Source of the DNA: a virus
Lineage: Duplodnaviria > Heunggongvirae > Uroviricota > Caudoviricetes
Strand: one strand, 5' to 3'
Length of the DNA: 6,799 nt
Virus record (IMG/VR): IMGVR_UViG_2547132252_000010
Location: 1 to 6,799 of that record
Part shown: piece after piece, positions 1 through 6,799 of the stretch
Numbering within the stretch: the stretch's first letter is position 1
How the letters are laid out: each line of letters begins with the position of its first letter
The notes under the pieces: generated by a model
What the model was told of the DNA's origin: nothing
The model's database searches: none
Seen by the model: the letters and a program-made list of their open reading frames with translations, nothing else
Translations under genes and position numbers: made by a program

Positions 1-34
1 CCCGGGTTTCCTGGAGAGTGTTTTATCTGTGAAC

Positions 35-924
35 TCAGGCTGCCAGATCATCGTTTCCGATGGAAGCATAATAAGCTTTTTCTGCTTCTGCCGGAGGAGT
101 ATGGCCCAGCCTTCCCAGCAATCGTCGATTGTTATACCAGTCCACCCACGTTAGTGTGGCCAGTTCCACTTCTGCACGGTTTTTCCAGCTCTTACGGTGT
201 ATTACCTCCGCTTTGTAAAGACCATTGATGCTCTCAGCCATCGCGTTGTCATACGAGTCGCCTGTACTCCCTGTTGATGCCAGTAATCCGGCTTCTTTTA
301 GTCGCTCCGTATAGGCCAGTGACACATACTGAGAGCCTTTATCGCTGTGATGGATGGTGCCAGACGGACGACGGGCCCACAACGCCTGCTCCAGCGCATC
401 CAGCACGAATGTCGTTTCCATAGACGATGAGACCCGCCACCCCACGATGTATCCGGCAAACACATCAATGATAAACGCCACATAGACGAAGCCCTGCCAT
501 GTGCTGACGTAAGTAAAATCAGCCACCCACAGCTGGTCAGGTCGTTCTGCCACGAACTGACGGTTTACGCGGTCGCCTGCGGCAACGGCTTTCCGGCTGA
601 TGGTCGTACGGACCTTTTTACCCCGGAGAACACCGGCAAGTCCCATAACCGCCATGAGACGTGCCACTGTACATCTGGCCACCTGATTCCTTCCCGTAAC
701 AACTGACGCCAGACTTTACGCACACCGTACACCTGATGATTTTCATCGTATACGCGCTGTATCTCTCTCTTCAGCCAGTCGTCGTGCTGCGCACGGGCAC
801 TGCGTTTATCCGGATGATGTCGCTGTTGCTGACAATGGTAATACGTTGACGGGGCAATATGCAGTTCGCTGCATACCGGTCCGACCCCGTACTGCTCACG
901 CAGCTTATCCAGCAGTGGCATCAT
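35..924 (-). pseudogene. IS3-family transposase OrfB (DDE integrase core), frame-disrupted: N-terminal part 565..924 and C-terminal DDE part 35..682 are in different frames
   Basis: IS3-family OrfB is normally one ORF of about 290-300 aa. Here the N-terminal segment ([16 protein letters not shown]...RQLLREGIR) and the DDE catalytic segment (VARCTVARLMAV...WVADFTY...HHSDKGSQY...ESINGLYKAEV...) sit in different frames and overlap across 565-682. The switch maps to about 682-683, where the minus strand reads atc agg tgg cc; one extra G (atc agg gtg gcc) would give the continuous REGIRVARCTV reading. Confidence 0.65.
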
Positions 925-1247
925 TTTTTCCAGAGGCGGTCGAACTCCGCCTTCGCAAAATAAGCGGAAGCCTGGCGAAGGATATCGTTACTGCGGCGCA
1001 GTTCACGATTTTCACGTTCCAGCTCTTTCAGACGCTGACGTTCAGCGCTGGTGAGCCCACCATCACCGCCCCCGGTATCCCGCTCATGCTGGCGAACCCA
1101 GACACGCAGAGTCTCCGGCGTACAGCCAATCTTTGGGGCAATGGAACAAATTGCCGCCCACTGTGAGTCATATTCATCCTGACTTTCCAGAACCATACGA
1201 ATCGCCCGCTGACGGACTTCGGGGGAAAAACGAGTATTTTTAGTCAT
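921..1247 (-). CDS. IS3-family transposase OrfA (HTH DNA-binding subunit), 108 aa
   Basis: [33 protein letters not shown]...[36 protein letters not shown] with an HTH followed by a leucine-zipper-like segment. Its stop overlaps the start of the orfB frame at a T6 run (plus-strand 924-929, A6 on the coding strand), the usual IS3-family -1 frameshift window. Confidence 0.9.
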
Positions 1248-1339
1248 CCTGTTTACCTCTTTCTCAGGGAGTTTAGTCTCCAGGATTTCCGGGGCGGTTC
1301 ACACCAAGTCTGGCCGCGAATTTCTTAGCATCACCAACC

Positions 1340-1467
1340 CTTAATGATTTAATAAACTCTTTTAATGTCATACCTTCCTCGGTTTAGTGTTTTTTGCGAG
1401 TTTAGTGTTTAATAAACCATTAAGTCAAGTATTTGCTTGTTTAGTGATTACTAAAGATAATTACCAC
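1340..1467 (+). promoter_or_regulatory. Candidate promoter-operator region of the TA operon: five direct repeats of TTTA(G/A)TG(A/T) with about 20-bp spacing, plus a sigma70-like -35/-10 pair placing the transcript start at or next to the ATG (leaderless)
   Basis: Repeat copies start near 1340, 1361, 1383, 1401 and 1440; longer forms are TTAATGATTTAATAAACT (1341-1358) and TTTAGTGTTTAATAAACC (1401-1418). TTGCTT at 1433-1438, a 17-bp spacer and GATAAT at 1456-1461 fit a promoter, and there is no Shine-Dalgarno before the ATG at 1468. Promoter and operator roles are inferred. Confidence 0.4.
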
Positions 1468-1838
1468 ATGCAAAAAAAGAAATTCGCCGTTTACGTCTCA
1501 AGGAGTGGTTTAAAGATAAAACTCTGCCACCCAAAGAGAAGAGCTACCTATCTCAACTAATGAGTGGGAGAGCCTCGTTTGGAGAAAAGGCTGCCAGAAG
1601 AATAGAGCAAACATACGGGATGCCGGAAGGGTATCTGGATGCGGAATACGCAGAACAACCGGGGGGTTCTCCACCACATGCAGGGTTAACGTCTAATCAA
1701 CTGGAATTATTGCAGATTTTTTCAGCCTTCCCTGAGGATGAGCAACGCCAGATAATCAGCGAGTTAAAGCAGAAAAAAGAATCAATGGAAGATCTCATAG
1801 CGAGATGGATTGCGGCGCAAAAATGCCGCCGCGCCTGA
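1468..1838 (+). CDS. paaR2: HTH transcriptional regulator of the TA operon (PaaR-like), reading frame offset at an A7 tract; the longest clean ORF is 1560..1838 (92 aa), but the HTH-encoding codons extend upstream to 1461 with no in-frame start
   Basis: Frame 0 from 1461 encodes LPHAKKEIRRLRLKEWFKDKTLPPKEKSYLSQLMSGRASFGEKAARRIEQTYGMPEGYLD..., a Cro/CI-type HTH, but has no ATG, GTG or TTG before M at 1560. The only upstream ATG (1468, atgcaaaaaaag) is in the +1 frame and stops after 30 codons at 1558-1560. One extra A in the A7 run 1472-1478 would give a continuous protein MQKKEIRRLRLKEWF... of about 123 aa. The symbol is by synteny with the recognised antitoxin and toxin genes. Confidence 0.55.
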
Positions 1839-1858
1839 GTTATAAAACCGGAGGAAAC

Positions 1859-2050
1859 ATGAATAGAGCCCTTTCACCAATGGTTTCTGAATTTGAAACC
1901 ATTGAACAAGAAAACAGTTACAACGAATGGCTGCGTGCGAAAGTAGCAACGAGCCTTGCAGATCCGCGCCCAGCAATTCCCCATGACGAAGTTGAGCGCA
2001 GAATGGCAGAACGCTTTGCTAAGATGCGCAAGGAACGGAGCAAGCAGTAA
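1859..2050 (+). CDS. paaA2: Small antitoxin of a ParE-type three-component TA system (PaaA2-like), 63 aa
   Basis: ATG at 1859 preceded by GGAGGA (1850-1855). The product MNRALSPMVSEFETIEQENSYNEWLRAKVATSLADPRPAIPHDEVERRMAERFAKMRKERSKQ is small, charged and helical, and matches my recollection of PaaA2. Its stop (2048-2050) lies 1 nt before the toxin ATG. Confidence 0.75.
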   Translation: MNRALSPMVSEFETIEQENSYNEWLRAKVATSLADPRPAIPHDEVERRMAERFAKMRKERSKQ

Positions 2051-2051
2051 A

Positions 2052-2330
2052 ATGTTACCCGTGTTATGGCTTGAAAGCGCAGATACCGACCTAGATGATA
2101 TAACTAGTTATATTGCTCGTTTCGACATAGATGCGGCTGAACGCTTATGGCAGCGATTAAGGGGTTGTGTGCTGCCGTTATCCGAACATCCGTATTTATA
2201 CCCACCAAGCGACAGAGTACCTGGCTTGCGTGAGATTGTAGCCCACCCTAACTATATAATTCTATACCGCGTAACAACATCAAGCGTTGAAGTAGTAAAC
2301 GTGATCCACGCAAGACGCCAGTTTCCCTAA
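2052..2330 (+). CDS. parE2: ParE/RelE-superfamily toxin (ParE2-like), 92 aa
   Basis: MLPVLWLESADTDLDDITSYIARFDIDAAERLWQRLRGCVLPLSEHPYLYPPSDRVPGLREIVAHPNYIILYRVTTSSVEVVNVIHARRQFP has the ParE-family pattern (D-x-x-I-x-x-YIA, RE-[IL]-V, YIILYRV). The start at 2052 is tightly coupled to the antitoxin stop; the in-frame ATG at 1956 would overlap paaA2 by 95 nt and is rejected. Confidence 0.85.
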   Translation: MLPVLWLESADTDLDDITSYIARFDIDAAERLWQRLRGCVLPLSEHPYLYPPSDRVPGLREIVAHPNYIILYRVTTSSVEVVNVIHARRQFP

Positions 2331-2350
2331 CTTTCACTACCAATAGAAAC

Positions 2351-2393
2351 ATAACAACCGCAACGACTTTATCAAAAGCGTTGTGTTTGTTAT
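2351..2393 (+). terminator. Candidate intrinsic terminator after the TA operon: 15-bp A/U-rich stem (one mismatch, one G-U) with a 13-nt loop and U-rich 3' arm
   Basis: ataacaaccgcaacg (2351-2365) pairs with cgttgtgtttgttat (2379-2393), starting 21 nt after the parE2 stop. The stem is atypically long and AT-rich, so the call is weak. Confidence 0.3.
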
Positions 2394-2400
2394 GTCCCGC

Positions 2401-2441
2401 GGTTTAGTTTTTACTTGGCTTAAGTTTAATGTTTATTAAAC
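2401..2441. repeat. Paralogous second copy of the operator-like block found upstream of the regulator
   Basis: GGTTTAGTTTTTACTTGGCTTAAGTTTAATGTTTATTAAAC (2401-2441) aligns with GGTTTAGTGTTTTTTGCGAGTTTAGTGTTTAATAAAC (1381-1417), sharing the GGTTTAGT head and the TTTA(A/G)TGTTTA(A/T)TAAAC core. Confidence 0.45.
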
Positions 2442-2680
2442 TAAAAATACCAACCACCCCGCCCCACAGAACGCAGGGAAATACTTCGAGTTACCCGGCA
2501 GTGGTCAGGGGTTAAGTAGCCAGCCCGAGGCGTATGAACATGACGGCAGGGTTCAACTTTAATAACTATGCAGCAGTTTTTTGTTCCGCTACCCCGGCGT
2601 TAAGGGGAAACAGAGGGTTTCTCAGTGGGCGAAGTCAAACATCAGAATGGAAGGCATCCCGGGATCGGCAAAGAAGCAGC

Positions 2681-2711
2681 AATGGCGCTTTATATTGACA
2701 TCAGCGCCATT
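2681..2711 (-). terminator. Possible terminator hairpin downstream of the minus-strand zinc-ribbon gene
   Basis: Perfect 9-bp inverted repeat AATGGCGCT (2681-2689) and AGCGCCATT (2703-2711) with a 13-nt loop, about 50 nt past the stop at 2760-2762. On the minus strand it is followed by GCUGCUUCUUUG, only moderately U-rich, and the loop is large. Confidence 0.2.
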
Positions 2712-2759
2712 GCAGGACAGGTAAGAGTTATCAGAGCGGTAACTAAGCGGTATGCGCCT

Positions 2760-2960
2760 TTACTTCAGAAAGTCTCTGGTGAGTGCACCGAAGATATTGT
2801 CAACGATTTCGTCATCGAACTGCGAGGACTCATCTTCAGTTACAAGGTGACCACAATTTTTGCAGATGGCTCCCGCGAAACTGTCAGAGCCCTGCGGCTT
2901 AAAGGATGTGTCAAAGACTTCGCCACCACATTCTGGGCAAGAAAACTTGATTGTATTCAT
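2760..2960 (-). CDS. Small C4 zinc-ribbon protein with acidic C-terminal tail, 66 aa
   Basis: The minus-strand ATG at 2960 is preceded by AGGA with an 8-nt spacer (gagAGGAaattggttATG). The product MNTIKFSCPECGGEVFDTSFKPQGSDSFAGAICKNCGHLVTEDESSQFDDEIVDNIFGALTRDFLK has C-P-E-C and C-K-N-C pairs about 21 residues apart, then an acidic tail. The overlapping plus-strand ORF 2625..2981 has no ribosome-binding site and is taken as antisense noise. Confidence 0.6.
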   Translation of the reverse strand: MNTIKFSCPECGGEVFDTSFKPQGSDSFAGAICKNCGHLVTEDESSQFDDEIVDNIFGALTRDFLK

Positions 2961-3052
2961 AACCAATTTCCTCTCGAGTAACAGACCCCTCAGAGGATAC
3001 CACCTCGCCTGACGTGGTTAAAAGCAGGCAACGCTAACCACAAGGAGCCGAC

Positions 3053-3271
3053 ATGCAGAAACGAGAACCCGTCATCATCGCGCCAGACTATACCGATGAT
3101 GAACTTTATGAGTGGATGCACCAGAAAATTAATGCAGCGCAGGATCTGAAATGGGCCAATGAAGCCAGGGCTAAGCAGGCTGAAAATCTGTCCGCTCTGG
3201 AGCAGGATATCACCAATCTGGAAAAAGCAGCGGCATTAAGCATTGCCAGAATGATTACATACCCGCGTTAA
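3053..3271 (+). CDS. Hypothetical small protein, 72 aa, predicted helical/coiled-coil
   Basis: ATG at 3053 is preceded by AAGGAG (3042-3047) with a 5-nt spacer. The product is MQKREPVIIAPDYTDDELYEWMHQKINAAQDLKWANEARAKQAENLSALEQDITNLEKAAALSIARMITYPR. It is divergent from the zinc-ribbon gene across a 92-bp intergenic region; no family recognised. Confidence 0.55.
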   Translation: MQKREPVIIAPDYTDDELYEWMHQKINAAQDLKWANEARAKQAENLSALEQDITNLEKAAALSIARMITYPR

Positions 3272-3627
3272 TAGCTAACCAACGAAGCTAAGGTTGGTAA
3301 TTAAGGAGTTCTCCACGGGTGAGGTGGAGTGCGTGCGCCGGACACGGGTGAGCATACGGCACTGACAGTTTACTGAAAGGATATTTCCCTGAAAAGTCAG
3401 ACCATAACGCGAAAGCGCACGGCGAGGTAGCTGGTTCATAGATAGCCTGTCGTTAAATTTTCGTCGACCGTGCGCTTCCGGTTGTGGCAATCCGCGAAAT
3501 GGCGCGGCGGTAAGTATGGAGGGGTTATTCCTTCCCCCGTTGAGGACACCGGGTTGTCAGGTTGACCATACGCTTAAGTGACAACCCCGCTGCAACGCCC
3601 TCTGTTATCAATTTTCTGGTGACGTTT

Positions 3628-3670
3628 GGCGGTATCAGTTTTACTCCGTGACTGCTCTGCCGCCCTTTTT
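3628..3670 (+). terminator. Candidate intrinsic terminator: GC-rich 7-bp basal stem (GGCGGUA/UGCCGCC) plus apical 4-bp stem, followed by CUUUUUAAA
   Basis: GGCGGTA (3628-3634) pairs with TGCCGCC (3658-3664), and CAGT (3636-3639) with ACTG (3651-3654); a T5 run follows at 3666-3670. It lies about 400 nt after the stop of the 72-aa gene and just before the 19-bp inverted repeat. Confidence 0.35.
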
Positions 3671-3674
3671 AAAG

Positions 3675-3822
3675 TGAATTTTGTGATGCGGTGAATGCGG
3701 CTGAGCGCACGCGGAACAGTTAAAACCAAAAACAGTGTTATGGGGGGATTCTCTGTATCCGGCGTTAATTGTTAACTGGTTAACGTCACCTGGAGGCACC
3801 AGGCACCGCATCACAAAATTCA
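3675..3822. repeat. 148-bp segment bounded by perfect 19-bp inverted repeats (TGAATTTTGTGATGCGGTG at 3675-3693; reverse complement at 3804-3822)
   Basis: Direct reading: the arms are exact reverse complements and the match stops at both boundaries. The 110-bp interior holds three GTTAA(C) repeats (3766-3784, including GTTAACTGGTTAAC at 3771-3784) and a tandem GGCACCAGGCACC (3795-3807). The right arm ends 17 nt before the ATG at 3840 and 5 nt before its GAGGA ribosome-binding site. Confidence 0.7.
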
Positions 3823-3839
3823 TTGTTGAGGACGCGATA

Positions 3840-4028
3840 ATGGAAACGTTATTACCAAACGTTAATACGTCTGAAGGTTGTTTTGAAATTGGTGTCACTA
3901 TCAGTAACCCTGTATTTACTGAAGATGCCATTAACAAGAGAAAACACGAACGGGAGCTATTAAATAAAATATGCATTCTTTCAATGCTGGCCCGTTTACG
4001 TCCGATACAAAAAGGATGCTGGCAATGA
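3840..4028 (+). CDS. Hypothetical small protein, 62 aa
   Basis: ATG at 3840 is preceded by GAGGA (3828-3832) with a 7-nt spacer. The product is METLLPNVNTSEGCFEIGVTISNPVFTEDAINKRKHERELLNKICILSMLARLRPIQKGCWQ. Its TGA stop (4026-4028) overlaps the next ATG (4025-4027) as ATGA, implying translational coupling. The longer track ORF from 3735 has no ribosome-binding site and would run through the inverted-repeat arm. Confidence 0.45.
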   Translation: METLLPNVNTSEGCFEIGVTISNPVFTEDAINKRKHERELLNKICILSMLARLRPIQKGCWQ

Positions 4029-4216
4029 ATACAGCATTTGCACTTGTTCTGACAGTTTTTCTTGTTTCCGGAGAGCCAGTTGATATTGCAGTCAGTGTTC
4101 ACAGGACAATGCAGGAGTGTGTGACTGCAGCAACCGAACAGAAAATTCCCGGTAACTGTTACCCGGTCGATAAAGTTATTCACCAGGATAATAACGAAAT
4201 CCCGGCAGGTCTTTAA
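4025..4216 (+). CDS. Hypothetical small membrane-associated protein, 63 aa, hydrophobic N-terminal segment
   Basis: ATG at 4025 is preceded by AAGGA with an 8-nt spacer (aaaAAGGAtgctggcaATG). The product MNTAFALVLTVFLVSGEPVDIAVSVHRTMQECVTAATEQKIPGNCYPVDKVIHQDNNEIPAGL has an uncharged hydrophobic stretch at residues 3-16 (one transmembrane helix or atypical signal) and two Cys. The alternative start at 3971 lacks a properly spaced Shine-Dalgarno. Confidence 0.45.
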   Translation: MNTAFALVLTVFLVSGEPVDIAVSVHRTMQECVTAATEQKIPGNCYPVDKVIHQDNNEIPAGL

Positions 4217-4308
4217 AACAGTTCCGTAATAAACATCCGATTTCATTCTTATATGCCAGCAATGGCAGGGATTTGTTCACCCTTAAATCTGTAATGAGGT
4301 AAAACAAA

Positions 4309-6780
4309 ATGAGTAAAGTCTTTATTTGCGCCGCCATTCCGGACGAACAGGCAATAAAGGAAGAAGGTGCCGTCGCTGTAGCCACTGCCATTGAAGCCGG
4401 TGATGAACGTCGCGCCCGCGCAAAATTTCACTGGCAATTCCTGGAACATTATCCGGCTGCTCAGGACTGCGCTTATAAATTTCTTGTTTGCGAGGATAAA
4501 CCCGGTATACCCCGCCCTGCCCTCGATTCCTGGGATGCTGAATATATGCAGGAAAACCGCTGGGATGAGGCGTCTGCTTCCTTTGTCCCGGTCGAGACTG
4601 AATCCGATCCGATGAACGTCACTTTTGACAACCTGGCCCCTGAAGTACAGAACGCTGTCATGGTTAAGTTCGACACATGTGAAAACATCACTGTTGATAT
4701 GGTGATTAGCGCACAGGAATTGTTGCAGGAAGACATGGCAACATTCGACGGCCATATCGTTGAAGCGTTGATGAAAATGCCAGAAGTTAACGCCATGTAT
4801 CCGGAGCTTAAGCTGCATGCCATCGGGTGGGTTAAGCATAAATGTAAGCCTGGTGCCAAATGGCCCGAAATTCAGGCAGAGATGCGCATCTGGAAAAAAC
4901 GTCGCGAAGGTGAACGCAAGGAAGCCGGAAAATACACGTCTGTTGTTGATCTCGCCCGCGCCAGAGCCAATCAACAGCACACTGAAAATTCAACAGGAAA
5001 AATCAACCCGGTCATTGCTGCCATTCATCGCGAATACAAGCAGACATGGAAAACACTGGATGACGAACTGGCCTACGCTCTCTGGCCTGGTGATGTGGAT
5101 GCCGGAAACATTGACGGCAGCATCCATCGCTGGGCAAAAAATGAAGTTATCGACAACGGCCGCGAAGACTGGAAGCGTATCTCGGCATCAATGCGCAAAC
5201 AGCCTGATGCCCTTCGCTACGACCGCCAGACTATTTTTGGCCTTGTCCGTGAACGTCCGATCGACATTCACAAAGACCCTGTGGCACTGAACAAATACAT
5301 TACTGAATACCTGACTACAAAGGGCGTGTTTGAAGATGAAGGAACAAATCAGAGCGCAACTGACACTCTCTCGTCGCCAGTACCAGAAACTGATGCAGTG
5401 GAAACGGCAATTCCGGACAACGAAAAAACCGAATGCAAAGTGGAAGTCGAACCATCTGTAGAGCGTGAGGGGCCGTTCTACTTCCTCTTCACCGACAAGG
5501 ATGGCGAAAAATACGGTCGCGCAAACAAACTTTCTGGTCTGGATAAGGCGCTGGCTGCCGGGGCTACTGAAATCACAAAAGAAGAATATTTTGCCCGAAA
5601 AAATGGCACATACACAGGCTTACCGCAAAATGCAAATACCGCACAAAATTCTGAACAACCAGAACCGGTAAAAGTTACCGCTGACGAAGTAAAGAAAATT
5701 ATGCAGGCAGCCAATATCAGCCAGCCTGACGCCAATCAGTTGCTCGCCGCATCACGTGGTGAATTTGTTGCAGGGATTAGCGACCCGAATGATCCGAAAT
5801 GGGTGAAGGGGATTGAAACCCGCGATTCTGTGAACCAGAACCAGCAAGAAACGGAACAGAACGACCAGAAAGCGGAACAAAACAGCCCAAATACGCAACA
5901 AAACGAGCCAGAAACGAAACAACCTGAGCCAGTAGCGCAACAGGAACCGGAAAAAGTCTGCACCGCCTGCGGTCAGACCGGCGGCGGCAACTGCCCTGAT
6001 TGTGGCGCGGTGATGGGCGACGCAACATACCAGGAAACATTCGATGAAGAGTATCAGGTTGAAGTTCAGGAAGATGATCCGGAGGAAATGGAAGGCGCTG
6101 AACATCCACACAAGGAGAACACTGACGGCAATCAGCATCACGATAGCGATAATGAAACTGGCGAGACGGCAGATCACTCAATTAAGGTGAACGGTCATCA
6201 AGAAATCACATCCACCAGCAGGACGTGTGACCATCTAATGATCGACCTTGAAACCATGGGAAAAAATCCTGATGCCCCGATCATCTCAATAGGTGCAATA
6301 TTTTTCGATCCGCAAACCGGAGATATGGGACCGGAATTTAGTAAGACTATCGATCTGGAAACTGCTGGCGGGGTCATTGATCGGGACACCATTAAATGGT
6401 GGCTTAAGCAATCACGCGAAGCGCAATCTGCCATTATGACCGATGAAATCCCGTTAGATGATGCACTATTACAATTGCGGGAATTTATCGACGAAAACTC
6501 CGGTGAATTTTTTGTTCAGGTCTGGGGAAATGGAGCCAACTTCGACAACACGATTTTGCGCCGTTCATACGAACGGCAGGGGATCCCCTGCCCGTGGCGT
6601 TACTACAACGATCGCGATGTACGCACAATCGTTGAGCTGGGGAAAGCCATAGACTTCGATGCCAGAACGGCTATTCCATTCGAAGGTGAGCGCCATAATG
6701 CACTTGATGACGCCCGTTACCAGGCAAAATACGTTTCAGTTATCTGGCAAAAACTGATCCCGAATCAGGCTGATTTTTAA
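4309..6780 (+). CDS. Prophage recombination-type exonuclease, 823 aa: long N-terminal and linker region (RecE-like by recollection) with an internal C4 zinc ribbon, fused to a C-terminal DEDDh (DnaQ/ExoX-like) 3'-5' exonuclease domain
   Basis: ATG at 4309 is preceded by GAGGT with an 8-nt spacer. The C-terminal domain (from about M644, nt 6238) carries the three DEDDh motifs: Exo I MIDLETMG (D-x-E), Exo II WGNGANFD, Exo III HNALDDARYQAKY (H-x4-D). Upstream are a C-x2-C-x21-C-x2-C zinc ribbon (codons 551-565, nt 5959-6003) and an acidic Q/N/E/P-rich low-complexity linker. The middle region (LLAASRGEFVAGISDPNDPKWVKGI...CTACGQTGGGNCPDCGAVMGDATYQETFDEE) matches my memory of central RecE; this is unverified. 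Confidence 0.9.
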   Translation: MSKVFICAAIPDEQAIKEEGAVAVATAIEAGDERRARAKFHWQFLEHYPAAQDCAYKFLVCEDKPGIPRPALDSWDAEYMQENRWDEASASFVPVETESDPMNVTFDNLAPEVQNAVMVKFDTCENITVDMVISAQELLQEDMATFDGHIVEALMKMPEVNAMYPELKLHAIGWVKHKCKPGAKWPEIQAEMRIWKKRREGERKEAGKYTSVVDLARARANQQHTENSTGKINPVIAAIHREYKQTWKTLDDELAYALWPGDVDAGNIDGSIHRWAKNEVIDNGREDWKRISASMRKQPDALRYDRQTIFGLVRERPIDIHKDPVALNKYITEYLTTKGVFEDEGTNQSATDTLSSPVPETDAVETAIPDNEKTECKVEVEPSVEREGPFYFLFTDKDGEKYGRANKLSGLDKALAAGATEITKEEYFARKNGTYTGLPQNANTAQNSEQPEPVKVTADEVKKIMQAANISQPDANQLLAASRGEFVAGISDPNDPKWVKGIETRDSVNQNQQETEQNDQKAEQNSPNTQQNEPETKQPEPVAQQEPEKVCTACGQTGGGNCPDCGAVMGDATYQETFDEEYQVEVQEDDPEEMEGAEHPHKENTDGNQHHDSDNETGETADHSIKVNGHQEITSTSRTCDHLMIDLETMGKNPDAPIISIGAIFFDPQTGDMGPEFSKTIDLETAGGVIDRDTIKWWLKQSREAQSAIMTDEIPLDDALLQLREFIDENSGEFFVQVWGNGANFDNTILRRSYERQGIPCPWRYYNDRDVRTIVELGKAIDFDARTAIPFEGERHNALDDARYQAKYVSVIWQKLIPNQADF

Positions 6781-6799
6781 TGTTCAACCCCGGTCGTTG
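6780..6799 (+). CDS. 5' end of the next gene (MFNPGR...), start overlapping the exonuclease stop in TAATG; truncated by the window end
   Basis: ATG at 6780-6782 overlaps TAA at 6778-6780, a typical coupled arrangement. Only 6 codons are visible, so this is based on position alone. Confidence 0.25.

What the first reader, a model, noticed from the sequence alone, without database searches (positions are those of the whole stretch)
1461..1562. Regulator gene has its ATG and its HTH-encoding frame offset by one base at an A7 homopolymer
The HTH-encoding codons (EIRRLRLKEWFKDKTLPPKEKSYLSQLMSGRASFGEK...) run from 1461 with no usable start codon. The only ATG with promoter context (1468) is in the +1 frame and terminates after 30 codons. 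The two frames are reconciled by a single extra A in the run at 1472-1478. This could be a real inactivating frameshift (loss of autorepression), a homopolymer sequencing error, or a slippage-prone tract giving on/off or low-level expression of the repressor.
Basis: seen in the sequence. Interest (0 to 1): 0.6.

Follow-up and report, generated by a model that had tools for sequence, protein, structure and literature searches.

The report
Likely sequencing-error frameshift in paaR2 repressor
The one-base frame break at the start of this prophage repressor gene (paaR2, a well-studied lambda-CI-like regulator of E. coli O157:H7) is really in the deposited sequence, but it is most probably a homopolymer miscount in an old draft assembly rather than biology, so the finding is ordinary.

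Summary
The ATG is at 1468, an A7 run lies at 1472-1478, and the HTH frame runs from 1479 to the stop at 1836-1838. The ATG frame stops after 30 codons. The gene is paaR2, the leaderless CI analogue of cryptic prophage CP-933P/Sp12, upstream of paaA2-parE2. Published N-terminal sequencing gives MQKKE, which needs A8. Of 593 complete E. coli genomes with the locus, 579 match the A8 version exactly and 3 match A7.

The window is identical to a gap-flanked contig of the draft assembly GCA_000215165.1. Against its nearest relative with the same IS629 insertion, it differs over 5.4 kb by one substitution and three 1-base deletions. All three deletions are in homopolymers. Two of them hit the only two runs of 7 or more bases in that stretch (T7 to T6, A8 to A7). 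The same T6+A7 pair recurs in an unrelated O26-type contig that otherwise matches a complete genome carrying T7+A8.

Best reading: homopolymer undercall (about 0.75). Rival: a real slippage mutation in a decaying prophage (about 0.2). Programmed recoding or phase variation is not supported: distant homologues lack the tract and no stimulator is present, although A_AAA_AAG would allow a trace of -1 rescue.

The parts
1..1302 (-). IS629/IS1203 (IS3 family), lacking the outermost ~8 nt because the contig ends at a scaffold gap. orfA is 921-1247. orfB is split into 565-924 and 35-682 by a private CCC->CC deletion near 680-682. The frameshift pseudoknot lies at 850-966.
   Evidence: annotated IS3-like element IS1203 in relatives; ALIL pseudoknot, 121.5 bits; N run next to the window start.
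1303..1371 (-). First ~23 codons of ydaS, the Cro analogue of CP-933P, cut off by the IS629 insertion.
   Evidence: the intact 100-aa 'transcriptional regulator' in relatives; truncated pseudogene in Rafaela_II and E32511; PMC8630535.
1372..1467 (.). Divergent promoter/operator region. It is 96 bp here and 97 bp in EDL933. GTTTAGTG operator repeats lie at 1382, 1400 and 1439. A PR-like promoter is on the minus strand (TTGACT 1428-1423, TAAACT 1404-1399). PRM-like elements are TTGCTT 1433-1438, a 17-nt spacer, GATAAT 1456-1461, and +1 at A1468.
   Evidence: Operators, promoters and 5'RACE start sites are from PMC8630535. The PRM hexamer coordinates are my own reading of the sequence.
1390..1395 (+). 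T6 run. It is T7 in all relatives that carry the same IS insertion. This is the second private homopolymer contraction.
   Evidence: (T6 exact in 7 of 593 complete genomes).
1468..1470 (+). paaR2 start codon. It is also the transcription start, because the mRNA is leaderless.
   Evidence: PMC8630535: 5'RACE, N-terminal sequence MQKKE, intact mass 15,081 Da. The promoter-to-ATG spacing is conserved in the Klebsiella and Burkholderia phage homologues.
1472..1478 (+). A7 run; A8 in the functional gene. With A1473-G1479 it forms the heptamer A_AAA_AAG in the ATG frame.
1468..1560 (+). Out-of-frame 30-codon ORF created by A7. Its TAA (1558-1560) overlaps the ATG at 1560-1562 (TAATG).
1479..1838 (+). 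Residues 5-123 of PaaR2 plus the stop codon, identical to the reference protein.
1859..2050 (+). paaA2 antitoxin with its own Shine-Dalgarno sequence (GGAGGA 1850-1855).
   Evidence: PF21217, E = 1e-19.
2052..2330 (+). parE2 toxin.
   Evidence: PF05016, E = 1.9e-16.

Best explanation
The gene is paaR2, the lambda-CI-like, leaderless repressor of the cryptic prophage CP-933P/Sp12 of E. coli O157:H7. It heads the paaR2-paaA2-parE2 operon. In the organism it most probably reads ATG CAA AAA AAA GAA... (A8) and encodes the normal 123-aa protein. The A7 in this window is most probably a homopolymer undercall in a scaffolded draft assembly (GCA_000215165.1). That would make the frame offset an artefact of the record, not a property of the strain. 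Shown here: the gene's identity, A8 as the functional state, the window's source, and the pattern of differences. Inferred: that the difference is an error, because no reads could be inspected.
For: (1) Identity and true start. PDB 7nkv/8c3k/8c3l begin MQKKEIRRL. 5'RACE places +1 on the A of the ATG, N-terminal sequencing gave MQKKE, and the intact mass fits (PMC8630535). (2) A8 is the norm. 579 of 593 complete genomes match the A8 82-mer exactly, 3 match A7 and none matches A9. All 5 metagenome contigs carry A8. The intact 123-aa protein is seen on at least 1000 contigs, against 7 and 6 for the two A7-derived gene calls. (3) Source. The window is 100% identical to L065, scaffold GL896788.1 of draft GCA_000215165.1, and it starts at an N gap. 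(4) Error signature. Against E32511, which has the same IS629 insertion, 5396 nt show 1 substitution and 3 single-base deletions, all in homopolymers. The reference stretch has only two runs of 7 or more bases, T7 and A8, and exactly those two are shortened; all eight 6-mers are intact. The third deletion (CCC->CC in IS629 orfB) matches only 2 of 5468 records that hold this IS. (5) All other members of the sublineage carry T7+A8: the two complete genomes read here (L004, L005; six further complete genomes align to the junction query with the same two extra bases) and 5 draft or Logan contigs. (6) The same T6+A7 pair occurs in an unrelated background (L079, run SRR094960, no IS). That contig has 0 substitutions against the complete O26 genome RM10386, which carries T7+A8. 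A7-only contigs come from runs with neighbouring accession numbers: SRR094976 and SRR096911, and SRR495239 and SRR497698. (7) A7 is more frequent in older isolate drafts held in IMG/VR (4 of 46) than in complete genomes (3 of 593).
Against: No reads or platform metadata could be inspected, so the error is inferred, not seen. An A8 run is a real replication-slippage hot spot. Three complete ETEC genomes carry A7, and Logan contigs show A7 and A9. In this lineage ydaS (the Cro analogue) is already destroyed by IS629. Selection on paaR2 may therefore be relaxed, and a real second hit is plausible. A CCC->CC undercall is not typical of a length-dependent homopolymer error.
Confidence: 0.75

Rival explanations
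1. The A7 is real. Replication slippage shortened A8 to A7 in this strain and turned paaR2 into a pseudogene. The immunity region has already lost ydaS (and probably ydaT expression) to IS629. PRM would then lose autorepression. paaA2-parE2 would still be translated from their own ribosome-binding sites. At most, an N-terminally truncated 92-aa fragment could arise by re-initiation at the TAATG overlap at 1558-1562.
For: A8 is the longest homopolymer in the region. A7 and A9 alleles exist in other assemblies in several backgrounds. ydaS is disrupted in this lineage, and PaaR2's main task is to repress ydaS-ydaT (PMC8630535). paaA2 has its own GGAGGA Shine-Dalgarno sequence.
Against: The mutation would have to coincide with two more private homopolymer deletions within 800 bp, in a clone that shows only one substitution in 5.4 kb. 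Every other assembly with the same IS insertion has T7+A8. The same T6+A7 pair appears in an unrelated strain's read set. That is not expected from independent mutation: A7 is about 0.5% and T6 about 1% of complete genomes.
Confidence: 0.2
2. The A tract is a functional switch or recoding site. One version is phase variation of the repressor by tract-length change. The other is low-level synthesis of normal PaaR2 from the A7 allele by -1 ribosomal frameshifting on A_AAA_AAG, or by RNA polymerase slippage on the leaderless transcript.
For: In the ATG frame, 1473-1479 is A_AAA_AAG, one of the most shift-prone heptamers in E. coli (PMC4066793). A -1 shift there yields exactly MQKKEIRR..., the wild-type protein (reading). 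The tract lies at +5 to +11 of the transcript.
Against: The offset arrangement is not conserved. 579 of 593 complete genomes are in frame with A8. Distant homologues from Klebsiella and Burkholderia phages start MTTQEIRR and MDIATTRR with no A run. There is no significant downstream structure (z = -0.57). A leaderless mRNA leaves no room for an upstream SD-like stimulator. Heptamers without stimulators reach only 2-10 times a 0.055% background. Tract-length variants are rare among closely related complete genomes, unlike contingency loci.
Confidence: 0.04

Closest known systems
PaaR2 of cryptic prophage CP-933P (EDL933) / Sp12 (Sakai), regulator of paaR2-paaA2-parE2 (Jurenas et al. 2021, PMC8630535; PDB 7nkv, 8c3k, 8c3l)
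   Same: Residues 5-123 are identical. The promoter/operator region with GTTTAGTG repeats is the same. The downstream paaA2 and parE2 genes and the divergent ydaS gene are the same.
   Different: The window has A7 instead of A8, so the ATG is out of frame. It has T6 instead of T7 in the intergenic region (96 bp against 97 bp). ydaS is interrupted by IS629.
Lambda cI expressed from PRM (leaderless repressor mRNA)
   Same: The transcript starts at the A of the ATG. The gene is divergent from a cro-like gene. Operators overlap both promoters (PMC8630535).
   Different: There is no detectable sequence homology to lambda CI and no Pfam hit. A toxin-antitoxin pair lies downstream in the same operon. 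The paper reports four inverted repeats rather than three operators.
dnaX / IS3-family -1 programmed frameshift sites (A_AAA_AAG)
   Same: The same slippery heptamer is present in the zero frame, and a -1 shift restores the long ORF.
   Different: There is no stimulatory hairpin or pseudoknot, no upstream SD-like element is possible, and the arrangement is not conserved. A true example sits in the same window: IS629 orfA/orfB with the ALIL pseudoknot at 850-966.
Homopolymer-length errors in draft assemblies
   Same: The changes are single-base deletions confined to homopolymers. The longest runs are the ones affected. The same pair recurs in an unrelated template.
   Different: The sequencing platform of the source assembly could not be checked. 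One of the three deletions is in a run of only three C.

Membership tests
PaaR2 (CI analogue of CP-933P/Sp12) | Protein sequence matches experimentally characterised PaaR2 | tested here: met
   Window 1479-1835 is identical to residues 5-123 of the reference. PDB 7nkv matches residues 1-66 (E = 5e-41).
PaaR2 (CI analogue of CP-933P/Sp12) | Heads an operon with paaA2 and parE2, divergent from ydaS-ydaT, in a lambdoid immunity region | tested here: met
   PF21217 and PF05016 hits lie immediately downstream. The ydaS remnant is at 1303-1371. The dicF/dicB/exonuclease context is present.
PaaR2 (CI analogue of CP-933P/Sp12) | Leaderless ATG placed 6-7 nt after the -10 element of PRM | tested here: met
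   GATAAT 1456-1461 is followed by ATG 1468. The same layout occurs in the Klebsiella and Burkholderia phage homologues. The transcription start itself comes from the literature only.
PaaR2 (CI analogue of CP-933P/Sp12) | Uninterrupted ORF from that ATG through the HTH domain | tested here: not met
   A7 puts the ATG in another frame, with a stop after 30 codons. As deposited it is a pseudogene; if the A7 is an error, as argued here, it is an intact gene.
Programmed -1 ribosomal frameshift site | X_XXY_YYZ slippery heptamer in the zero frame | tested here: met
   A_AAA_AAG lies at 1473-1479 in the frame of ATG 1468.
Programmed -1 ribosomal frameshift site | Stimulatory element (downstream structure or upstream SD-like sequence) | tested here: not met
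   The fold of 1468-1560 has z = -0.57, and 57 of 200 shuffles fold as well. Only 5 nt of transcript precede the heptamer.
Programmed -1 ribosomal frameshift site | Offset-frame arrangement conserved among homologues | tested here: not met
   579 of 593 genomes are in frame with A8. Distant homologues lack the tract.
Phase-variable (contingency) locus with a homopolymer tract | Frequent tract-length variants among closely related isolates | tested here: not met
   3 of 593 genomes have exact A7 and 0 have exact A9. All relatives with the same IS insertion have A8.
Phase-variable (contingency) locus with a homopolymer tract | Length heterogeneity within a culture or read set | not testable with these tools
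   No reads are available.
Homopolymer sequencing/assembly error | Private differences from nearest relatives are single-base indels in homopolymers, affecting the longest runs preferentially | tested here: met
   There are 3 deletions against 1 substitution in 5396 nt. The only two runs of 7 or more bases are both shortened.
Homopolymer sequencing/assembly error | Same miscount recurs in unrelated templates | tested here: met
   L079 (SRR094960) carries T6+A7 on an O26-type allele that otherwise matches a complete genome with T7+A8.
Homopolymer sequencing/assembly error | Reads or an independent platform show the longer run | not testable with these tools
   Neither reads nor platform metadata are accessible. 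A literature search for the accession found nothing.

The most novel reading that the evidence does not exclude
The A7 allele is real. The strain still makes a trickle of authentic PaaR2 (MQKKEIRR...) by -1 ribosomal frameshifting on A_AAA_AAG, or by RNA polymerase slippage within the first 12 nt of a leaderless mRNA. That would reset the CI/Cro-like bistable switch to a low-repressor state.
Probability: 0.03. Interest if true: 0.5.

Novelty: not a real feature. Interest (0 to 1): 0.08.

Why it matters
The matter is mainly one of data hygiene. A well-characterised repressor appears as a pseudogene, or as a 118-aa protein with an ATT start, or as a 92-aa fragment, in a minority of public assemblies because of one base in an A8 run. 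Anyone counting intact against degraded paaR2-paaA2-parE2 systems, or inferring loss of prophage immunity from drafts, would be misled. If the A7 were real, the strain would have lost both arms (the CI-like and the Cro-like regulator) of the CP-933P switch while keeping the toxin-antitoxin pair. That would be a modest, expected step in prophage decay.

Tried and rejected
(1) A start at the Met of 1560. Rejected: residues 7-31 contain 17 positions that are invariant in distant homologues, Met32 is Ile in the Klebsiella phage homologue, and N-terminal sequencing gave MQKKE.

(2) A non-canonical start in the HTH frame. PGAP uses ATT 1482 for A7 alleles. I treat this as an annotation rescue with no supporting evidence.

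(3) A downstream frameshift stimulator. None was found.

(4) Finding the window in complete RefSeq genomes, IMG/VR or metagenome contigs. There was no exact source there. A look-up of the T6+A7-specific 57-aa ORF found nothing. The source was finally found through the 32-aa ydaS remnant.

(5) The species-representative genome scan gave no match.

(6) Literature searches for the assembly accession and for the CVM strain names gave no information on sequencing platform.

(7) Pfam gives no family for PaaR2 itself.

Full report
**What is in the sequence.** The ATG is at 1468-1470, followed by C1471 and seven A at 1472-1478. The ATG frame reads MQKKKFAVYVSRSGLKIKLCHPKRRATYLN and stops at TAA 1558-1560. 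The frame that starts with GAA at 1479 reads EIRRLRLKEWFKDKTLPPKEKSYLSQLMSGRASFGEK... through to TGA 1836-1838. That frame has no ATG, GTG or TTG before the ATG at 1560. One more A would give ATG CAA AAA AAA GAA ATT, i.e. MQKKEIRRL.

**What the gene is.** The window is the immunity region of an E. coli O157:H7-type lambdoid cryptic prophage.
- Downstream lie a PaaA2 antitoxin (1859-2050, PF21217) and a ParE toxin (2052-2330, PF05016).
- Further on lie ydfC, DicF RNA (3614-3665), dicB and an 823-aa exonuclease.
- Upstream and divergent lies the start of ydaS, cut after about 23 codons by an IS629/IS1203 element that fills 1-1302.
- The regulator is PaaR2. With A8 restored, its residues 1-66 match PDB 7nkv/8c3k ('Phage repressor protein CI', E = 5e-41; the remaining matched positions of that 74-residue chain are tag), and 8c3l matches residues 1-57.

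Jurenas et al. 2021 (PMC8630535) showed that PaaR2 is the functional analogue of lambda CI in prophage CP-933P. They showed that YdaS and YdaT are the Cro and CII analogues. They mapped the paaR2 transcript start to the A of the ATG by 5'RACE, so the mRNA is leaderless. The purified protein begins MQKKE and has the expected intact mass. The paaR2-ydaS intergenic region is 97 bp and carries the operators. In the window I find the GTTTAGTG repeats at 1382, 1400 and 1439, and again at 2402 and 2424. I also find a PR-like promoter on the minus strand. By eye I read TTGCTT 1433-1438, a 17-nt spacer, GATAAT 1456-1461, then six bases and the ATG. The window's intergenic region is 96 bp, one short.

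**What homologues carry.**
- Alignment with three complete genomes shows A8 in each and an intact 123-aa ORF.
- I used queries of 81-83 nt, so that one indel moves a hit out of the 99% identity band. Of 593 complete E. coli genomes with the locus, 579 match the A8 version exactly. Three match A7 exactly; these are the pig ETEC isolates ETEC1732, 1734 and 1749. None matches A9.
- All five metagenome contigs have A8.
- IMG/VR contigs show 42 A8 and 4 A7.
- The intact protein is recorded on at least 1000 contigs. The two gene calls that A7 provokes, with this window's exact protein sequence, are recorded on 7 contigs (118 aa, ATT start) and 6 contigs (92 aa).
- Distant homologues keep the promoter-to-ATG spacing. 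They read straight through from the ATG and have no A run: MTTQEIRRRRLKEWF in Klebsiella phage 5 LV-2017 (45% identity) and MDIATTRRQRLKAWF in Burkholderia phage vB_E177 (65% over the N-terminal domain).

The tract is therefore an incidental pair of AAA lysine codons after CAA, not a conserved signal.

**Is the A7 in the organism or only in the record?** No complete genome is identical to the window. The ydaS remnant led to the source. The window is 100% identical to scaffold GL896788.1 of the draft assembly GCA_000215165.1, and it begins where a run of N begins. It is thus one contig between scaffold gaps.

The nearest relative is O157:H7 strain E32511, which has the same IS629 insertion. Against it, 5396 aligned bases show one substitution and three single-base deletions in the window:
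- CCC to CC inside IS629 orfB, which breaks the transposase;
- T7 to T6 at 1390-1395;
- A8 to A7.

In the reference stretch the only homopolymers of seven or more bases are that T7 and that A8. All eight 6-mers are unchanged. The CC variant of IS629 matches only 2 of 5468 records that contain this IS. T6 occurs in 7 of 593 complete genomes, none of them in the O157 group. Both complete genomes with the same IS insertion that I read base by base (L004, L005) carry T7 and A8. Six more align to the junction query with two or three extra bases, which is consistent with that. So do the five further draft or Logan contigs with the insertion.

The most telling result comes from contig L079, from run SRR094960. 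It has no IS insertion and an O26-type allele. It is identical over 1275 nt to the complete O26 genome RM10386 except for the same two contractions, T7 to T6 and A8 to A7. Other contigs that have only A7 come from runs with neighbouring accession numbers (SRR094976 and SRR096911; SRR495239 and SRR497698, the last contig seen in 11 samples). They sit on several different backgrounds.

Two unrelated strains acquiring the same pair of rare homopolymer changes by mutation is very unlikely. A length-dependent undercall in particular sequencing batches explains it simply. I could not see reads or platform metadata, so this remains an inference.

**Rival: a real mutation.** An A8 run is a true slippage hot spot. 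Three complete genomes carry A7, and A9 also occurs in two Logan contigs. In this lineage the Cro analogue is already destroyed, which may relax selection on the repressor. If the A7 is real, the consequences would be as follows.
- Autorepression of PRM would be lost.
- paaA2 and parE2 would still be expressed from their own ribosome-binding sites.
- At best there would be re-initiation at the TAATG overlap (1558-1562). The resulting 92-aa fragment would lack half of the solved N-terminal domain, including 17 residues that are invariant in distant homologues.

I give this reading about 0.2. Its main weakness is that it must coincide with two further private homopolymer deletions.

**Rival: functional slippage.** In the ATG frame, 1473-1479 is A_AAA_AAG, the dnaX/IS3-type heptamer. 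A -1 shift there would yield exactly the wild-type MQKKEIRR... This is a neat coincidence, and it means a real A7 allele would be slightly leaky. However:
- heptamers without stimulators give only 2-10 times a 0.055% background (PMC4066793);
- the downstream RNA folds no better than shuffles (z = -0.57);
- a leaderless mRNA has no room for an upstream SD-like element;
- the offset arrangement is not conserved.

Selection against slippery A or T runs becomes evident at about nine bases in many bacteria (PMC1088944). Tract-length variants are rare among close relatives, unlike in contingency loci. I give this reading about 0.04.

**Verdict.** The gene and its biology are already known. The frame offset is most probably not a real feature of the organism. 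Interest is low.

Noticed in passing
window 1-1302 and 1303-1371: IS629/IS1203 is inserted after about codon 23 of ydaS, the Cro analogue of CP-933P. The same insertion is present in a subset of O157:H7 complete genomes (Rafaela_II, E32511, 06-3462, Vac_07.1, CEC13004, 93_161312, 08-3914). It should lock or disable the PaaR2/YdaS bistable switch in that sublineage.
   Followed up: partly
window ~680-682 (minus-strand IS629 orfB): A private CCC->CC deletion splits the IS629 transposase into 119-aa and 215-aa pieces. Only 2 of 5468 records that contain this IS share the variant.
   Followed up: partly
window 1390-1395: This T run lies in the PR933P/operator region, near the expected ydaS transcript start. 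It is T6 here, T7 in most genomes and T8 in some. It is a natural length polymorphism inside an operator repeat whose effect on the switch is unknown.
   Followed up: partly
L079 (Logan SRR094960), L075-L078: Contigs from a few runs with neighbouring accession numbers carry A7, and one carries T6+A7. They otherwise match complete genomes that have A8/T7. This suggests a batch or platform effect that creates false paaR2 pseudogenes in public data.
   Followed up: partly
L006 3047-3403; L065 2534-2890: The NCBI annotation rescues A7 alleles by calling a 118-aa protein from an ATT codon (window 1482). This gives RefSeq proteins such as WP_134790801.1 and WP_282835446.1, which are probably artefactual.
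   Followed up: no
L071 301-657 (Klebsiella phage 5 LV-2017); L072 301-~570 (Burkholderia phage vB_E177): Clear PaaR2 homologues with the same promoter-to-ATG spacing are not annotated as genes in either phage record, presumably because leaderless genes lack a ribosome-binding site. The Burkholderia protein continues into a different C-terminal part.
   Followed up: partly
window 3675-3693 and 3804-3822: A perfect 19-nt inverted repeat (TGAATTTTGTGATGCGGTG / CACCGCATCACAAAATTCA) with 110 nt between the arms lies between DicF (3614-3665) and dicB. Its function is unknown to me.
   Followed up: no
window 1316-1326 and 1477-1487: A perfect 11-nt inverted repeat (GCGAATTTCTT / AAGAAATTCGC) sits roughly symmetrically in the first codons of ydaS and paaR2, on either side of the divergent promoters. 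By my rough estimate about 0.2 such pairs are expected by chance in this stretch, so it may mean nothing.
   Followed up: no
window 5364-6780: The 3' part of the 823-aa exonuclease gene differs from strain Rafaela_II by 67 substitutions. The encoded protein is identical to the one encoded at L010, L012 and many other places, and the DNA differs from L010 by only three substitutions across 1301-6799. This is a recombination mosaic. In E32511 a second IS629 interrupts this gene.
   Followed up: partly
window 1558-1562: The stop codon of the 30-codon out-of-frame ORF overlaps the in-frame ATG of Met32 (TAATG). If the A7 were real, this would permit coupled re-initiation.
   Followed up: no

What the first reader, a model, noticed from the sequence alone, without database searches (positions are those of the whole stretch)
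1340..1467. Array of about 20-bp-spaced TTTA(G/A)TG direct repeats over a probable leaderless promoter
Five copies of the motif at roughly two-helical-turn spacing fill the 166 bp between the IS end and the regulator ATG, overlapping a -35/-10 pair (TTGCTT at 1433-1438, GATAAT at 1456-1461). That pair places the transcript start at the ATG itself, which fits the absence of any Shine-Dalgarno, as with lambda cI transcribed from PRM. Co-operative binding of an HTH repressor to iterated half-sites is the natural reading.
Basis: inference. Interest (0 to 1): 0.5.

Follow-up and report, generated by a model that had tools for sequence, protein, structure and literature searches.

The report
Known prophage repressor operator, leaderless promoter

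Summary
The repeats are real. There are four exact TTTA(G/A)TG copies (1361, 1383, 1401, 1440) and one near copy (CTTAATG, 1340). The TTGCTT/17 nt/GATAAT promoter ends 6 nt before the ATG at 1468, and there is no Shine-Dalgarno sequence.

The window is the immunity region of the lambdoid cryptic prophage CP-933P/Sp12 of E. coli O157:H7. The regulator is PaaR2, the CI analogue, followed by the paaA2-parE2 toxin-antitoxin pair.

- 5' RACE and N-terminal sequencing showed a leaderless paaR2 mRNA.
- EMSA and DNase I footprints showed that PaaR2 and YdaS bind this 97-bp region.
- They described four equally spaced 18-bp dyads with half-site GTTTAGTAA.

Their primers map exactly onto the window.

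- 1302-1371 is not spacer. It is the 5' stub of the divergent cro-like gene ydaS, cut by IS629, so two of the five copies are coding sequence.
- The sites are better read as dyads.
- A second promoter (PR) runs leftwards, and a matching OL/PL cluster lies at 2402-2448.
- paaR2 in this window carries a 1-nt homopolymer deletion, probably a sequencing error.

One addition is new. The dyad/-35/dyad/-10/6-nt/ATG layout is conserved in PaaR2 homologues from many genera.

The parts
1..1301 (-). IS629/IS1203 (IS3 family), cut by the window start; its end abuts ydaS codon 24
   Evidence: RefSeq annotation of identical junctions in O157:H7 genomes. The IS3-type frameshift pseudoknot ALIL is at 850-966. 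orfB is split by a missing C at 681-683.
1302..1371 (-). 5' remnant of ydaS (Cro analogue): start codon at 1371-1369 and 23 codons, then the IS
   Evidence: Translation MTLKEFIKSLRVGDAKKFAARLG. The published primer F-YdaS-EcoRI matches 1346-1371. Full-length YdaS from ATCC 25922 hits Pfam YdaS_toxin and HTH_3.
1340..1367 (+).
   Evidence: The 18-mer at 1340-1357 matches the operator consensus 12/18. It lies under the published footprint primer (1330-1354), so it was never resolved. Its status as a binding site is unknown.
1372..1467 (.). ydaS-paaR2 intergenic region: the OR-type operator/promoter region of CP-933P
   Evidence: It equals the published EMSA fragment FL1/FL2. The published length is 97 bp. 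It is 31% G+C.
1382..1399 (.). IR4, GTTTAGTGTTTTTTGCGA: only the left half (window orientation) fits the consensus; lineage-specific
   Evidence: No counterpart in homologues from other genera. The paper says IR2 and IR4 are conserved on one half only.
1400..1417 (.). IR3, GTTTAGTGTTTAATAAAC: 18-bp dyad over the PR -10 and spacer
   Evidence: 15/18 to the published consensus, second best in the window. Conserved at -67/-68 in 21 homologues.
1399..1428 (-). PR933P candidate: -35 TTGACT (1428-1423), 18-nt spacer, -10 TAAACT (1404-1399), reading into ydaS
   Evidence: Consensus scan. GTCAAG and AGTTTA are at least 90% conserved in homologues. The ydaS transcript start was mapped by 5' RACE in the paper. 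The paper's exact hexamers could not be read.
1419..1436 (.). IR2, ATTAAGTCAAGTATTTGC: degenerate site between the two -35 boxes
   Evidence: Its position follows from the 19-20-bp spacing. This is an inferred mapping of the paper's IR2.
1433..1461 (+). PRM933P: -35 TTGCTT (1433-1438), 17-nt spacer, -10 GATAAT (1456-1461)
   Evidence: TTTGCTT and NANAAT are conserved in homologues. The published PRM reporter fragment is 1395-1468.
1439..1456 (.). IR1, GTTTAGTGATTACTAAAG: best dyad; it fills the PRM spacer
   Evidence: 16/18 to the consensus, best in the window, with 14/18 self-complementary positions. Conserved at -29 in homologues.
1468..1838 (+). paaR2 (CI analogue, 123 aa in reference alleles); transcript start = A of the ATG; frameshifted here by A7 instead of A8 at 1472-1478
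   Evidence: The published primer carries A8. Residues 1-71 match PDB 7nkv/8c3k 'Phage repressor protein CI' at E = 1e-40.
1859..2050 (+). paaA2 antitoxin
   Evidence: Pfam PaaA2, E = 1e-19.
2052..2330 (+). parE2 toxin
   Evidence: Pfam ParE_toxin, E = 2e-16.
2402..2448 (+). OL/PL933P cluster: GTTTAGTTTTTACTTGGC (2402) and GTTTAATGTTTATTAAAC (2424), with TAAACT at 2437-2442
   Evidence: Third and fourth best matches to the operator consensus in the window. Repeat families D1/D2. The published PL reporter fragment is 2331-2448 and is repressed about 100-fold by PaaR2 or YdaS.

Best explanation
The region is the right-operator region (OR type) of the immunity switch of the lambdoid cryptic prophage CP-933P/Sp12. 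Two back-to-back sigma-70 promoters sit in a 97-bp gap.

PRM933P points right and starts transcription on the A of the paaR2 ATG. The repressor PaaR2, and the paaA2-parE2 toxin-antitoxin genes behind it, are therefore expressed from a leaderless mRNA. PR933P points left into ydaS (Cro analogue) and ydaT (CII analogue).

Four 18-bp sites about 19-20 bp apart, with half-site GTTTAGT(A/G)A, overlap both promoters. IR1 fills the PRM spacer. IR3 covers the PR -10 and spacer. PaaR2 and YdaS compete for these sites. Low PaaR2 represses PR and stimulates PRM, and YdaS preferentially shuts PRM, which gives a bistable switch. A matching OL/PL cluster lies downstream of parE2.

What is shown: the sequence features (here), and the transcript start, binding, footprints and reporter effects (published). 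What is inferred: which half-sites each protein contacts, and cooperativity or looping.

In this window the switch is broken on the Cro side, because IS629 interrupts ydaS.
For: Identity of the locus:
- 99.9% identity to O157:H7 chromosomes, in the cro-O-P / cI-TA-dicB-exo-xis-int context.
- Published primers for the EMSA, footprint, PRM and PL fragments match the window exactly.

Published experiments on this sequence (PMC8630535):
- 5' RACE places the transcript start at the translation start, and the protein's N-terminus is MQKKE.
- PaaR2 protects about 78 bp and YdaS about 65 bp.
- Four equally spaced 18-bp inverted repeats are described.
- OL1-3 and PL are regulated by both proteins.

Own scans:
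- The four best matches in the window to the dyad consensus are 1439, 1400, 2424 and 2402.
- The repeats are far above chance.

Comparative evidence:
- In 22 sequences compared (E. coli plus 21 homologues of 43-76% protein identity), the two dyads sit at -29 and -66 to -68. The -10 ends 6 nt before the ATG in 20 of 22, and none has an SD.
- The regulatory block is 77% identical on average, against 30% for the 6-nt gap between -10 and ATG.
- A ydaS homologue is divergently placed in nearly all of these loci.
Against: - Nothing in the sequence contradicts this explanation.
- The authors themselves say the precise contacts of PaaR2 and YdaS are undetermined.
- The hexamers they boxed could not be read, because the figure and Table S1 are not held. 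My PR hexamers therefore rest on a consensus scan plus conservation.
- In this window paaR2 is frameshifted. If that is real, no PaaR2 would be made here.
Confidence: 0.95

Rival explanations
1. The sites work as same-orientation half-site iterons. HTH monomers or dimers polymerise head-to-tail along five or six direct repeats every two helical turns, reaching into the ydaS coding region.
For: - In E. coli the well-conserved halves of IR4, IR3, IR2 and IR1 all point the same way, about 19-20 bp apart.
- The paper notes a 'striking balance' between direct and inverted repeats and leaves both open.
- Two further look-alikes continue the period at 1340 and 1361.
Against: - IR1 and IR3 are clear dyads, with 14/18 and 12/18 self-complementary positions.
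- In 21 homologues the top strand carries 0-1 TTTARTG copies, against 3 in E. coli. At IR3 the good half-site is on the other side: the Yersinia/Erwinia IR3 is the exact reverse complement of the E. coli one. The dyad positions are nevertheless fixed.
- The copies at 1340 and 1361 are codons of ydaS, and the TTTAA core at 1361 follows from the conserved Leu-Lys codons of Cro-like N-termini.
Confidence: 0.15
2. The repeats are operators for classical type II toxin-antitoxin autoregulation, bound by the PaaA2-ParE2 complex.
For: The operon carries a ParE toxin and its antitoxin directly downstream.
Against: - PaaA2 matches only the short Pfam PaaA2 'stability determinant' model and no DNA-binding family.
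- The paper states that PaaA2 has no detectable DNA-binding motif, and that regulation is by PaaR2, YdaS and YdaT.
- The promoter/operator block is conserved in homologous loci that have no paaA2-parE2 within 1.5 kb.
Confidence: 0.02
3. The repeats are plasmid-type iterons or a partition centromere, or a chance product of A+T-rich DNA next to an IS.
For: The region is A+T-rich (31% G+C) and lies next to a stability module and an IS.
Against: - The locus is chromosomal and prophage-borne: 639 of 640 places are on chromosomes. The only plasmid-database hit is a 1.4-Mb record.
- No rep or par genes are present.
- Local shuffles never reproduce the repeat counts.
- The repeats are present in hundreds of genomes without the IS.
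Confidence: 0.01

Closest known systems
CP-933P / Sp12 immunity region: PRM933P-PR933P operators bound by PaaR2 and YdaS (Jurenas et al. 2021, mBio, PMC8630535)
   Same: It is the same sequence. Primers for the EMSA, footprint and reporter fragments match exactly. It shows the same 97-bp gap, leaderless paaR2, four 18-bp repeats, and OL/PL downstream of parE2.
   Different: This copy has IS629 in ydaS codon 24, which is rare (about 11 of 5426 genomes). It also has three 1-nt homopolymer deletions, including one in paaR2.
Bacteriophage lambda OR / PRM / PR with cI and cro
   Same: - Divergent repressor and cro genes either side of a short operator region.
- Leaderless repressor mRNA.
- Dyad operators overlapping both promoters.
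- A distal OL.
- An accessory gene pair behind the repressor (rexAB in lambda, paaA2-parE2 here).
   Basis: established knowledge.
   Different: - There are four sites about 19-20 bp apart rather than three 17-bp sites.
- PaaR2 is 123 aa with no S24 peptidase domain (no Pfam hit at all) and is reported to be unresponsive to mitomycin C.
- There is no sequence similarity to lambda operators.
Rac (RacR/YdaS/YdaT) and Qin (DicA/DicC) cryptic prophage switches of E. coli K-12
   Same: The gene order is the same. YdaS and YdaT family proteins are present (Pfam). dicB and DicF lie downstream in this window.
   Different: The repressor family is different. CP-933P YdaT is reported not to bind between ydaS and paaR2, unlike in Rac. 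No YdaT box occurs in the window.
Plasmid iterons
   Same: Short repeats at a regular spacing of about two helical turns.
   Different: The repeats here are dyads in a prophage promoter region. There is no Rep gene or origin. The orientation is not conserved across homologues.

Membership tests
CP-933P PaaR2/YdaS operator region (PRM933P/PR933P) | Sequence identity with the experimentally characterised EDL933 fragment | tested here: met
   Published primers FL1, FL2, Footprint1/2, F/R-PRM and F/R-PL match exactly at 1372-1391, 1446-1467, 1330-1354, 1494-1516, 1395-1415, 1443-1468, 2331-2351 and 2427-2448. The only differences are T6 versus T7 and A7 versus A8.
CP-933P PaaR2/YdaS operator region (PRM933P/PR933P) | Binding of PaaR2 and YdaS to the fragment; transcript start at the ATG | not testable with these tools
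   Taken from PMC8630535: EMSA, DNase I footprints, 5' RACE and N-terminal sequencing.
Lambdoid immunity region (OR-type genetic switch) | Divergent repressor and cro-like genes across a gap of about 100 bp or less, inside a lambdoid prophage gene order | tested here: met
   The ydaS stub (1371-1302, - strand) faces paaR2 (1468, + strand). Intact relatives show ydaS-ydaT-O-P on one side and dicB-exo-xis-int on the other.
Lambdoid immunity region (OR-type genetic switch) | Several dyad-symmetric operators overlapping both promoters, plus a second cluster (OL) beyond the repressor operon | tested here: met
   Dyads at 1439 and 1400 with half-conserved sites at 1419 and 1382. OL copies at 2402 and 2424.
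Lambdoid immunity region (OR-type genetic switch) | Leaderless repressor mRNA (-10 about 6-7 nt before the ATG, no SD) | tested here: met
   GATAAT ends 6 nt before the ATG and there is no SD. Twenty of the 22 sequences compared keep the 6-nt distance.
Lambda CI / LexA-type repressors (HTH + S24 peptidase) | C-terminal S24 autocleavage domain | tested here: not met
   PaaR2 is 123 aa with no Pfam family at E <= 0.01. The paper states that it lacks the peptidase motif. PaaR2 works like CI but is not a member of that protein family.
Plasmid iteron arrays | Same-orientation repeats next to a rep gene or origin, with conserved orientation | tested here: not met
   The context is a chromosomal prophage. 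The orientation is not conserved in homologues.
Type II TA operator bound by the antitoxin | Antitoxin with a DNA-binding domain that autoregulates the promoter | tested here: not met
   PaaA2 matches only the 33-position Pfam PaaA2 model. The literature says it has no DNA-binding motif.

The most novel reading that the evidence does not exclude
The most novel reading not excluded concerns the whole repressor family rather than this one locus. PaaR2-type repressors may form a single, very widely spread immunity group. In it a fixed cassette (dyad, back-to-back -35 boxes, dyad inside the PRM spacer, -10, 6 nt, ATG) has been kept almost unchanged from Enterobacterales to Burkholderiales, while the proteins diverged to 43-76% identity. 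That would make leaderless repressor expression an obligatory, selected part of the switch.

Two smaller points go with it. A further site inside ydaS (1340-1357) may extend the array. The A8 run at codons 2-4 of paaR2 may be a genuine slippage-prone off-switch rather than only a source of sequencing error.
Probability: 0.3. Interest if true: 0.35.

Novelty: already known. Interest (0 to 1): 0.15.

Why it matters
For the scan this is a correct call on a feature that is already characterised experimentally. It shows that leaderless promoters and operator arrays can be read from raw sequence.

Biologically, the region controls a toxin-antitoxin pair and, through PL, the division inhibitors DicB and DicF in a pathogen's prophage.

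The additions made here are modest. The leaderless promoter/operator cassette is conserved across many genera. Across those genera the dyads are conserved, not the direct repeats. In a small set of O157:H7 strains the Cro-side of the switch is destroyed by IS629, which should lock the switch in the repressor-on state.

Tried and rejected
- **Plasmid origin.** I suspected it at first because of the IS, the TA pair and the A+T-rich repeats. The plasmid database gave one hit, a 1.4-Mb record. 639 of 640 E. coli places are chromosomal.
- **Pfam on PaaR2.** No family was found. The HTH assignment rests on the PDB match to 7nkv/8c3k/8c3l, 'Phage repressor protein CI', and on the paper.
- **Papers for the PDB entries.** No paper describing 7NKV/8C3K/8C3L is in the held library.
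- **Table S1 and Figures 1B/2E-G of PMC8630535.** These are not held as text, so the authors' exact hexamers and IR/OR boundaries could not be read. The IR2 and IR4 coordinates are my mapping.
- **YdaT box.** TTGATT-N6-AATCAA does not occur in the window even with 2 mismatches. This is consistent with its published location at the ydaS 3' end, which lies beyond the IS.
- **Real paaR2 pseudogene.** I judged this unlikely. All three indels against the nearest genome are one-base losses in homopolymers, one of them inside the IS transposase. I could not exclude it, because A7 recurs in 4 of 54 other loci.

Full report
**What is in the window**

The window holds the following features:
- Bases 1-1301 are an IS3-family element, with its transposase on the - strand.
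- After a 166-nt stretch comes an ATG at 1468.
- Two small genes follow at 1859-2050 and 2052-2330.
- Then come small ORFs, a DicF RNA (3614-3665), dicB, and an 823-aa exonuclease gene.

DNA searches place 1302-2460 on the chromosome of 633 of 5426 complete E. coli genomes. Most are O157:H7 and other STEC, and 557 match at 99% identity or more. It also occurs in Escherichia phage Evi.

In intact copies the neighbours are a 100-aa YdaS-family regulator and YdaT, read divergently, followed by O/P-like replication genes. On the other side lie dicB, exonuclease, excisionase and integrase. This is the immunity region of a lambdoid prophage. Pfam identifies the two small genes as PaaA2 and a ParE toxin, and the divergent genes as YdaS and YdaT. 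The locus is therefore paaR2-paaA2-parE2 of the cryptic prophage CP-933P/Sp12.

**The observation**

- **Motif copies.** TTTARTG is found at 1361, 1383, 1401 and 1440 on the + strand.
- **Longer form.** GTTTAGTG occurs exactly three times in 6.8 kb, all within 1382-1446.
- **Chance.** No local shuffle out of 20,000 reached these counts.

Two corrections apply. First, 1302-1371 is not spacer. Its reverse strand encodes MTLKEFIKSLRVGDAKKFAARLG, the first 23 codons of ydaS, which IS629/IS1203 has cut. The copies at 1340 and 1361 therefore lie in coding sequence, and the real intergenic region is 1372-1467. Second, the spacing is 21, 22, 18 and 39 nt, and the long gap holds a degenerate copy at 1419.

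**What is already published**

Jurenas et al. 2021 (mBio, PMC8630535) studied exactly this DNA from strain EDL933. Their oligonucleotides match the window exactly:
- EMSA fragment: 1372-1467.
- Footprint fragment: 1330-1516.
- PRM reporter fragment: 1395-1468.
- PL reporter fragment: 2331-2448.

They report the following:
- **Leaderless start.** 5' RACE places the PRM933P start at the paaR2 translation start. The purified protein begins MQKKE and has the expected mass, so the mRNA is leaderless 'like cI'.
- **Binding.** PaaR2 and YdaS each give several EMSA complexes on the 97-bp region. PaaR2 protects about 78 bp. YdaS protects 65 bp in two blocks.
- **Repeats.** There are four equally spaced 18-bp inverted repeats (consensus half GTTTAGTAA), with IR1 over PRM and IR3 over PR. 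IR2 and IR4 are conserved on one half only. Three 'pseudosymmetrical' operators are also described.
- **Regulation.** Low PaaR2 stimulates PRM and represses PR. YdaS represses PRM more strongly.
- **Distal promoter.** PL933P, with OL1-3 downstream of parE2, is repressed about 100-fold by either protein.
- **Oligomeric state.** PaaR2 octamerises.

They also state that the precise contacts remain undetermined, and that both direct and inverted repeats might be used.

**Mapping onto the window**

I scored every 18-mer against the palindrome GTTTAGTAATTACTAAAC. The four best in the window are 1439 (16/18), 1400 (15/18), 2424 (14/18) and 2402 (13/18).

- IR1 (1439-1456) exactly fills the spacer between TTGCTT and GATAAT. 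An occupant there must exclude RNA polymerase from PRM.
- IR3 (1400-1417) covers a leftward promoter, TTGACT-18 nt-TAAACT (1428 down to 1399), that reads into ydaS.
- IR4 start to IR1 end spans 75 bp here and 76 bp with T7. This fits the roughly 78-bp PaaR2 footprint (inference).

**Comparative evidence (new here)**

Back-translated searches with PaaR2 returned homologues of 43-76% protein identity. The genera are Yersinia, Erwinia, Raoultella, Enterobacter, Morganella, Arsenophonus, Photorhabdus, Xenorhabdus, Winslowiella and Acerihabitans, plus the betaproteobacteria Massilia, Mycoavidus and Glomeribacter. Nearly all have a ydaS homologue read divergently about 92-105 nt upstream.

Their upstream regions align into one cassette: AGTTTA-N-ACTAAAC, GTCAAG, TTTGCTT, GTTTAG..ATTACTAA, NANAAT, about 6 variable nt, then ATG. 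Across the 22 sequences compared (E. coli plus 21 homologues), the findings are as follows:
- The -10 ends 6 nt before the ATG in 20 (one has 5 nt, one has 7).
- None has an SD-like tetramer in -18..-4.
- The dyads sit at -28 to -30 and at -66 to -68.

The cassette is on average 77% identical to the E. coli one. The comparison values are 69% for the HTH-coding DNA, 56% further upstream, and 30% for the 6 nt between the -10 and the ATG.

The direct-repeat pattern is not conserved. Homologues have 0-1 top-strand TTTARTG copies and often one on the bottom strand. The Yersinia/Erwinia IR3 (GTTTATTAAACACTAAAC) is the exact reverse complement of the E. coli IR3. IR4 has no counterpart outside the E. 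coli lineage. This favours symmetric binding to 18-bp dyads over head-to-tail iterons. It also makes the leaderless design a family trait.

The toxin-antitoxin pair is present only in the closest relatives. This agrees with the authors' idea that it was inserted into a pre-existing switch.

**State of this particular copy**

- **IS insertion.** The IS629-ydaS junction is present in only about 11 complete genomes. The IS has the same orientation as PR933P, so PR should read into the transposase genes (inference).
- **Indels.** Against the nearest genome (E32511) the window shows 1 mismatch and 3 gaps in 5393 nt. Each gap is one base missing from a homopolymer: the C-run at 681-683 (splits IS orfB), T6 for T7 at 1389-1394, and A7 for A8 at 1472-1478.
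- **Effect on paaR2.** The A7 allele frameshifts paaR2 after codon 4 (MQKKKFAVY..., stop after 30 codons). The published primer carries A8.
- **Likely cause.** The pattern points to sequencing error. However, A7 recurs in 4 of 54 other near-identical loci.

**Verdict**

It is already known in experimental detail.

- the ydaS stub;
- the divergent PR promoter;
- the dyad nature of the sites;
- the competing Cro analogue YdaS;
- the OL/PL twin at 2402-2448;
- the frameshift in paaR2.

PaaR2 works like lambda CI but is not a member of the CI/LexA protein family, because it has no S24 domain. Interest is low for novelty. The family-wide conservation of the cassette is a small new point.

Noticed in passing
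window 1472-1478, 1389-1394 and 681-683: The window differs from the nearest O157:H7 genome by three single-base losses, all in homopolymers: A7 for A8 (frameshifts paaR2 after codon 4), T6 for T7 (inside operator IR4), and C2 for C3 (splits IS629 orfB). Sequencing error is likely, but A7 also occurs in 4 of 54 other near-identical loci (L076, L077, L081, L082).
   Followed up: partly
window 1-1371: IS629/IS1203 is inserted in codon 24 of ydaS (the Cro analogue), in the same orientation as promoter PR933P. PR should therefore read into the transposase genes, and the Cro arm of the switch is destroyed. The junction is found in only about 11 of 5426 complete E. coli genomes.
   Followed up: partly
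window 2402-2448 (and inverted repeat 2349-2395): A second operator cluster with two consensus-like 18-mers and a TAAACT -10 lies just after parE2. It corresponds to the published PL933P/OL1-3. A 22-nt-arm inverted repeat sits between the parE2 stop codon and this cluster.
   Followed up: partly
loci L007, L013-L015, L017, L019-L029, L031, L083-L094, L099: -70 to +3 relative to the repressor ATG: PaaR2 homologues of 43-76% identity from many genera, including betaproteobacteria, keep an almost fixed cassette: dyad, two -35 boxes, dyad, -10, 6 nt, ATG. No SD is present. The non-coding block is more conserved than the HTH-coding DNA.
   Followed up: yes
window 1400-1417 versus L019/L021/L022/L025/L028 at -67: The E. 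coli IR3 (GTTTAGTGTTTAATAAAC) is the exact 18/18 reverse complement of the IR3 of the Yersinia, Erwinia and Acerihabitans homologues, including the asymmetric centre. It looks as if the operator had been flipped in place.
   Followed up: partly
L005, L008-L012, L018 (Xenorhabdus, Photorhabdus): In this subgroup the same promoter/operator block lies about 60 nt further upstream of the repressor ATG. These repressors would have a leader, although no obvious SD is seen.
   Followed up: no
window 1340-1357: CTTAATGATTTAATAAAC, inside ydaS coding sequence, matches the operator consensus 12/18. It shares an exact 10-mer (TTTAATAAAC) with IR3 and lies 60 bp from it. It sits under the published footprint primer, so its occupancy was never tested.
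   Followed up: partly
L083, L091, L094 versus the other homologue loci: paaA2-parE2 follows the repressor only in the closest relatives (71-74% PaaR2 identity), and there with about 450 nt between them. More distant loci have no such pair within 1.5 kb. This fits a late insertion of the toxin-antitoxin pair into the switch.
   Followed up: partly
window 3614-3665 (+) and 3840-4028 (+): A DicF antisense RNA (Rfam, 76.7 bits) and dicB lie downstream of PL933P. Loss of repression at PL would be expected to inhibit cell division.
   Followed up: no

Follow-up and report, generated by a model that had tools for sequence, protein, structure and literature searches.

The stretch of DNA analyzed here (6,799 nucleotides; below, the window) contains three co-directional plus-strand genes, located between positions 1468 and 2330, which sequence comparison identifies as paaR2-paaA2-parE2, the three-component ParE-type toxin-antitoxin (TA) system of Escherichia coli O157:H7. 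PaaR2-PaaA2-ParE2 is an already known and well-studied system, for which crystal structures and a detailed regulatory study are available. With good probability, the window contains the known operon as part of a prophage immunity region, that of a cryptic lambdoid prophage of the CP-933P/Sp12 type; a shortened A-run (A7) at the beginning of paaR2 is likely a miscall, and the module is probably intact. The following features were distinguished:

1-1301, minus strand: IS629/IS1203 (IS3 family), almost complete, truncated where the window begins (annotated as IS1203 in matching genomes)
850-966: ALIL frameshift pseudoknot of IS629 (Rfam ALIL, 121.5 bits)
921-1247: orfA of IS629
1302-1371, minus strand: 5′ remnant of ydaS, the Cro analogue, 23 codons (MTLKEFIKSLRVGDAKKFAARLG), aligned with the intact ydaS of TW14588 (locus L003, positions 2269-2571) and with IS-bearing genomes
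1372-1467, no strand assigned: divergent promoter/operator region, OR analogue (repeats, promoter scan)
1468-1838, plus strand: paaR2, leaderless gene of a CI-analogue repressor, reading frame broken (translations, alignments, match to PDB 7NKV)
1859-2050, plus strand: paaA2, 63-aa antitoxin, intact (PDB, Pfam and NCBIfam matches)
2052-2330, plus strand: parE2, 92-aa ParE-family toxin, intact (PDB and Pfam matches)
2349-2395, plus strand: stem-loop 3′ of parE2, with 22-nt arms and a 3-nt loop (inverted repeat, RNA fold)
2400-2447, plus strand: OL/PL933P analogue (repeats, allele comparison)

An earlier note on this DNA had described three plus-strand genes, with a 63-aa antitoxin and a 92-aa toxin separated by a 1-nt gap, and these coordinates hold. 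paaA2 is preceded by a Shine-Dalgarno sequence (GGAGGA, 1850-1855), and between its TAA stop codon (2048-2050) and the ATG of parE2 (2052) lies a single nucleotide, A2051. The predicted toxin is identical in 92 of 92 residues to PDB 5CW7 chain B (E 7e-60), residues 2-63 of the antitoxin are 100% identical to PaaA2 of PDB 3ZBE/5CW7 (E 5.5e-37), and the PaaR2 frame is identical to the PaaR2 N-terminal domain of PDB 7NKV (E 8e-40). The matches of all three products to PDB chains are well beyond chance expectation. The paaR-paaA-parE architecture and PaaA2-like antitoxin proposed in the note were thus confirmed, as was its statement that the system is of a known type, the proteins being identical to structurally solved ones. 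The locus is present in 593 of the 5426 complete E. coli genomes, mostly at ≥99% identity.

Profile searches led to the same assignments. The only Pfam match of PaaA2 is PF21217 (70.7 bits; cut-off 27), and it also matches NCBIfam NF050103 (84 bits; cut-off 50); the protein is small, has no DNA-binding domain and is encoded directly upstream of the toxin gene, as in PaaA2-type antitoxins. ParE2 matches Pfam PF05016 (ParE_toxin) over profile positions 1-89 of 89 with 60.9 bits (cut-off 23), as expected from the ParE/RelE membership suggested earlier, while its score against NCBIfam RelE_StbE is below threshold (21.4 against 27.9). Its ParE fold follows from the residue identity to the crystallised 5CW7 chain B. 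In the case of PaaR2, Pfam yielded a sub-threshold HTH_31 match alone (E 0.063), and the HTH assignment was made because of the identity to the solved N-terminal domain (7NKV) and the published description (PMC8630535). The C-terminus of PaaR2 is similar to that of DicA (E 1.4e-6), the protein of the Qin prophage.

The closest known system is that of prophage CP-933P of E. coli O157:H7 EDL933 (Sakai Sp12). PaaA2 and ParE2 are 100% identical to their counterparts there, the paaR2 coding sequence is the same save for the A-run, and the two loci agree in gene order and spacing, in their operators and in the genes that lie downstream. The window differs in having A7 for A8 at paaR2 codons 2-4, T6 for T7 in the operator spacer, TTGGCT instead of TTGACT as the PL −35 hexamer, and IS629 in ydaS, 70 nt from the start codon. 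Structures (3ZBE; 5CW7/5CZE/5CZF; 7NKV/8C3K/8C3L) and a study of regulation (PMC8630535) are available for the CP-933P system. A homologue with the same three-component architecture, PaaR1-PaaA1-ParE1, is carried by prophage CP-933M of the same strain (PMC8630535); the window proteins are identical to those of the "2" system, which is set apart from this "1" paralogue by description. Classical ParD-ParE pairs (RK2 plasmid; Caulobacter ParE1, 3KXE; Mesorhizobium, 5CEG; M. tuberculosis ParE1, 8C24) share with the window system the ParE fold (PF05016), the addiction logic and a labile antitoxin, and ParE2 gives weak but significant sequence matches to them (E 4e-5 to 3e-3). However, classical ParD contains a ribbon-helix-helix DNA-binding domain and the operon is autoregulated, whereas PaaA2 has no such domain and the repressor is encoded by a separate gene.

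The properties of the identical proteins have been described previously. ParE2 is a ParE-fold, nucleoid-associated toxin that triggers the SOS response; inhibition of gyrase has not been demonstrated for it (PMC8630535). PaaA2 is small and largely disordered, and wraps ParE2 into an inert complex (PMC8630535). PaaA2 is degraded by ClpAP and ClpXP, so that the toxin is set free when the locus is lost (post-segregational addiction), and since PaaA2 has no DNA-binding domain, transcription is controlled by PaaR2. The latter, an analogue of lambda CI, is translated from a leaderless message and forms octamers. Bound to GTTTAGT-type operators at OR and OL, it represses PR933P and PL933P; at low level it activates its own promoter PRM933P, and its competitor in a bistable switch is YdaS, the Cro analogue (PMC8630535). 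Reference 8 of PMC8630535 reported, for identical proteins, toxicity of the toxin alone and its neutralisation by the product of the upstream gene; plasmid stabilisation was reported in PMC8630535 itself.

The earlier note regarded the module as a landmark of an accessory region. This description does not fit: according to published work, the locus serves the cryptic lambdoid prophage CP-933P/Sp12 as its immunity region, where PaaR2 acts as the CI analogue on PR, PRM and PL, and the OR, OL and PL operators flank the operon (PMC8630535). The corresponding layout is recognizable in the window: the ydaS remnant (1302-1371), a multi-operator intergenic region, and a downstream operator/promoter set, with PR-like and PL-like hexamers. 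The OR-analogue region is 96 bp long, compared with the published 97 bp, and contains GTTTAGT half-sites at 1382, 1400 and 1439. This heptamer occurs five times in the window (0.69 expected; none of 200 shuffles reached five), clustered at 1382-1445 and 2402. Operator footprints, 5′RACE data and the consensus GTTTAGTAA have been published (PMC8630535). Judging from the sequence, the predicted PRM933P comprises TTGCTT (1433-1438), a 17-nt spacer and GATAAT (1456-1461), with a putative +1 at A1468, and the predicted PR933P, on the minus strand, comprises TTGACT (1428-1423), an 18-nt spacer and TAAACT (1404-1399).

The OL/PL analogue downstream of the operon contains a GTTTAGT half-site (2402), inverted repeats (2403-2445), and −35 (TTGGCT, 2415-2420) and −10 (TAAACT, 2437-2442) hexamers directed rightward, toward ydfC-dicF-dicB. 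The published PL933P has the same hexamers as PR933P and is repressed about 100-fold by PaaR2 and YdaS (PMC8630535). Within the −35 hexamer of the window, position 2418 is G; TW14588 and those IMG/VR loci that lack the IS have A there (TTGACT). Between parE2 and this region, the hairpin at 2349-2395 (−21.7 kcal/mol, z = −5.6) is more stable than the folds of all 200 shuffled sequences. By analogy with t-imm of lambda, it may constitute the transcript end or terminator element of the operon; it has no U-tract, and was missed by a generic terminator scan because of the missing T-run.

In its organization the locus resembles the immunity region of lambda (cI-rexA-rexB, cro, cII, OR/OL) and the DicA/DicC/dicB region of Qin: a leaderless repressor gene is followed by "passenger" genes, a divergent cro-like gene lies across a multi-operator region of ~97 bp, and a second operator set accompanies a downstream promoter reading into division-inhibitor genes (dicF, dicB). 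With Qin there is the additional resemblance between the C-termini of PaaR2 and DicA. In contrast to lambda, the PaaR2 system has four operator repeats rather than three, a TA pair takes the place of rexAB as its passengers, and PaaR2 has no S24 peptidase domain and is therefore not RecA-cleavable (PMC8630535).

Both elements of the neighborhood named in the earlier note, a prophage and an adjacent IS element, were found: the operon is followed by ydfC, DicF, dicB, ydfD and an exonuclease gene, and IS629/IS1203 ends at position 1301, with the terminal sequence GGGGCGGTTCA at 1291-1301. The orfB frame of this element is broken at about position 682 by a C3-to-C2 deletion (relative to Rafaela_II). 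The junction of IS629 with ydaS (1301/1302) occurs in just 7-9 of the 5426 complete genomes. The window as a whole is a mosaic, in which positions 1-5363 are identical to the IS-bearing O157 lineage save for three 1-nt deletions, and positions 5160-6799 are identical to TW14588; no match to the full window was found among complete E. coli genomes (best 98.9%) or 46 IMG/VR contigs.

An intact Cro/CII arm (ydaS-ydaT with PRE) is not present in the window, where IS629 interrupts ydaS behind codon 23. The YdaT operator TTGATTTTCATGAATCAA, which occupies positions 2262-2279 of the intact locus L003, does not occur in the window; related genomes have it on the far side of the IS. The insertion has also parted ydaT and PRE933P from the operon. 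With ydaS truncated and these two separated, the Cro/CII arm would be disabled and, as suggested by plasmid reporter mutants, the switch in the IS629 lineage would be locked in the PaaR2-on ("lysogenic", TA-on) state.

The first gene had been described as encoding an HTH regulator. The paaR2 sequence is indeed present, but the ORF starting at ATG 1468 is not intact. Its frame reads MQKKKFAVYVSRSGLKIKLCHPKRRATYLN, 30 codons in all, up to a stop codon (1558-1560), and from residue E5 on, PaaR2 (EIRRLRLKEWF...QKCRRA) is encoded in another frame, at 1479-1838. The N-terminus of PaaR2, MQKKE, has been established experimentally (PMC8630535). The frame is broken after codon 4 because the A-run at 1472-1478 is A7, one base shorter than the A8 of reference genomes.

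A8 is found in 590 of the 593 complete E. coli genomes carrying the locus; the three with A7, in which PGAP annotated a shortened gene, all belong to one pig ETEC clone. A7 was also detected in 4 of the 46 IMG/VR contigs, these being derived from older draft genomes, so that draft-derived contigs show A7 ~17 times as often as complete genomes do. A search of the IMG/VR loci for A9 alleles found none. A7 occurs on at least three different genetic backgrounds; such recurrence is also expected of a slippage-prone tract. In the operator region just upstream of paaR2, the T-run at 1390-1395 is T6, compared with T7 in most genomes (T6 in 7 of 593 complete genomes). Among the complete genomes searched, none combines T6 with A7.

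Several observations suggest that A7 is probably a homopolymer under-call in the source assembly, and paaR2 not a proven pseudogene. Relative to the closest genome, positions 1-5363 contain no substitutions and just three 1-nt deletions, all in homopolymers. Over the whole window, the closest reference has exactly two runs of at least 7 nt (T7 and A8), each one base shorter here, and its thirteen 6-nt runs are all unchanged. A 70-nt A7 query was matched at ≤98.6%, never at 100%, by all seven complete genomes in which this IS junction is found in one piece, and direct reading of two loci (L001 and L002) gave A8. If A7 is an under-call, as is likely, the module of the strain is probably intact and functional. 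The length of the T-run does vary in nature, its T6, T7 and T8 alleles following haplotypes among the IMG/VR loci, and the T6 difference could be real. The possibility that the draft contigs with A7 are generally indel-rich was also considered. Two of them (L005 and L006) have no other indels over the ~3 kb comparable and are therefore not generally error-ridden; this does not discriminate between the readings.

It is less likely, though conceivable, that the frameshift is real and paaR2 a pseudogene which, with ydaS destroyed by IS629, would leave neither repressor of the switch. PRM933P, PR933P and PL933P would then be unregulated, transcription from PR933P would enter the transposase genes of IS629, and paaA2-parE2 would be a constitutive two-gene addiction pair without a regulator. 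The sequence as given, with the ATG-1468 frame ending after 30 codons, speaks for this, as does the presence of A7 in the three complete pig ETEC genomes and four IMG/VR contigs; moreover, both operons were highly expressed in a paaR2 ydaS double mutant reporter (PMC8630535). Such a combination would, however, probably be harmful, since by analogy with DicA/DicB of Qin the loss of both PaaR2 and YdaS is expected to derepress PL933P toward dicF and dicB, although the weakened PL −35 of the lineage (TTGGCT vs TTGACT) could make derepression tolerable. Further arguments against a genuine A7 are the contraction of both sole homopolymers of ≥7 nt together with the C3-to-C2 change, at zero substitutions in 5.36 kb, the excess of A7 in draft-derived contigs, and the A8 of L001 and L002 together with the mismatch of the seven IS-junction genomes to the A7 query.

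Some prophage-borne TA systems defend against phages. This general knowledge, and the placement of the TA pair, positioned like rexAB beside cI in lambda (PMC8630535), are the grounds for supposing that the module is mainly an anti-phage abortive-infection system, and not one of addiction or stabilisation. This appears very unlikely: the three proteins gave no match in PADLOC at E ≤0.01, none of the retrieved papers reports a phage-defence assay of paaR2-paaA2-parE2, and the published data demonstrate plasmid stabilisation by post-segregational killing, with the toxin not activated in either transcriptional state (PMC8630535). Of the earlier wording, "addiction or abortive-infection-type module", the first half stands and the second finds no support here, either in PADLOC or in the published data.

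Hardly credible is the proposal that the A-run at codons 2-4 of leaderless paaR2 is a functional slippage site (a phase-variable DNA tract or a recoding site), making A7 a low-output allele and not a null one: the zero frame of A7 does read A_AAA_AAG, a dnaX/IS3-type −1 slippery heptamer and one of the most shift-prone in E. coli (PMC4066793), at which a −1 shift, or an extra A from RNA polymerase, restores exactly the wild-type MQKK-EIRRL..., A7 arose on at least three backgrounds, and low PaaR2 suffices to repress PR and PL and to activate PRM (PMC8630535), but heptamers without a stimulator reach at most ~10 times the 0.055% background, i.e. ~0.5% or less (PMC4066793), no stimulatory structure follows the site (RNA fold z = −0.57), the leaderless mRNA has no space for an upstream SD-like element, and the retention of A8 in 590 of 593 complete genomes, with no A9 found, gives no sign of on/off switching in the population. 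Programmed −1 frameshifting was thus rejected as a significant source of rescue on the basis of this rate and the lack of stable downstream RNA structure. It is similarly very doubtful that A8 is naturally slippage-prone and that A7 turns the repressor down rather than off, or off in rare lineages; if true, a single homopolymer would control both the prophage immunity switch and expression of the embedded TA pair.

As a discovery the locus is of small value, the system already having crystal structures and a regulatory study. It does matter for annotation: from this sequence an ORF caller would give a 30-aa stub and an N-terminally truncated "hypothetical protein", missing the prophage repressor. 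A caution is that regulator pseudogenes in TA loci can be mimicked by homopolymer miscalls. As regards the biology of the prophage, the window documents a natural variant: in a small sublineage of O157:H7, a bistable prophage switch has lost its Cro analogue to IS629. If confirmed, this lineage would provide a natural ydaS mutant for a chromosomal test of the published model, with the switch PaaR2-locked and the TA pair on.

The region 1468-2330 contains three genes, all co-directional on the plus strand. Judged by protein identities, profile matches and genome distribution, it is the published paaR2-paaA2-parE2 toxin-antitoxin (TA) system of prophage CP-933P/Sp12 itself, beyond mere resemblance. 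The features of the window are as follows.

Left 1301 bases: IS629/IS1203, with an ALIL pseudoknot at 850-966
1428-1399, minus: predicted PR-like promoter (TTGACT, 18 nt, TAAACT)
Upstream of 1468, plus: putative PRM-like promoter (TTGCTT, 17 nt, GATAAT), +1 at the A of ATG 1468
1468-1838, plus: paaR2, regulator gene
1859-2050, plus: paaA2, antitoxin gene (63 aa), Shine-Dalgarno GGAGGA at 1850-1855
2052-2330, plus: parE2, toxin gene (92 aa)
2349-2395: very stable hairpin 3' of parE2 (-21.7 kcal/mol, z -5.6)
2400-2447: predicted OL/PL-like element, -10 hexamer TAAACT shared with PR
3614-3665, plus: DicF sRNA (Rfam 76.7 bits, full length)
4309-6780: mosaic exonuclease gene (823 aa)

The toxin is identical to PDB 5CW7 chain B (92/92 residues, E 7e-60), and residues 2-63 of the antitoxin are identical to 3ZBE/5CW7 (E 5.5e-37). 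Pfam assigned the antitoxin to PaaA2 (PF21217; 70.7 bits, cut-off 27) and the toxin, as the earlier note had proposed, to the ParE family (ParE_toxin, PF05016; 60.9 bits, cut-off 23), while NCBIfam identified the antitoxin as a RelB-family equivalog (84 bits). All the sequence-testable characters of the ParE and PaaA2 families were found in the respective products. Of 5426 complete E. coli genomes, 593 (mostly O157:H7) carry the 1.16-kb locus, in 557 cases with at least 99% identity. When re-read in the window, the gene order, strand and paaA2/parE2 coordinates given in the earlier note proved correct, as did the single base between the antitoxin stop (TAA, 2048-2050) and the toxin ATG (2052). 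Its comparison with the paaR-paaA-parE architecture and its matching of the antitoxin to PaaA2 were borne out by identity of the PaaA2, ParE2 and PaaR2 sequences to PDB chains, and it rightly spoke of a known type, since this system is already known.

The HTH regulator gene placed at 1468 is present and PaaR2-identical, but in the sequence as given it has no intact ORF, because a run of seven A residues (A7) breaks the frame. The frame of ATG 1468 translates as MQKKKFAVYVSRSGLKIKLCHPKRRATYLN and stops at 1558-1560; the remaining regulator sequence (EIRRLRLKEWF...AAQKCRRA) lies in a different frame (1479-1838) and shares full sequence identity with the PaaR2 N-terminal domain solved by crystallography (7NKV/8C3K, E 8e-40; deposited as "Phage repressor protein CI"). 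The N-terminus of the wild-type protein (MQKKEIRR) was established by protein sequencing (PMC8630535). Alignment of positions 1300-2460 with O157:H7 E32511 revealed exactly two differences, both 1-nt homopolymer deletions, which were confirmed against strains TW14588 and Rafaela_II: one shortens T7 to T6 in the operator region (1390-1395), the other A8 to A7 in paaR2 codons 2-4 (1472-1478). The stub stop codon overlaps an ATG in the PaaR2 frame (TAATG, 1558-1562; wild-type Met32), and, speculatively, termination-reinitiation there could yield a 92-aa PaaR2 lacking half its DNA-binding domain. With intact PaaR2 as the query (TW14588 locus, L003, 2669-3040), the C-terminal oligomerisation part (residues 72-119) locally matched the DicA C-terminus (NCBIfam NF007257, E 1.4e-6, below the family cut-off), which would fit equivalent positions of paaR2 and dicA.

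According to Jurenas et al. (PMC8630535), CP-933P is a cryptic lambdoid prophage whose immunity region contains the operon. PaaR2, leaderless and octamerising, corresponds in function to lambda CI, repressing both PR933P and PL933P and, at low concentration, activating PRM933P. YdaS and YdaT, both divergently encoded, are the Cro and CII analogues (PMC8630535). The locus is bistable, with PaaR2 and YdaS competing at four GTTTAGTAA-type repeats within 97 bp of intergenic DNA; its TA pair causes addiction but is not activated by the transcriptional state (PMC8630535). In the window, this intergenic stretch measures 96 bp (1372-1467) and carries GTTTAGT at 1382, 1400 and 1439, with a further copy at 2402; the total of 5 copies (0.69 expected) was reached in 0/200 shuffles. 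The position of the putative PRM +1 is consistent with published 5'RACE. This anatomy, together with the published work, replaces the "landmark" of an accessory region with a prophage immunity region, of which every sequence-testable element was found except an intact Cro/CII arm. The window and the IS629-bearing O157 genomes (loci L001 and L002) have TTGGCT as PL -35 hexamer (2415-2420); the hexamer is TTGACT, identical to published PR933P, in TW14588 and in all IMG/VR loci in which the site could be located. G2418 is a possible PL down-mutation linked to the ydaS-disrupted lineage.

IS629 is inserted within ydaS, of which 23 codons remain (1302-1371), and this junction occurs in only 9 of 5426 complete genomes (7 as a single aligned piece), all O157:H7-like. 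The window lacks the YdaT operator TTGATTTTCATGAATCAA, which the intact locus carries at its ydaS/ydaT boundary (L003 2262-2279). Both observations indicate, at the sequence level, that IS629 removed YdaS and cut off PRE933P and ydaT from the operon. Compared with the Rafaela_II IS1203 copy, CCC to CC at 680-684 splits orfB into ORFs 35-682 and 565-924; the deletion is one more miscall, or else the IS copy is dead. The PR933P-like promoter (1399-1428, minus) reads via the 70-nt ydaS stub into IS629 in the transposase sense direction, so IS629 transcription at this site could be under PaaR2 control.

Downstream of the PL-like element lie ydfC, DicF, dicB, ydfD and the exonuclease gene. DicF is located between ydfC and dicB/ydfD (related spans 3053-3271, 3840-4028 and 4025-4216), an arrangement like that of the Qin prophage dicB operon. 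A small Cys-rich ORF (2760-2960, minus; CPECGG...CKNCG), named "ECs_2282 family putative zinc-binding protein" in RefSeq, is antisense to the PL-driven transcript. In the exonuclease mosaic, no substitutions separate window 1-5363 from the IS-bearing O157 lineage, TW14588 is matched exactly over 5160-6799, and clustered substitutions fall in 4752-5159 and 5364-6795 (68 versus the IS-bearing lineage, 19 versus TW14588). This points to prophage-allele recombination or chimeric assembly of repeated prophage DNA.

An under-called homopolymer is the most likely explanation of the paaR2 frameshift, and the case for it is good. Against Rafaela_II, the closest genome, window 1-5363 has 0 substitutions; its sole differences are three single-nucleotide deletions (C3 to C2 at 682 in IS629 orfB, T7 to T6 and A8 to A7). 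Across the window Rafaela_II has exactly two homopolymers of at least 7 nt, both contracted here, and 13/13 of its 6-nt runs are unchanged. A 70-nt query spanning the A-run, scored for perfect match among the 593 locus-bearing complete genomes, found A7 in only three, near-identical Belgian pig ETEC in which PGAP annotates a shortened gene. Among IMG/VR contigs there were four A7, 42 A8 and no A9 alleles, so A7 is much commoner among the contigs from older draft assemblies (4/46) than among complete genomes (3/593). It is the absence of substitutions, the contraction of both long runs and this excess that favour an under-call.

A true mutation is unlikely, even though A7 recurs on three backgrounds and the neighbouring T-run is truly polymorphic, since T6, T7 and T8 follow haplotypes across IMG/VR loci (T6 occurs in 7/593 complete genomes, 0 of them O157 and 0 with A7). 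If it were real, both repressors, PaaR2 and YdaS, would be absent and PL933P, directed toward dicF and dicB, derepressed. The DicA/DicB pair of Qin suggests by analogy that such a loss should be harmful, which casts further doubt on the call. The zero frame of the A7 allele, ATG CAA AAA AAG, places the classical -1 slippery heptamer (A_AAA_AAG) in register, and a -1 shift there regenerates exactly MQKK-EIRRL. Frameshift rescue would be marginal at most, because unstimulated heptamers reach at most about ten times the 0.055% background (PMC4066793), folding detected no stimulatory structure 3' of the heptamer (z -0.57) and the leaderless mRNA has no space for a stimulator upstream; a slippage-prone A-tract modulating a prophage repressor is highly improbable.

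The abortive-infection-type role suggested in the earlier note is unsupported: PADLOC models matched none of the three components, and the retrieved literature contained no evidence of abortive infection by paaR2-paaA2-parE2. The points specific to this sequence are minor variants, namely the A7/T6 contractions, IS629 in ydaS and G2418 in the PL -35. In a reporter, ydaS stop mutants lost the ydaST-on population (PMC8630535); if PaaR2 is intact, the IS629-bearing lineage should be permanently PaaR2-on and TA-expressing. Were the frameshift real, paaA2-parE2 would be transcribed constitutively, because both operons are highly expressed in the published double mutant (PMC8630535), and addiction would be retained.

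Follow-up and report, generated by a model that had tools for sequence, protein, structure and literature searches.

Jurenas et al. [quoted passage not shown] In vivo, PL933P of the EDL933 allele (−35 TTGACT) fused to gfp was repressed about 100-fold by PaaR2 and likewise by YdaS. The footprints and gel shifts reported for the two proteins cover the OR region, i.e., the intergenic region between paaR2 and ydaS. PaaR2 was described as forming octamers as CI does, PaaA2 as having no DNA-binding domain, and the ORFs downstream of PL933P as having no assignable function. The same authors already proposed that the toxin-antitoxin (TA) genes were inserted into the immunity region, and they placed the OL/PL933P region downstream of the TA locus. 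One sentence of that paper instead puts PL933P “upstream of the RAE2 locus”. For the Qin prophage of E. coli K-12, dicBp has been recognized as the PL analogue, with DicA as its repressor (Ragunathan and Vanderpool, 2023, PMC10448788, and references therein), and in phage lambda cI-rexA-rexB lies between OR and OL.

We have analyzed a window of 6,799 nucleotides (positions 1 to 6,799 of IMG/VR record IMGVR_UViG_2547132252_000010). It comes from a lambdoid cryptic prophage of E. coli O157:H7, of CP-933P/Sp12 type, and spans the immunity and early-left region. A first-pass annotation had pointed out that a block at 2401–2441 resembles another at 1381–1417, and that the three genes paaR2, paaA2 and parE2 are bracketed by the two. 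We conclude with high confidence that block 2401–2441 is OL/PL933P of CP-933P. This element is already known from the 2021 publication, and the block is real but ordinary.

Compared with the published PL933P, which is repressed by PaaR2 and YdaS, the window contains the same element with the same operators and the same −10, but here the −35 is TTGGCT, ydaS is cut by IS1203/IS629 and paaR2 is frameshifted as read. OL/PL of lambda resembles the block in lying downstream of the repressor operon, in overlapping an outward promoter and in reusing the operator sequence of OR. In addition, rexAB occupy the position that paaA2-parE2 occupy here, and the lambda repressor and PaaR2 both form octamers. 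In contrast to lambda, PaaR2 (123 aa, without S24 peptidase domain) belongs to an unrelated repressor family, the operator sequence is different, OR and OL are ~1.0 kb apart instead of ~2.4 kb, there is no N/nutL downstream of PL, and looping between OR and OL is something we infer for this locus. The dicBp promoter of Qin has the same position and the same type of downstream operon (ydfC, dicF, dicB, ydfD), and for dicBp as for PL933P a PL analogue has been described whose operators lie between repressor gene and promoter. Since PL933P is followed by the DicF sRNA and dicB, it is the CP-933P counterpart of dicBp. The transcribed leader from ~2454 is homologous in Qin and the window, and is found in thousands of E. 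coli genomes, whereas the operators and promoter hexamers upstream of 2454 are non-homologous and the Qin repressor is DicA and not PaaR2. Unlike CP-933P, Qin also lacks TA genes in the interval from repressor gene to promoter.

Results

Gene order and location of PL933P

The genes and neighboring features of the window are the following:

1–1301, minus strand: IS3-family element (IS1203/IS629) inserted in ydaS, with an ALIL pseudoknot at 850–966
1370–1302, minus strand: remnant of ydaS (cro-like), first 23 codons only, cut by the IS after codon 23
1468–1838, plus strand: paaR2, gene of the CI-like immunity repressor, frameshifted here; leaderless, start at 1468
1859–2050, plus strand: paaA2, antitoxin gene, cargo between the repressor gene and OL
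2052–2330, plus strand: parE2, toxin gene, cargo between the repressor gene and OL
2331–2448, plus strand: fragment cloned as PL933P-gfp (Jurenas et al., 2021), from primer mapping
2349–2395, plus strand: stable hairpin between the parE2 stop and OL, 22-nt arms, −24.8 kcal/mol, z −3.8
2454–2620, plus strand: conserved untranslated leader of an early-left dicBF-type operon, common to prophages of other immunity
2966–2760, minus strand: zinc-ribbon ORF, 68 aa, ECs_2282 family, convergent with PL
3053–3271, plus strand: ydfC, downstream of PL
3614–3665, plus strand: DicF sRNA (Rfam RF00039, 76.7 bits)
3840–4028, plus strand: dicB, downstream of PL
4025–4216, plus strand: DUF1482/ydfD-like gene, downstream of PL
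4309–6780, plus strand: exonuclease gene, 823 aa, after the ydfD-like gene

ydaS and paaR2 diverge from OR; paaR2 is followed by paaA2, parE2 and the block, and the block by ydfC, dicF, dicB and the exonuclease gene in outward direction, with xis and int coming next in the O157 genome PNUSAE151637. In this genome an IS is located at a different position in ydaS, and ydaS has therefore been disrupted more than once. The zinc-ribbon ORF takes the place of ydfA-ydfB in Qin-like prophages, and a promoter-like site is found beside it on the minus strand (2977–2950). PaaR2 and most of the cargo ORFs gave no match in a Pfam search.

The location of PL933P is settled because the published primers map to positions 2331–2448 of the window. 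F-PL-SacI matches 2331–2351 on the plus strand and R-PL-BamHI 2427–2448 on the minus strand, both uniquely (Table S3 of PMC8630535). Therefore, the published fragment encloses the whole block and reads rightward. The block begins at 2401, 70 nt after the parE2 stop at 2330, as the first-pass annotation had placed it, and it has the following properties of an OL/PL region: it lies beyond the 3′ end of the repressor operon and heads the early-left operon, which is transcribed outward; it holds repeated copies of the OR operator sequence; its operators overlap sigma-70 promoter elements (−35 at 2415–2420, 16-nt spacer, −10 at 2437–2442); and in mosaic comparisons it lies at the edge (~2454) of the immunity-specific module. 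It does not have the placement of a type II TA autoregulatory operator, being downstream of parE2 and pointing away from it.

The edge of the module was seen in two comparisons. In thousands of E. coli genomes the match to the window starts only at ~2447–2455 and runs rightward, and matches of this kind occur in most of the 4360 genomes hit. Compared with two prophages with LexA-family repressors, the operators and promoters are unrelated up to ~2453 and nearly identical from CACCCCGCCCCACAG on. As homology starts at ~2454, the edge of the immunity module is a few bases at most from the predicted PL start. The non-coding leader at 2454–2620 (~170 nt) is at least 97% conserved in prophages with unrelated immunity regions. 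A nut-like or put-like structured RNA in this leader was rejected, as the RNA of 2449–2625 folds no better than shuffles (z +1.3) and has no Rfam match.

The hairpin at 2349–2395 is a candidate operon-end element and, by analogy of position, possibly the counterpart of lambda tIMM. We rejected it as an intrinsic terminator: no T-tract follows directly, a terminator scan made no call, and the outer pairs vary without compensation. These outer pairs are not conserved, and no covariation was found. Non-homologous hairpins are present at the same position in the paaR1-type loci L057 and L065 and in a cargo-less Klebsiella phage (L003), where the hairpin is a canonical terminator. The ~10 bp from the hairpin to OL2 (2390–2400) are hypervariable among CP-933P-type loci that are otherwise ~99% identical. 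The variants include TGTCCCGCGG, CGCCCCACGG, CGCTCCATGG and TCGTGTTGTGG, among others, and they break outer pairs of the hairpin without compensation.

Operators and promoter elements

The operators of both regions and the elements of PL933P are listed in order of position:

1382–1399: half-site operator GTTTAGTGTTTTTTGCGA, left part of the comparison block 1381–1417, from the repeat search
1400–1417: strong right operator GTTTAGTGTTTAATAAAC, 26.0 bits, within the PaaR2/YdaS footprints (PMC8630535)
1439–1456: right operator GTTTAGTGATTACTAAAG, overlapping PRM933P, 19.5 bits (PMC8630535)
2402–2419: second left operator GTTTAGTTTTTACTTGGC, from the repeat search
2415–2420, plus strand: −35 of PL933P, TTGGCT here, TTGACT in EDL933-type prophages and phage Evi
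2424–2441: strong left operator, 18-bp palindrome GTTTAATGTTTATTAAAC (GTTTA-N8-TAAAC, 10/10), 22.3 bits, kept in relatives
2437–2442, plus strand: −10 of PL933P, TAAACT, formed by the 3′-terminal 5 nt of the palindrome and the T after it, a family-wide pattern (PMC8630535)

The palindrome at 2424–2441 sits in the spacer of PL and overlaps its −10, and the −35 lies 3 nt upstream of the palindrome within the second operator. The latter has a good left half (GTTTAGT at 2402), while its right half is replaced by the −35 hexamer. A half-site 22–24 bp upstream of the strong site is found in the same arrangement in all lineages. Transcription from PL933P is predicted to start at ~2449–2451. A generic promoter scan did not call PL on the plus strand because TTGGCT and TAAACT have only 8 of 12 consensus matches. 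The OR region (97 bp, 1371–1467) contains PR933P on the minus strand, with −35 TTGACT at 1428–1423, an 18-nt spacer and −10 TAAACT at 1404–1399. It mirrors PL, as the palindrome at 1400–1417 lies in the PR spacer and overlaps the PR933P −10. Two left operators were placed with confidence, compared with the three counted by Jurenas et al. (2021). The third (their OL3) was not placed; 2380–2397 and 2431–2448 score poorly with the weight matrix described below.

In a local alignment with the paaR2/ydaS intergenic region, block 2401–2441 pairs with 1381–1417 in direct orientation, with 33 matches in 41 columns, two 2-nt gaps and a score of 35. The unit shared by the blocks is the 14-nt repeat GTTTAGTGNTTANT. 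With at most two mismatches, this repeat occurs five times in the window, at 1382, 1400, 1439, 2402 and 2424 only, compared with 0.44 expected. An operator weight matrix was built from distant relatives only, leaving out CP-933P-type loci. It finds exactly three strong sites in the window, at 1400–1417 (26.0 bits), 2424–2441 (22.3) and 1439–1456 (19.5), all above the best score across 100 shuffled windows (15.3).

The resemblance that the first-pass annotation had described thus consists of one operator motif present in both blocks, well above chance by alignment and shuffles. Both regions are ~75% A+T, and isolated matches to GTTTAGTNNTTANTAAAC turn up in unrelated taxa (118 of the 120 loci listed from a scan of 596 Gb), which is what a chance likeness of two AT-rich intergenic stretches would draw on. 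However, all of 2000 block shuffles scored lower than the alignment (mean 16.0, sd 2.7, max 30), and none of 200 shuffles gave five matches to the repeat. The site positions are kept across at least 15 diverged repressor lineages, and among the 120 loci listed two sites occur only in a PaaR locus (L184). A chance likeness can therefore be given practically no weight. The blocks resemble each other in direct orientation because each operator is a palindrome and, in both blocks, a half-site precedes a full site. Judged from sequence, the true functional counterpart of the PL block is the PR promoter, in inverted orientation.

PaaR-family loci

PaaR-family loci were taken from phage genomes and IMG/VR, giving 145 distinct loci (1.11 Mb). 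They contain 284 perfect GTTTA-N8-TAAAC sites, 283 of which are at the two flanks of the repressor gene: 134 lie just upstream of it, typically −67 to −70 from the repressor ATG, 149 lie downstream within 2.6 kb, and one lies elsewhere. The motif is consequently not a common AT-rich sequence scattered without a link to paaR-type loci, which the first-pass annotation had considered as a possible outcome. The two-flank arrangement holds with and without a TA cassette. A 10/10 site downstream of the repressor gene or cargo is present in 139 of the 145 relatives, and three of the six relatives without it are contigs that end before it. In all lineages PL and PR have a −35 TTGAC or TTTAC, 3–6 nt, and a palindrome ending in TAAAC followed by T, and TAAACT is found at nearly every PL and PR palindrome of the family.

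The length of the interval between the repressor stop and the strong OL varies. Without cargo it is 65–145 nt, e.g., in Klebsiella phage 5 LV-2017, which has a canonical terminator ahead of OL. It is 586 nt in the CP-933P type with paaA2-parE2, and other classes have 265–370, about 975–1025 and 1160–1660 nt. The ~1010-nt class contains a CI-like PaaR (72–78% identical), a second PaaR paralog, paaA (~94%), parE (~91%), a hairpin and OL. The second paralog has a different HTH_3 DNA-binding domain and a similar C-terminal domain. Tandem PaaR paralogs are also seen in two sister prophages from IMG/VR (L057, 4001–5400; L065, 4001–5415), where the first is 75–78% identical to PaaR2. This tandem may correspond to paaR1-paaA1-parE1, and the three-gene system possibly evolved through such an intermediate. 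In another IMG/VR locus (L160, 4529–5455) the interval encodes a protein of 308 aa with a match to PDC-S42, a candidate defence family of PADLOC (E 1e-91), and two further loci (L159, L161) hold other unknown cargo of 1.2–1.5 kb.

The 57-bp region of the block was found in 593 of 5426 complete E. coli genomes, with a median of one copy and a maximum of two, and this number is about the same as that of genomes with the paaR2-TA region (595). The search for further copies proposed in the first-pass annotation therefore returns a block that is single-copy at the median among the genomes having it. The scan of 596 Gb with GTTTAGTNNTTANTAAAC gave at least 120 loci, and single sites in it are uninformative: among the matches listed, 118 of 120 are isolated chance matches in unrelated taxa, only two adjoin a PaaR gene, and only the Yersinia PaaR locus L184 has two sites, ~1 kb apart. 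Going by these matches, the specific signal is that of paired sites and of sites adjoining a PaaR gene.

The allele in the window

The OL/PL allele and the switch of this window look degenerate, because ydaS is disrupted and paaR2 reads frameshifted, and the block may here be a relic without a regulator to bind it. The −35 of PL is TTGGCT, compared with TTGACT in EDL933-type sequences and phage Evi. TTGGCT and the IS junction are shared with Rafaela_II, the closest complete genome, and O157:H7 08-3914 also belongs to that lineage. The block is matched at 99% or more in about 9 of the 593 genomes, which is consistent with a rare allele. The same A-to-G change in the −35 arose independently in a paaR1-type locus (L067). 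From its sequence, TTGGCT may be a down-mutation that naturally weakens PL and possibly lowers expression of the division inhibitors DicB and DicF in an O157:H7 sub-lineage.

The window differs from Rafaela_II in two homopolymer lengths only, those of the OR T-tract and the paaR2 A-tract. The T-tract (1390–1395) is T6 here, T7 in Rafaela_II and T7 or T8 elsewhere. The A-tract in codons 2–4 of paaR2 (1472–1478) is A7 here as opposed to A8, which causes a frameshift with a stop at 1558–1560. A8 is found in the published primer F-1-PaaR2 (PMC8630535) and, among complete genomes, in the two closest ones checked, both with the same IS junction; A7 is also found in four IMG/VR contigs (L052, L053, L055 and L056). 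In phage Evi and its relatives both tracts are interrupted (AGAAAAAA and TTTTCTT). The A7 of paaR2 could be real slippage that inactivates the repressor, or a homopolymer sequencing error.

Discussion

Why the cassette appears bracketed

The first-pass annotation had offered three readings of the second block: a second regulator-controlled promoter, a mark of cassette boundaries, or a decoy site. The first of these holds, as the promoter is PL933P, which both PaaR2 and YdaS repress about 100-fold (Jurenas et al., 2021), the cassette boundaries do not hold, and the decoy is unnecessary. If the blocks were recombination substrates or scars at the ends of a mobile paaR2-paaA2-parE2 cassette, it would fit that they flank the three genes in direct orientation, that the cargo between repressor gene and OL varies among relatives, that lambdoid immunity regions are known to exchange as modules, and that the mosaic boundary at ~2454 adjoins the block. 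However, the repeats flanking a mobile cassette should lie at the ends of the polymorphism and leave a single copy at the empty site, which is not what we found. The comparison of relatives with and without the TA cassette, which had been suggested as a check, found no lone leftover repeat, as cargo-less relatives keep both operator sets. The left copy is upstream of the repressor gene, which is itself outside the variable cargo. Homology of the paaA-parE genes to paaR1-type loci extends only from ~1855 to ~2328 (the parE stop), and outside these limits the spacer, hairpin and OL sequences all differ. Therefore, both ends of the cassette fall within the bracket instead of coinciding with the operator blocks. 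The repeats are also only 14–18 bp long, imperfect, and coincide with promoter elements. The cargo-less relatives and the limits of the TA homology thus largely refute recombination scars, which we regard as very improbable.

The block could also be a promoter-less decoy that titrates PaaR2, or a mere looping anchor for OR. A strong operator ~1 kb from OR and the reported CI-like octamers of PaaR2 (PMC8630535) agree with this, but the fragment drives gfp in a repressible manner (PMC8630535; EDL933 allele), the −35 and −10 positions are conserved across the family, and a dicBF-type operon begins immediately downstream. A decoy or anchor without promoter activity is consequently very unlikely. 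As the site overlaps the −35 and −10 of a promoter active in the EDL933-allele reporter (PMC8630535), no decoy is needed to explain it, and the block as OL/PL933P may still make some contribution to titration or looping.

Proposed mechanism and the cargo interval

The CI-like PaaR2 recognizes 18-bp palindromes of the form GTTTA-N8-TAAAC, and the Cro-like YdaS is proposed to act on the same or overlapping sites. In the mechanism we propose, PaaR2, or intact YdaS, would bind OL directly, and on the palindrome at the −10 and the half-site at the −35 of PL it would most likely occlude RNA polymerase. This would silence the rightward early-left operon, i.e., the leader, ydfC, the DicF sRNA, the division inhibitor DicB, the ydfD-like gene and the exonuclease, as well as xis and int in related genomes. 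The OR operators (1382–1456) control the divergent promoters PR (ydaS) and PRM (paaR2). Looping between OR and OL by octameric PaaR2, over 1024 bp from center to center, is plausible. The bracket is OR and OL flanking the repressor operon, as around cI-rexA-rexB in lambda, with paaA2-parE2 as cargo between the repressor gene and OL.

OL is kept with or without TA genes, and the TA cassette is therefore one of several alternative cargoes of the repressor-to-OL interval. The contents seen in this interval are nothing, small ORFs, paaA-parE alone, a PaaR paralog with paaA-parE, the PDC-S42 candidate and unknown genes. On balance we lean slightly towards the idea that this interval is a conserved slot for cargo, with exchange of accessory modules under immunity-region control in parallel to rexAB of lambda, and that the TA genes landed there. 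The slot generalization and the two-regulator intermediates are what we add to the insertion proposed by Jurenas et al. (2021).

The identification of OL/PL933P is in itself a rediscovery, from raw sequence, of a control element that Jurenas et al. (2021) had already found and tested, and little is at stake in it. For annotation, where similar sequence flanks a TA cassette in the immunity region of a prophage, OR and OL are the interpretation to consider first, rather than cassette ends. The survey defines the PaaR-family operator GTTTA-N8-TAAAC and a PL/PR architecture conserved across enterobacterial phages, and it points to the repressor-to-OL interval as a variable slot able to hold TA and candidate defence genes. 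In sister prophages, the cassette is still accompanied by a separate regulator of the PaaR type. If the cargo slot is real, the “three-component” paaR2-paaA2-parE2 system would be a two-gene TA system that landed beside the prophage’s own CI-like repressor and came to depend on it.

Follow-up and report, generated by a model that had tools for sequence, protein, structure and literature searches.

A zinc-ribbon gene nested in an opposite-strand reading frame, and ydfC, probably joined by mosaic recombination in the early-left region of a CP-933P/Sp12-type prophage

Results

The interval 2760–3271 of the 6,799-nucleotide stretch of DNA analysed here (the window) is probably composed of two unrelated units that were joined by mosaic recombination in a lambdoid prophage of the CP-933P/Sp12 type; we assign a probability of about 0.65 to this explanation as a whole. 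One of the units is ydfC, a long-known gene of the dicBF operon. The other is a module of about 350 bp (about 2679–3030) that takes the place of ydfA-ydfB in this prophage type, and in which the whole gene for a small C4 zinc-ribbon protein lies inside a longer open reading frame, orfX, on the opposite strand. The 92-bp spacer that separates the two small genes lies downstream of both the real immunity switch and the early-left promoter.

Identity of the locus

The window corresponds to the early-left region of a CP-933P/Sp12-type prophage of E. coli O157:H7. This identification is based on the 100% DNA match of the locus to O157:H7 chromosomes, on the presence of DicF, dicB and ydfD, and on the gene order, which from ydfC onward is the same as in K-12. 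The complete order is PaaR2-PaaA2-ParE2, OL/PL, orfX with the zinc-ribbon gene inside it, ydfC, DicF, dicB, ydfD and exonuclease (Table 1). The matching O157:H7 sequences carry RefSeq annotations for ydfC and for an “ECs_2282 family putative zinc-binding protein”. In the window, ydaS is interrupted by an IS element and paaR2 is frameshifted. DicF has been described as a product of the ydfC 3' UTR (PMC9438474). A previous sequence-only reading of the window had mentioned neither the plus-strand ORF that covers the whole zinc-ribbon gene nor the presence of DicF, dicB and ydfD after ydfC.

Table 1. Features of the early-left region, numbered from the first nucleotide of the window.
Feature	Position	Strand	Details and basis
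OL operators of the PaaR2/YdaS repressors	2402–2437		GTTTAGTTTTTACT at 2402–2415, GTTTAATGTTTATT at 2424–2437
Early-left promoter PL933P	2415–2442	+	-35 TTGGCT at 2415–2420; -10 region near 2437–2442 (our own reading)
Leader segment homologous to the K-12 ydfA 5' leader	2582–2612	+	gttccgctaccccGgcgttaaggggaaa; direct sequence comparison
Conserved hairpin	2679–2713	-	arms 2679–2689 and 2703–2713; minus-strand T-rich tail 2667–2678; RNAalifold
orfX, 99 codons	2682–2981	+	phrog_21318, E = 2e-67 over 1–99/99
ECs_2282-family C4 zinc-ribbon gene, 66 aa	2760–2960	-	NF047912; codon-position substitutions
Putative zinc-ribbon promoter	2994–3021	-	-35 TTAACC (complement of 3016–3021), 16-nt spacer, extended -10 TGgTATCCT (complement of 2994–3002)
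Dyad, 7-bp arms, 14-nt spacer	3014–3041		GTGGTTA (3014–3020), TAACCAC (3035–3041)
ydfC, 72 aa	3053–3271	+	AAGGAG 5 nt ahead of ATG; cistron of the dicBF early-left operon
DicF small RNA	3614–3665	+	Rfam RF00039, 76.7 bits (gathering score 48), full length 1–52
dicB, cell-division inhibitor	3840–4028	+	NF049927, 131 bits; RefSeq annotation
ydfD (DUF1482)	4025–4216	+	PF07358, E = 7.8e-25; RefSeq annotation

ydfC and its promoter

The sequence-only reading had reported a C4 zinc-ribbon gene and a divergent gene for a 72-aa protein, both with good ribosome-binding sites, and a region of 92 bp in between. The analysis confirmed a 66-aa C4 ORF with a Shine-Dalgarno sequence on the minus strand, a 72-aa ORF with the ribosome-binding site AAGGAG on the plus strand, and the 92-bp spacer (2961–3052). 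Its statement that neither protein is recognised does not hold, because the 72-aa protein is YdfC and the 66-aa protein is a member of a named NCBIfam family (see below). Identical to K-12 YdfC (b1573) at 71 of 72 positions (99%), the 72-aa protein matches phrog_1744 with an E-value of 1e-39 over positions 1–68 of 68 and is named “protein YdfC” in RefSeq. Full-length similarity to the K-12 protein is accompanied by the expected position, on the same strand and upstream of dicF-dicB-ydfD. The protein had been described as helical, and AlphaFold indeed models one long helix spanning residues 15–69 (pLDDT 88). Both ORFs are conserved: the YdfC search gave 113 clusters, of which the named ones are nearly all from Escherichia, and the zinc-ribbon family has 12. 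Scans of YdfC and orfX against Pfam, NCBIfam, PHROGs and PADLOC returned family names only.

The usual neighbours of ydfC are ydfA-ydfB, which are located upstream on the same strand. A scan of the spacer did not reveal a sigma-70-like site for ydfC on the plus strand, and ydfC does not appear to be transcribed from this region. Most likely, it is transcribed from the repressor-controlled promoter PL933P, about 600 bp upstream, because OL repeats are present at 2402–2437, PL933P has been tested experimentally, the K-12 operon has a single promoter, and a leader of the ydfA type is retained. The two 14-nt OL repeats have the form GTTTAGTnnTT, and match the operators in OR; three further members of their repeat family are found between paaR2 and ydaS in strain TR01. 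The published operator consensus is GTTTAGTAA, and OL1–3 are reported to adjoin PL933P; the cloned promoter is active and is repressed ~100-fold by PaaR2 and YdaS (PMC8630535). Its -35 sequence differs by one base from that of strain TR01 (TTGGCT here versus TTGACT), and a 12-nt block, TACTTGACTTAA, is common to PL933P and PR. For K-12, the only promoter found for the ydfABC-dicF-dicB transcript is dicBp, upstream of ydfA, where the transcript starts (10.1101/2023.04.14.536235). The segment homologous to the ydfA 5' leader marks the left mosaic joint, where ydfA-ydfB were replaced.

The spacer between the zinc-ribbon gene and ydfC

The sequence that is common to other E. coli copies of the module stops near position 3030, and the homology to K-12 and many phages starts exactly at the ATG of ydfC. 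On the basis of these two borders, a mosaic recombination joint lies inside the 92-bp spacer. ydfC is present without the zinc-ribbon gene in K-12 and several phages, and other prophages contain the zinc-ribbon module but lack ydfC.

A promoter for the zinc-ribbon gene is probably located in the spacer. The putative site agrees with the consensus at 8 of 12 positions plus TG, a score under the threshold of the scan. Of six lineages examined, five share its layout, down to a protein identity of 45%, and the sixth, the cro-side group, keeps only TATCCT. The block is found in E. coli, Citrobacter freundii, Klebsiella michiganensis, Enterobacter hormaechei and the 45%-identity relative (L022), with a spacer of variable sequence.

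The sequence-only reading had drawn attention to small dyads in the spacer, with AACCAC...GTGGTT at 3017–3038 as the example. A small dyad does exist, but not with that sequence or at that position (Table 1). When the spacer is shuffled, about 5% of the shuffled sequences contain a 7-bp dyad. The left arm of the dyad found here overlaps the putative -35 of the zinc-ribbon gene, and the dyad spans the mosaic joint, with its right arm in the 23 nt that are specific to the ydfC junction. Because this right arm falls outside the conserved module, the dyad is probably fortuitous.

These results bear on the view that the two genes form a divergent regulatory or immunity pair, controlled from the 92-bp region via dyads. 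In its favour, the genes are divergent, the arrangement is seen in 923 of the 5426 complete E. coli genomes, the promoter of one of the genes is probably in the spacer, and there is a 7-bp dyad. For ydfC, no promoter was found there, and the operators and PL are located 600 bp upstream. Moreover, the genes are not conserved together, the mosaic joint is inside the spacer with the dyad across it, and domain scans did not detect a helix-turn-helix or other DNA-binding domain in either protein. The interpretation as a switch or immunity module is thus not supported, and we consider a regulatory pair highly improbable.

The zinc-ribbon gene

The zinc-ribbon protein passes NCBIfam model NF047912 with 57.2 bits (cutoff 37) over profile positions 1–56 of 60. 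Its ATG start codon, at 2960, is preceded by a Shine-Dalgarno sequence (GAGAGGAAATTGGTT-ATG), and an alternative TTG start at 2966 would give a protein of 68 aa. The CxxC...CxxC cysteines (C8, C11, C33 and C36), which are predicted to bind zinc, are invariant in close and remote relatives. The family consists of 12 clusters with 60–98% identity from four enterobacterial genera, all with the four cysteines, and an exhaustive profile search retrieved 66 remote relatives of similar length, with the four cysteines invariant in the 29 that were aligned.

Scans of the protein against Pfam, PADLOC, NCBIfam and PHROGs gave the family name and sub-threshold matches to generic zinc ribbons only, and a sequence profile search of the PDB with the 29 relatives gave no meaningful match. 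The AlphaFold model is poor (pLDDT 55); compared with the PDB by Foldseek, it retrieved only generic zinc ribbons of RNA polymerase and ribosomal proteins, with E > 0.3. The sequence-only reading had likened the protein to small enzyme-inhibitor or anti-defence proteins, a hypothetical role for which the Pfam, PADLOC, PDB and fold searches gave no significant match. A broad alignment of the family was too diverse for a locus scan, a scan of species-representative genomes yielded one weak partial match only, and a literature search for ECs2282, ECs_2282 and WP_001092153 found nothing. The restriction-alleviation protein Lar (PF14354) was considered and rejected: the window protein does not match it, one of the 29 relatives does at E = 2.8e-4, and phrog_6422 was matched with E = 0.0098.

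In each of the nine diverged lineages for which neighbour genes are listed, the zinc-ribbon gene is antisense to the early operon beside it and follows either cI (PL side) or cro (PR side). In L012, SieB is next to it. Among 114 environmental copies, the ORF is open in 89, and 24 carry a nonsense allele, so that the gene is dispensable in some prophages. The allele is mostly E14* (GAA to TAA), which in orfX changes only F to L.

The conserved hairpin has eight pairs, three of them with compensatory changes (RNAalifold). The T-rich tail is T8 in one relative (L016), and in the window itself the U-tract after the hairpin is weak. Hairpin and tail probably terminate the zinc-ribbon transcript; read on the plus strand, the hairpin encloses the start codon of orfX.

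orfX

For orfX, an in-frame GTG at 2625, with a good Shine-Dalgarno sequence, would give a protein of 118 aa (2625–2981). The extension of 19 codons shows no wobble bias and contains indels between strains, and we therefore took the ATG at 2682 as the conserved start. In other lineages, the region of the ATG and Shine-Dalgarno sequence is formed by the complement of the terminator T-run, which makes its conservation ambiguous. At the protein level, the orfX N-terminus is still similar in the 45%-identity relative. The position of orfX suggested an N-type antiterminator, which was rejected on inspection as there is no arginine-rich N-terminus. A tblastn search of orfX against phage records retrieved only near-identical E. 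coli phages.

Two remote relatives that were compared for the nested arrangement (L024 and L025) are on short contigs, and open antisense frames are common. The antisense frame is also open in a remote relative that lies in an ordinary co-directional context.

Coding potential of the two strands

The two frames are codon-aligned. Both ORFs are open in all 11 diverged lineages, and orfX is open in 113 of the 114 environmental E. coli copies. Annotation is inconsistent, with RefSeq calling the zinc-ribbon strand and phage and metagenome pipelines calling the orfX strand.

The choice made by the phage and metagenome gene callers, which select the ORF on the operon strand, would be correct if only orfX were real, as the first cistron of the early-left operon, and the zinc-ribbon ORF were an opposite-strand annotation artefact. 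In line with this, phrog_21318 covers orfX end to end and the nonsense alleles are confined to the zinc-ribbon frame. In the overlap, however, wobble follows the zinc-ribbon frame: parsimony changes on the tree at its codon positions 1/2/3 number 73/35/117 (p = 0.0017), and within the E. coli group alone they number 24/11/73, with an omega of 0.15. In addition, the Shine-Dalgarno sequence, ATG and promoter-like block of the zinc-ribbon gene are conserved outside orfX, and neither the NF047912 match nor the 66 remote relatives of nearly equal length, with their invariant cysteines, fit an artefact. We consider it quite unlikely that orfX is the only gene.

Beyond the zinc-ribbon stop codon the picture is reversed. 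In the 24 codons located there, changes at orfX positions 3/2/1 number 75/41/40 (p = 0.0014), and in one Gly codon of orfX all four third bases are used. Hence, the codon-position pattern changes from one strand to the other precisely at the stop codon of the zinc-ribbon gene (Fisher p = 6.5e-6). Each frame thus carries a signature of purifying selection, and both strands appear to code.

It could be argued that only the zinc-ribbon gene is real. orfX would then be a shadow ORF, kept open since its stops need the rare TTA, CTA or TCA on the zinc-ribbon strand, and the conserved sequence past the zinc-ribbon stop would be a 3' UTR and terminator; the conserved hairpin and T-run are found in just this place, and RefSeq annotates the zinc-ribbon gene only. 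Codon alignment of the two frames is also consistent with this explanation, as is the omega of the orfX frame in the E. coli group, which is 0.97 in the overlap versus 0.3–0.4 in the non-overlapped part. TCA, TTA and CTA are absent from the overlap, and apart from this stop avoidance the orfX frame has no constraint of its own there. An antisense frame stays open by chance with a probability of 0.03–0.3 per sequence, roughly 0.005–0.05 jointly, which is moderately improbable only, and it is open in the co-directional relative as well. Against a shadow ORF, the changes past the zinc-ribbon stop fall at the orfX wobble position, with the fully degenerate Gly codon among them, the N-terminal protein similarity extends to the 45%-identity relative, the orientation to the operon is the same in nine of nine contexts, and orfX is open in more environmental copies than the zinc-ribbon ORF (113 versus 89 of 114). 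On balance, the shadow ORF is an unlikely explanation. Under the preferred reading, in which both strands code, the C-terminal two-thirds of orfX may be passive read-through and not a functional domain.

Discussion

In the preferred explanation, the zinc-ribbon gene has a promoter-like block and Shine-Dalgarno sequence of its own in the spacer and a terminator-like hairpin over the orfX start. ydfC, a gene of the K-12 Qin prophage, is a cistron of the early-left dicBF operon; its 3' UTR yields DicF, and dicB and ydfD come next. We infer that PL would be off in the repressed prophage and the zinc-ribbon cassette would be transcribed alone as a moron, so that its protein would belong to the lysogenic state. 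Upon firing of PL, RNA polymerase would proceed through orfX to ydfC-dicF-dicB. Ribosomes translating orfX may cover the mRNA across the backwards cassette, by which Rho-dependent polarity would be avoided. The convergent promoter and the fully complementary zinc-ribbon mRNA might oppose leaky read-through from PL into the toxic dicF and dicB.

A more far-reaching model, which we consider less likely, is that the ~350-bp module is a dual-coding, strand-switched unit. The zinc-ribbon protein would be produced from its own promoter when the prophage is repressed, and firing of PL or PR would lead to the 99-aa orfX protein; the two states would exclude each other through convergent transcription and sense-antisense RNA pairing, by which leaky expression of toxic downstream genes, here dicF and dicB, would also be buffered.

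The pair of genes that had been flagged is in itself ordinary: ydfC has been known for a long time, and the zinc-ribbon gene was already in a named NCBI family. What may be worth following is a small conserved gene that is nested backwards in a conserved ORF and always heads a prophage early operon. In bacteria and phages, few overlapping protein genes on opposite strands are well supported, and such cases are disputed. The pair studied here belongs to an E. coli prophage that is amenable to genetics, and it directly precedes the well-studied DicF and DicB, whose basal expression it might affect. If the strand-switched model is true, the module would be a portable lysogeny/lytic toggle on both strands that is spreading among enterobacterial prophages with its polarity constant.

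The closest known system is the Qin dicBF operon of E. coli K-12 (ydfA-ydfB-ydfC-dicF-dicB-ydfD), whose promoter dicBp is repressed by DicA. ydfC, DicF, dicB and ydfD are present here in the same order and on the same strand, the ydfA-type leader is kept, and the operon is directly downstream of a cI-like repressor gene and OL/PL. The differences are that the orfX/zinc-ribbon module is in place of ydfA and ydfB, and that PaaR2, accompanied by the toxin-antitoxin pair PaaA2-ParE2, takes the place of DicA as repressor.

The immunity region of CP-933P/Sp12, with PaaR2, YdaS and YdaT and the promoters PRM, PR, PRE and PL933P, has been described by Jurenas et al. (2021, PMC8630535). It is the same type of locus, and the OL operators and PL of the window match those described. 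These authors state that they could not assign a function to the ORFs that follow PL933P, and the nested antisense pair is not mentioned in the text searched (PMC8630535). The window differs in its IS-cut ydaS, the frameshift in paaR2 and the base change in the -35 of PL.

Lambdoid prophages contain morons, autonomous promoter-gene-terminator cassettes such as lambda rexAB, sieB, bor and lom. The small zinc-ribbon gene resembles them in that it adjoins the immunity region, among exclusion and toxin-antitoxin genes, and has a predicted promoter and terminator of its own, the conserved promoter-like block and the hairpin with T-rich tail. It could likewise be expressed while the early operon is repressed. 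Unlike them, it is antisense to the early operon and wholly inside another ORF.

Antisense transcripts are also known beside lambdoid immunity regions, namely the oop RNA of lambda, opposite cII, and the sar RNA of P22. Here too, a short convergent transcript, complementary to the early-operon message, is predicted next to cI or cro, and on the PR side the zinc-ribbon gene fills the slot just after cro. In contrast to these RNAs, the predicted transcript codes for a conserved protein of 66 aa, and its regulatory effect is a hypothesis.

Lar (PF14354) and Ogr/Delta (PF04606) proteins share with the zinc-ribbon protein a length of about 65 aa, the CxxC...CxxC pattern and a location in the prophage early region. 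Their similarity to the family is sub-threshold only, with PF04606 matched by one of the 29 relatives, and the zinc-ribbon protein is not assignable to either of them.

Finally, antisense overlapping protein-coding genes have been reported in E. coli O157:H7, such as nog1, asa, pop, ano and laoB. As in these cases, protein-coding frames appear to be present on opposite strands of the same EHEC DNA. Those genes rest on expression data, with a novel gene inside a well-known one, whereas the orfX/zinc-ribbon pair rests on comparative sequence evidence for both frames.

Identity of the two small genes and of the locus

Two small ORFs separated by a 92-bp spacer lie where the sequence-only reading had placed them, each with a Shine-Dalgarno sequence, which for the minus-strand ORF is GAGAGGAAATTGGTT-ATG; a start at TTG 2966 would lengthen this ORF by two codons. 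Neither protein had been recognised in that reading, but both already have names. The 72-aa protein is identical to K-12 YdfC (b1573) at 71 of 72 positions, and the 66-aa C4 zinc-ribbon protein passes the NCBIfam model NF047912 (57.2 bits, cutoff 37). Many E. coli O157:H7 chromosomes match the surrounding 901 bases with 100% identity, and in these RefSeq names the products “protein YdfC” and “ECs_2282 family putative zinc-binding protein”.

The genes upstream encode the PaaA2 antitoxin, the ParE2 toxin and the remainder of the PaaR2 repressor. From ydfC onward, the gene order is identical to that of the dicBF operon of the K-12 prophage Qin (ydfA-ydfB-ydfC-dicF-dicB-ydfD). The locus is the early-left arm of a lambdoid prophage of the CP-933P/Sp12 type.

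Features of the zinc-ribbon/ydfC region and the genes downstream
Feature	Position	Strand	Remarks
Conserved hairpin	arms 2679-2689 and 2703-2713		~50 nt past the zinc-ribbon stop codon
orfX, 99 aa	2682-2981	plus	118 aa if started at the in-frame GTG 2625
Zinc-ribbon ORF, 66 codons	2760-2960	minus	start ATG 2960; CPEC and CKNC motifs; acidic C-terminal part
Putative zinc-ribbon promoter block	2994-3021 (complement)	minus	inside the control region proposed by the sequence-only reading
ydfC ORF, 72 codons	3053-3271	plus	AAGGAG 5 nt ahead of ATG
DicF small RNA	3614-3665		Rfam, 76.7 bits vs 48
dicB	3840-4028		downstream of ydfC
ydfD/DUF1482	4025-4216		downstream of ydfC
823-aa exonuclease	4309-6780		after ydfD

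Several other features were observed along this arm. An IS3-family element (IS629/IS1203-like; 35-1371) with a two-ORF transposase, including an ALIL frameshift pseudoknot at 850-966, is inserted in ydaS, the cro analogue, which is reduced to its first ~25 codons within the minus-strand ORF 1273-1371. In the 823-aa exonuclease, a middle part resembling RecE/exonuclease VIII is joined to a C-terminal Rv2179c-like 3'-5' exoribonuclease domain; a CxxC...CxxC motif (CTACGQTGGGNCPDCG) lies inside the protein, whose gene is interrupted by an IS1203 element in strain TR01. RefSeq annotates a 54-aa hypothetical protein (WP_001331716.1) on the minus strand at 3275-3439, inside the ydfC 3' UTR/DicF precursor region, which is probably a spurious call. 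The dicF-dicB spacer (3663-3872) contains a sub-threshold match to Rfam STnc100 (39.7 bits vs a gathering score of 47).

Transcription of ydfC

In the related strain TR01, a 14-nt repeat (GTTTAGTGnTT...) is present in three copies between paaR2 and ydaS, i.e., the OR region, and two further copies of this repeat family are located just past parE2, at 2402-2415 and 2424-2437 of the window. Moreover, a 12-nt block containing the -35 sequence TTGACT (strain TR01) is common to the PR and PL regions. The repeat positions and the PR-shared block agree with the published promoter PL933P and its OL operators. PL933P has been cloned and is repressed ~100-fold by PaaR2 and YdaS; its authors could assign no function to the ORFs downstream of it (PMC8630535). 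Positions 2582-2612 are homologous to the leader of K-12 ydfA. The polycistronic transcript of K-12 starts from dicBp, ahead of ydfA, the sole promoter identified (10.1101/2023.04.14.536235); DicF has been described as derived from the ydfC 3' UTR (PMC9438474). A search of the plus strand of the 92-bp spacer for a sigma-70-like site did not identify one. Because of the OL/PL match, the ydfA-type leader and the lack of a plus-strand site in the spacer, ydfC is most likely read from PL, ~600 nt upstream.

The PL leader contains a small hairpin, CCCC-GGCGTTAA-GGGG (2592-2607), conserved with the K-12 ydfA leader (CCCCAGCGTTAAGGGG); possible roles are in processing or antitermination, or it may only be the context of the ydfA ribosome site. 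Directly past the parE2 stop codon and just ahead of OL, a long hairpin (2348-2394; 22-nt arms, 3-nt loop) probably serves as terminator for the paaR2-paaA2-parE2 operon. The window also differs from strain TR01 at several positions: an A-run in paaR2, the cI analogue (1467-1838), has 7 instead of 8 residues, causing a frameshift, the PL -35 sequence at 2415-2420 is TTGGCT vs TTGACT, and there are two more 1-nt homopolymer differences. These differences may mean that both repressors and PL are in decay in this strain; alternatively, they may be homopolymer sequencing errors.

Mosaic origin of the divergent pair

Similarity to K-12 and several phages starts exactly at the ydfC ATG; in these, ydfC is preceded by ydfB and ydfA on the same strand. 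The zinc-ribbon gene belongs to a module of ~350 bp (about 2679-3030). In other E. coli copies of this module, the sequence common to them and the window ends at ~3030, and some of these copies continue from there into sequence matching the window from 3404 onward, without ydfC. An 8-bp direct repeat, AAGCAGGC, is present at this module border (3023-3030) and again inside ydfC (3175-3182), and one viral-contig copy (L030) carries a deletion exactly between the two repeats, by which the 5' half of ydfC is lost. The arrangement is common, with ydfC adjoining the module in 61 of 80 viral-contig copies and the whole arrangement present in 923 of 5426 complete E. coli genomes, but it is not an obligate unit.

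A dyad with 7-bp arms is indeed present in the spacer, although its form had been misquoted: the arms are GTGGTTA (3014-3020) and TAACCAC (3035-3041), 14 nt apart. A dyad of such size occurs in ~5% of shuffled spacers. Its right arm falls within the 23 nt past the module border, and the dyad therefore spans the recombination joint. The proposal that the pair forms a switch or immunity module is thus left without support: the pair is a product of mosaicism, ydfC is probably read from PL, and the divergent layout is incidental.

A longer ORF on the opposite strand encloses the zinc-ribbon gene

In prophages of Citrobacter, Klebsiella, Enterobacter and metagenomic E. coli, the zinc-ribbon gene always adjoins the immunity region, either following cI, at the start of the PL operon, or, in the PR operon, following cro. 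It opposes the flanking early operon in 9/9 diverged lineages with listed neighbours, a count that leaves out loci L014 and L016, whose contigs end at the module. Each time, it is fully covered by a longer operon-strand ORF, here named orfX. The match of orfX to phrog_21318 is full-length (E = 2e-67), and gene callers applied to phage and metagenome records call orfX in place of the zinc-ribbon gene; domain and PHROGs scans gave no recognisable domain for it. In a prophage of Enterobacter hormaechei (L012, 4323-4823), a SieB exclusion gene adjoins the zinc-ribbon gene; the two share a strand and run against the PL operon, which fits a place for the zinc-ribbon gene among the lysogen-expressed accessory genes.

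The two frames are codon-aligned, orfX position 1 being zinc-ribbon codon position 3. This alignment commonly yields shadow ORFs, and selection was therefore tested per strand, by counting parsimony changes on a neighbour-joining tree of 11 distinct lineages with zinc-ribbon identities down to 45%. In the overlap (65 codons), changes at zinc-ribbon positions 1/2/3 numbered 73/35/117 (position 3 > 1, p = 0.0017). In the 24 codons just past the zinc-ribbon stop, the changes at orfX positions 3/2/1 were 75/41/40 (p = 0.0014), and the flip of strand between the two segments is significant (Fisher p = 6.5e-6). Four E. coli-group sequences, which are unsaturated, gave 24/11/73 changes at zinc-ribbon positions 1/2/3 of the overlap, with an omega of 0.15 for the zinc-ribbon frame vs 0.97 for the orfX frame. 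For the non-overlapped orfX codons, omega in the E. coli group was 0.3-0.4 in the orfX frame vs 0.8-1.5 in the opposite frame, and one Gly codon there uses all four third bases. These substitution and omega patterns indicate that the zinc-ribbon gene is a real gene and that orfX is protein-coding at least in its N-terminal part. At the sequence level, the coding signature flips strand within a nested antisense arrangement whose polarity is constant wherever it is readable.

Within the overlap, orfX shows no constraint of its own, save that it is never interrupted. Among 11 TCN-Ser and 14 Leu codon states, TCA, TTA and CTA are never used, the sole TCA being zinc-ribbon codon 2, which forms the orfX stop; we roughly estimate the joint probability of such stop avoidance by chance at 0.005-0.05. 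Viral and metagenome contigs supplied 114 E. coli copies; 113 of them keep orfX open, and 89 have an intact zinc-ribbon ORF. A zinc-ribbon nonsense codon is present in 24 copies, mostly E14* (GAA to TAA; loci L080-L104, L122 and L128) plus one E44*, and E14* changes orfX only from F to L; the one remaining copy has a frameshift disrupting both ORFs. Thus, the zinc-ribbon gene is dispensable in some prophages, while orfX is kept open.

Signals of the module and its proteins

Upstream of the zinc-ribbon start, a promoter-like block, TT(A/C)A(C/T)C, 16 nt, TGgTATC(C/T)T, is conserved in E. coli, Citrobacter freundii, Klebsiella michiganensis, Enterobacter hormaechei and the 45%-identity relative, with a variable spacer sequence; TATCCT is present in 6/6 aligned sequences and TATCTT in the 45%-identity relative. 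Its match to the consensus is weak (8/12 plus TG). The hairpin past the zinc-ribbon stop has 8 pairs according to RNAalifold, 3 of them with compensatory changes, and is followed on the zinc-ribbon strand by a T-rich tail (T8 in one E. coli variant). On the operon strand, it encloses or abuts the orfX start codon, and the complement of the T-run provides orfX with its A-rich Shine-Dalgarno/ATG region; the stretch is therefore readable either way.

The zinc-ribbon family proper comprises 12 clusters (60-98% identity), and an exhaustive profile search gave 66 representatives, the majority of them 63-75 aa long, with the match spanning the greater part of the protein. The four cysteines are invariant in 29/29 aligned relatives, and the common motif is approximately CPxCG...GAxCxxCGHxxTEDD, followed by a helix. 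No Pfam model at threshold and no PDB or PADLOC relative was found; the structure model is poor (pLDDT 55), its fold matches being generic zinc ribbons with E > 0.3. Among named matches, YdfC is almost entirely confined to Escherichia; its N-terminus, MQKREPVIIAPDYTDDELYEWM, is highly conserved and precedes a variable long helix. No function is assigned to YdfC in the literature searched.

Discussion

We propose that the zinc-ribbon gene would be an independently transcribed cassette, active while PL or PR is repressed, and that orfX would be translated upon firing of the early promoter. Ribosomes translating orfX would thereby traverse the backwards cassette, shielding the downstream genes ydfC-dicF-dicB from polarity, and convergent transcription together with RNA pairing may lower leaky early transcription. 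The two flagged genes were already named; the new part is the nested orfX/zinc-ribbon module, apparently dual-coding on purely comparative evidence, of which we found no description in the literature searched. Prophage morons and antisense overlapping genes are known kinds, and the module can be likened to both.

Follow-up and report, generated by a model that had tools for sequence, protein, structure and literature searches.

The analyzed window, a stretch of 6,799 nucleotides of prophage DNA (IMG/VR record IMGVR_UViG_2547132252_000010), carries a + strand operon downstream of an IS3-family element, and the last gene of this operon encodes a RecE-like exonuclease. An O157 prophage had been guessed in the preliminary description of the window, and the guess was borne out by a megablast search of complete E. 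coli genomes, in which positions 3000-3850 were 100% identical to O157:H7 chromosomes and had a match in 4734 of the 5426 genomes. The K-12 Qin dicBF locus was 97.9-98% identical across ydfC to dicB (3040-3860), with equal gene order. In K-12 Qin, the genes dicA, ydfA, ydfB, and ydfC are followed by 567 nt of unannotated sequence, dicB, ydfD, and an exonuclease gene. The O157:H7 copy differs in its upstream part, where a RelB/RelE pair and a small zinc-ribbon gene take the place of ydfA and ydfB, and in the presence of the IS3-family element. In the matching O157 and K-12 RefSeq records, the region is annotated as flanked by ydfC and dicB. The O157 genomes were multicopy for the locus (as many as 8 places in one record, in the records listed), so the copy in the window could be silent. 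The features of the locus are listed in Table 1.

Table 1. Genes, RNA features, and helices of the ydfC-dicB region and its surroundings (positions within the window)
Feature	Position	Strand	Description
IS3-family element	about 35-1247	-	ALIL frameshift pseudoknot at 850-966
ydfC	3053-3271	+	ORF of 72 aa; 'protein YdfC' in O157 and K-12 records; phrog_1744 at 1e-39
Variable mosaic part of the 3′ UTR	3272-3401	+	hairpins 3278-3283/3293-3298 and 3311-3316/3324-3329; two CACGGGTGAG repeats
Long hairpin	3402-3487	+	outer stem of ~23 pairs, 3402-3427 with 3462-3487 (MFE fold)
Conserved structured RNA domain	3481-3596	+	116 nt; predicted four helices and pseudoknot; body of the 190-nt species
Helix P1	3481-3488 with 3589-3596		
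Helix P2	3492-3496 with 3503-3507		
Pseudoknot helix	3514-3519 with 3566-3571		extendable by 3509-3511 with 3572-3574
Helix P3	3521-3524 with 3534-3537		
Helix P4	3551-3559 with 3579-3587		identical to the 9-bp dyad of the preliminary description
A/U-rich linker	3597-3612	+	single-stranded; putative RNase E cut at its 3′ edge (3612/3613), from identity to K-12
DicF sRNA and terminator	3613-3670	+	53-nt sRNA 3613-3665; stem-loop 3628-3664; U tail 3666-3670
Structured domain downstream of DicF	3675-3822	+	19-bp stem 3675-3693/3804-3822 closing about 110 nt
dicB	3840-4028	+	62 aa; annotated dicB in O157 and K-12 records; expression needs read-through of the DicF terminator

The region 3272-3670 is the long 3′ UTR of ydfC, or the ydfC-dicB intercistronic region of the dicBF operon. 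The same position, on the sense strand of the gap between the two genes, was found in the identical O157 loci and in the 98%-identical K-12 locus. An Rfam scan, which had been suggested as a check, placed the DicF RNA (RF00039) at 3614-3665 on the + strand with 76.7 bits, exceeding the gathering score of 48 across the full model (1-52 of 52) and assigning the sequence to this family. The terminator-like hairpin noticed earlier at 3628-3670 is real and has a G+C-rich stem followed by U5; it is the 3′ stem-loop of DicF. The structured transcript proposed from the sequence (sRNA, regulatory leader, or processed UTR) was a correct reading in that a ydfC 3′ UTR ending in the sRNA DicF lies here. 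DicF was among the first bacterial sRNAs to be described, and its omission from the preliminary description led to an overrated novelty, since the processed, structured transcript here is the already known DicF locus. The 53 nt of DicF are identical in the window and K-12, and the two loci share the order ydfC-dicF-dicB-ydfD-exonuclease, the same terminator, and surroundings of 98% identity. In a review, DicF is derived from the ydfC 3′ UTR and named the first example of the class of 3′-UTR/intra-operonic sRNAs (PMC9438474). The whole is best explained, with high confidence, as the untranslated ydfC-dicB RNA of the early-left, pL-type operon of a Qin-like, lambdoid O157:H7 prophage, which ends in the Hfq-dependent DicF, a regulator of cell division, and is processed.

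The region is non-coding. As had been observed before, it contains no convincing ORF, the sole sizeable one being located on the minus strand at 3275-3490 (71 aa). In some RefSeq records, part of this ORF is annotated as the hypothetical protein WP_001331716.1; a version of 54 aa was called by PGAP in strain TR01, and automatic 'hypothetical protein' calls also overlap the homologous region in several phage records. These annotations, and the presence of the ORF itself, are what favors a decayed or unannotated protein gene, an explanation of negligible probability in view of the following. The minus-strand ORF had no match in Pfam or PHROG, and the 50 variable sites among 26 homologs were distributed 18/14/18 by position mod 3, i.e., without codon periodicity. 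One homolog has a 29-nt deletion (3314-3342) inside this ORF, exactly between the CACGGGTGAG repeats, and the + strand ORF 3470-3565 is interrupted in K-12 by an indel of 1 nt. A conserved frame, a codon-position bias, and a family match were not found, and the same bases carry RNA-type compensatory changes on the + strand. The decayed gene mentioned as an alternative in the preliminary description is therefore not borne out, given the indels in homologs, the missing family match, and the missing periodicity.

All of the dyads reported earlier, as well as the direct repeat, were found in the sequence. The 10-bp dyad 3413-3422/3468-3477 is real and extends to 13 nt with 92% complementarity (3410-3422/3468-3480), the 9-bp dyad 3551-3559/3579-3587 is perfect, and the stem at 3276-3300 corresponds to a 6-bp hairpin (3278-3283/3293-3298). 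The direct repeat CACGGGTGAG is present at 3314-3323 and 3343-3352. The impression of an unusual density of dyads was confirmed against 1000 dinucleotide-preserving shuffles with loops of up to 120 nt. The region contains three perfect inverted repeats of at least 9 nt (0.145 in shuffles, P = 0.007), five of at least 8 nt (shuffle mean 0.63, P = 0.009), and one of at least 10 nt (shuffle mean 0.03, P = 0.025). The MFE z-score of the + strand relative to shuffles was -2.4. Conservation of the stems across homologs, expected of a structured transcript, held for two of them: the 9-bp dyad covaries, and the stem core that contains the 10-bp dyad keeps its pairing. The hairpin 3278-3298 was rejected as a conserved structure and gets no structural support because the K-12 substitutions are not cleanly compensatory.

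The upstream part of the region is variable, with homology breakpoints in other genomes at about 3292, 3314, 3332, and 3392. In the BL21-type prophage, the flank at about 3031 directly adjoins the one at about 3405, so that ydfC together with the stretch 3272-3401 behaves as an inserted cassette. The 10-bp dyad forms the core of the long hairpin that follows. Among 26 homologs, the sole base substitutions in the stem core 3410-3427/3462-3480 (at 3420 and 3423) keep pairing as G-U, and a 3-nt deletion in one homolog removes the 5′ partner of the innermost stem pair. Pair-breaking changes are located at the outer base of the hairpin (3402 and 3408). In the BL21 and STEC434 types, the apex has been swapped for unrelated sequence and the stem has been kept. 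This hairpin is probably the substrate whose cleavage by RNase III creates the 5′ end of the 190-nt species of DicF.

The processing of the transcript has been studied in K-12, where DicF is made from a polycistronic transcript started at dicBp; the 190-nt species is gone in an rnc mutant, and upon inactivation of RNase E the 53-nt species is gone and the 190-nt species accumulates (PMC10448788). Primer extension revealed a 5′ end that depends on RNase III and detected no promoter inside the operon, RT-PCR showed a continuous ydfA-dicF transcript, and transcripts either end at the DicF terminator or run on through dicB-ydfD (PMC10448788). Ragunathan et al. 2023 (PMC10448788) thereby corroborate what Faubladier et al. 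had found in 1990. The 3′ end of a 72-nt DicF species is made by RNase III on read-through transcripts (PMC9438474). In the literature on global RNase III mapping, DicF was mentioned only in passing. The stems found here are located at the ends reported for the RNase III and RNase E products. If 190 nt are counted back from the 3′ end of DicF (3665), position 3476 is reached, within the 3′ arm of the long hairpin, and the RNase III site was placed at 3476-3480 from the reported length of the 190-nt species. The 53-nt DicF begins at 3613, the Rfam match one position later. Its extension to 72 nt (3613 + 71 = 3684) ends in the 5′ arm of the 19-bp stem downstream of DicF, which is perfect (19/19 complementary), lies just upstream of the dicB ribosome-binding site, and is probably the RNase III site for the 72-nt species. 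An STnc100-like match (RF02076, model 21-154 of 206) was detected at 3677-3817, and its 39.4 bits fall below the score of 47 required for membership.

According to this scheme, the operon would be transcribed from a repressor-controlled promoter upstream, and part of the transcripts would end at the intrinsic terminator of DicF, the others reading through into dicB. A cut by RNase III in the long hairpin would produce the stable 190-nt species with a 5′ end at about 3476-3480, from which RNase E would release the 53-nt DicF by cutting the linker at 3612/3613. The sRNA would then pair with the ftsZ, manX, xylR, and pykA mRNAs and, in EHEC, with the pchA mRNA. On read-through transcripts, a cut by RNase III in the 19-bp stem starting at 3675 would yield the 72-nt DicF. 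These steps have been shown experimentally for K-12 Qin, which is 98% identical; we infer that they apply to the copy in the window and that the cuts fall in the particular stems named. An independent sRNA gene with its own promoter inside 3272-3612 is very unlikely, as both the RNase III dependence of the K-12 190-nt 5′ end and the continuity of the ydfA-dicF transcript argue against it, and a promoter scan of 2300-4400 detected no + strand sigma-70-like site. Such a gene would nevertheless agree with a second promoter upstream of dicB, suggested by an older study that is cited in PMC10448788, and with the situation in phage P1, where a copy of the sequence 3481-3596 does sit directly behind a promoter.

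Judged from covariation, the segment 3481-3596 between the RNase III cut and the RNase E cut is not a spacer but a conserved domain with four predicted helices and a pseudoknot. In a MAFFT alignment of 72 distinct homologs, 95.4% of cells were paired, in comparison with 32-57% in slid controls. In these homologs, 11 pairs were changed on both sides versus 3.3 ± 1.4 in shuffles (0/500), and the model-fitted alignment yielded 12 such pairs. Helix P4 in Izhakiella is GGGUAACCA/UGGUUACCC where the window has GGGUUGUCA/UGACAACCC, and the pseudoknot helix in phage P1 is GCAUGG/CCAUGC in place of GUAUGG/CCAUAC. Of 40 sequence variants, 35 were predicted to fold a P3 hairpin; its stem differed widely among them, and its loop was rich in pyrimidines. 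Helix P1 is dispensable, being missing in phage P1 and in deletion variants fused at the CGCGAAA repeat. Its 5′ strand (GUUGUGG) is at the same time the base of the RNase III hairpin, so that helix P1 would form only once this hairpin has been cut or opened. The most invariant segments of the domain are loops and junctions (GGCGCGGCGGUAAGUAUGG and CAGGUUGACCAUACGC), an invariance imposed in part by the search pattern. A local pseudoknot between the P3 loop (UCCUU) and GAGGA in the P3-P4 junction fitted the window and one other variant class; it was dropped for lack of fit in phage P1, Izhakiella, Erwinia, and Trabulsiella. With Rfam 15 at E ≤ 10, nothing overlapped 3481-3596 in the window, for which DicF and the sub-threshold STnc100 alone were reported. 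At E ≤ 0.01, the six distant copies of the domain, from P1, cdtI, F1055, Erwinia, and Izhakiella, matched no family, and a search of the E. coli genome revealed no similarity to host RNAs.

When 3272-3670 was compared with phage genomes by BLAST, a segment of about 3481-3604 was seen to occur alone, at 75-91% identity, without the upstream part and without DicF. The domain was carried by 61 of the 50,697 phage records searched, including phage cdtI, Stx2c phages, phage 2H10, Salmonella phage F1055, and an Actinobacillus phage, as well as P1, P7, RCS47, and SJ46. The P1 record annotates 68791-68892 as a 'dicF-like region'. Pattern scans found the domain in 80 IMG/VR loci and, in addition, in Escherichia, Shigella, Citrobacter, Trabulsiella, Erwinia tracheiphila, and Izhakiella. 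A covariance model identified one copy in each of 100 loci and, in flanks covering a few kilobases, no second, pR-side copy. By the same kind of model, the domain is absent from K-12 Rac, which has a DicF-like hairpin (39 bits) and an STnc100-like leader upstream of kilR.

In every case, the domain was found in an early operon, on its sense strand. In phage P1, it starts about 35 nt past the C1-controlled Pban start and is followed by a terminator, tRNA genes, and ban; in cdtI and the Stx2c phages, it is located about 290-350 nt after cI and a pL-like promoter; elsewhere, it follows dicA-like repressors. Concerning the lambdoid phages with a pL-type promoter that carry the domain, none of the first five early-left genes in a Stx2c phage was N-like. 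In 81 of 83 distinct flanks downstream, the next element is a hairpin with an energy of -10 kcal/mol or better and, behind it, T4 or more; a hairpin with a T-run is visible by eye in the remaining two. These hairpins differ (DicF, the cdtI type, the P1 type, and others), and those after distant copies of the domain were not called DicF by Rfam. The genes farther downstream also differ by context, being dicB/kil, phrog_204, or tRNAs and ban. Among 24 full-length homologs of 3392-4028, the diversity of the domain was 0.049 with pattern-fixed positions excluded, compared with 0.137 for the DicF seed, 0.139 for the DicF hairpin, and 0.126 for the RNase III hairpin. The domain thus has about one third of the diversity of the DicF seed and hairpin, a comparison subject to some ascertainment bias since the homologs were gathered through two anchors inside the domain.

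Several known systems resemble this arrangement in part. The RNase E-released sRNAs SroC, CpxQ, and SdhX likewise share the terminator of an upstream coding transcript and are released endonucleolytically; here, in contrast, the coding sequence is separated from the sRNA by an RNase III hairpin and by a large pseudoknotted domain, which is conserved independently and more strongly than the sRNA seed. The C4 RNA of P1/P7 (RF01695) and the CI RNA of P4 are also structured RNAs processed from early phage transcripts, and P1 carries both C4 and the domain. However, no Rfam C4 or isrK match was obtained at the domain, and its locus in P1 is the ban leader, not immI. With riboswitch-type leaders, the domain has in common a conserved multi-helix, pseudoknotted fold followed by an intrinsic terminator and same-strand genes, and the structured domain directly before an intrinsic terminator that would be expected of a riboswitch or attenuator was found in the 81 flanks mentioned above. 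It differs from such leaders in that the downstream genes are unrelated across contexts, that no mutually exclusive antiterminator pairing was seen on inspection, and that nothing points to a ligand.

As to its function, the domain may quite possibly, at somewhat less than an even chance, be the folded protective 5′ body of the precursor, which would prolong the life of the 190-nt RNA and offer the linker to RNase E. The domain could equally carry a function of its own. A protective role does not account for the stronger conservation of the domain relative to the sRNA that it would shield, nor for its occurrence in front of unrelated terminator hairpins in P1 and cdtI-type phages. A second reading, of an RNA acting in trans, is unlikely: a stable RNA, e.g., an early protein-binding decoy, would be made, and DicF and the other hairpins would serve merely as terminators. 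In its favor, the promoter-domain-terminator unit of phage P1 is compact (about 180 nt) and close in size to the stable 190-nt species of K-12, invariance is highest in loops and junctions, as expected of a binding surface, and the neighboring genes vary by context, so that none stands out as a phage-encoded partner. Part of these segments, however, owe their invariance to the homolog search pattern, and the missing similarity to host RNAs in the E. coli genome also weighs against a trans-acting RNA.

A third reading, a cis-acting antiterminator or attenuator like put of phage HK022 that sets read-through of DicF-type terminators into downstream genes, is possible and is held with low confidence. 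With similarly guarded expectation, the genes controlled would be dicB/kil and the recombination genes in N-less lambdoid phages and the tRNA genes and ban in P1. The HK022 put RNA comprises two stem-loops (about 70 nt), is present in one copy per early operon (putL and putR), and causes factor-independent antitermination through the zinc-binding domain of the RNA polymerase beta′ subunit. To our knowledge, antitermination by RNA alone has so far been known only from HK022 put. Both put and the domain are sense-strand structured RNAs of N-less lambdoid phages that lie behind an early repressor-controlled promoter and have a terminator next to them, and putL, too, directly precedes a terminator-like hairpin. 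The placement of the domain throughout in early operons, on the sense strand and downstream of a repressor-controlled promoter, agrees with a cis-acting role, as do the hairpin with T4 or more in 81 of the 83 flanks, the stronger conservation of the domain in comparison with the terminator/sRNA part, and the Stx2c phage, in which none of the first five early-left genes encodes an N-like protein. Against this role, the domain shows no sequence or structure similarity to put by covariance model: with filters off, the model of the domain gave no match at putL or putR of HK022 (NC_002166; 640-712, minus strand, and 1860-1925, + strand), and its best matches in HK022 reached at most 9.8 bits and fell outside these sites. 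The architecture also differs, with four helices and a pseudoknot in 116 nt versus two stem-loops in about 70 nt, and the domain is single-copy per phage region, with no pR-side copy within the few kilobases of flank covered at the 100 loci. A 9-mer shared with HK022 (GCGCGGCGG) is present in putL only; it was treated as a chance match for that reason, and put homology was rejected. In the variant classes inspected, no conserved alternative pairing was seen between the domain and the terminator; as candidates for an antiterminator, the domain and linker offered only complementarities of 4-5 nt to the terminator, without covariation, and these were discarded. Finally, K-12 Rac has a DicF-like terminator and an STnc100-like leader without the domain, which indicates that DicF-like terminators do not need it. 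A tentative proposal, held with low confidence, is that the domain represents an undescribed, mobile phage RNA family with a cis effect on RNA polymerase or on the adjacent terminator, by which it would set the read-through into delayed-early genes. This family would span the Qin-, cdtI/Stx2c-, and mEp460-type lambdoid phages and the ban leader of P1/P7.

The ydfC-dicB RNA ending in DicF thus adds nothing new on DicF itself and is a rediscovery of this sRNA with its processed precursor. By position, one of the two dyads noticed from the sequence coincides with the probable RNase III site and the other with a covarying helix of the domain. The sole part that looks undescribed is the pseudoknotted domain upstream of DicF; no description of it was found in the literature searched, and older reports of dicF-like homology may already cover it. 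Most of the 190-nt 'long DicF' consists of this domain, which the literature found treats as mere precursor sequence. If the domain controls termination or processing, this would explain how these phages are able to maintain a strong terminator or an sRNA gene in the middle of an early operon, and it would provide a testable handle on the low levels of the toxic dicB and kil in EHEC and K-12 lysogens. If the cis-acting role is true, the domain would be a second, structurally unrelated case of RNA-only antitermination, and DicF and its relatives would be by-products of controlled terminators.

The segment GUUGUGG (3481-3487) of the conserved RNA domain upstream of DicF has two possible partners: the upstream CCAUAAC (3402-3408), with which it closes the foot of the putative RNase III hairpin, and the downstream GCUGCAAC (3589-3596), with which it forms helix P1 of the domain. 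The upstream partner in the BL21-type prophage is CACAAC, and the pairing is perfect there. With two pairings available, the domain may therefore change its fold upon processing. The 9-mer GUUGAGGAC was present twice, at the P3-P4 junction of the domain (3539-3547) and in the dicB Shine-Dalgarno region (3825-3833), and GAGGA is complementary to the P3 loop (UUAUUCCUU). Both the shared 9-mer and this loop complementarity may be coincidental.

On the other side of DicF, a 110-nt domain is enclosed by a perfect 19-bp inverted repeat and was matched to STnc100 below the threshold (39.4 bits vs 47). The 5' arm of the repeat would contain the RNase III 3' end of the 72-nt form of DicF known from published work. 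In cdtI-type phages the terminator is likewise followed by a comparable long stem (~2680-2790 in the phage cdtI locus). The coordinates of this repeat and of the other features of the window are listed in the table.

Repeats, insertion element and small genes in the window
Feature	Position	Strand	Remark
IS3-family element, IS629/IS1203-like	about 35-1247		
orfB of the element	35-924	-	
orfA of the element	921-1247	-	
ALIL pseudoknot	850-966		within the IS3-family element
Truncated helix-turn-helix ORF	1273-1371	-	adjoins the IS3-family element
RelB/RelE toxin-antitoxin pair	1858-2329		early-left operon; homology to strain TR01
Small ECs_2282-family zinc-ribbon gene	2760-2966	opposite	just upstream of ydfC; homology to strain TR01
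Two direct repeats CACGGGTGAG	3314-3352		border a 29-nt unit
Perfect 19-bp inverted repeat TGAATTTTGTGATGCGGTG / CACCGCATCACAAAATTCA	3675-3822		downstream of DicF, ahead of the dicB ribosome-binding site

Together with the initial 130 nt of the 3' UTR that follows it, ydfC (~3031-3404 in all) behaves like an inserted cassette, and its flanks, ...GGTTAAAAGCAGGCA and ACGAAAGCGCACGG..., are joined directly in the BL21-type prophage (L145 ~2440-2500). The 29-nt unit between the direct repeats was missing from one IMG/VR homolog, which suggests slippage or recombination between the copies rather than a functional repeat. Strain TR01 carries the same prophage without the insertion element at this site; its IS is located in the exonuclease gene instead.

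Among the related loci, the K-12 Rac prophage (L148 7480-7723, minus strand) contains a DicF-like hairpin scoring below the threshold (RF00039, 39.1 bits), followed by an STnc100-like leader directly upstream of kilR; the conserved upstream domain was absent from this locus. In Actinobacillus phage vB_Apl-pPE4 (L126 2100-2270), whose other features (DicA, YdaT, Kil, and exonuclease VIII) resemble those of Rac/Qin-type lambdoid phages of E. coli, a single copy of the domain precedes a tandem duplicate of the unit comprising the P1 3' strand, seed, and terminator. The loci from Salmonella F1055 (L127 2140-2200), Erwinia (L143), and Izhakiella (L144) have AGGAGG inside the long terminator hairpin downstream of the domain and, 7-9 nt after it, ATG or GTG in the hairpin loop, an arrangement that may represent a very short ORF or a terminator coupled to translation. 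The phage cdtI locus (L004 40-228, minus strand) encodes a C4 antisense RNA (68.4 bits) and isrK (60 bits), both adjoining the antirepressor gene; this phage therefore combines the DicF-upstream domain with an immunity RNA of the C4 type.

Follow-up and report, generated by a model that had tools for sequence, protein, structure and literature searches.

The dicF-dicB Region of a Qin-Like Prophage

The window, by which the whole 6,799-nt stretch of viral DNA analysed here is meant, carries a pair of 19-nt inverted repeats, of which the left arm (3675-3693, TGAATTTTGTGATGCGGTG) and the right arm (3804-3822, CACCGCATCACAAAATTCA) are 100% complementary over 19 nt and are separated by 110 nt, giving a unit of 148 bp. 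This unit lies in the spacer between dicF and dicB in the dicBF operon of a Qin-like prophage of Escherichia coli. Over 3560-3900, the sequence matches E. coli O157:H7 genomes at 100% and a K-12 genome at 98.8% identity, and this region is present in 4,642 of 5,426 complete E. coli genomes; the entire window shows a 98.9% match to O157:H7 prophage DNA. On the left side of the unit lies the small RNA DicF (Table 1), which is recognized by its Rfam model at 3614-3665 (76.7 bits, E 4e-16) and coincides with the dicF annotation of MG1655 (1649382-1649434), which maps to the 53-nt form. The hairpin that a preliminary description of this DNA had called terminator-like is hence the intrinsic terminator of DicF, and the gene with a ribosome-binding site that it had placed to the right of the unit is dicB, whose product matches Pfam DicB (E 1.7e-37). 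Downstream of dicB follow a DUF1482/ydfD-like gene and then a gene for an 823-aa exonuclease.

That the repeats do not arise by chance, as was also proposed in the preliminary description, is borne out by the sequence statistics: two matches to the 19-mer were found in none of 200 dinucleotide-preserving shuffles, and simple arithmetic gives a chance expectation for such an arm pair of about 6799 x 150 x 4^-19, i.e., roughly 4e-6. The search for other copies of the 19-mer, which had been suggested as a check, yielded no third copy within the 6,799-nt window, even with three mismatches allowed.

Two observations concern the database records of this region. The PGAP tables of the O157:H7 RefSeq records lack a dicF ncRNA feature despite the 76.7-bit score, whereas dicF is annotated in MG1655. 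Furthermore, the 254-kb record of Aeromonas phage AP1 (MT713136) contains 247 nt (249906-250152) that are 98% identical to the E. coli DicF-module region, which could be a recent transfer or an assembly contaminant.

Table 1. Features of the dicF-dicB region, with positions in the window and the basis of each assignment.
Feature	Position	Strand	Basis
Second long imperfect helix upstream of DicF (3402-3425/3463-3488)	3402-3488	+	Predicted fold; position of the putative RNase III cut deduced from species size
DicF sRNA, 53-nt form (3613-3665) with intrinsic terminator hairpin and U-tract	3613-3670	+	Rfam RF00039
Closing helix P1, 5' strand (holds left repeat)	3673-3693	+	RNA fold
Hairpin P2: U-GCG-GC, loop UGAGC, GC, bulged A, CGC-G	3696-3713	+	MFE fold
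Variable region P3 (length and sequence vary between variants)	3714-3760	+	Alignments and single-sequence folds
Hairpin P4 (GGCGUUAAUU / GGUUAACGUC), holds GTTAA(C) repeats	3761-3787	+	Fold
Hairpin P5, CCUGG AGGCA CCAGG, with invariant GGAGGCAC motif	3789-3803	+	Fold, invariant columns
Closing helix P1, 3' strand (holds right repeat)	3804-3824	+	RNA fold
dicB: Shine-Dalgarno GAGGA (3828-3832), CDS 3840-4028 (start ATG at 3840)	3828-4028	+	Pfam and RefSeq annotation

The Spacer as a Folded RNA Module

Read as RNA, the two arms pair into a 21-bp helix (3673-3693/3804-3824), in which the 19 perfect pairs are extended by G3674-U3823 and A3673-U3824. Folding z-scores are -5.5 for 3600-3860 and -6.8 for 3671-3826, and the unit is predicted to fold as a five-helix module, consisting of the closing helix P1, the hairpins P2, P4, and P5, and a variable P3 (Table 1). 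P2 differs by three compensatory CG<->GC pairs from the true members of STnc100, a phage small RNA family discussed below, and its loop is variable among relatives, while P5 shows a UA<->GC change at its middle pair. P4 has double changes at two pairs in an alignment of close variants, and the same hairpin is formed from unrelated sequences in other genera; since MAFFT/RNAalifold on divergent copies recovered P1, P2, and P5 but misaligned P3 and P4, the support for P4 was taken from the close-variant alignment and from single-sequence folds.

The interior was described earlier as carrying GTTAA(C) repeats and a GGCACC tandem that might be bound by proteins. Both are present, the former at 3765, 3772, and 3779 and also at 3720, the latter at 3795-3800 and 3802-3807, but the fold explains them as arms of RNA hairpins: the GTTAA(C) repeats are the arms of P4, and the GGCACC tandem comprises the loop and 3' strand of P5 together with the start of the closing helix. 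P1 stops 3 nt short of the dicB Shine-Dalgarno sequence; no terminator-like site was found in 3824-3840, and the Shine-Dalgarno sequence and ATG of dicB come directly after the module.

Several further details of the fold were noted. The start codon of dicB lies within a weak AU-rich hairpin of 7 bp (3836-3853), which is predicted just 3' of the long helix. In the P5 region (3787-3807), all family members have an invariant Shine-Dalgarno-like GGAGG and a CACC motif on each side of P5, and it is conceivable that either CACC pairs with the invariant GGUG in an alternative fold. The loops of P4 (CUGG/CCGG) are similar in sequence to the P5 5' strand.

Selection Acts on Pairing Rather Than on Sequence

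The O157-type allele of the window has the perfect 19-bp DNA repeat, whereas K-12 carries C3689U and C3807U, which turn two G-C pairs into G·U wobbles and so break the DNA repeat while keeping the pairing of the plus-strand RNA. Among 31 distinct long-helix variants, 99.2% of the helix cells hold standard pairs, compared with 34-45% when the partners are slid by 1-3 columns, and the same alignment shows wobble-only variation at four pairs and double compensatory changes at two. In phage P7, two pairs of the inner helix (ATTGCGGTG/CACCGCAAT) have changed in a compensatory manner, and in the copies from Citrobacter, Lelliottia, Klebsiella, and Buttiauxella the closing helix measures 20-25 bp and is unrelated in sequence. 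In an alignment-free count over 94 unique family members, four closing-helix positions outside GGUG/CACC are paired in 98, 95, 85, and 72%, with 3-5 pair types each.

Among the closest dicB-type alleles, four distinct arm substitutions occur, of which two give G·U and two A·C, so that this shallow variation alone is indecisive, although the wobble alleles are far more frequent. A search for DicB homologues returned only 100%-identical proteins, and was used for allele counts, being uninformative on diversity. The G·U wobbles in K-12, the compensatory changes, and the helices of unrelated sequence in other genera show that selection operates at the RNA level, on the pairing of the arms and not on their sequence.

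A Diverged Relative of STnc100

At relaxed thresholds, the full model of the Rfam family STnc100 (RF02076) aligned over 3663-3872 with 39.7 bits (E 2e-7), which falls short of the curated gathering threshold of 47 bits. The same holds for the sister copies that were scored, namely the copy of Rac-type phages that directly precedes kilR (43.8 bits), the phage P7 copy that precedes terB in the tRNA/ban operon (43.0 bits), and the copy ahead of the kil gene in Shigella phage 75/02 Stx (32.9 bits); all four scored copies of this subtype are therefore below 47 bits, whereas true STnc100 members score 53-161 bits. At five further loci of the subtype, a scan at the gathering threshold gave no STnc100 match at the position of the module. 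As the Rfam thresholds miss the dicF-dicB subtype, annotation that applies them presumably misses it too. The only other Rfam match on the unit was tsr32 at 18.9 bits, which is noise.

A search with the motif GGTGAAT ... CACCNGGAGGCACNNGGCACC retrieved more than 119 viral contigs, which fall into two subfamilies. The first is true STnc100 (GGTGAATCCCCC...), often found in tandem arrays beside phage tRNA genes, and the second is the dicF-dicB subtype (GGTGAATGCGGC..., the GGUGAAUGCGGC subtype), of which no examined copy reached the threshold and which ranges over Escherichia, Shigella, Citrobacter, Klebsiella, Lelliottia, Buttiauxella, Pantoea, and Mixta. Both invariant motifs, GGUGAAU and CACCNGGAGGCACNNGGCACC, are present in the dicF-dicB module, as are the consensus helices of STnc100, and P1, P2, and P5 covary between the two subfamilies, P1 with 4-6 pair types at four positions, P2 through three CG<->GC swaps, and P5 by UA<->GC.

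STnc100, which includes EcOnc27 downstream of stx2B, and PasD are the next closest systems to the dicF-dicB module after the K-12 site itself, and are built alike: the closing helix begins with GGUG...CACC and is joined by an AAU junction to P2, which has a UGNGC loop and a bulged A, and a variable region is followed by the hairpin P4 and by P5 as CCNGG-AGGCA-CCNGG. The two differ, apart from the three compensatory pairs in P2, in what follows the module, which is a ribosome-binding site at dicF-dicB rather than the terminator of its own that makes STnc100 a stand-alone sRNA. They also differ in their setting, as the tandem arrays of true STnc100 are located in the late region, close to phage tRNA genes, unlike the dicF-dicB module. 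Finally, the closing helix is about 8 bp long across the family but measures 21 bp at dicF-dicB, and this long form is specific to copies that lie 32-53 nt upstream of a start codon, the downstream genes being dicB, kilR, terB of P7, a Rha/Ant-like ORF, and some small ORFs. Judged from motifs, helices, and covariation, the dicF-dicB core is related to the phage sRNA family STnc100 but has diverged from it.

The genomic surroundings of the relatives vary. At three loci, tandem arrays of true STnc100 lie directly downstream of phage tRNA genes (2265-3380, with four copies in a row, 3121-3798, and 6036-7174, each in the coordinates of its own contig), and the P7 copy of the module is likewise located inside a tRNA-containing operon. 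In the present window, no tRNA or tmRNA gene was found. At four further loci, one of them at 5482-5913 on the minus strand in its own coordinates, the module directly precedes isrK-like and C4-like antisense RNAs and a 282-aa Rha/Ant-like ORF. This context is that of an immI-like anti-repressor region, in which the module is again found beside RNAs that are processed from a transcript.

The layout of the dicBF operon recurs in the Rac prophage. In K-12 Rac (NC_000913.3, 1418200-1419400, minus strand), the validated DicF-like sRNA KilS (b4833) with its terminator is followed by the same module with a long closing helix and then by kilR, which encodes a small FtsZ-directed division inhibitor, so that the order of sRNA, module, and division inhibitor is common to Qin (DicF-dicB) and Rac (KilS-kilR). 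The helix of the kilR leader is imperfect, with 10 bp, a bulged A, and about 12 bp, and the downstream gene differs from dicB; no RNase III mapping of the kilR leader was found in the literature. In the Rac copy of K-12, P5 is mismatched at its base (CCAGA). Gordon et al. (2017) list, without a flag, a candidate RNase III site near kilR (1418510); as this falls outside the Rac module, about 110 nt upstream, it was not counted as support.

RNase III Processing of the Closing Helix

The long helix coincides with a processing site that is already known. In K-12, an RNase III site is located 3' of DicF in the dicBF transcript, at the same locus and in the same helix, and the 72-nt form of DicF is the product of RNase III processing of the full-length (read-through) dicBF mRNA, as stated in the available text of two later papers citing the original work (Faubladier, Cam and Bouche, 1990; PMC5069750, PMC9438474). 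From a 5' end at 3613, a length of 72 nt places the 3' end at about 3684 (3613 + 71), i.e., inside the left arm, with an uncertainty of a few nucleotides as the position is deduced from the reported size. By the rule of 2-nt 3' overhangs (PMC6212723), the partner cut would then fall at 3814|3815, giving putative RNase III cuts at about 3684|3685 and 3814|3815. An in vivo rule for RNase III holds that the two positions enclosed by the staggered cuts are base-paired, with a G-C pair among them (Altuvia et al., 2018; PMC6212723); for the cut position deduced from the 72-nt size, these would be G3683-C3814 and U3684-A3813, both paired and one of them G-C. The duplex is near-continuous over 21 bp, as compared with the at least 20 bp (about two helical turns) expected of an RNase III stem, and bears the selection for pairing over sequence that such a stem would show.

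Transcriptome data point to the same place. Table S1 of Gordon et al. (2017) lists a site at 1649470, intergenic between dicF and dicB and marked "Yes" under "Known?", with 0 and 0 reads in the wild type and 26 in the rnc deletion mutant, a weak signal whose position is the peak ratio within a 400-bp window rather than a mapped end. It corresponds to position 3701, 8 nt inward of the left arm. A third paper that cites Faubladier et al. (1990) mentions RNase III action, in its available text, only for the 5' side of DicF. RNase III dependence and the 72-nt product thus come from the available literature on the K-12 allele, which is 98.8% identical, and the present analysis shows the helix itself and what flanks it, that it is selected as RNA, and the family to which it is related.

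On these grounds, it is very likely that the inverted repeats are the two strands of an RNase III processing stem in dicBF read-through RNA, and hence belong to a structured RNA and not to a DNA element. Of the hypotheses put forward in the preliminary description, the one that saw in the repeats an RNA duplex cleaved by RNase III upstream of a ribosome-binding site is the one that agrees with the data, both through the wobble-tolerant and compensatory substitutions of the arms and through work that, as far as its available text goes, had already been published (the 72-nt DicF; Gordon et al., 2017). The RNase III site at dicF-dicB has been known since 1990 (Faubladier et al., 1990) and is ordinary apart from the folded RNA that it encloses; the available text of the literature on the K-12 site says nothing of a larger conserved RNA module that this helix closes.

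A comparable stem may exist on the other side of DicF. A 190-nt species of DicF is RNase III-dependent, and its 5' end, at about 3481 as judged from the reported size, would fall within the 3' arm of the second long helix (Table 1), which is probably the other published RNase III site, so that DicF seems to have an RNase III stem on either side. A second, degenerate copy of the module was considered upstream of DicF (3483-3597) and dismissed, as Rfam gave no STnc100 match there at E <= 10 and the long helix in that place is a separate one.

Leader and intercistronic hairpins in phage early transcripts are a familiar substrate of RNase III, with sites in the N leader of phage lambda and between the early genes of T7, where the cut separates segments of the transcript and alters expression of the gene just downstream. 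The dicF-dicB stem is analogous to these sites only, with no homology in sequence or structure, and differs from them in enclosing a conserved multi-helix core of 110 nt.

Alternative Readings of the Inverted Repeats

The preliminary description had also offered two readings at the DNA level, namely that a MITE-like element or the remnant of an IS, ending in the 19-bp inverted repeats, had inserted between dicF and dicB, or that the unit is an invertible phase-variation segment that controls dicB and the downstream genes by means of a recombinase encoded elsewhere. An inserted element would account for the perfect terminal repeats and sharp ends, for the homology to kilR-type phages that begins and ends near the ends of the unit (query 101-265), and for the occurrence of related modules in many phage contexts, yet the flanks (TTAAAG | ... 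| TTGTTG) share no direct repeat that could be a target-site duplication, and the 25+25-nt junction of an empty site was found in none of the 5,426 complete E. coli genomes. None of these genomes was found to lack exactly the 148-bp unit, a comparison that the preliminary description had called for among related prophages; the best twelve matches listed for the deletion construct are all filled sites, each in two pieces spanning 448 nt. Moreover, the arms vary by wobble and compensation and are wholly different yet paired in other genera, which is the reverse of what is expected of ends recognized by a transposase, and the interior is a conserved RNA fold. The copies whose neighbours were examined are all co-oriented with the gene just downstream (orientation of neighbours by longest ORF proved too noisy among small phage genes and was not used as evidence), and the listed homologous copies occupy the same kind of position in a phage operon. 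The insertion is accordingly a very improbable origin of the unit. The switch has even less to recommend it and its probability is negligible: its geometry fits, with inverted repeats around a non-palindromic segment just upstream of a gene, but of the 4,643 genomes matched by an artificially inverted query, none aligned with it over the full length at high identity, and the best full-length alignment (83.7%) is to a variant in forward orientation. Sixty genomes that seemed to cover the inverted query were discarded, since the alignment of strain 118UI is in forward orientation with a different P3 and the coverage is an artefact of BLAST extension. In addition, the repeats of K-12 are imperfect as DNA, the plus strand of the interior has no promoter-like site, and the window has no invertase gene, the IS1203 transposase being its only mobile-element gene; published work likewise describes no internal promoter in the dicBF operon. 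With no inverted form, empty site, or target duplication found, both readings were rejected.

The processing stem itself leaves part of the element unexplained, because a plain hairpin would not need a strongly conserved interior, and the conserved core therefore implies a further function. The main role of the module could be that of a leader cassette acting in cis on the downstream gene, or that of a precursor to a trans-acting sRNA, with the RNase III cut as the step of release or activation and with the conserved core (GGUGAAU ... CACCNGGAGGCACNNGGCACC) binding a protein, Hfq, or the ribosome. Such a role extends the RNase III explanation and is compatible with it, and is tentatively considered here as possible but rather unlikely. 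It is consistent with the invariant motifs and covarying helices of the core across Enterobacterales, with the position of long-helix copies 32-53 nt upstream of the starts of several different genes, and with the 9-bp closing helix, the usual length in the family, that the putative cuts would leave. True STnc100 copies overlap the Hfq-bound sRNA EcOnc27, and PasD, which has been described as STnc100-related, is an abundant Hfq-bound sRNA. However, no established function for STnc100 is found in the literature, and the K-12 data speak against a stable released core, as coverage at 3701 is zero in the wild type and reads occur only in the rnc mutant, under conditions in which the operon is repressed.

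A Model for Processing and Its Implications

In the processing scheme favoured here, i.e., RNase III cleavage of a stem in the read-through RNA, most transcripts from dicBp would stop at the DicF terminator, and in those that read through the module would fold as soon as the 3' arm is transcribed. RNase III would then cleave the extended P1 at about 3684|3685 and 3814|3815 and trim the closing helix back to 9 bp. Three products would result, namely DicF with a 19-nt 3' tail as the 72-nt species, its 5' side being trimmed by RNase E; the core, set free as an RNA of about 130 nt; and a dicB-ydfD mRNA with a leader of about 25 nt and a 5' monophosphate. As the helix ends 3 nt before the Shine-Dalgarno sequence, cleavage probably changes the access of ribosomes to dicB or the stability and decay of its mRNA, which could go in either direction.

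For the EHEC prophage, the existing picture is tidied: its inverted repeat is a known RNase III stem, at which the sRNA DicF is parted from the mRNA encoding the toxic division inhibitor DicB. Only the family relationship to STnc100, EcOnc27, and PasD and the cassette-like placement of the module are new. A wider proposal, which we put forward with reservation and hold to be somewhat doubtful, is that the dicF-dicB stem is one case of an unrecognised STnc100-like subfamily of phage RNAs across Enterobacterales, in which a conserved core of about 110 nt, with a putative ligand or partner, sits in a lineage-specific helix of at least 20 bp and RNase III excises the core and sets the 5' end of the downstream gene. 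If this is true, the module would be a portable cassette for the processing and expression of accessory or toxic phage genes, such as dicB, kilR, terB, ant-like genes, and other small accessory genes. Together with the family relationship, the shared arrangement of Qin and Rac offers a testable route to the control of DicB and KilR levels by read-through, RNase III, and leader structure, and to the role of the STnc100-type core.

Other Features of the Window

The product of the 823-aa exonuclease gene (4309-6780) has a Pfam match in its C-terminal part only, to the Rv2179c-like 3'-5' exoribonuclease domain (PF16473, E 2e-67), and its N-terminal 640 residues are without a Pfam match. An IS1203 element of the IS3 family occupies 35-1250 on the minus strand, contains an ALIL frameshift pseudoknot at 850-966 (121.5 bits), and is inserted beside or into a regulator gene at the start of the window. 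Upstream of ydfC, at about 1859-2330, lies a toxin-antitoxin pair of the RelB/RelE type, in the position that is taken by ydfA and ydfB in the Qin prophage of K-12.

Follow-up and report, generated by a model that had tools for sequence, protein, structure and literature searches.

The stretch of DNA analysed here, 6,799 nucleotides long and referred to below as the window, carries at positions 3840-4216 two small genes, dicB and ydfD, which lie on the plus strand and share a four-nucleotide overlap. A first-pass annotation made from the sequence alone had described two small ORFs that overlap in ATGA, each with its own Shine-Dalgarno sequence, and this arrangement can be read directly at 3840-4216. 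The pair and its translation signals are as follows.

3828..3832, plus strand: GAGGA, the Shine-Dalgarno sequence of dicB, 7 nt 5' of its ATG (read from the sequence)
3840..4028, plus strand: dicB (ORF1), encoding the 62-aa cell-division inhibitor DicB; ATG at 3840, TGA at 4026-4028
4012..4016, plus strand: AAGGA, the Shine-Dalgarno sequence of ydfD, lying within the 3' end of dicB, 8 nt 5' of the ydfD ATG
4025..4028, plus strand: ATGA start/stop overlap, the translational coupling junction (read from the sequence)
4025..4216, plus strand: ydfD (ORF2), encoding the 63-aa lysis protein YdfD (DUF1482); ATG at 4025, TAA at 4214-4216

By direct reading, the junction between the two genes runs ...TGG CAA TGA / ATG AAT.... 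The N-terminus of YdfD, MNTAFALVLTVFLVSG, is hydrophobic, with a Kyte-Doolittle 11-residue maximum of 2.95 over residues 4-14, whereas hydropathy analysis of DicB reveals no comparable segment and a balanced charge; the earlier description of a 63-aa product with a hydrophobic N-terminus next to a 62-aa product of cytoplasmic type is therefore accurate. So is the placement of the pair just upstream of an exonuclease, since 92 nt separate the end of ydfD from the start of an intact 823-aa exonuclease gene. The GAGGA of dicB is unchanged in K-12, in E. albertii and in the divergent allele of phage PPompW_132418 (PPompW below), and a purine-rich counterpart of the ydfD Shine-Dalgarno sequence is retained in every allele examined. 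Longer versions of the ORFs (97 aa from a GTG at 3735; 81 aa from an ATG at 3971) were dropped, since the family models and the annotations begin at 3840 and 4025. An upstream extension of ydfD was likewise rejected, as in the PPompW allele the frame is open for just 8 codons 5' of the start.

The present analysis establishes the identities of DicB and YdfD, the intactness of both genes, their coupled overlap, the purifying selection acting on them and their operon context. The first-pass annotation had considered neither ORF recognisable by eye and had proposed a remote homology search. That judgement did not hold: Pfam, NCBIfam and PGAP between them recognise both proteins at once (YdfD in PGAP as DUF1482), the families found being DicB (PF05358/NF049927) and DUF1482 (PF07358). 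ORF1 matches the Pfam DicB family PF05358 over residues 1-62 of 62 (E 1.7e-37; 127.4 bits against a cut-off of 27) and the NCBIfam model NF049927, 'cell division inhibition protein DicB', at 132.7 bits (cut-off 100). ORF2 matches Pfam DUF1482 (PF07358) with 88 bits against a cut-off of 25, across positions 1-57 of 57, and phrog_1092 in PHROGs (E 2e-37) across residues 1-63 of 63. The NCBIfam search with YdfD returned no family, and the PGAP label for this allele is just 'DUF1482 family protein'.

Comparison with K-12 leads to the same two names. DicB of the window has the same length of 62 aa as its K-12 counterpart and is 89% identical to it without gaps, with seven substitutions (K-12 to window: K2E, Q36H, V47L, L54P, M55I, P56Q and A61W), four of which lie within the last eight residues; residues 3-35, L5 among them, do not differ from K-12. 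YdfD is 94% identical, again ungapped and of the same length (63 aa), with four substitutions (K-12 to window: S3T, V6A, M33V and I57N). At the DNA level, positions 3500-4320 of the window are 100% identical to DNA of E. coli O157:H7 strain TR01 that is annotated as dicB (WP_000449192.1), ydfD (WP_001090200.1) and exonuclease, and 96.7% identical to the Qin prophage of K-12, where the second gene is annotated as 'lysis protein YdfD'. Because both proteins give full-length, above-cut-off family matches, because they are 89% and 94% identical to those of K-12 and the DNA matches O157:H7 at 100%, and because DicF lies upstream in the gene order of Qin, the pair is very probably dicB-ydfD of a Qin-like defective lambdoid E. 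coli prophage, closest to that of O157:H7, in which the two genes would be the final small cistrons of an early-left operon of the dicBF type. The dicB-ydfD pair is thus already known: it is named, experimentally studied and annotated by the standard pipeline. Solved structures were sought for DicB and YdfD, and none was found.

The operon context draws on the following elements of the window.

1-~1300, minus strand: an IS1203 (IS3-family) copy, with an ALIL programmed-frameshift pseudoknot at 850-966
1859-2050 and 2052-2330, plus strand: a RelB-family antitoxin and RelE/ParE-family toxin pair, with the cI-position gene on one side and the remainder of the early-left operon on the other
2760-2960, minus strand: a gene for an ECs_2282-family small CxxC zinc-binding protein, inside the leftward operon (NCBIfam NF047912, 57 bits against 37)
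3053..3271, plus strand: ydfC, a cistron further upstream in this operon (phrog_1744, E 1e-39; annotated as ydfC in the matching genomes)
3614..3665, plus strand: the DicF sRNA gene (Rfam RF00039, 76.7 bits, gathering score 48, full model 1-52)
3673..3824, plus strand: a conserved structured leader, STnc100-like, in the interval between DicF and dicB (Rfam and folding)
4254..4277, plus strand: a terminator-like hairpin with a T-rich tail, in the interval between ydfD and the exonuclease gene (consensus scan, weak alone)
4309..6780, plus strand: the exonuclease gene, 823 aa and intact, the full-length counterpart of the truncated ydfE of K-12 (Pfam PF16473, E 2.3e-67, residues 642-813; phrog_2082 over its full length)

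[quoted passage not shown] DicF regulates ftsZ and other mRNAs by an antisense mechanism. In K-12, the ydfABC-dicFB-ydfD transcript measures 1,608 nt, with no longer species, and is made from dicBp under repression by DicA (PMC10448788); the hairpin at 4254-4277 fits a transcript of this length without a longer species. The earlier proposal of two co-expressed genes in the early operon of a lambdoid prophage agrees with the literature on dicB-ydfD.

The leader between DicF and dicB takes the form of a closing stem of about 20 bp around three hairpins, and its end lies 4 nt 5' of the dicB Shine-Dalgarno sequence. Its minimum free energy is -66.7 kcal/mol (z -4.9), and the RNAalifold consensus has 46 pairs, eight of them with compensatory changes. 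The match to Rfam STnc100 (RF02076), which extends over 3663-3872 and covers the full model, is sub-threshold (39.7 bits, gathering score 47; E 5.7e-7). The same element is also found 5' of kilR in Rac-SA53 and in phage Evi, 5' of terB/tciB-like genes in P7 and 5' of the partner ORF of a Klebsiella phage, and it may be a shared element for host-interference genes. Copies of STnc100 are transcribed in EHEC (PMC5331693), and a 2026 preprint links the family to the PasD sRNAs. A long stem 3' of DicF was considered as the published RNase III site and rejected, as the published site is upstream of DicF.

The 823-aa protein encoded downstream of the pair has a C-terminal Rv2179c-like 3'-5' exonuclease domain. 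Elsewhere its gene is interrupted: IS2 splits the K-12 copy (ydfE) and IS1203 the TR01 copy. Differences from the nearest genomes fall mostly at 5250-6500, a stretch with about 95% identity to TR01, and 5387-6788 is the part chiefly concerned; the pattern suggests that the 3' part of the gene is mosaic.

The immunity region in the window is damaged. The IS1203 copy is inserted about 70 nt into a cro-position 'transcriptional regulator' gene, at a site that is also occupied in some O157:H7 genomes (in TR01, a second kind of IS1203 copy splits the exonuclease gene instead). The 123-aa HTH gene at the cI position (1468-1838) has a deletion, A7 for A8 at 1472-1478, that shifts the frame just after the start, and the integrase is a pseudogene in the matching genomes. 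From these lesions it might be argued that dicB-ydfD is intact but inert cargo of a decaying prophage, with no meaningful expression and retained by hitch-hiking. We regard this as highly unlikely. The ORFs, their Shine-Dalgarno sequences and their overlap are intact and identical in many genomes, dN/dS is well below 1 (see below), and in K-12 repression of the operon is lifted under stress and in part of the cell population, with DicF orthologues expressed in O157:H7 (PMC10448788). Part of the apparent damage is also ambiguous. Relative to the closest genomes the window has four single-base deletions in homopolymers (at 681, within the IS1203 transposase, and at 1389, 1471-1478 and 2453), which could be real decay or sequencing error.

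Conservation of the locus is extensive. At a coverage of at least 80%, the 821-nt stretch occurs in 3,826 of 5,426 complete E. coli genomes, and when the E. coli hits were sampled evenly down the ranking, both genes were annotated as intact in all 21 of the hits that covered the pair. The pair is also present in sequenced phages, among them vB_EcoS-813R8 as well as mEp460, Tritos and HannyBb, the last three being plaque-forming or induced phages. Full-length proteins and the 4-nt overlap are found in 85 of 88 fetched related loci, a biased set in which 80 loci were chosen as the best YdfD matches from viral contigs and encode a YdfD 98-100% identical to that of the window; these 80 near-identical loci are therefore uninformative on diversity. 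Disruption of the ORFs in most homologous prophages, which had been named as a possible argument against the pair, was looked for and is not what these loci and the sampled annotations display (85/88 and 21/21 intact). Against E. albertii, dN/dS by the Nei-Gojobori method comes to 0.17-0.28 (dicB) and 0.10-0.15 (ydfD); between nearly identical alleles the changes are too few for an informative dN/dS.

A divergent pair is carried by the PPompW phages, among them PPompW_132418 (locus L091, 2241-2614). Its DicB is 70% identical over residues 1-53 and unrelated beyond residue 53, its YdfD, with a GTG start, is 50% identical, and its junction reads GTGA with GGAGA upstream. The nucleotides of the junction have changed and the overlap has been kept, so coupling survives, and the PPompW locus shows that dicB and ydfD diverge together and remain coupled.

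Taken together, the full-length matches to curated families, the conserved overlap and the low dN/dS (0.10-0.28) mean that the ORF pair is more than chance, which bears out the earlier claim that both ORFs are real. A 201-aa ORF on the opposite strand (3641-4246, minus strand) does cover the whole region in the window, spanning the 3' end of DicF, dicB and ydfD, and it might be supposed that this is the real gene or that the two sense ORFs are simply chance frames. The probability of either is vanishingly small: in K-12, E. albertii and PPompW stop codons interrupt the antisense frame, which is rejected as a shadow frame, a Pfam search with its product gave no match, and it is the sense ORFs that match curated families over their full length and are under purifying selection.

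Two of the related loci stand apart. A 22.9-kb contig binned into a Veillonella parvula MAG (L006) carries an Escherichia-type dicB-ydfD, 85% and 87% identical, and is most likely an enterobacterial prophage contaminant of the Veillonella bin. In Shigella flexneri SFBU0723 (L008, ~2285-2657), dicB is intact and ydfD is partly matched (residues 12-63 or 38-63, depending on the search), with the best ydfD segment starting 107 nt past the dicB stop; this locus is among the few with a disrupted lysis gene.

The functions published for the two proteins refer to the K-12 alleles, and we infer that they would apply to the alleles of the window. DicB binds MinC, recruitment to the septum depends on ZipA, and MinC depolymerises the Z ring, which results in filamentation; DicB also blocks lambda-type phages that inject via ManYZ, in a MinC-dependent manner (PMC6832061). 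The first-pass annotation had suggested host-killing or exclusion functions for the pair, and DicB, a division inhibitor analogous to Kil that excludes lambda-type phages (PMC6832061), answers to that description. The PADLOC-DB defence-system models gave no match to DicB or YdfD, despite this published exclusion of lambda. DicB requires its N-terminal ~13 residues, Leu5 among them, but not its last eight, and it matters little which residue stands at position 2, as K2A, K2G and K2R are active (PMC4967827). The first 13 residues of DicB in the window are those of K-12 except for K2E.

For YdfD, expression alone causes rapid lysis of dividing cells, and co-expressed DicB or SulA prevents this lysis, as the work of Masuda 2016 is recounted in a later paper (PMC8835842). 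Since DicB and SulA both prevent it, lysis needs ongoing division (PMC8835842). YdfD is reported to bind IspG, and extra ispG or the product of IspG rescues the cells (PMC8835842). This model comes from one laboratory and draws on overexpression, pull-down, ITC and rescue; the contact is assigned to the hydrophobic N-terminal 28 residues of YdfD (PMC8835842). Truncation analysis indicates that the terminal residues N2 and L63 matter.

A working of the locus can be proposed on this basis. In the lysogen, the operon would be kept off by the prophage repressor. DicB of the window would act through MinC, dismantling FtsZ rings and blocking division, and, again through MinC, would impair the ManYZ inner-membrane proteins so that entry of lambda-type DNA would be blocked. 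YdfD would inhibit IspG, starving wall synthesis of its isoprenoid (undecaprenyl) carrier, and lysis would follow. The ATGA overlap would tie translation of ydfD to ribosomes finishing dicB. Since translation of ydfD would then depend on that of dicB, the lysis protein would presumably not be made in the absence of its division-blocking partner.

Two features of YdfD are not explained by the IspG model, namely the C32/C45 pair and the signal-like N-terminus. Ten DUF1482 proteins, drawn from four genera, were aligned; G16, C32, E38, Q39, C45, P47, P60 and A61 are invariant among them, and both cysteines persist among homologues of E. coli, Klebsiella, Salmonella and Citrobacter that are just 36-50% identical. 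The hydrophobic N-terminal stretch followed by V-S-G, then E, resembles a signal or anchor segment. One could imagine that YdfD is membrane-anchored or exported, and that a C-terminal domain stabilised by a C32-C45 disulfide disturbs septal wall synthesis from the membrane or periplasm, with IspG not being the (main) target. That lysis requires ongoing division would suit such a protein, and the contact with IspG was mapped by pull-down to a hydrophobic segment of 28 residues that is prone to non-specific binding. We nevertheless hold this to be improbable: cells no longer lyse when ispG is overexpressed or the product of IspG is supplied, binding is backed by ITC, SEC and FRET (PMC8835842), and the hydrophobic segment is short (~13-15 residues) and has no positively charged n-region.

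YdfD also occurs away from DicB. Homologues of DUF1482/YdfD in phages of Klebsiella, Salmonella and Citrobacter are 36-45% identical, all above the Pfam cut-off, and their loci are without DicB, yet the DUF1482 gene is still start/stop coupled there to an unrelated small upstream ORF.

Klebsiella phages (L092, L095, L096), about 1382-1692: partner of 37-40 aa, phrog_22279, ATGA overlap
Citrobacter and Salmonella phages (L093, L094), 1301-1698: partner of 66 aa, phrog_3722, TGATG overlap

The 37-40-aa partner of the Klebsiella phages was considered as a homologue of the DicB C-terminus; a forced alignment gives an identity of only 16-24%, and the relationship is not established. The coupling of DUF1482 to unrelated partners outside Escherichia is a minor new point. 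It can be speculated that DUF1482/YdfD is always the second cistron of a start/stop-coupled pair in which the first cistron is interchangeable, DicB filling that place in Escherichia, although we consider so general a rule doubtful. If the rule were functional, the phrog_22279 and phrog_3722 partners would control lysis by YdfD as new division inhibitors or antidotes, each specific to its host; if it were true, lambdoid early operons would contain the coupled pair as a conserved module, 'hold division, then lyse', and not as two independent morons. Partner coupling in other genera provides a cheap route by which new division inhibitors could be sought. As a discovery, the finding of dicB-ydfD itself amounts to little, and the O157:H7-type pair of alleles is probably of modest practical value; the functional class of a coupled host-interference pair was, however, correctly guessed from raw sequence.

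The closest known system is the Qin (Kim) prophage of K-12. There, dicB occupies the same slot as in the window, after DicF and before ydfD, and K-12 YdfD shares with YdfD of the window the ATGA overlap with dicB, the hydrophobic N-terminus and the terminal residues N2 and L63. The two prophages differ in that Qin has dicA-ydfA-ydfB where the window has the relBE-like pair and the ECs_2282 gene, and in that the exonuclease gene is intact in the window only.

The pair also resembles a type II toxin-antitoxin system, in which two small cistrons overlap, and the lethality of YdfD is indeed cancelled by DicB, as recounted for the work of Masuda 2016 (PMC8835842); to this extent the earlier suggestion of a small toxin and its partner was sound. 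Its extension to a classical toxin-antitoxin system is not supported, because SulA also prevents lysis by YdfD, pointing to indirect protection via the block of division. Moreover, DicB is itself toxic, the protector comes first and the toxin second in a start/stop-coupled order, and dicB-ydfD is without a DNA-binding antitoxin. Searches of DicB and YdfD against the toxin-antitoxin family models of Pfam and NCBIfam gave no match. To our knowledge, neither direct binding between DicB and YdfD nor autoregulation has been described.

YdfD has been framed together with small lysis proteins that block the supply of wall precursors instead of degrading the wall (PMC8835842). Like phiX174 E, Qbeta A2 and LysM of levivirus M, it is a small protein that lyses growing cells. 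Unlike these, it is encoded in the early operon of a tailed phage and is not the lysis gene of that phage, the target proposed for it, IspG, acts ahead of the lipid carrier, and its sequence is unrelated to theirs.

DicB, finally, invites comparison with Kil of lambda and KilR of Rac, which are likewise small proteins that inhibit division and whose genes precede those for recombination or exonuclease in the early-left operon. Their sequences are unrelated to that of DicB, and Kil and KilR act on FtsZ by routes other than MinC. The earlier likening of the pair to kil or sieB holds as an analogy of function and position and does not extend to family membership by sequence: neither ORF matched the Kil, KilR or SieB families in Pfam, NCBIfam or PHROGs at E values up to 0.1. 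In phage Evi, a KilR-type gene, which has no YdfD-like partner, fills the dicB-ydfD slot behind the same leader, and in Rac-SA53 it is found at the equivalent position. Since KilR occupies this slot in Evi and the equivalent one in Rac-SA53, DicB and Kil are positional and functional analogues, and not homologues.

Follow-up and report, generated by a model that had tools for sequence, protein, structure and literature searches.

The window analysed here is a stretch of 6,799 nucleotides from a virus of the class Caudoviricetes (IMG/VR record IMGVR_UViG_2547132252_000010). An open reading frame of 823 codons with an ATG start was confirmed on its plus strand (Table 1). The encoded protein matches PHROG 2082 over its full length and is named "exonuclease" in RefSeq. 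The gene is the intact counterpart of the K-12 pseudogene ydfE (b1577; Pfam YdfE_N and YdfE_C) of the Qin prophage: residues 1-256 are 96% identical to the Qin product, and the order ydfC, dicF, dicB, ydfD, ydfE is the same at both loci. The K-12 copy differs in having no RecE-like middle region, linker or nuclease, because IS2 interrupts it beyond codon 256.

The small RNA and the two genes upstream belong to the same operon, and the order dicB-ydfD-exo-xis-int recurs in collinear loci. In Qin/mEp460-type lambdoid prophages the early-left operon (ydfC, dicF, dicB, ydfD, ydfE, xis, int) is under repressor control, and the 823-codon gene occupies its promoter-distal position. The plus strand between positions 3200 and 6799 contains no recognisable sigma-70-like promoter, which fits co-transcription with the rest of the operon. 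The gene is abundant and already carries an exonuclease annotation, and genes for DnaQ-like 3'-5' nucleases in the early-left operons of lambdoid phages, for the most part beside int, are recorded by Zheng, Casjens, Davidson, Amundsen and Smith (2025, PMC12315714). No functional study of the 823-residue protein was found in the literature on Rv2179c and phage or on ydfE.

Table 1. Positions, in the window, of the gene, its parts and the upstream members of its operon.
Feature	Position	Strand	Details
DicF small RNA	3614-3665	+	Rfam DicF, 76.7 bits; upstream, same operon
dicB	3837-4025	+	annotation of collinear loci; upstream, same operon
ydfD	4022-4216	+	annotation of collinear loci; upstream, same operon
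Full open reading frame	4309-6780	+	intact ydfE-type "exonuclease", 823 aa; terminal gene of early-left operon ahead of xis/int
YdfE-type N-terminal module	4309-5091	+	aa 1-261; alpha/beta domain aa 1-95, helical domain aa 100-205; not RecE-like
Middle region common to RecE 278-440	5092-5661	+	predicted helical domain aa 245-340, disordered aa 345-382, then small beta-hairpin/helix domain
"GPFY...RANK...EIxxEEYxARK" mini-domain	5461-5604	+	aa 385-432; pLDDT about 95
Sole block with DNA-level match to Rac recE	5740-6175	+	78% identity; GISDPNDPKW motif, Q/E/P-rich linker, zinc ribbon
GISDPNDPKW motif	5773-5802	+	
C4 zinc ribbon CTACGQTGGGNCPDC	5959-6003	+	aa 551-565
Swap junction	6181-6231	+	I625 is the last RecE-like residue; DEDDh domain from aa 642
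Chi octamer in junction	6212-6219	opposite strand	kept in 78/80 DEDDh-type loci
Putative DEDDh 3'-5' exonuclease domain, Rv2179c/DexA/EcD type	6232-6747	+	aa 642-813
Catalytic codons	D646 6244-6246; E648 6250-6252; D746 6544-6546; H796 6694-6696; D801 6709-6711	+	

A RecE-like region joined to a DEDDh nuclease domain

The initial annotation described a RecE-like N-terminal and linker region fused to a DEDDh exonuclease domain. This observation was confirmed, and its interpretation is partly supported. The RecE-like scaffold is real for residues 262-625, which align with K-12 RecE 278-591 at 39% identity (BLASTP, E=4e-61); residues 262-451 correspond to RecE 278-440. Identity rises to about 80% over residues 475-625, within which lies the C-x2-C-x8-C-x2-C ribbon. 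The description does not extend to the first 261 residues, which show no similarity to RecE 1-277 by BLASTP; the RecE-type N-terminus (Exonuc_VIII, PF06630) was absent from the protein in a Pfam search. This module belongs instead to the YdfE_N (PF27430) and YdfE_C (PF27432) families, as judged from profiles precomputed on homologues of 89-97% identity. A structural search with the N-terminal platform gave nothing informative. The predicted helical domain at residues 245-340 begins inside the module that precedes it. The GPFY mini-domain falls in a gap of K-12 RecE and is kept in many scaffold relatives. The NCBIfam exonuclease VIII equivalog (NF007259) scores 277.3 bits, far short of its cut-off of 1269, with matches confined to residues 452-625 and one more stretch.

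Similarity to RecE breaks off at about RecE residue 591, where the RecE nuclease domain begins, and the PD-(D/E)XK nuclease itself (RecE 606-866; Pfam DUF3799) has no Pfam or BLAST match in the 823-residue protein. The break coincides with the N-terminal edge of the minimal functional RecE fragment: a RecE588 fragment suffices for RecE function (PMC3945230), and the nuclease domain has been placed at residues 564-866 (PMC11611040). The conserved Chi octamer at this junction may mark the site of exchange.

Beyond the junction, all three DEDDh motifs proposed in the initial annotation were recovered within the C-terminal 180 residues. Pfam PF16473 (Rv2179c-like 3'-5' exoribonuclease domain) matches far above its cut-off (E=2.3e-67, 226.6 bits against 27) and over profile positions 2-177 of 177, while the RNase_T profile gives a weak match below its cut-off (E=4e-4). 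Residues D646, E648, D746, H796 and D801 align with D7, E9, D119, H186 and D191 of T4 DexA (PDB 8KEL), the sole PDB sequence match of the protein, and complete the pattern D-x-E (Exo I), D (Exo II) and H-x4-D (Exo III). They are retained in every full-length DEDDh-type relative, including that of Kluyvera.

The domain shares its DEDDh subfamily and identical catalytic residues with DexA and with EcD (Kang et al. 2025, PMC12153337); its identity is 38% to an EcD-like protein and about 28-31% to DexA. Those enzymes are stand-alone proteins of about 190-230 residues, whereas here the domain forms the C-terminus of a much longer protein, and EcD-like genes lie in P2-like early operons, unlike the ydfE-type gene. 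DEDDh chemistry is also common to E. coli ExoX, ExoI and the DnaQ family, whose family polarity on DNA ends should be 3'-5'; these are, however, host enzymes that lack a platform domain and are encoded outside phage operons, and the RNase_T match to them is the weak one given above. By family membership the C-terminal domain is a putative 3'-5' exonuclease.

Rac RecE (exonuclease VIII, K-12 b1350) is among the closest systems for comparison. Its gene, too, lies towards the end of a lambdoid prophage's early-left operon. The two proteins have in common the middle region and the linker, in which the GISDPNDPKW motif and zinc ribbon lie (about 80% identity in protein and 78% in DNA). The 823-residue protein differs from RecE in the unrelated sequence of its first 261 residues, in having neither a PD-(D/E)XK domain nor recT downstream, and in its predicted 3'-5' polarity, as against 5'-3' for RecE.

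A modular family under purifying selection

Direct homologue searches yielded nothing beyond fragments and near-identical proteins of E. coli, and family diversity was taken from representatives at 50% identity: 251 representatives were found, and domains were mapped in 48 long ones. The family combines two alternative N-termini and a common middle with at least three C-termini, namely the RecE PD-(D/E)XK nuclease, the DEDDh domain and a Rad52-fold annealase. The C4 zinc ribbon of RecE and of the protein studied here recurs in 7 of the 48 long relatives. Some alleles of the DEDDh protein carry RecE's own N-terminus, which tblastn detected in 20 of 80 related loci. One of them, P0245 (805 residues), joins this N-terminus, at 99% identity, to the same DEDDh domain, at 98% identity. 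The nuclease swap put forward in the initial annotation is therefore literal, with the DEDDh domain sitting where RecE has its PD-(D/E)XK nuclease. The reciprocal pairing, a YdfE-type middle region with the RecE nuclease, is found in P0259. Sister proteins with the RecE nuclease have recT as the next gene; other sisters, among them P0255 and P0297 (Enterobacter or Yersinia), end in the Rad52-fold annealase.

The folded N-terminal domains, together with a long acidic linker that bears short motifs and the zinc ribbon, are a platform common to RecE. Since the same platform occurs with the RecE nuclease, the DEDDh domain or the Rad52-fold annealase, it can be viewed as a carrier of interchangeable DNA-recombination effector domains. 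The first ~560-600 residues of RecE are still described as a domain of unknown function whose one known effect is to enhance linear-linear recombineering, and the occurrence of one platform on three recombination effectors offers a concrete handle on what it does. Some annotations would change as well: the Rad52-fold fusions labelled "exonuclease VIII" are probable misannotations. RecE relatives without a nuclease domain ("RecE-2") are reported in the available text of Zheng et al. (PMC12315714). The same text describes no fusion to the RecE platform, no exact swap point and no Rad52-fold ending, and it excludes DnaQ-type and RecE-2 genes from the analysis.

The DEDDh form was present in 4093 of 5426 complete E. 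coli genomes (about 75%), often in several copies per genome, against 1736 (32%) for the RecE nuclease form. Textbook RecE is thus the minority form in E. coli. Across 35 alleles, dN/dS lies between 0.13 and 0.29 in each segment of the gene, indicating purifying selection on all of its parts. These values bear directly on the idea that the gene has no function, being either a relic in decay or a chimera formed by accident. That idea draws on the IS2-cut pseudogene of K-12 and on the IS insertions or internal deletions seen in some strains. It has very little to recommend it when most copies are full length (exactly 823 codons in 42 of 80 loci, and 811-831 in most others), when the catalytic residues persist in all full-length DEDDh-type relatives as far as Kluyvera, and when the gene is found in plaque-forming phages.

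Neighbouring genes, Chi sites and the proposed role of the enzyme

The initial annotation took the overlapping downstream gene as the probable annealase partner, which would give a two-component recombinase with the protein as its exonuclease. The gene does hold the place of exo/bet or recE/recT in other lambdoid phages, and an ATG does overlap its stop codon. In full-length relatives, however, this ATG opens an unannotated frame of 46 codons, and the next annotated gene, 64 nucleotides downstream, encodes an excisionase; xis and then int follow the gene in 58 of 80 related loci. No RecT, Rad52-like gene or RecE nuclease was found within 6 kb in any of the 80 loci, recT is absent from the Rac-like prophage that bears the allele with the RecE N-terminus and the DEDDh domain, and no annealase was recognised across the complete genome of phage Tritos (a search in which Red-beta and Erf were not queried by their own sequences). 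An adjacent annealase partner is ruled out by the xis/int neighbours and the 80 related loci, and the two-component arrangement as a whole is extremely unlikely. Given these neighbours, and the absence of recT beside the allele with the RecE N-terminus, we place the enzyme outside any exonuclease-annealase pair.

The explanation that best accounts for the whole, and to which we give about an even chance, is that the gene is an intact ydfE in which a RecE-type platform and a DEDDh domain serve to trim 3' ends in lytic growth without an annealase partner. As judged from the domain family, the enzyme would remove nucleotides from DNA 3' ends, working alone or with host functions. With 3' tails or ends trimmed, host RecBCD and RecA, or simple annealing of 5' tails, could process the phage DNA ends. 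Such trimming seems the most plausible job because the carrier phages lack both an annealase and a RecBCD inhibitor and are rich in Chi. On the top and bottom strands, respectively, Tritos has 9 and 2 Chi sites, Evi 12 and 3, and HannyBb 5 and 2. In the available text of Zheng et al. (PMC12315714), the class with "no Rec module, high Chi" is defined by at least eight Chi sites on the active strand. Tritos and Evi reach this number and HannyBb, with five, does not. The gene would offer a testable candidate function in a newly defined class of lambdoid phages that rely on host RecBCD and Chi.

Several points count against end trimming. E. coli 3'-5' DNA exonucleases generally reduce recombination, and DnaQ-type genes beside int are excluded from the recombination-module genes, according to the available text of Zheng et al. 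(PMC12315714). EcD, the nearest tested relative of the catalytic domain, is reported as an anti-T4 defence nuclease (PMC12153337). In addition, the best Pfam match bears an exoribonuclease name, and the structural search with the platform gave no lead on how the nuclease would be targeted.

The chief rival is a role in defence, as reported for EcD ("HREX"). The protein would be a defence or superinfection-exclusion nuclease that either attacks incoming DNA, for example the 5hmC-modified DNA of T-even phages, or trims RNA-phage genomes in the manner of the TONDO (ISG20-like) enzymes, with the platform as an auxiliary domain. We consider this possible, if on balance unlikely. In its favour are the match to DexA as the only one in the PDB, the protection against T4 conferred by plasmid-expressed EcD (PMC12153337), and the 37.7% identity (E=2e-37) between the domain and a stand-alone EcD-like protein. 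The latter is a proxy, a viral-contig protein of 189 residues that agrees with EcD (HAK9828821.1) at the published forward primer and at residue A78 and resembles it at the C-terminus, but is not EcD itself. Prophage- and plasmid-encoded bacterial DEDDh enzymes with auxiliary domains block MS2 and Qbeta, and a benefit to the host would fit a gene that is intact, selected and so widespread, often in multiple copies. Against defence stands the PADLOC search, in which the best match (E=0.023) was not significant. The specific residues also point away from it, as read tentatively from a three-sequence alignment: W152 of DexA, which together with D169 has been implicated in recognising 5hmC, is replaced by Tyr, D169 itself lies in an insertion missing from this domain, and the tetramer residue D90, lost in EcD, is kept as D717. 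Finally, the gene is distal in a lytic operon under repressor control and lacks its own promoter-like site, so that it would not normally be expressed in the lysogen, and elsewhere the platform is joined to recombination enzymes.

The sequence does not discriminate between DNA and RNA as the substrate. A 3'-5' exoribonuclease active in lytic growth could mature or turn over the DicF precursor or the operon transcript, or degrade host RNA. Such a role would agree with the name of the best profile and with the label "3'-5' exoribonuclease" that the NCBI pipeline (PGAP) gives to many copies, and DicF is processed from the same operon transcript. It appears improbable in view of DexA and EcD, the two closest tested members of the family, both of which act on DNA, and of a platform that is common to DNA nucleases and an annealase.

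A broader form of the end-trimming proposal would treat the N-terminal region of RecE and YdfE as an adaptor in general use among enterobacterial lambdoid phages, bringing a 5'-3' nuclease, a 3'-5' nuclease or a Rad52-type annealase to phage DNA ends. The DEDDh version would then be the missing accessory factor of Chi-rich phages that have no recombination module, trimming 3' tails for RecBCD loading and Chi recombination. We hold this extension to be rather doubtful. If it is true, the names "exodeoxyribonuclease VIII" and "RecE-2 without nuclease" would at present be attached to fusions of the platform with an annealase.

Gene identity and operon context

The single long open reading frame of the window starts with ATG and comprises 823 codons. 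Residues 1-256 of its product are 96% identical to ydfE, a pseudogene of the K-12 Qin prophage that is interrupted there by IS2; the order of genes in the window is that of Qin, and in relatives the gene is followed by xis, int and the attachment site. Therefore, this frame is an intact ydfE, the promoter-distal gene of a repressor-controlled early-left operon. Between 3200 and 6799, the strand of the gene showed no sigma-70-like promoter. RefSeq names such proteins “exonuclease” or “3'-5' exoribonuclease”, PHROG 2082 spans the full protein, one 90%-identity cluster alone holds 23,183 member sequences, and precomputed Pfam matches on near-identical proteins read YdfE_N, YdfE_C and Rv2179c-like.

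Features of the window and predicted parts of the ydfE product
Feature	Nucleotides (strand)	Residues	Basis or remark
IS3-family insertion sequence	35-1247 (-)		orfA 921-1247, orfB about 35-924
ALIL frameshift pseudoknot of this element	850-966		Rfam, 121.5 bits
ORF	1560-1838		Resembles a remnant of a longer gene (5158-5529 of viral-contig locus L001)
Small antitoxin-like ORF and RelE/ParE-family toxin gene	1858-2329 (+)		Annotation of collinear L001
ECs_2282-type putative zinc-binding protein	2760-2960 (-)		Annotation of collinear L001
ydfC	3053-3271
DicF sRNA	3614-3665		Rfam, 76.7 bits
dicB	3837-4025
ydfD	4022-4216
ydfE-type exonuclease gene	4309-6780 (+)
Alpha/beta domain		1-95	AlphaFold model
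Helical domain		100-205	AlphaFold model
Helical domain, opens the RecE-shared part		245-340	AlphaFold model
Small beta-hairpin and helix domain (GPFY...RANK mini-domain)	5461-5604	385-432	AlphaFold model; GPFY...RANK...EIxxEEYxARK motif; absent from K-12 RecE
GISDPxDPKW motif	5773-5802	489-498	GISDPNDPKW here
C4 zinc ribbon	5959-6003	551-565
Chi octamer	6212-6219 (-)		GCTGGTGG; between residue 625 (last RecE-like) and residue 642 (DEDDh start)

The IS3-family element occupies the site of immunity-region genes in collinear prophages. In some strains, an IS3-like element of the IS1203 family with the same annotated pseudoknot disrupts the exonuclease gene itself.

A DEDDh nuclease domain on a RecE-like region

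The initial annotation had proposed a RecE scaffold fused to a DEDDh exonuclease. Its nuclease half is fully borne out: the Pfam model PF16473 (Rv2179c-like 3'-5' exoribonuclease) matched residues 642-813 far above chance (E=2.3e-67, 226.6 bits versus a cut-off of 27), and alignments with T4 exonuclease A (DexA) and with a protein resembling EcD, the E. coli DexA homologue, recovered all five residues of a complete DEDDh set (D646, E648, D746, H796, D801). The Pfam RNase_T match to the protein was sub-threshold. DexA, whose structure was solved by Kang et al. 2025 (PMC12153337), was the sole solved structure reached by sequence search (8KEL, E=1.5e-6); tentatively, from a three-sequence alignment, its W152 is replaced here by Tyr, its D169 insertion is missing and the equivalent of D90 is retained.

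The scaffold half stands in part. BLASTP against K-12 RecE (from NC_000913) aligned residues 262-625 with RecE 278-591 (E=4e-61), with approximately 80% identity over residues 475-625, the C-x2-C-x8-C-x2-C ribbon included, but it returned no RecE similarity for residues 1-261. The NCBIfam exonuclease VIII model gave 277 bits, far under its cut-off of 1269, and the recE match at the DNA level was confined to 5740-6175 (78% identity). These comparisons show what is, by sequence, a complete DEDDh active site carried on a RecE-family platform, the non-catalytic region up to about residue 640.

RecE-like protein similarity stops past “...ETGETADHSI” (I625, equivalent to RecE 591), beyond which RecE runs into its own nuclease and the 823-residue protein into the DEDDh domain. 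This swap point coincides with the N-terminal edge of RecE fragments sufficient for function: a fragment beginning at residue 588 has been employed (PMC3945230), and the nuclease domain has been delimited as 564-866 in a 2023 review (PMC11611040), where the RecE N-terminus is described as a domain of unknown function and full-length RecE as better in linear-linear recombination. The Chi octamer at the junction lies on the phage-genome strand counted as “active” and was retained in 78 of 80 viral-contig loci of the DEDDh type (L035-L114), and K-12 recE contains no Chi site; its position may be due to chance or may be tied to how the swap arises.

The AlphaFold model of residues 1-470 (mean pLDDT 84), for which 27 diverse relatives were the input, has four well-defined folded parts. 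The linker that follows them is rich in Q, E and P and bears the GISDPNDPKW motif and the zinc ribbon; another motif found among relatives, G-x-FS[IV][DE]GL, is missing from this protein. Together with the GPFY...RANK mini-domain, these make four elements that combine differently across relatives, and they look like short interaction motifs.

Modularity, prevalence and selection

Searching 1.84 billion representative proteins with residues 1-640 identified 251 relatives. Domain mapping by local BLAST of the 48 relatives with at least 480 residues showed two N-termini (YdfE-type or RecE-type), a common middle and several C-termini. The DEDDh domain is one of these, present in P0364 from Kluyvera and in P0245, which is 99% identical to the RecE N-terminus and 98% to the DEDDh domain here; the RecE PD-(D/E)XK nuclease, or DUF3799, is another. 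A third, of approximately 180 residues with an invariant “KKSLTDAxKKALSxLGFxAD” motif, occurs in Enterobacter and Yersinia. It had no Pfam match at E<=1e-3, Rad52_Rad22 matched the KKSLTDA motif weakly (E=0.026), and neither Foldseek with its model (pLDDT 80.5) nor an HMM search of PDB sequences detected Rad52 similarity. This C-terminus is probably a Rad52-family annealase; the proteins bearing it are named “exodeoxyribonuclease VIII” or “exonuclease” by NCBI and PHROGs, and the following gene is a Sipho_Gp157 homologue. There is at least one more C-terminus, in P0243 from Enterobacter roggenkampii (702 aa), whose last 200 or so residues matched nothing in Pfam at a threshold as loose as E<=10. 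Linker motifs shuffle independently of one another, and this, along with the alternative termini, points to the platform as a carrier whose DNA-recombination effector domains are interchangeable. The replacement of the RecE nuclease by the DEDDh domain is one case of this modularity.

Of 5426 complete E. coli genomes, 4093 contain DNA of the DEDDh domain (8163 places, up to seven per genome) and 1736 that of the Rac RecE nuclease domain (1827 places). The DEDDh form is thus the common one in E. coli and textbook RecE the minority. Among 35 distinct 823-codon alleles, dN/dS was 0.15 for the N-terminus, 0.28 for the middle, 0.29 for the linker and 0.13 for the DEDDh domain. Purifying selection acts on every part of the gene, and we consider it highly improbable that the gene is a relic. 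Synonymous divergence was 0.026 in the DEDDh segment (6229-6780), about five times below that of the N-terminal segment (0.144) and of the middle one (0.143) within 4309-5661; this suggests that the 3' end of the gene recently spread or was homogenised along with xis and int.

That the gene is abundant and annotated, that DnaQ-type genes occur near int and that the catalytic subfamily has characterised members is already known. In the literature searched, we found no explicit link of the gene to the RecE platform, no exact swap point, no platform-annealase fusions and no report of the DEDDh form outnumbering RecE.

Absence of an annealase partner and proposed role

The overlapping downstream gene, initially presumed to encode a partner annealase, amounts to an ATG overlapping the stop codon, which in full-length relatives starts an unannotated 46-codon frame; the next annotated gene there is the excisionase, 64 nt downstream, then the integrase. 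We compiled 80 viral-contig loci bearing the DEDDh domain; the N-terminus is RecE-type in 20, and the other 60 have an N-terminal or middle region of the YdfE type. Recognisable xis and int follow the gene in 58, and RecT, Rad52-like domains and RecE nucleases were absent within 6 kb in all 80. A Rac-like prophage with a RecE-N/DEDDh allele carries sieB, kilR, ydaE, the exonuclease, an xis-like gene and int, with no recT. No annealase or Gam is annotated in the complete genomes of Tritos and HannyBb, two phages carrying the gene, and Pfam scans of ten proteins from Tritos, a set that covers most of those without an assignment, found none. The gene is a member of a lytic early operon from which a recognisable phage annealase is absent, and we give almost no credence to an exonuclease-annealase pair.

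In Zheng et al. 2025 (PMC12315714), a survey of 325 lambdoid phages, DnaQ-like 3'-5' nuclease genes, mostly adjoining int, were noted and set aside, as were “RecE-2” proteins without a nuclease domain. The same survey describes a class lacking both a recombination module and a RecBCD inhibitor, rich in Chi and dependent on host RecBCD. Chi sites on the top and bottom strands number 9 and 2 in Tritos (about 1.3 expected from composition), 12 and 3 in Evi, another carrier of the gene, and 5 and 2 in HannyBb; by the class criterion of at least eight active-strand sites, Tritos and Evi belong and HannyBb does not. Phages bearing the gene are Chi-rich and without a recombination module.

We put at roughly even the chance that the gene product acts as a 3'-5' exonuclease on DNA ends of phage or host in lytic growth. 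Since RecBCD requires nearly blunt ends, trimming of 3' tails, which could permit RecBCD loading, would be its most plausible action; alternatively, it might expose annealable 5' tails.

Action on RNA would agree with the exoribonuclease name of the Pfam family; we regard an RNA exonuclease as improbable. A defence or exclusion nuclease is a possible but unlikely reading. Bacterial ISG20-like DEDDh enzymes of prophages and plasmids, with auxiliary domains, block RNA phages (2026 preprint). EcD is reported to cut T4 DNA, not unmodified DNA, and to protect against T4 (“HREX”; Kang et al. 2025, PMC12153337); the DEDDh domain here is 37.7% identical to an EcD-like protein of 189 residues, the proxy for EcD in all our comparisons, which agrees with the primer and residue A78 of Kang et al. 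The stand-alone EcD-like gene (6401-6991, minus strand, of viral-contig locus L028) lies in a P2-like early operon with cox, DUF4761, Dam methylase and DUF4406; therefore, the published “bacterial” defence exonuclease is probably itself prophage-encoded.
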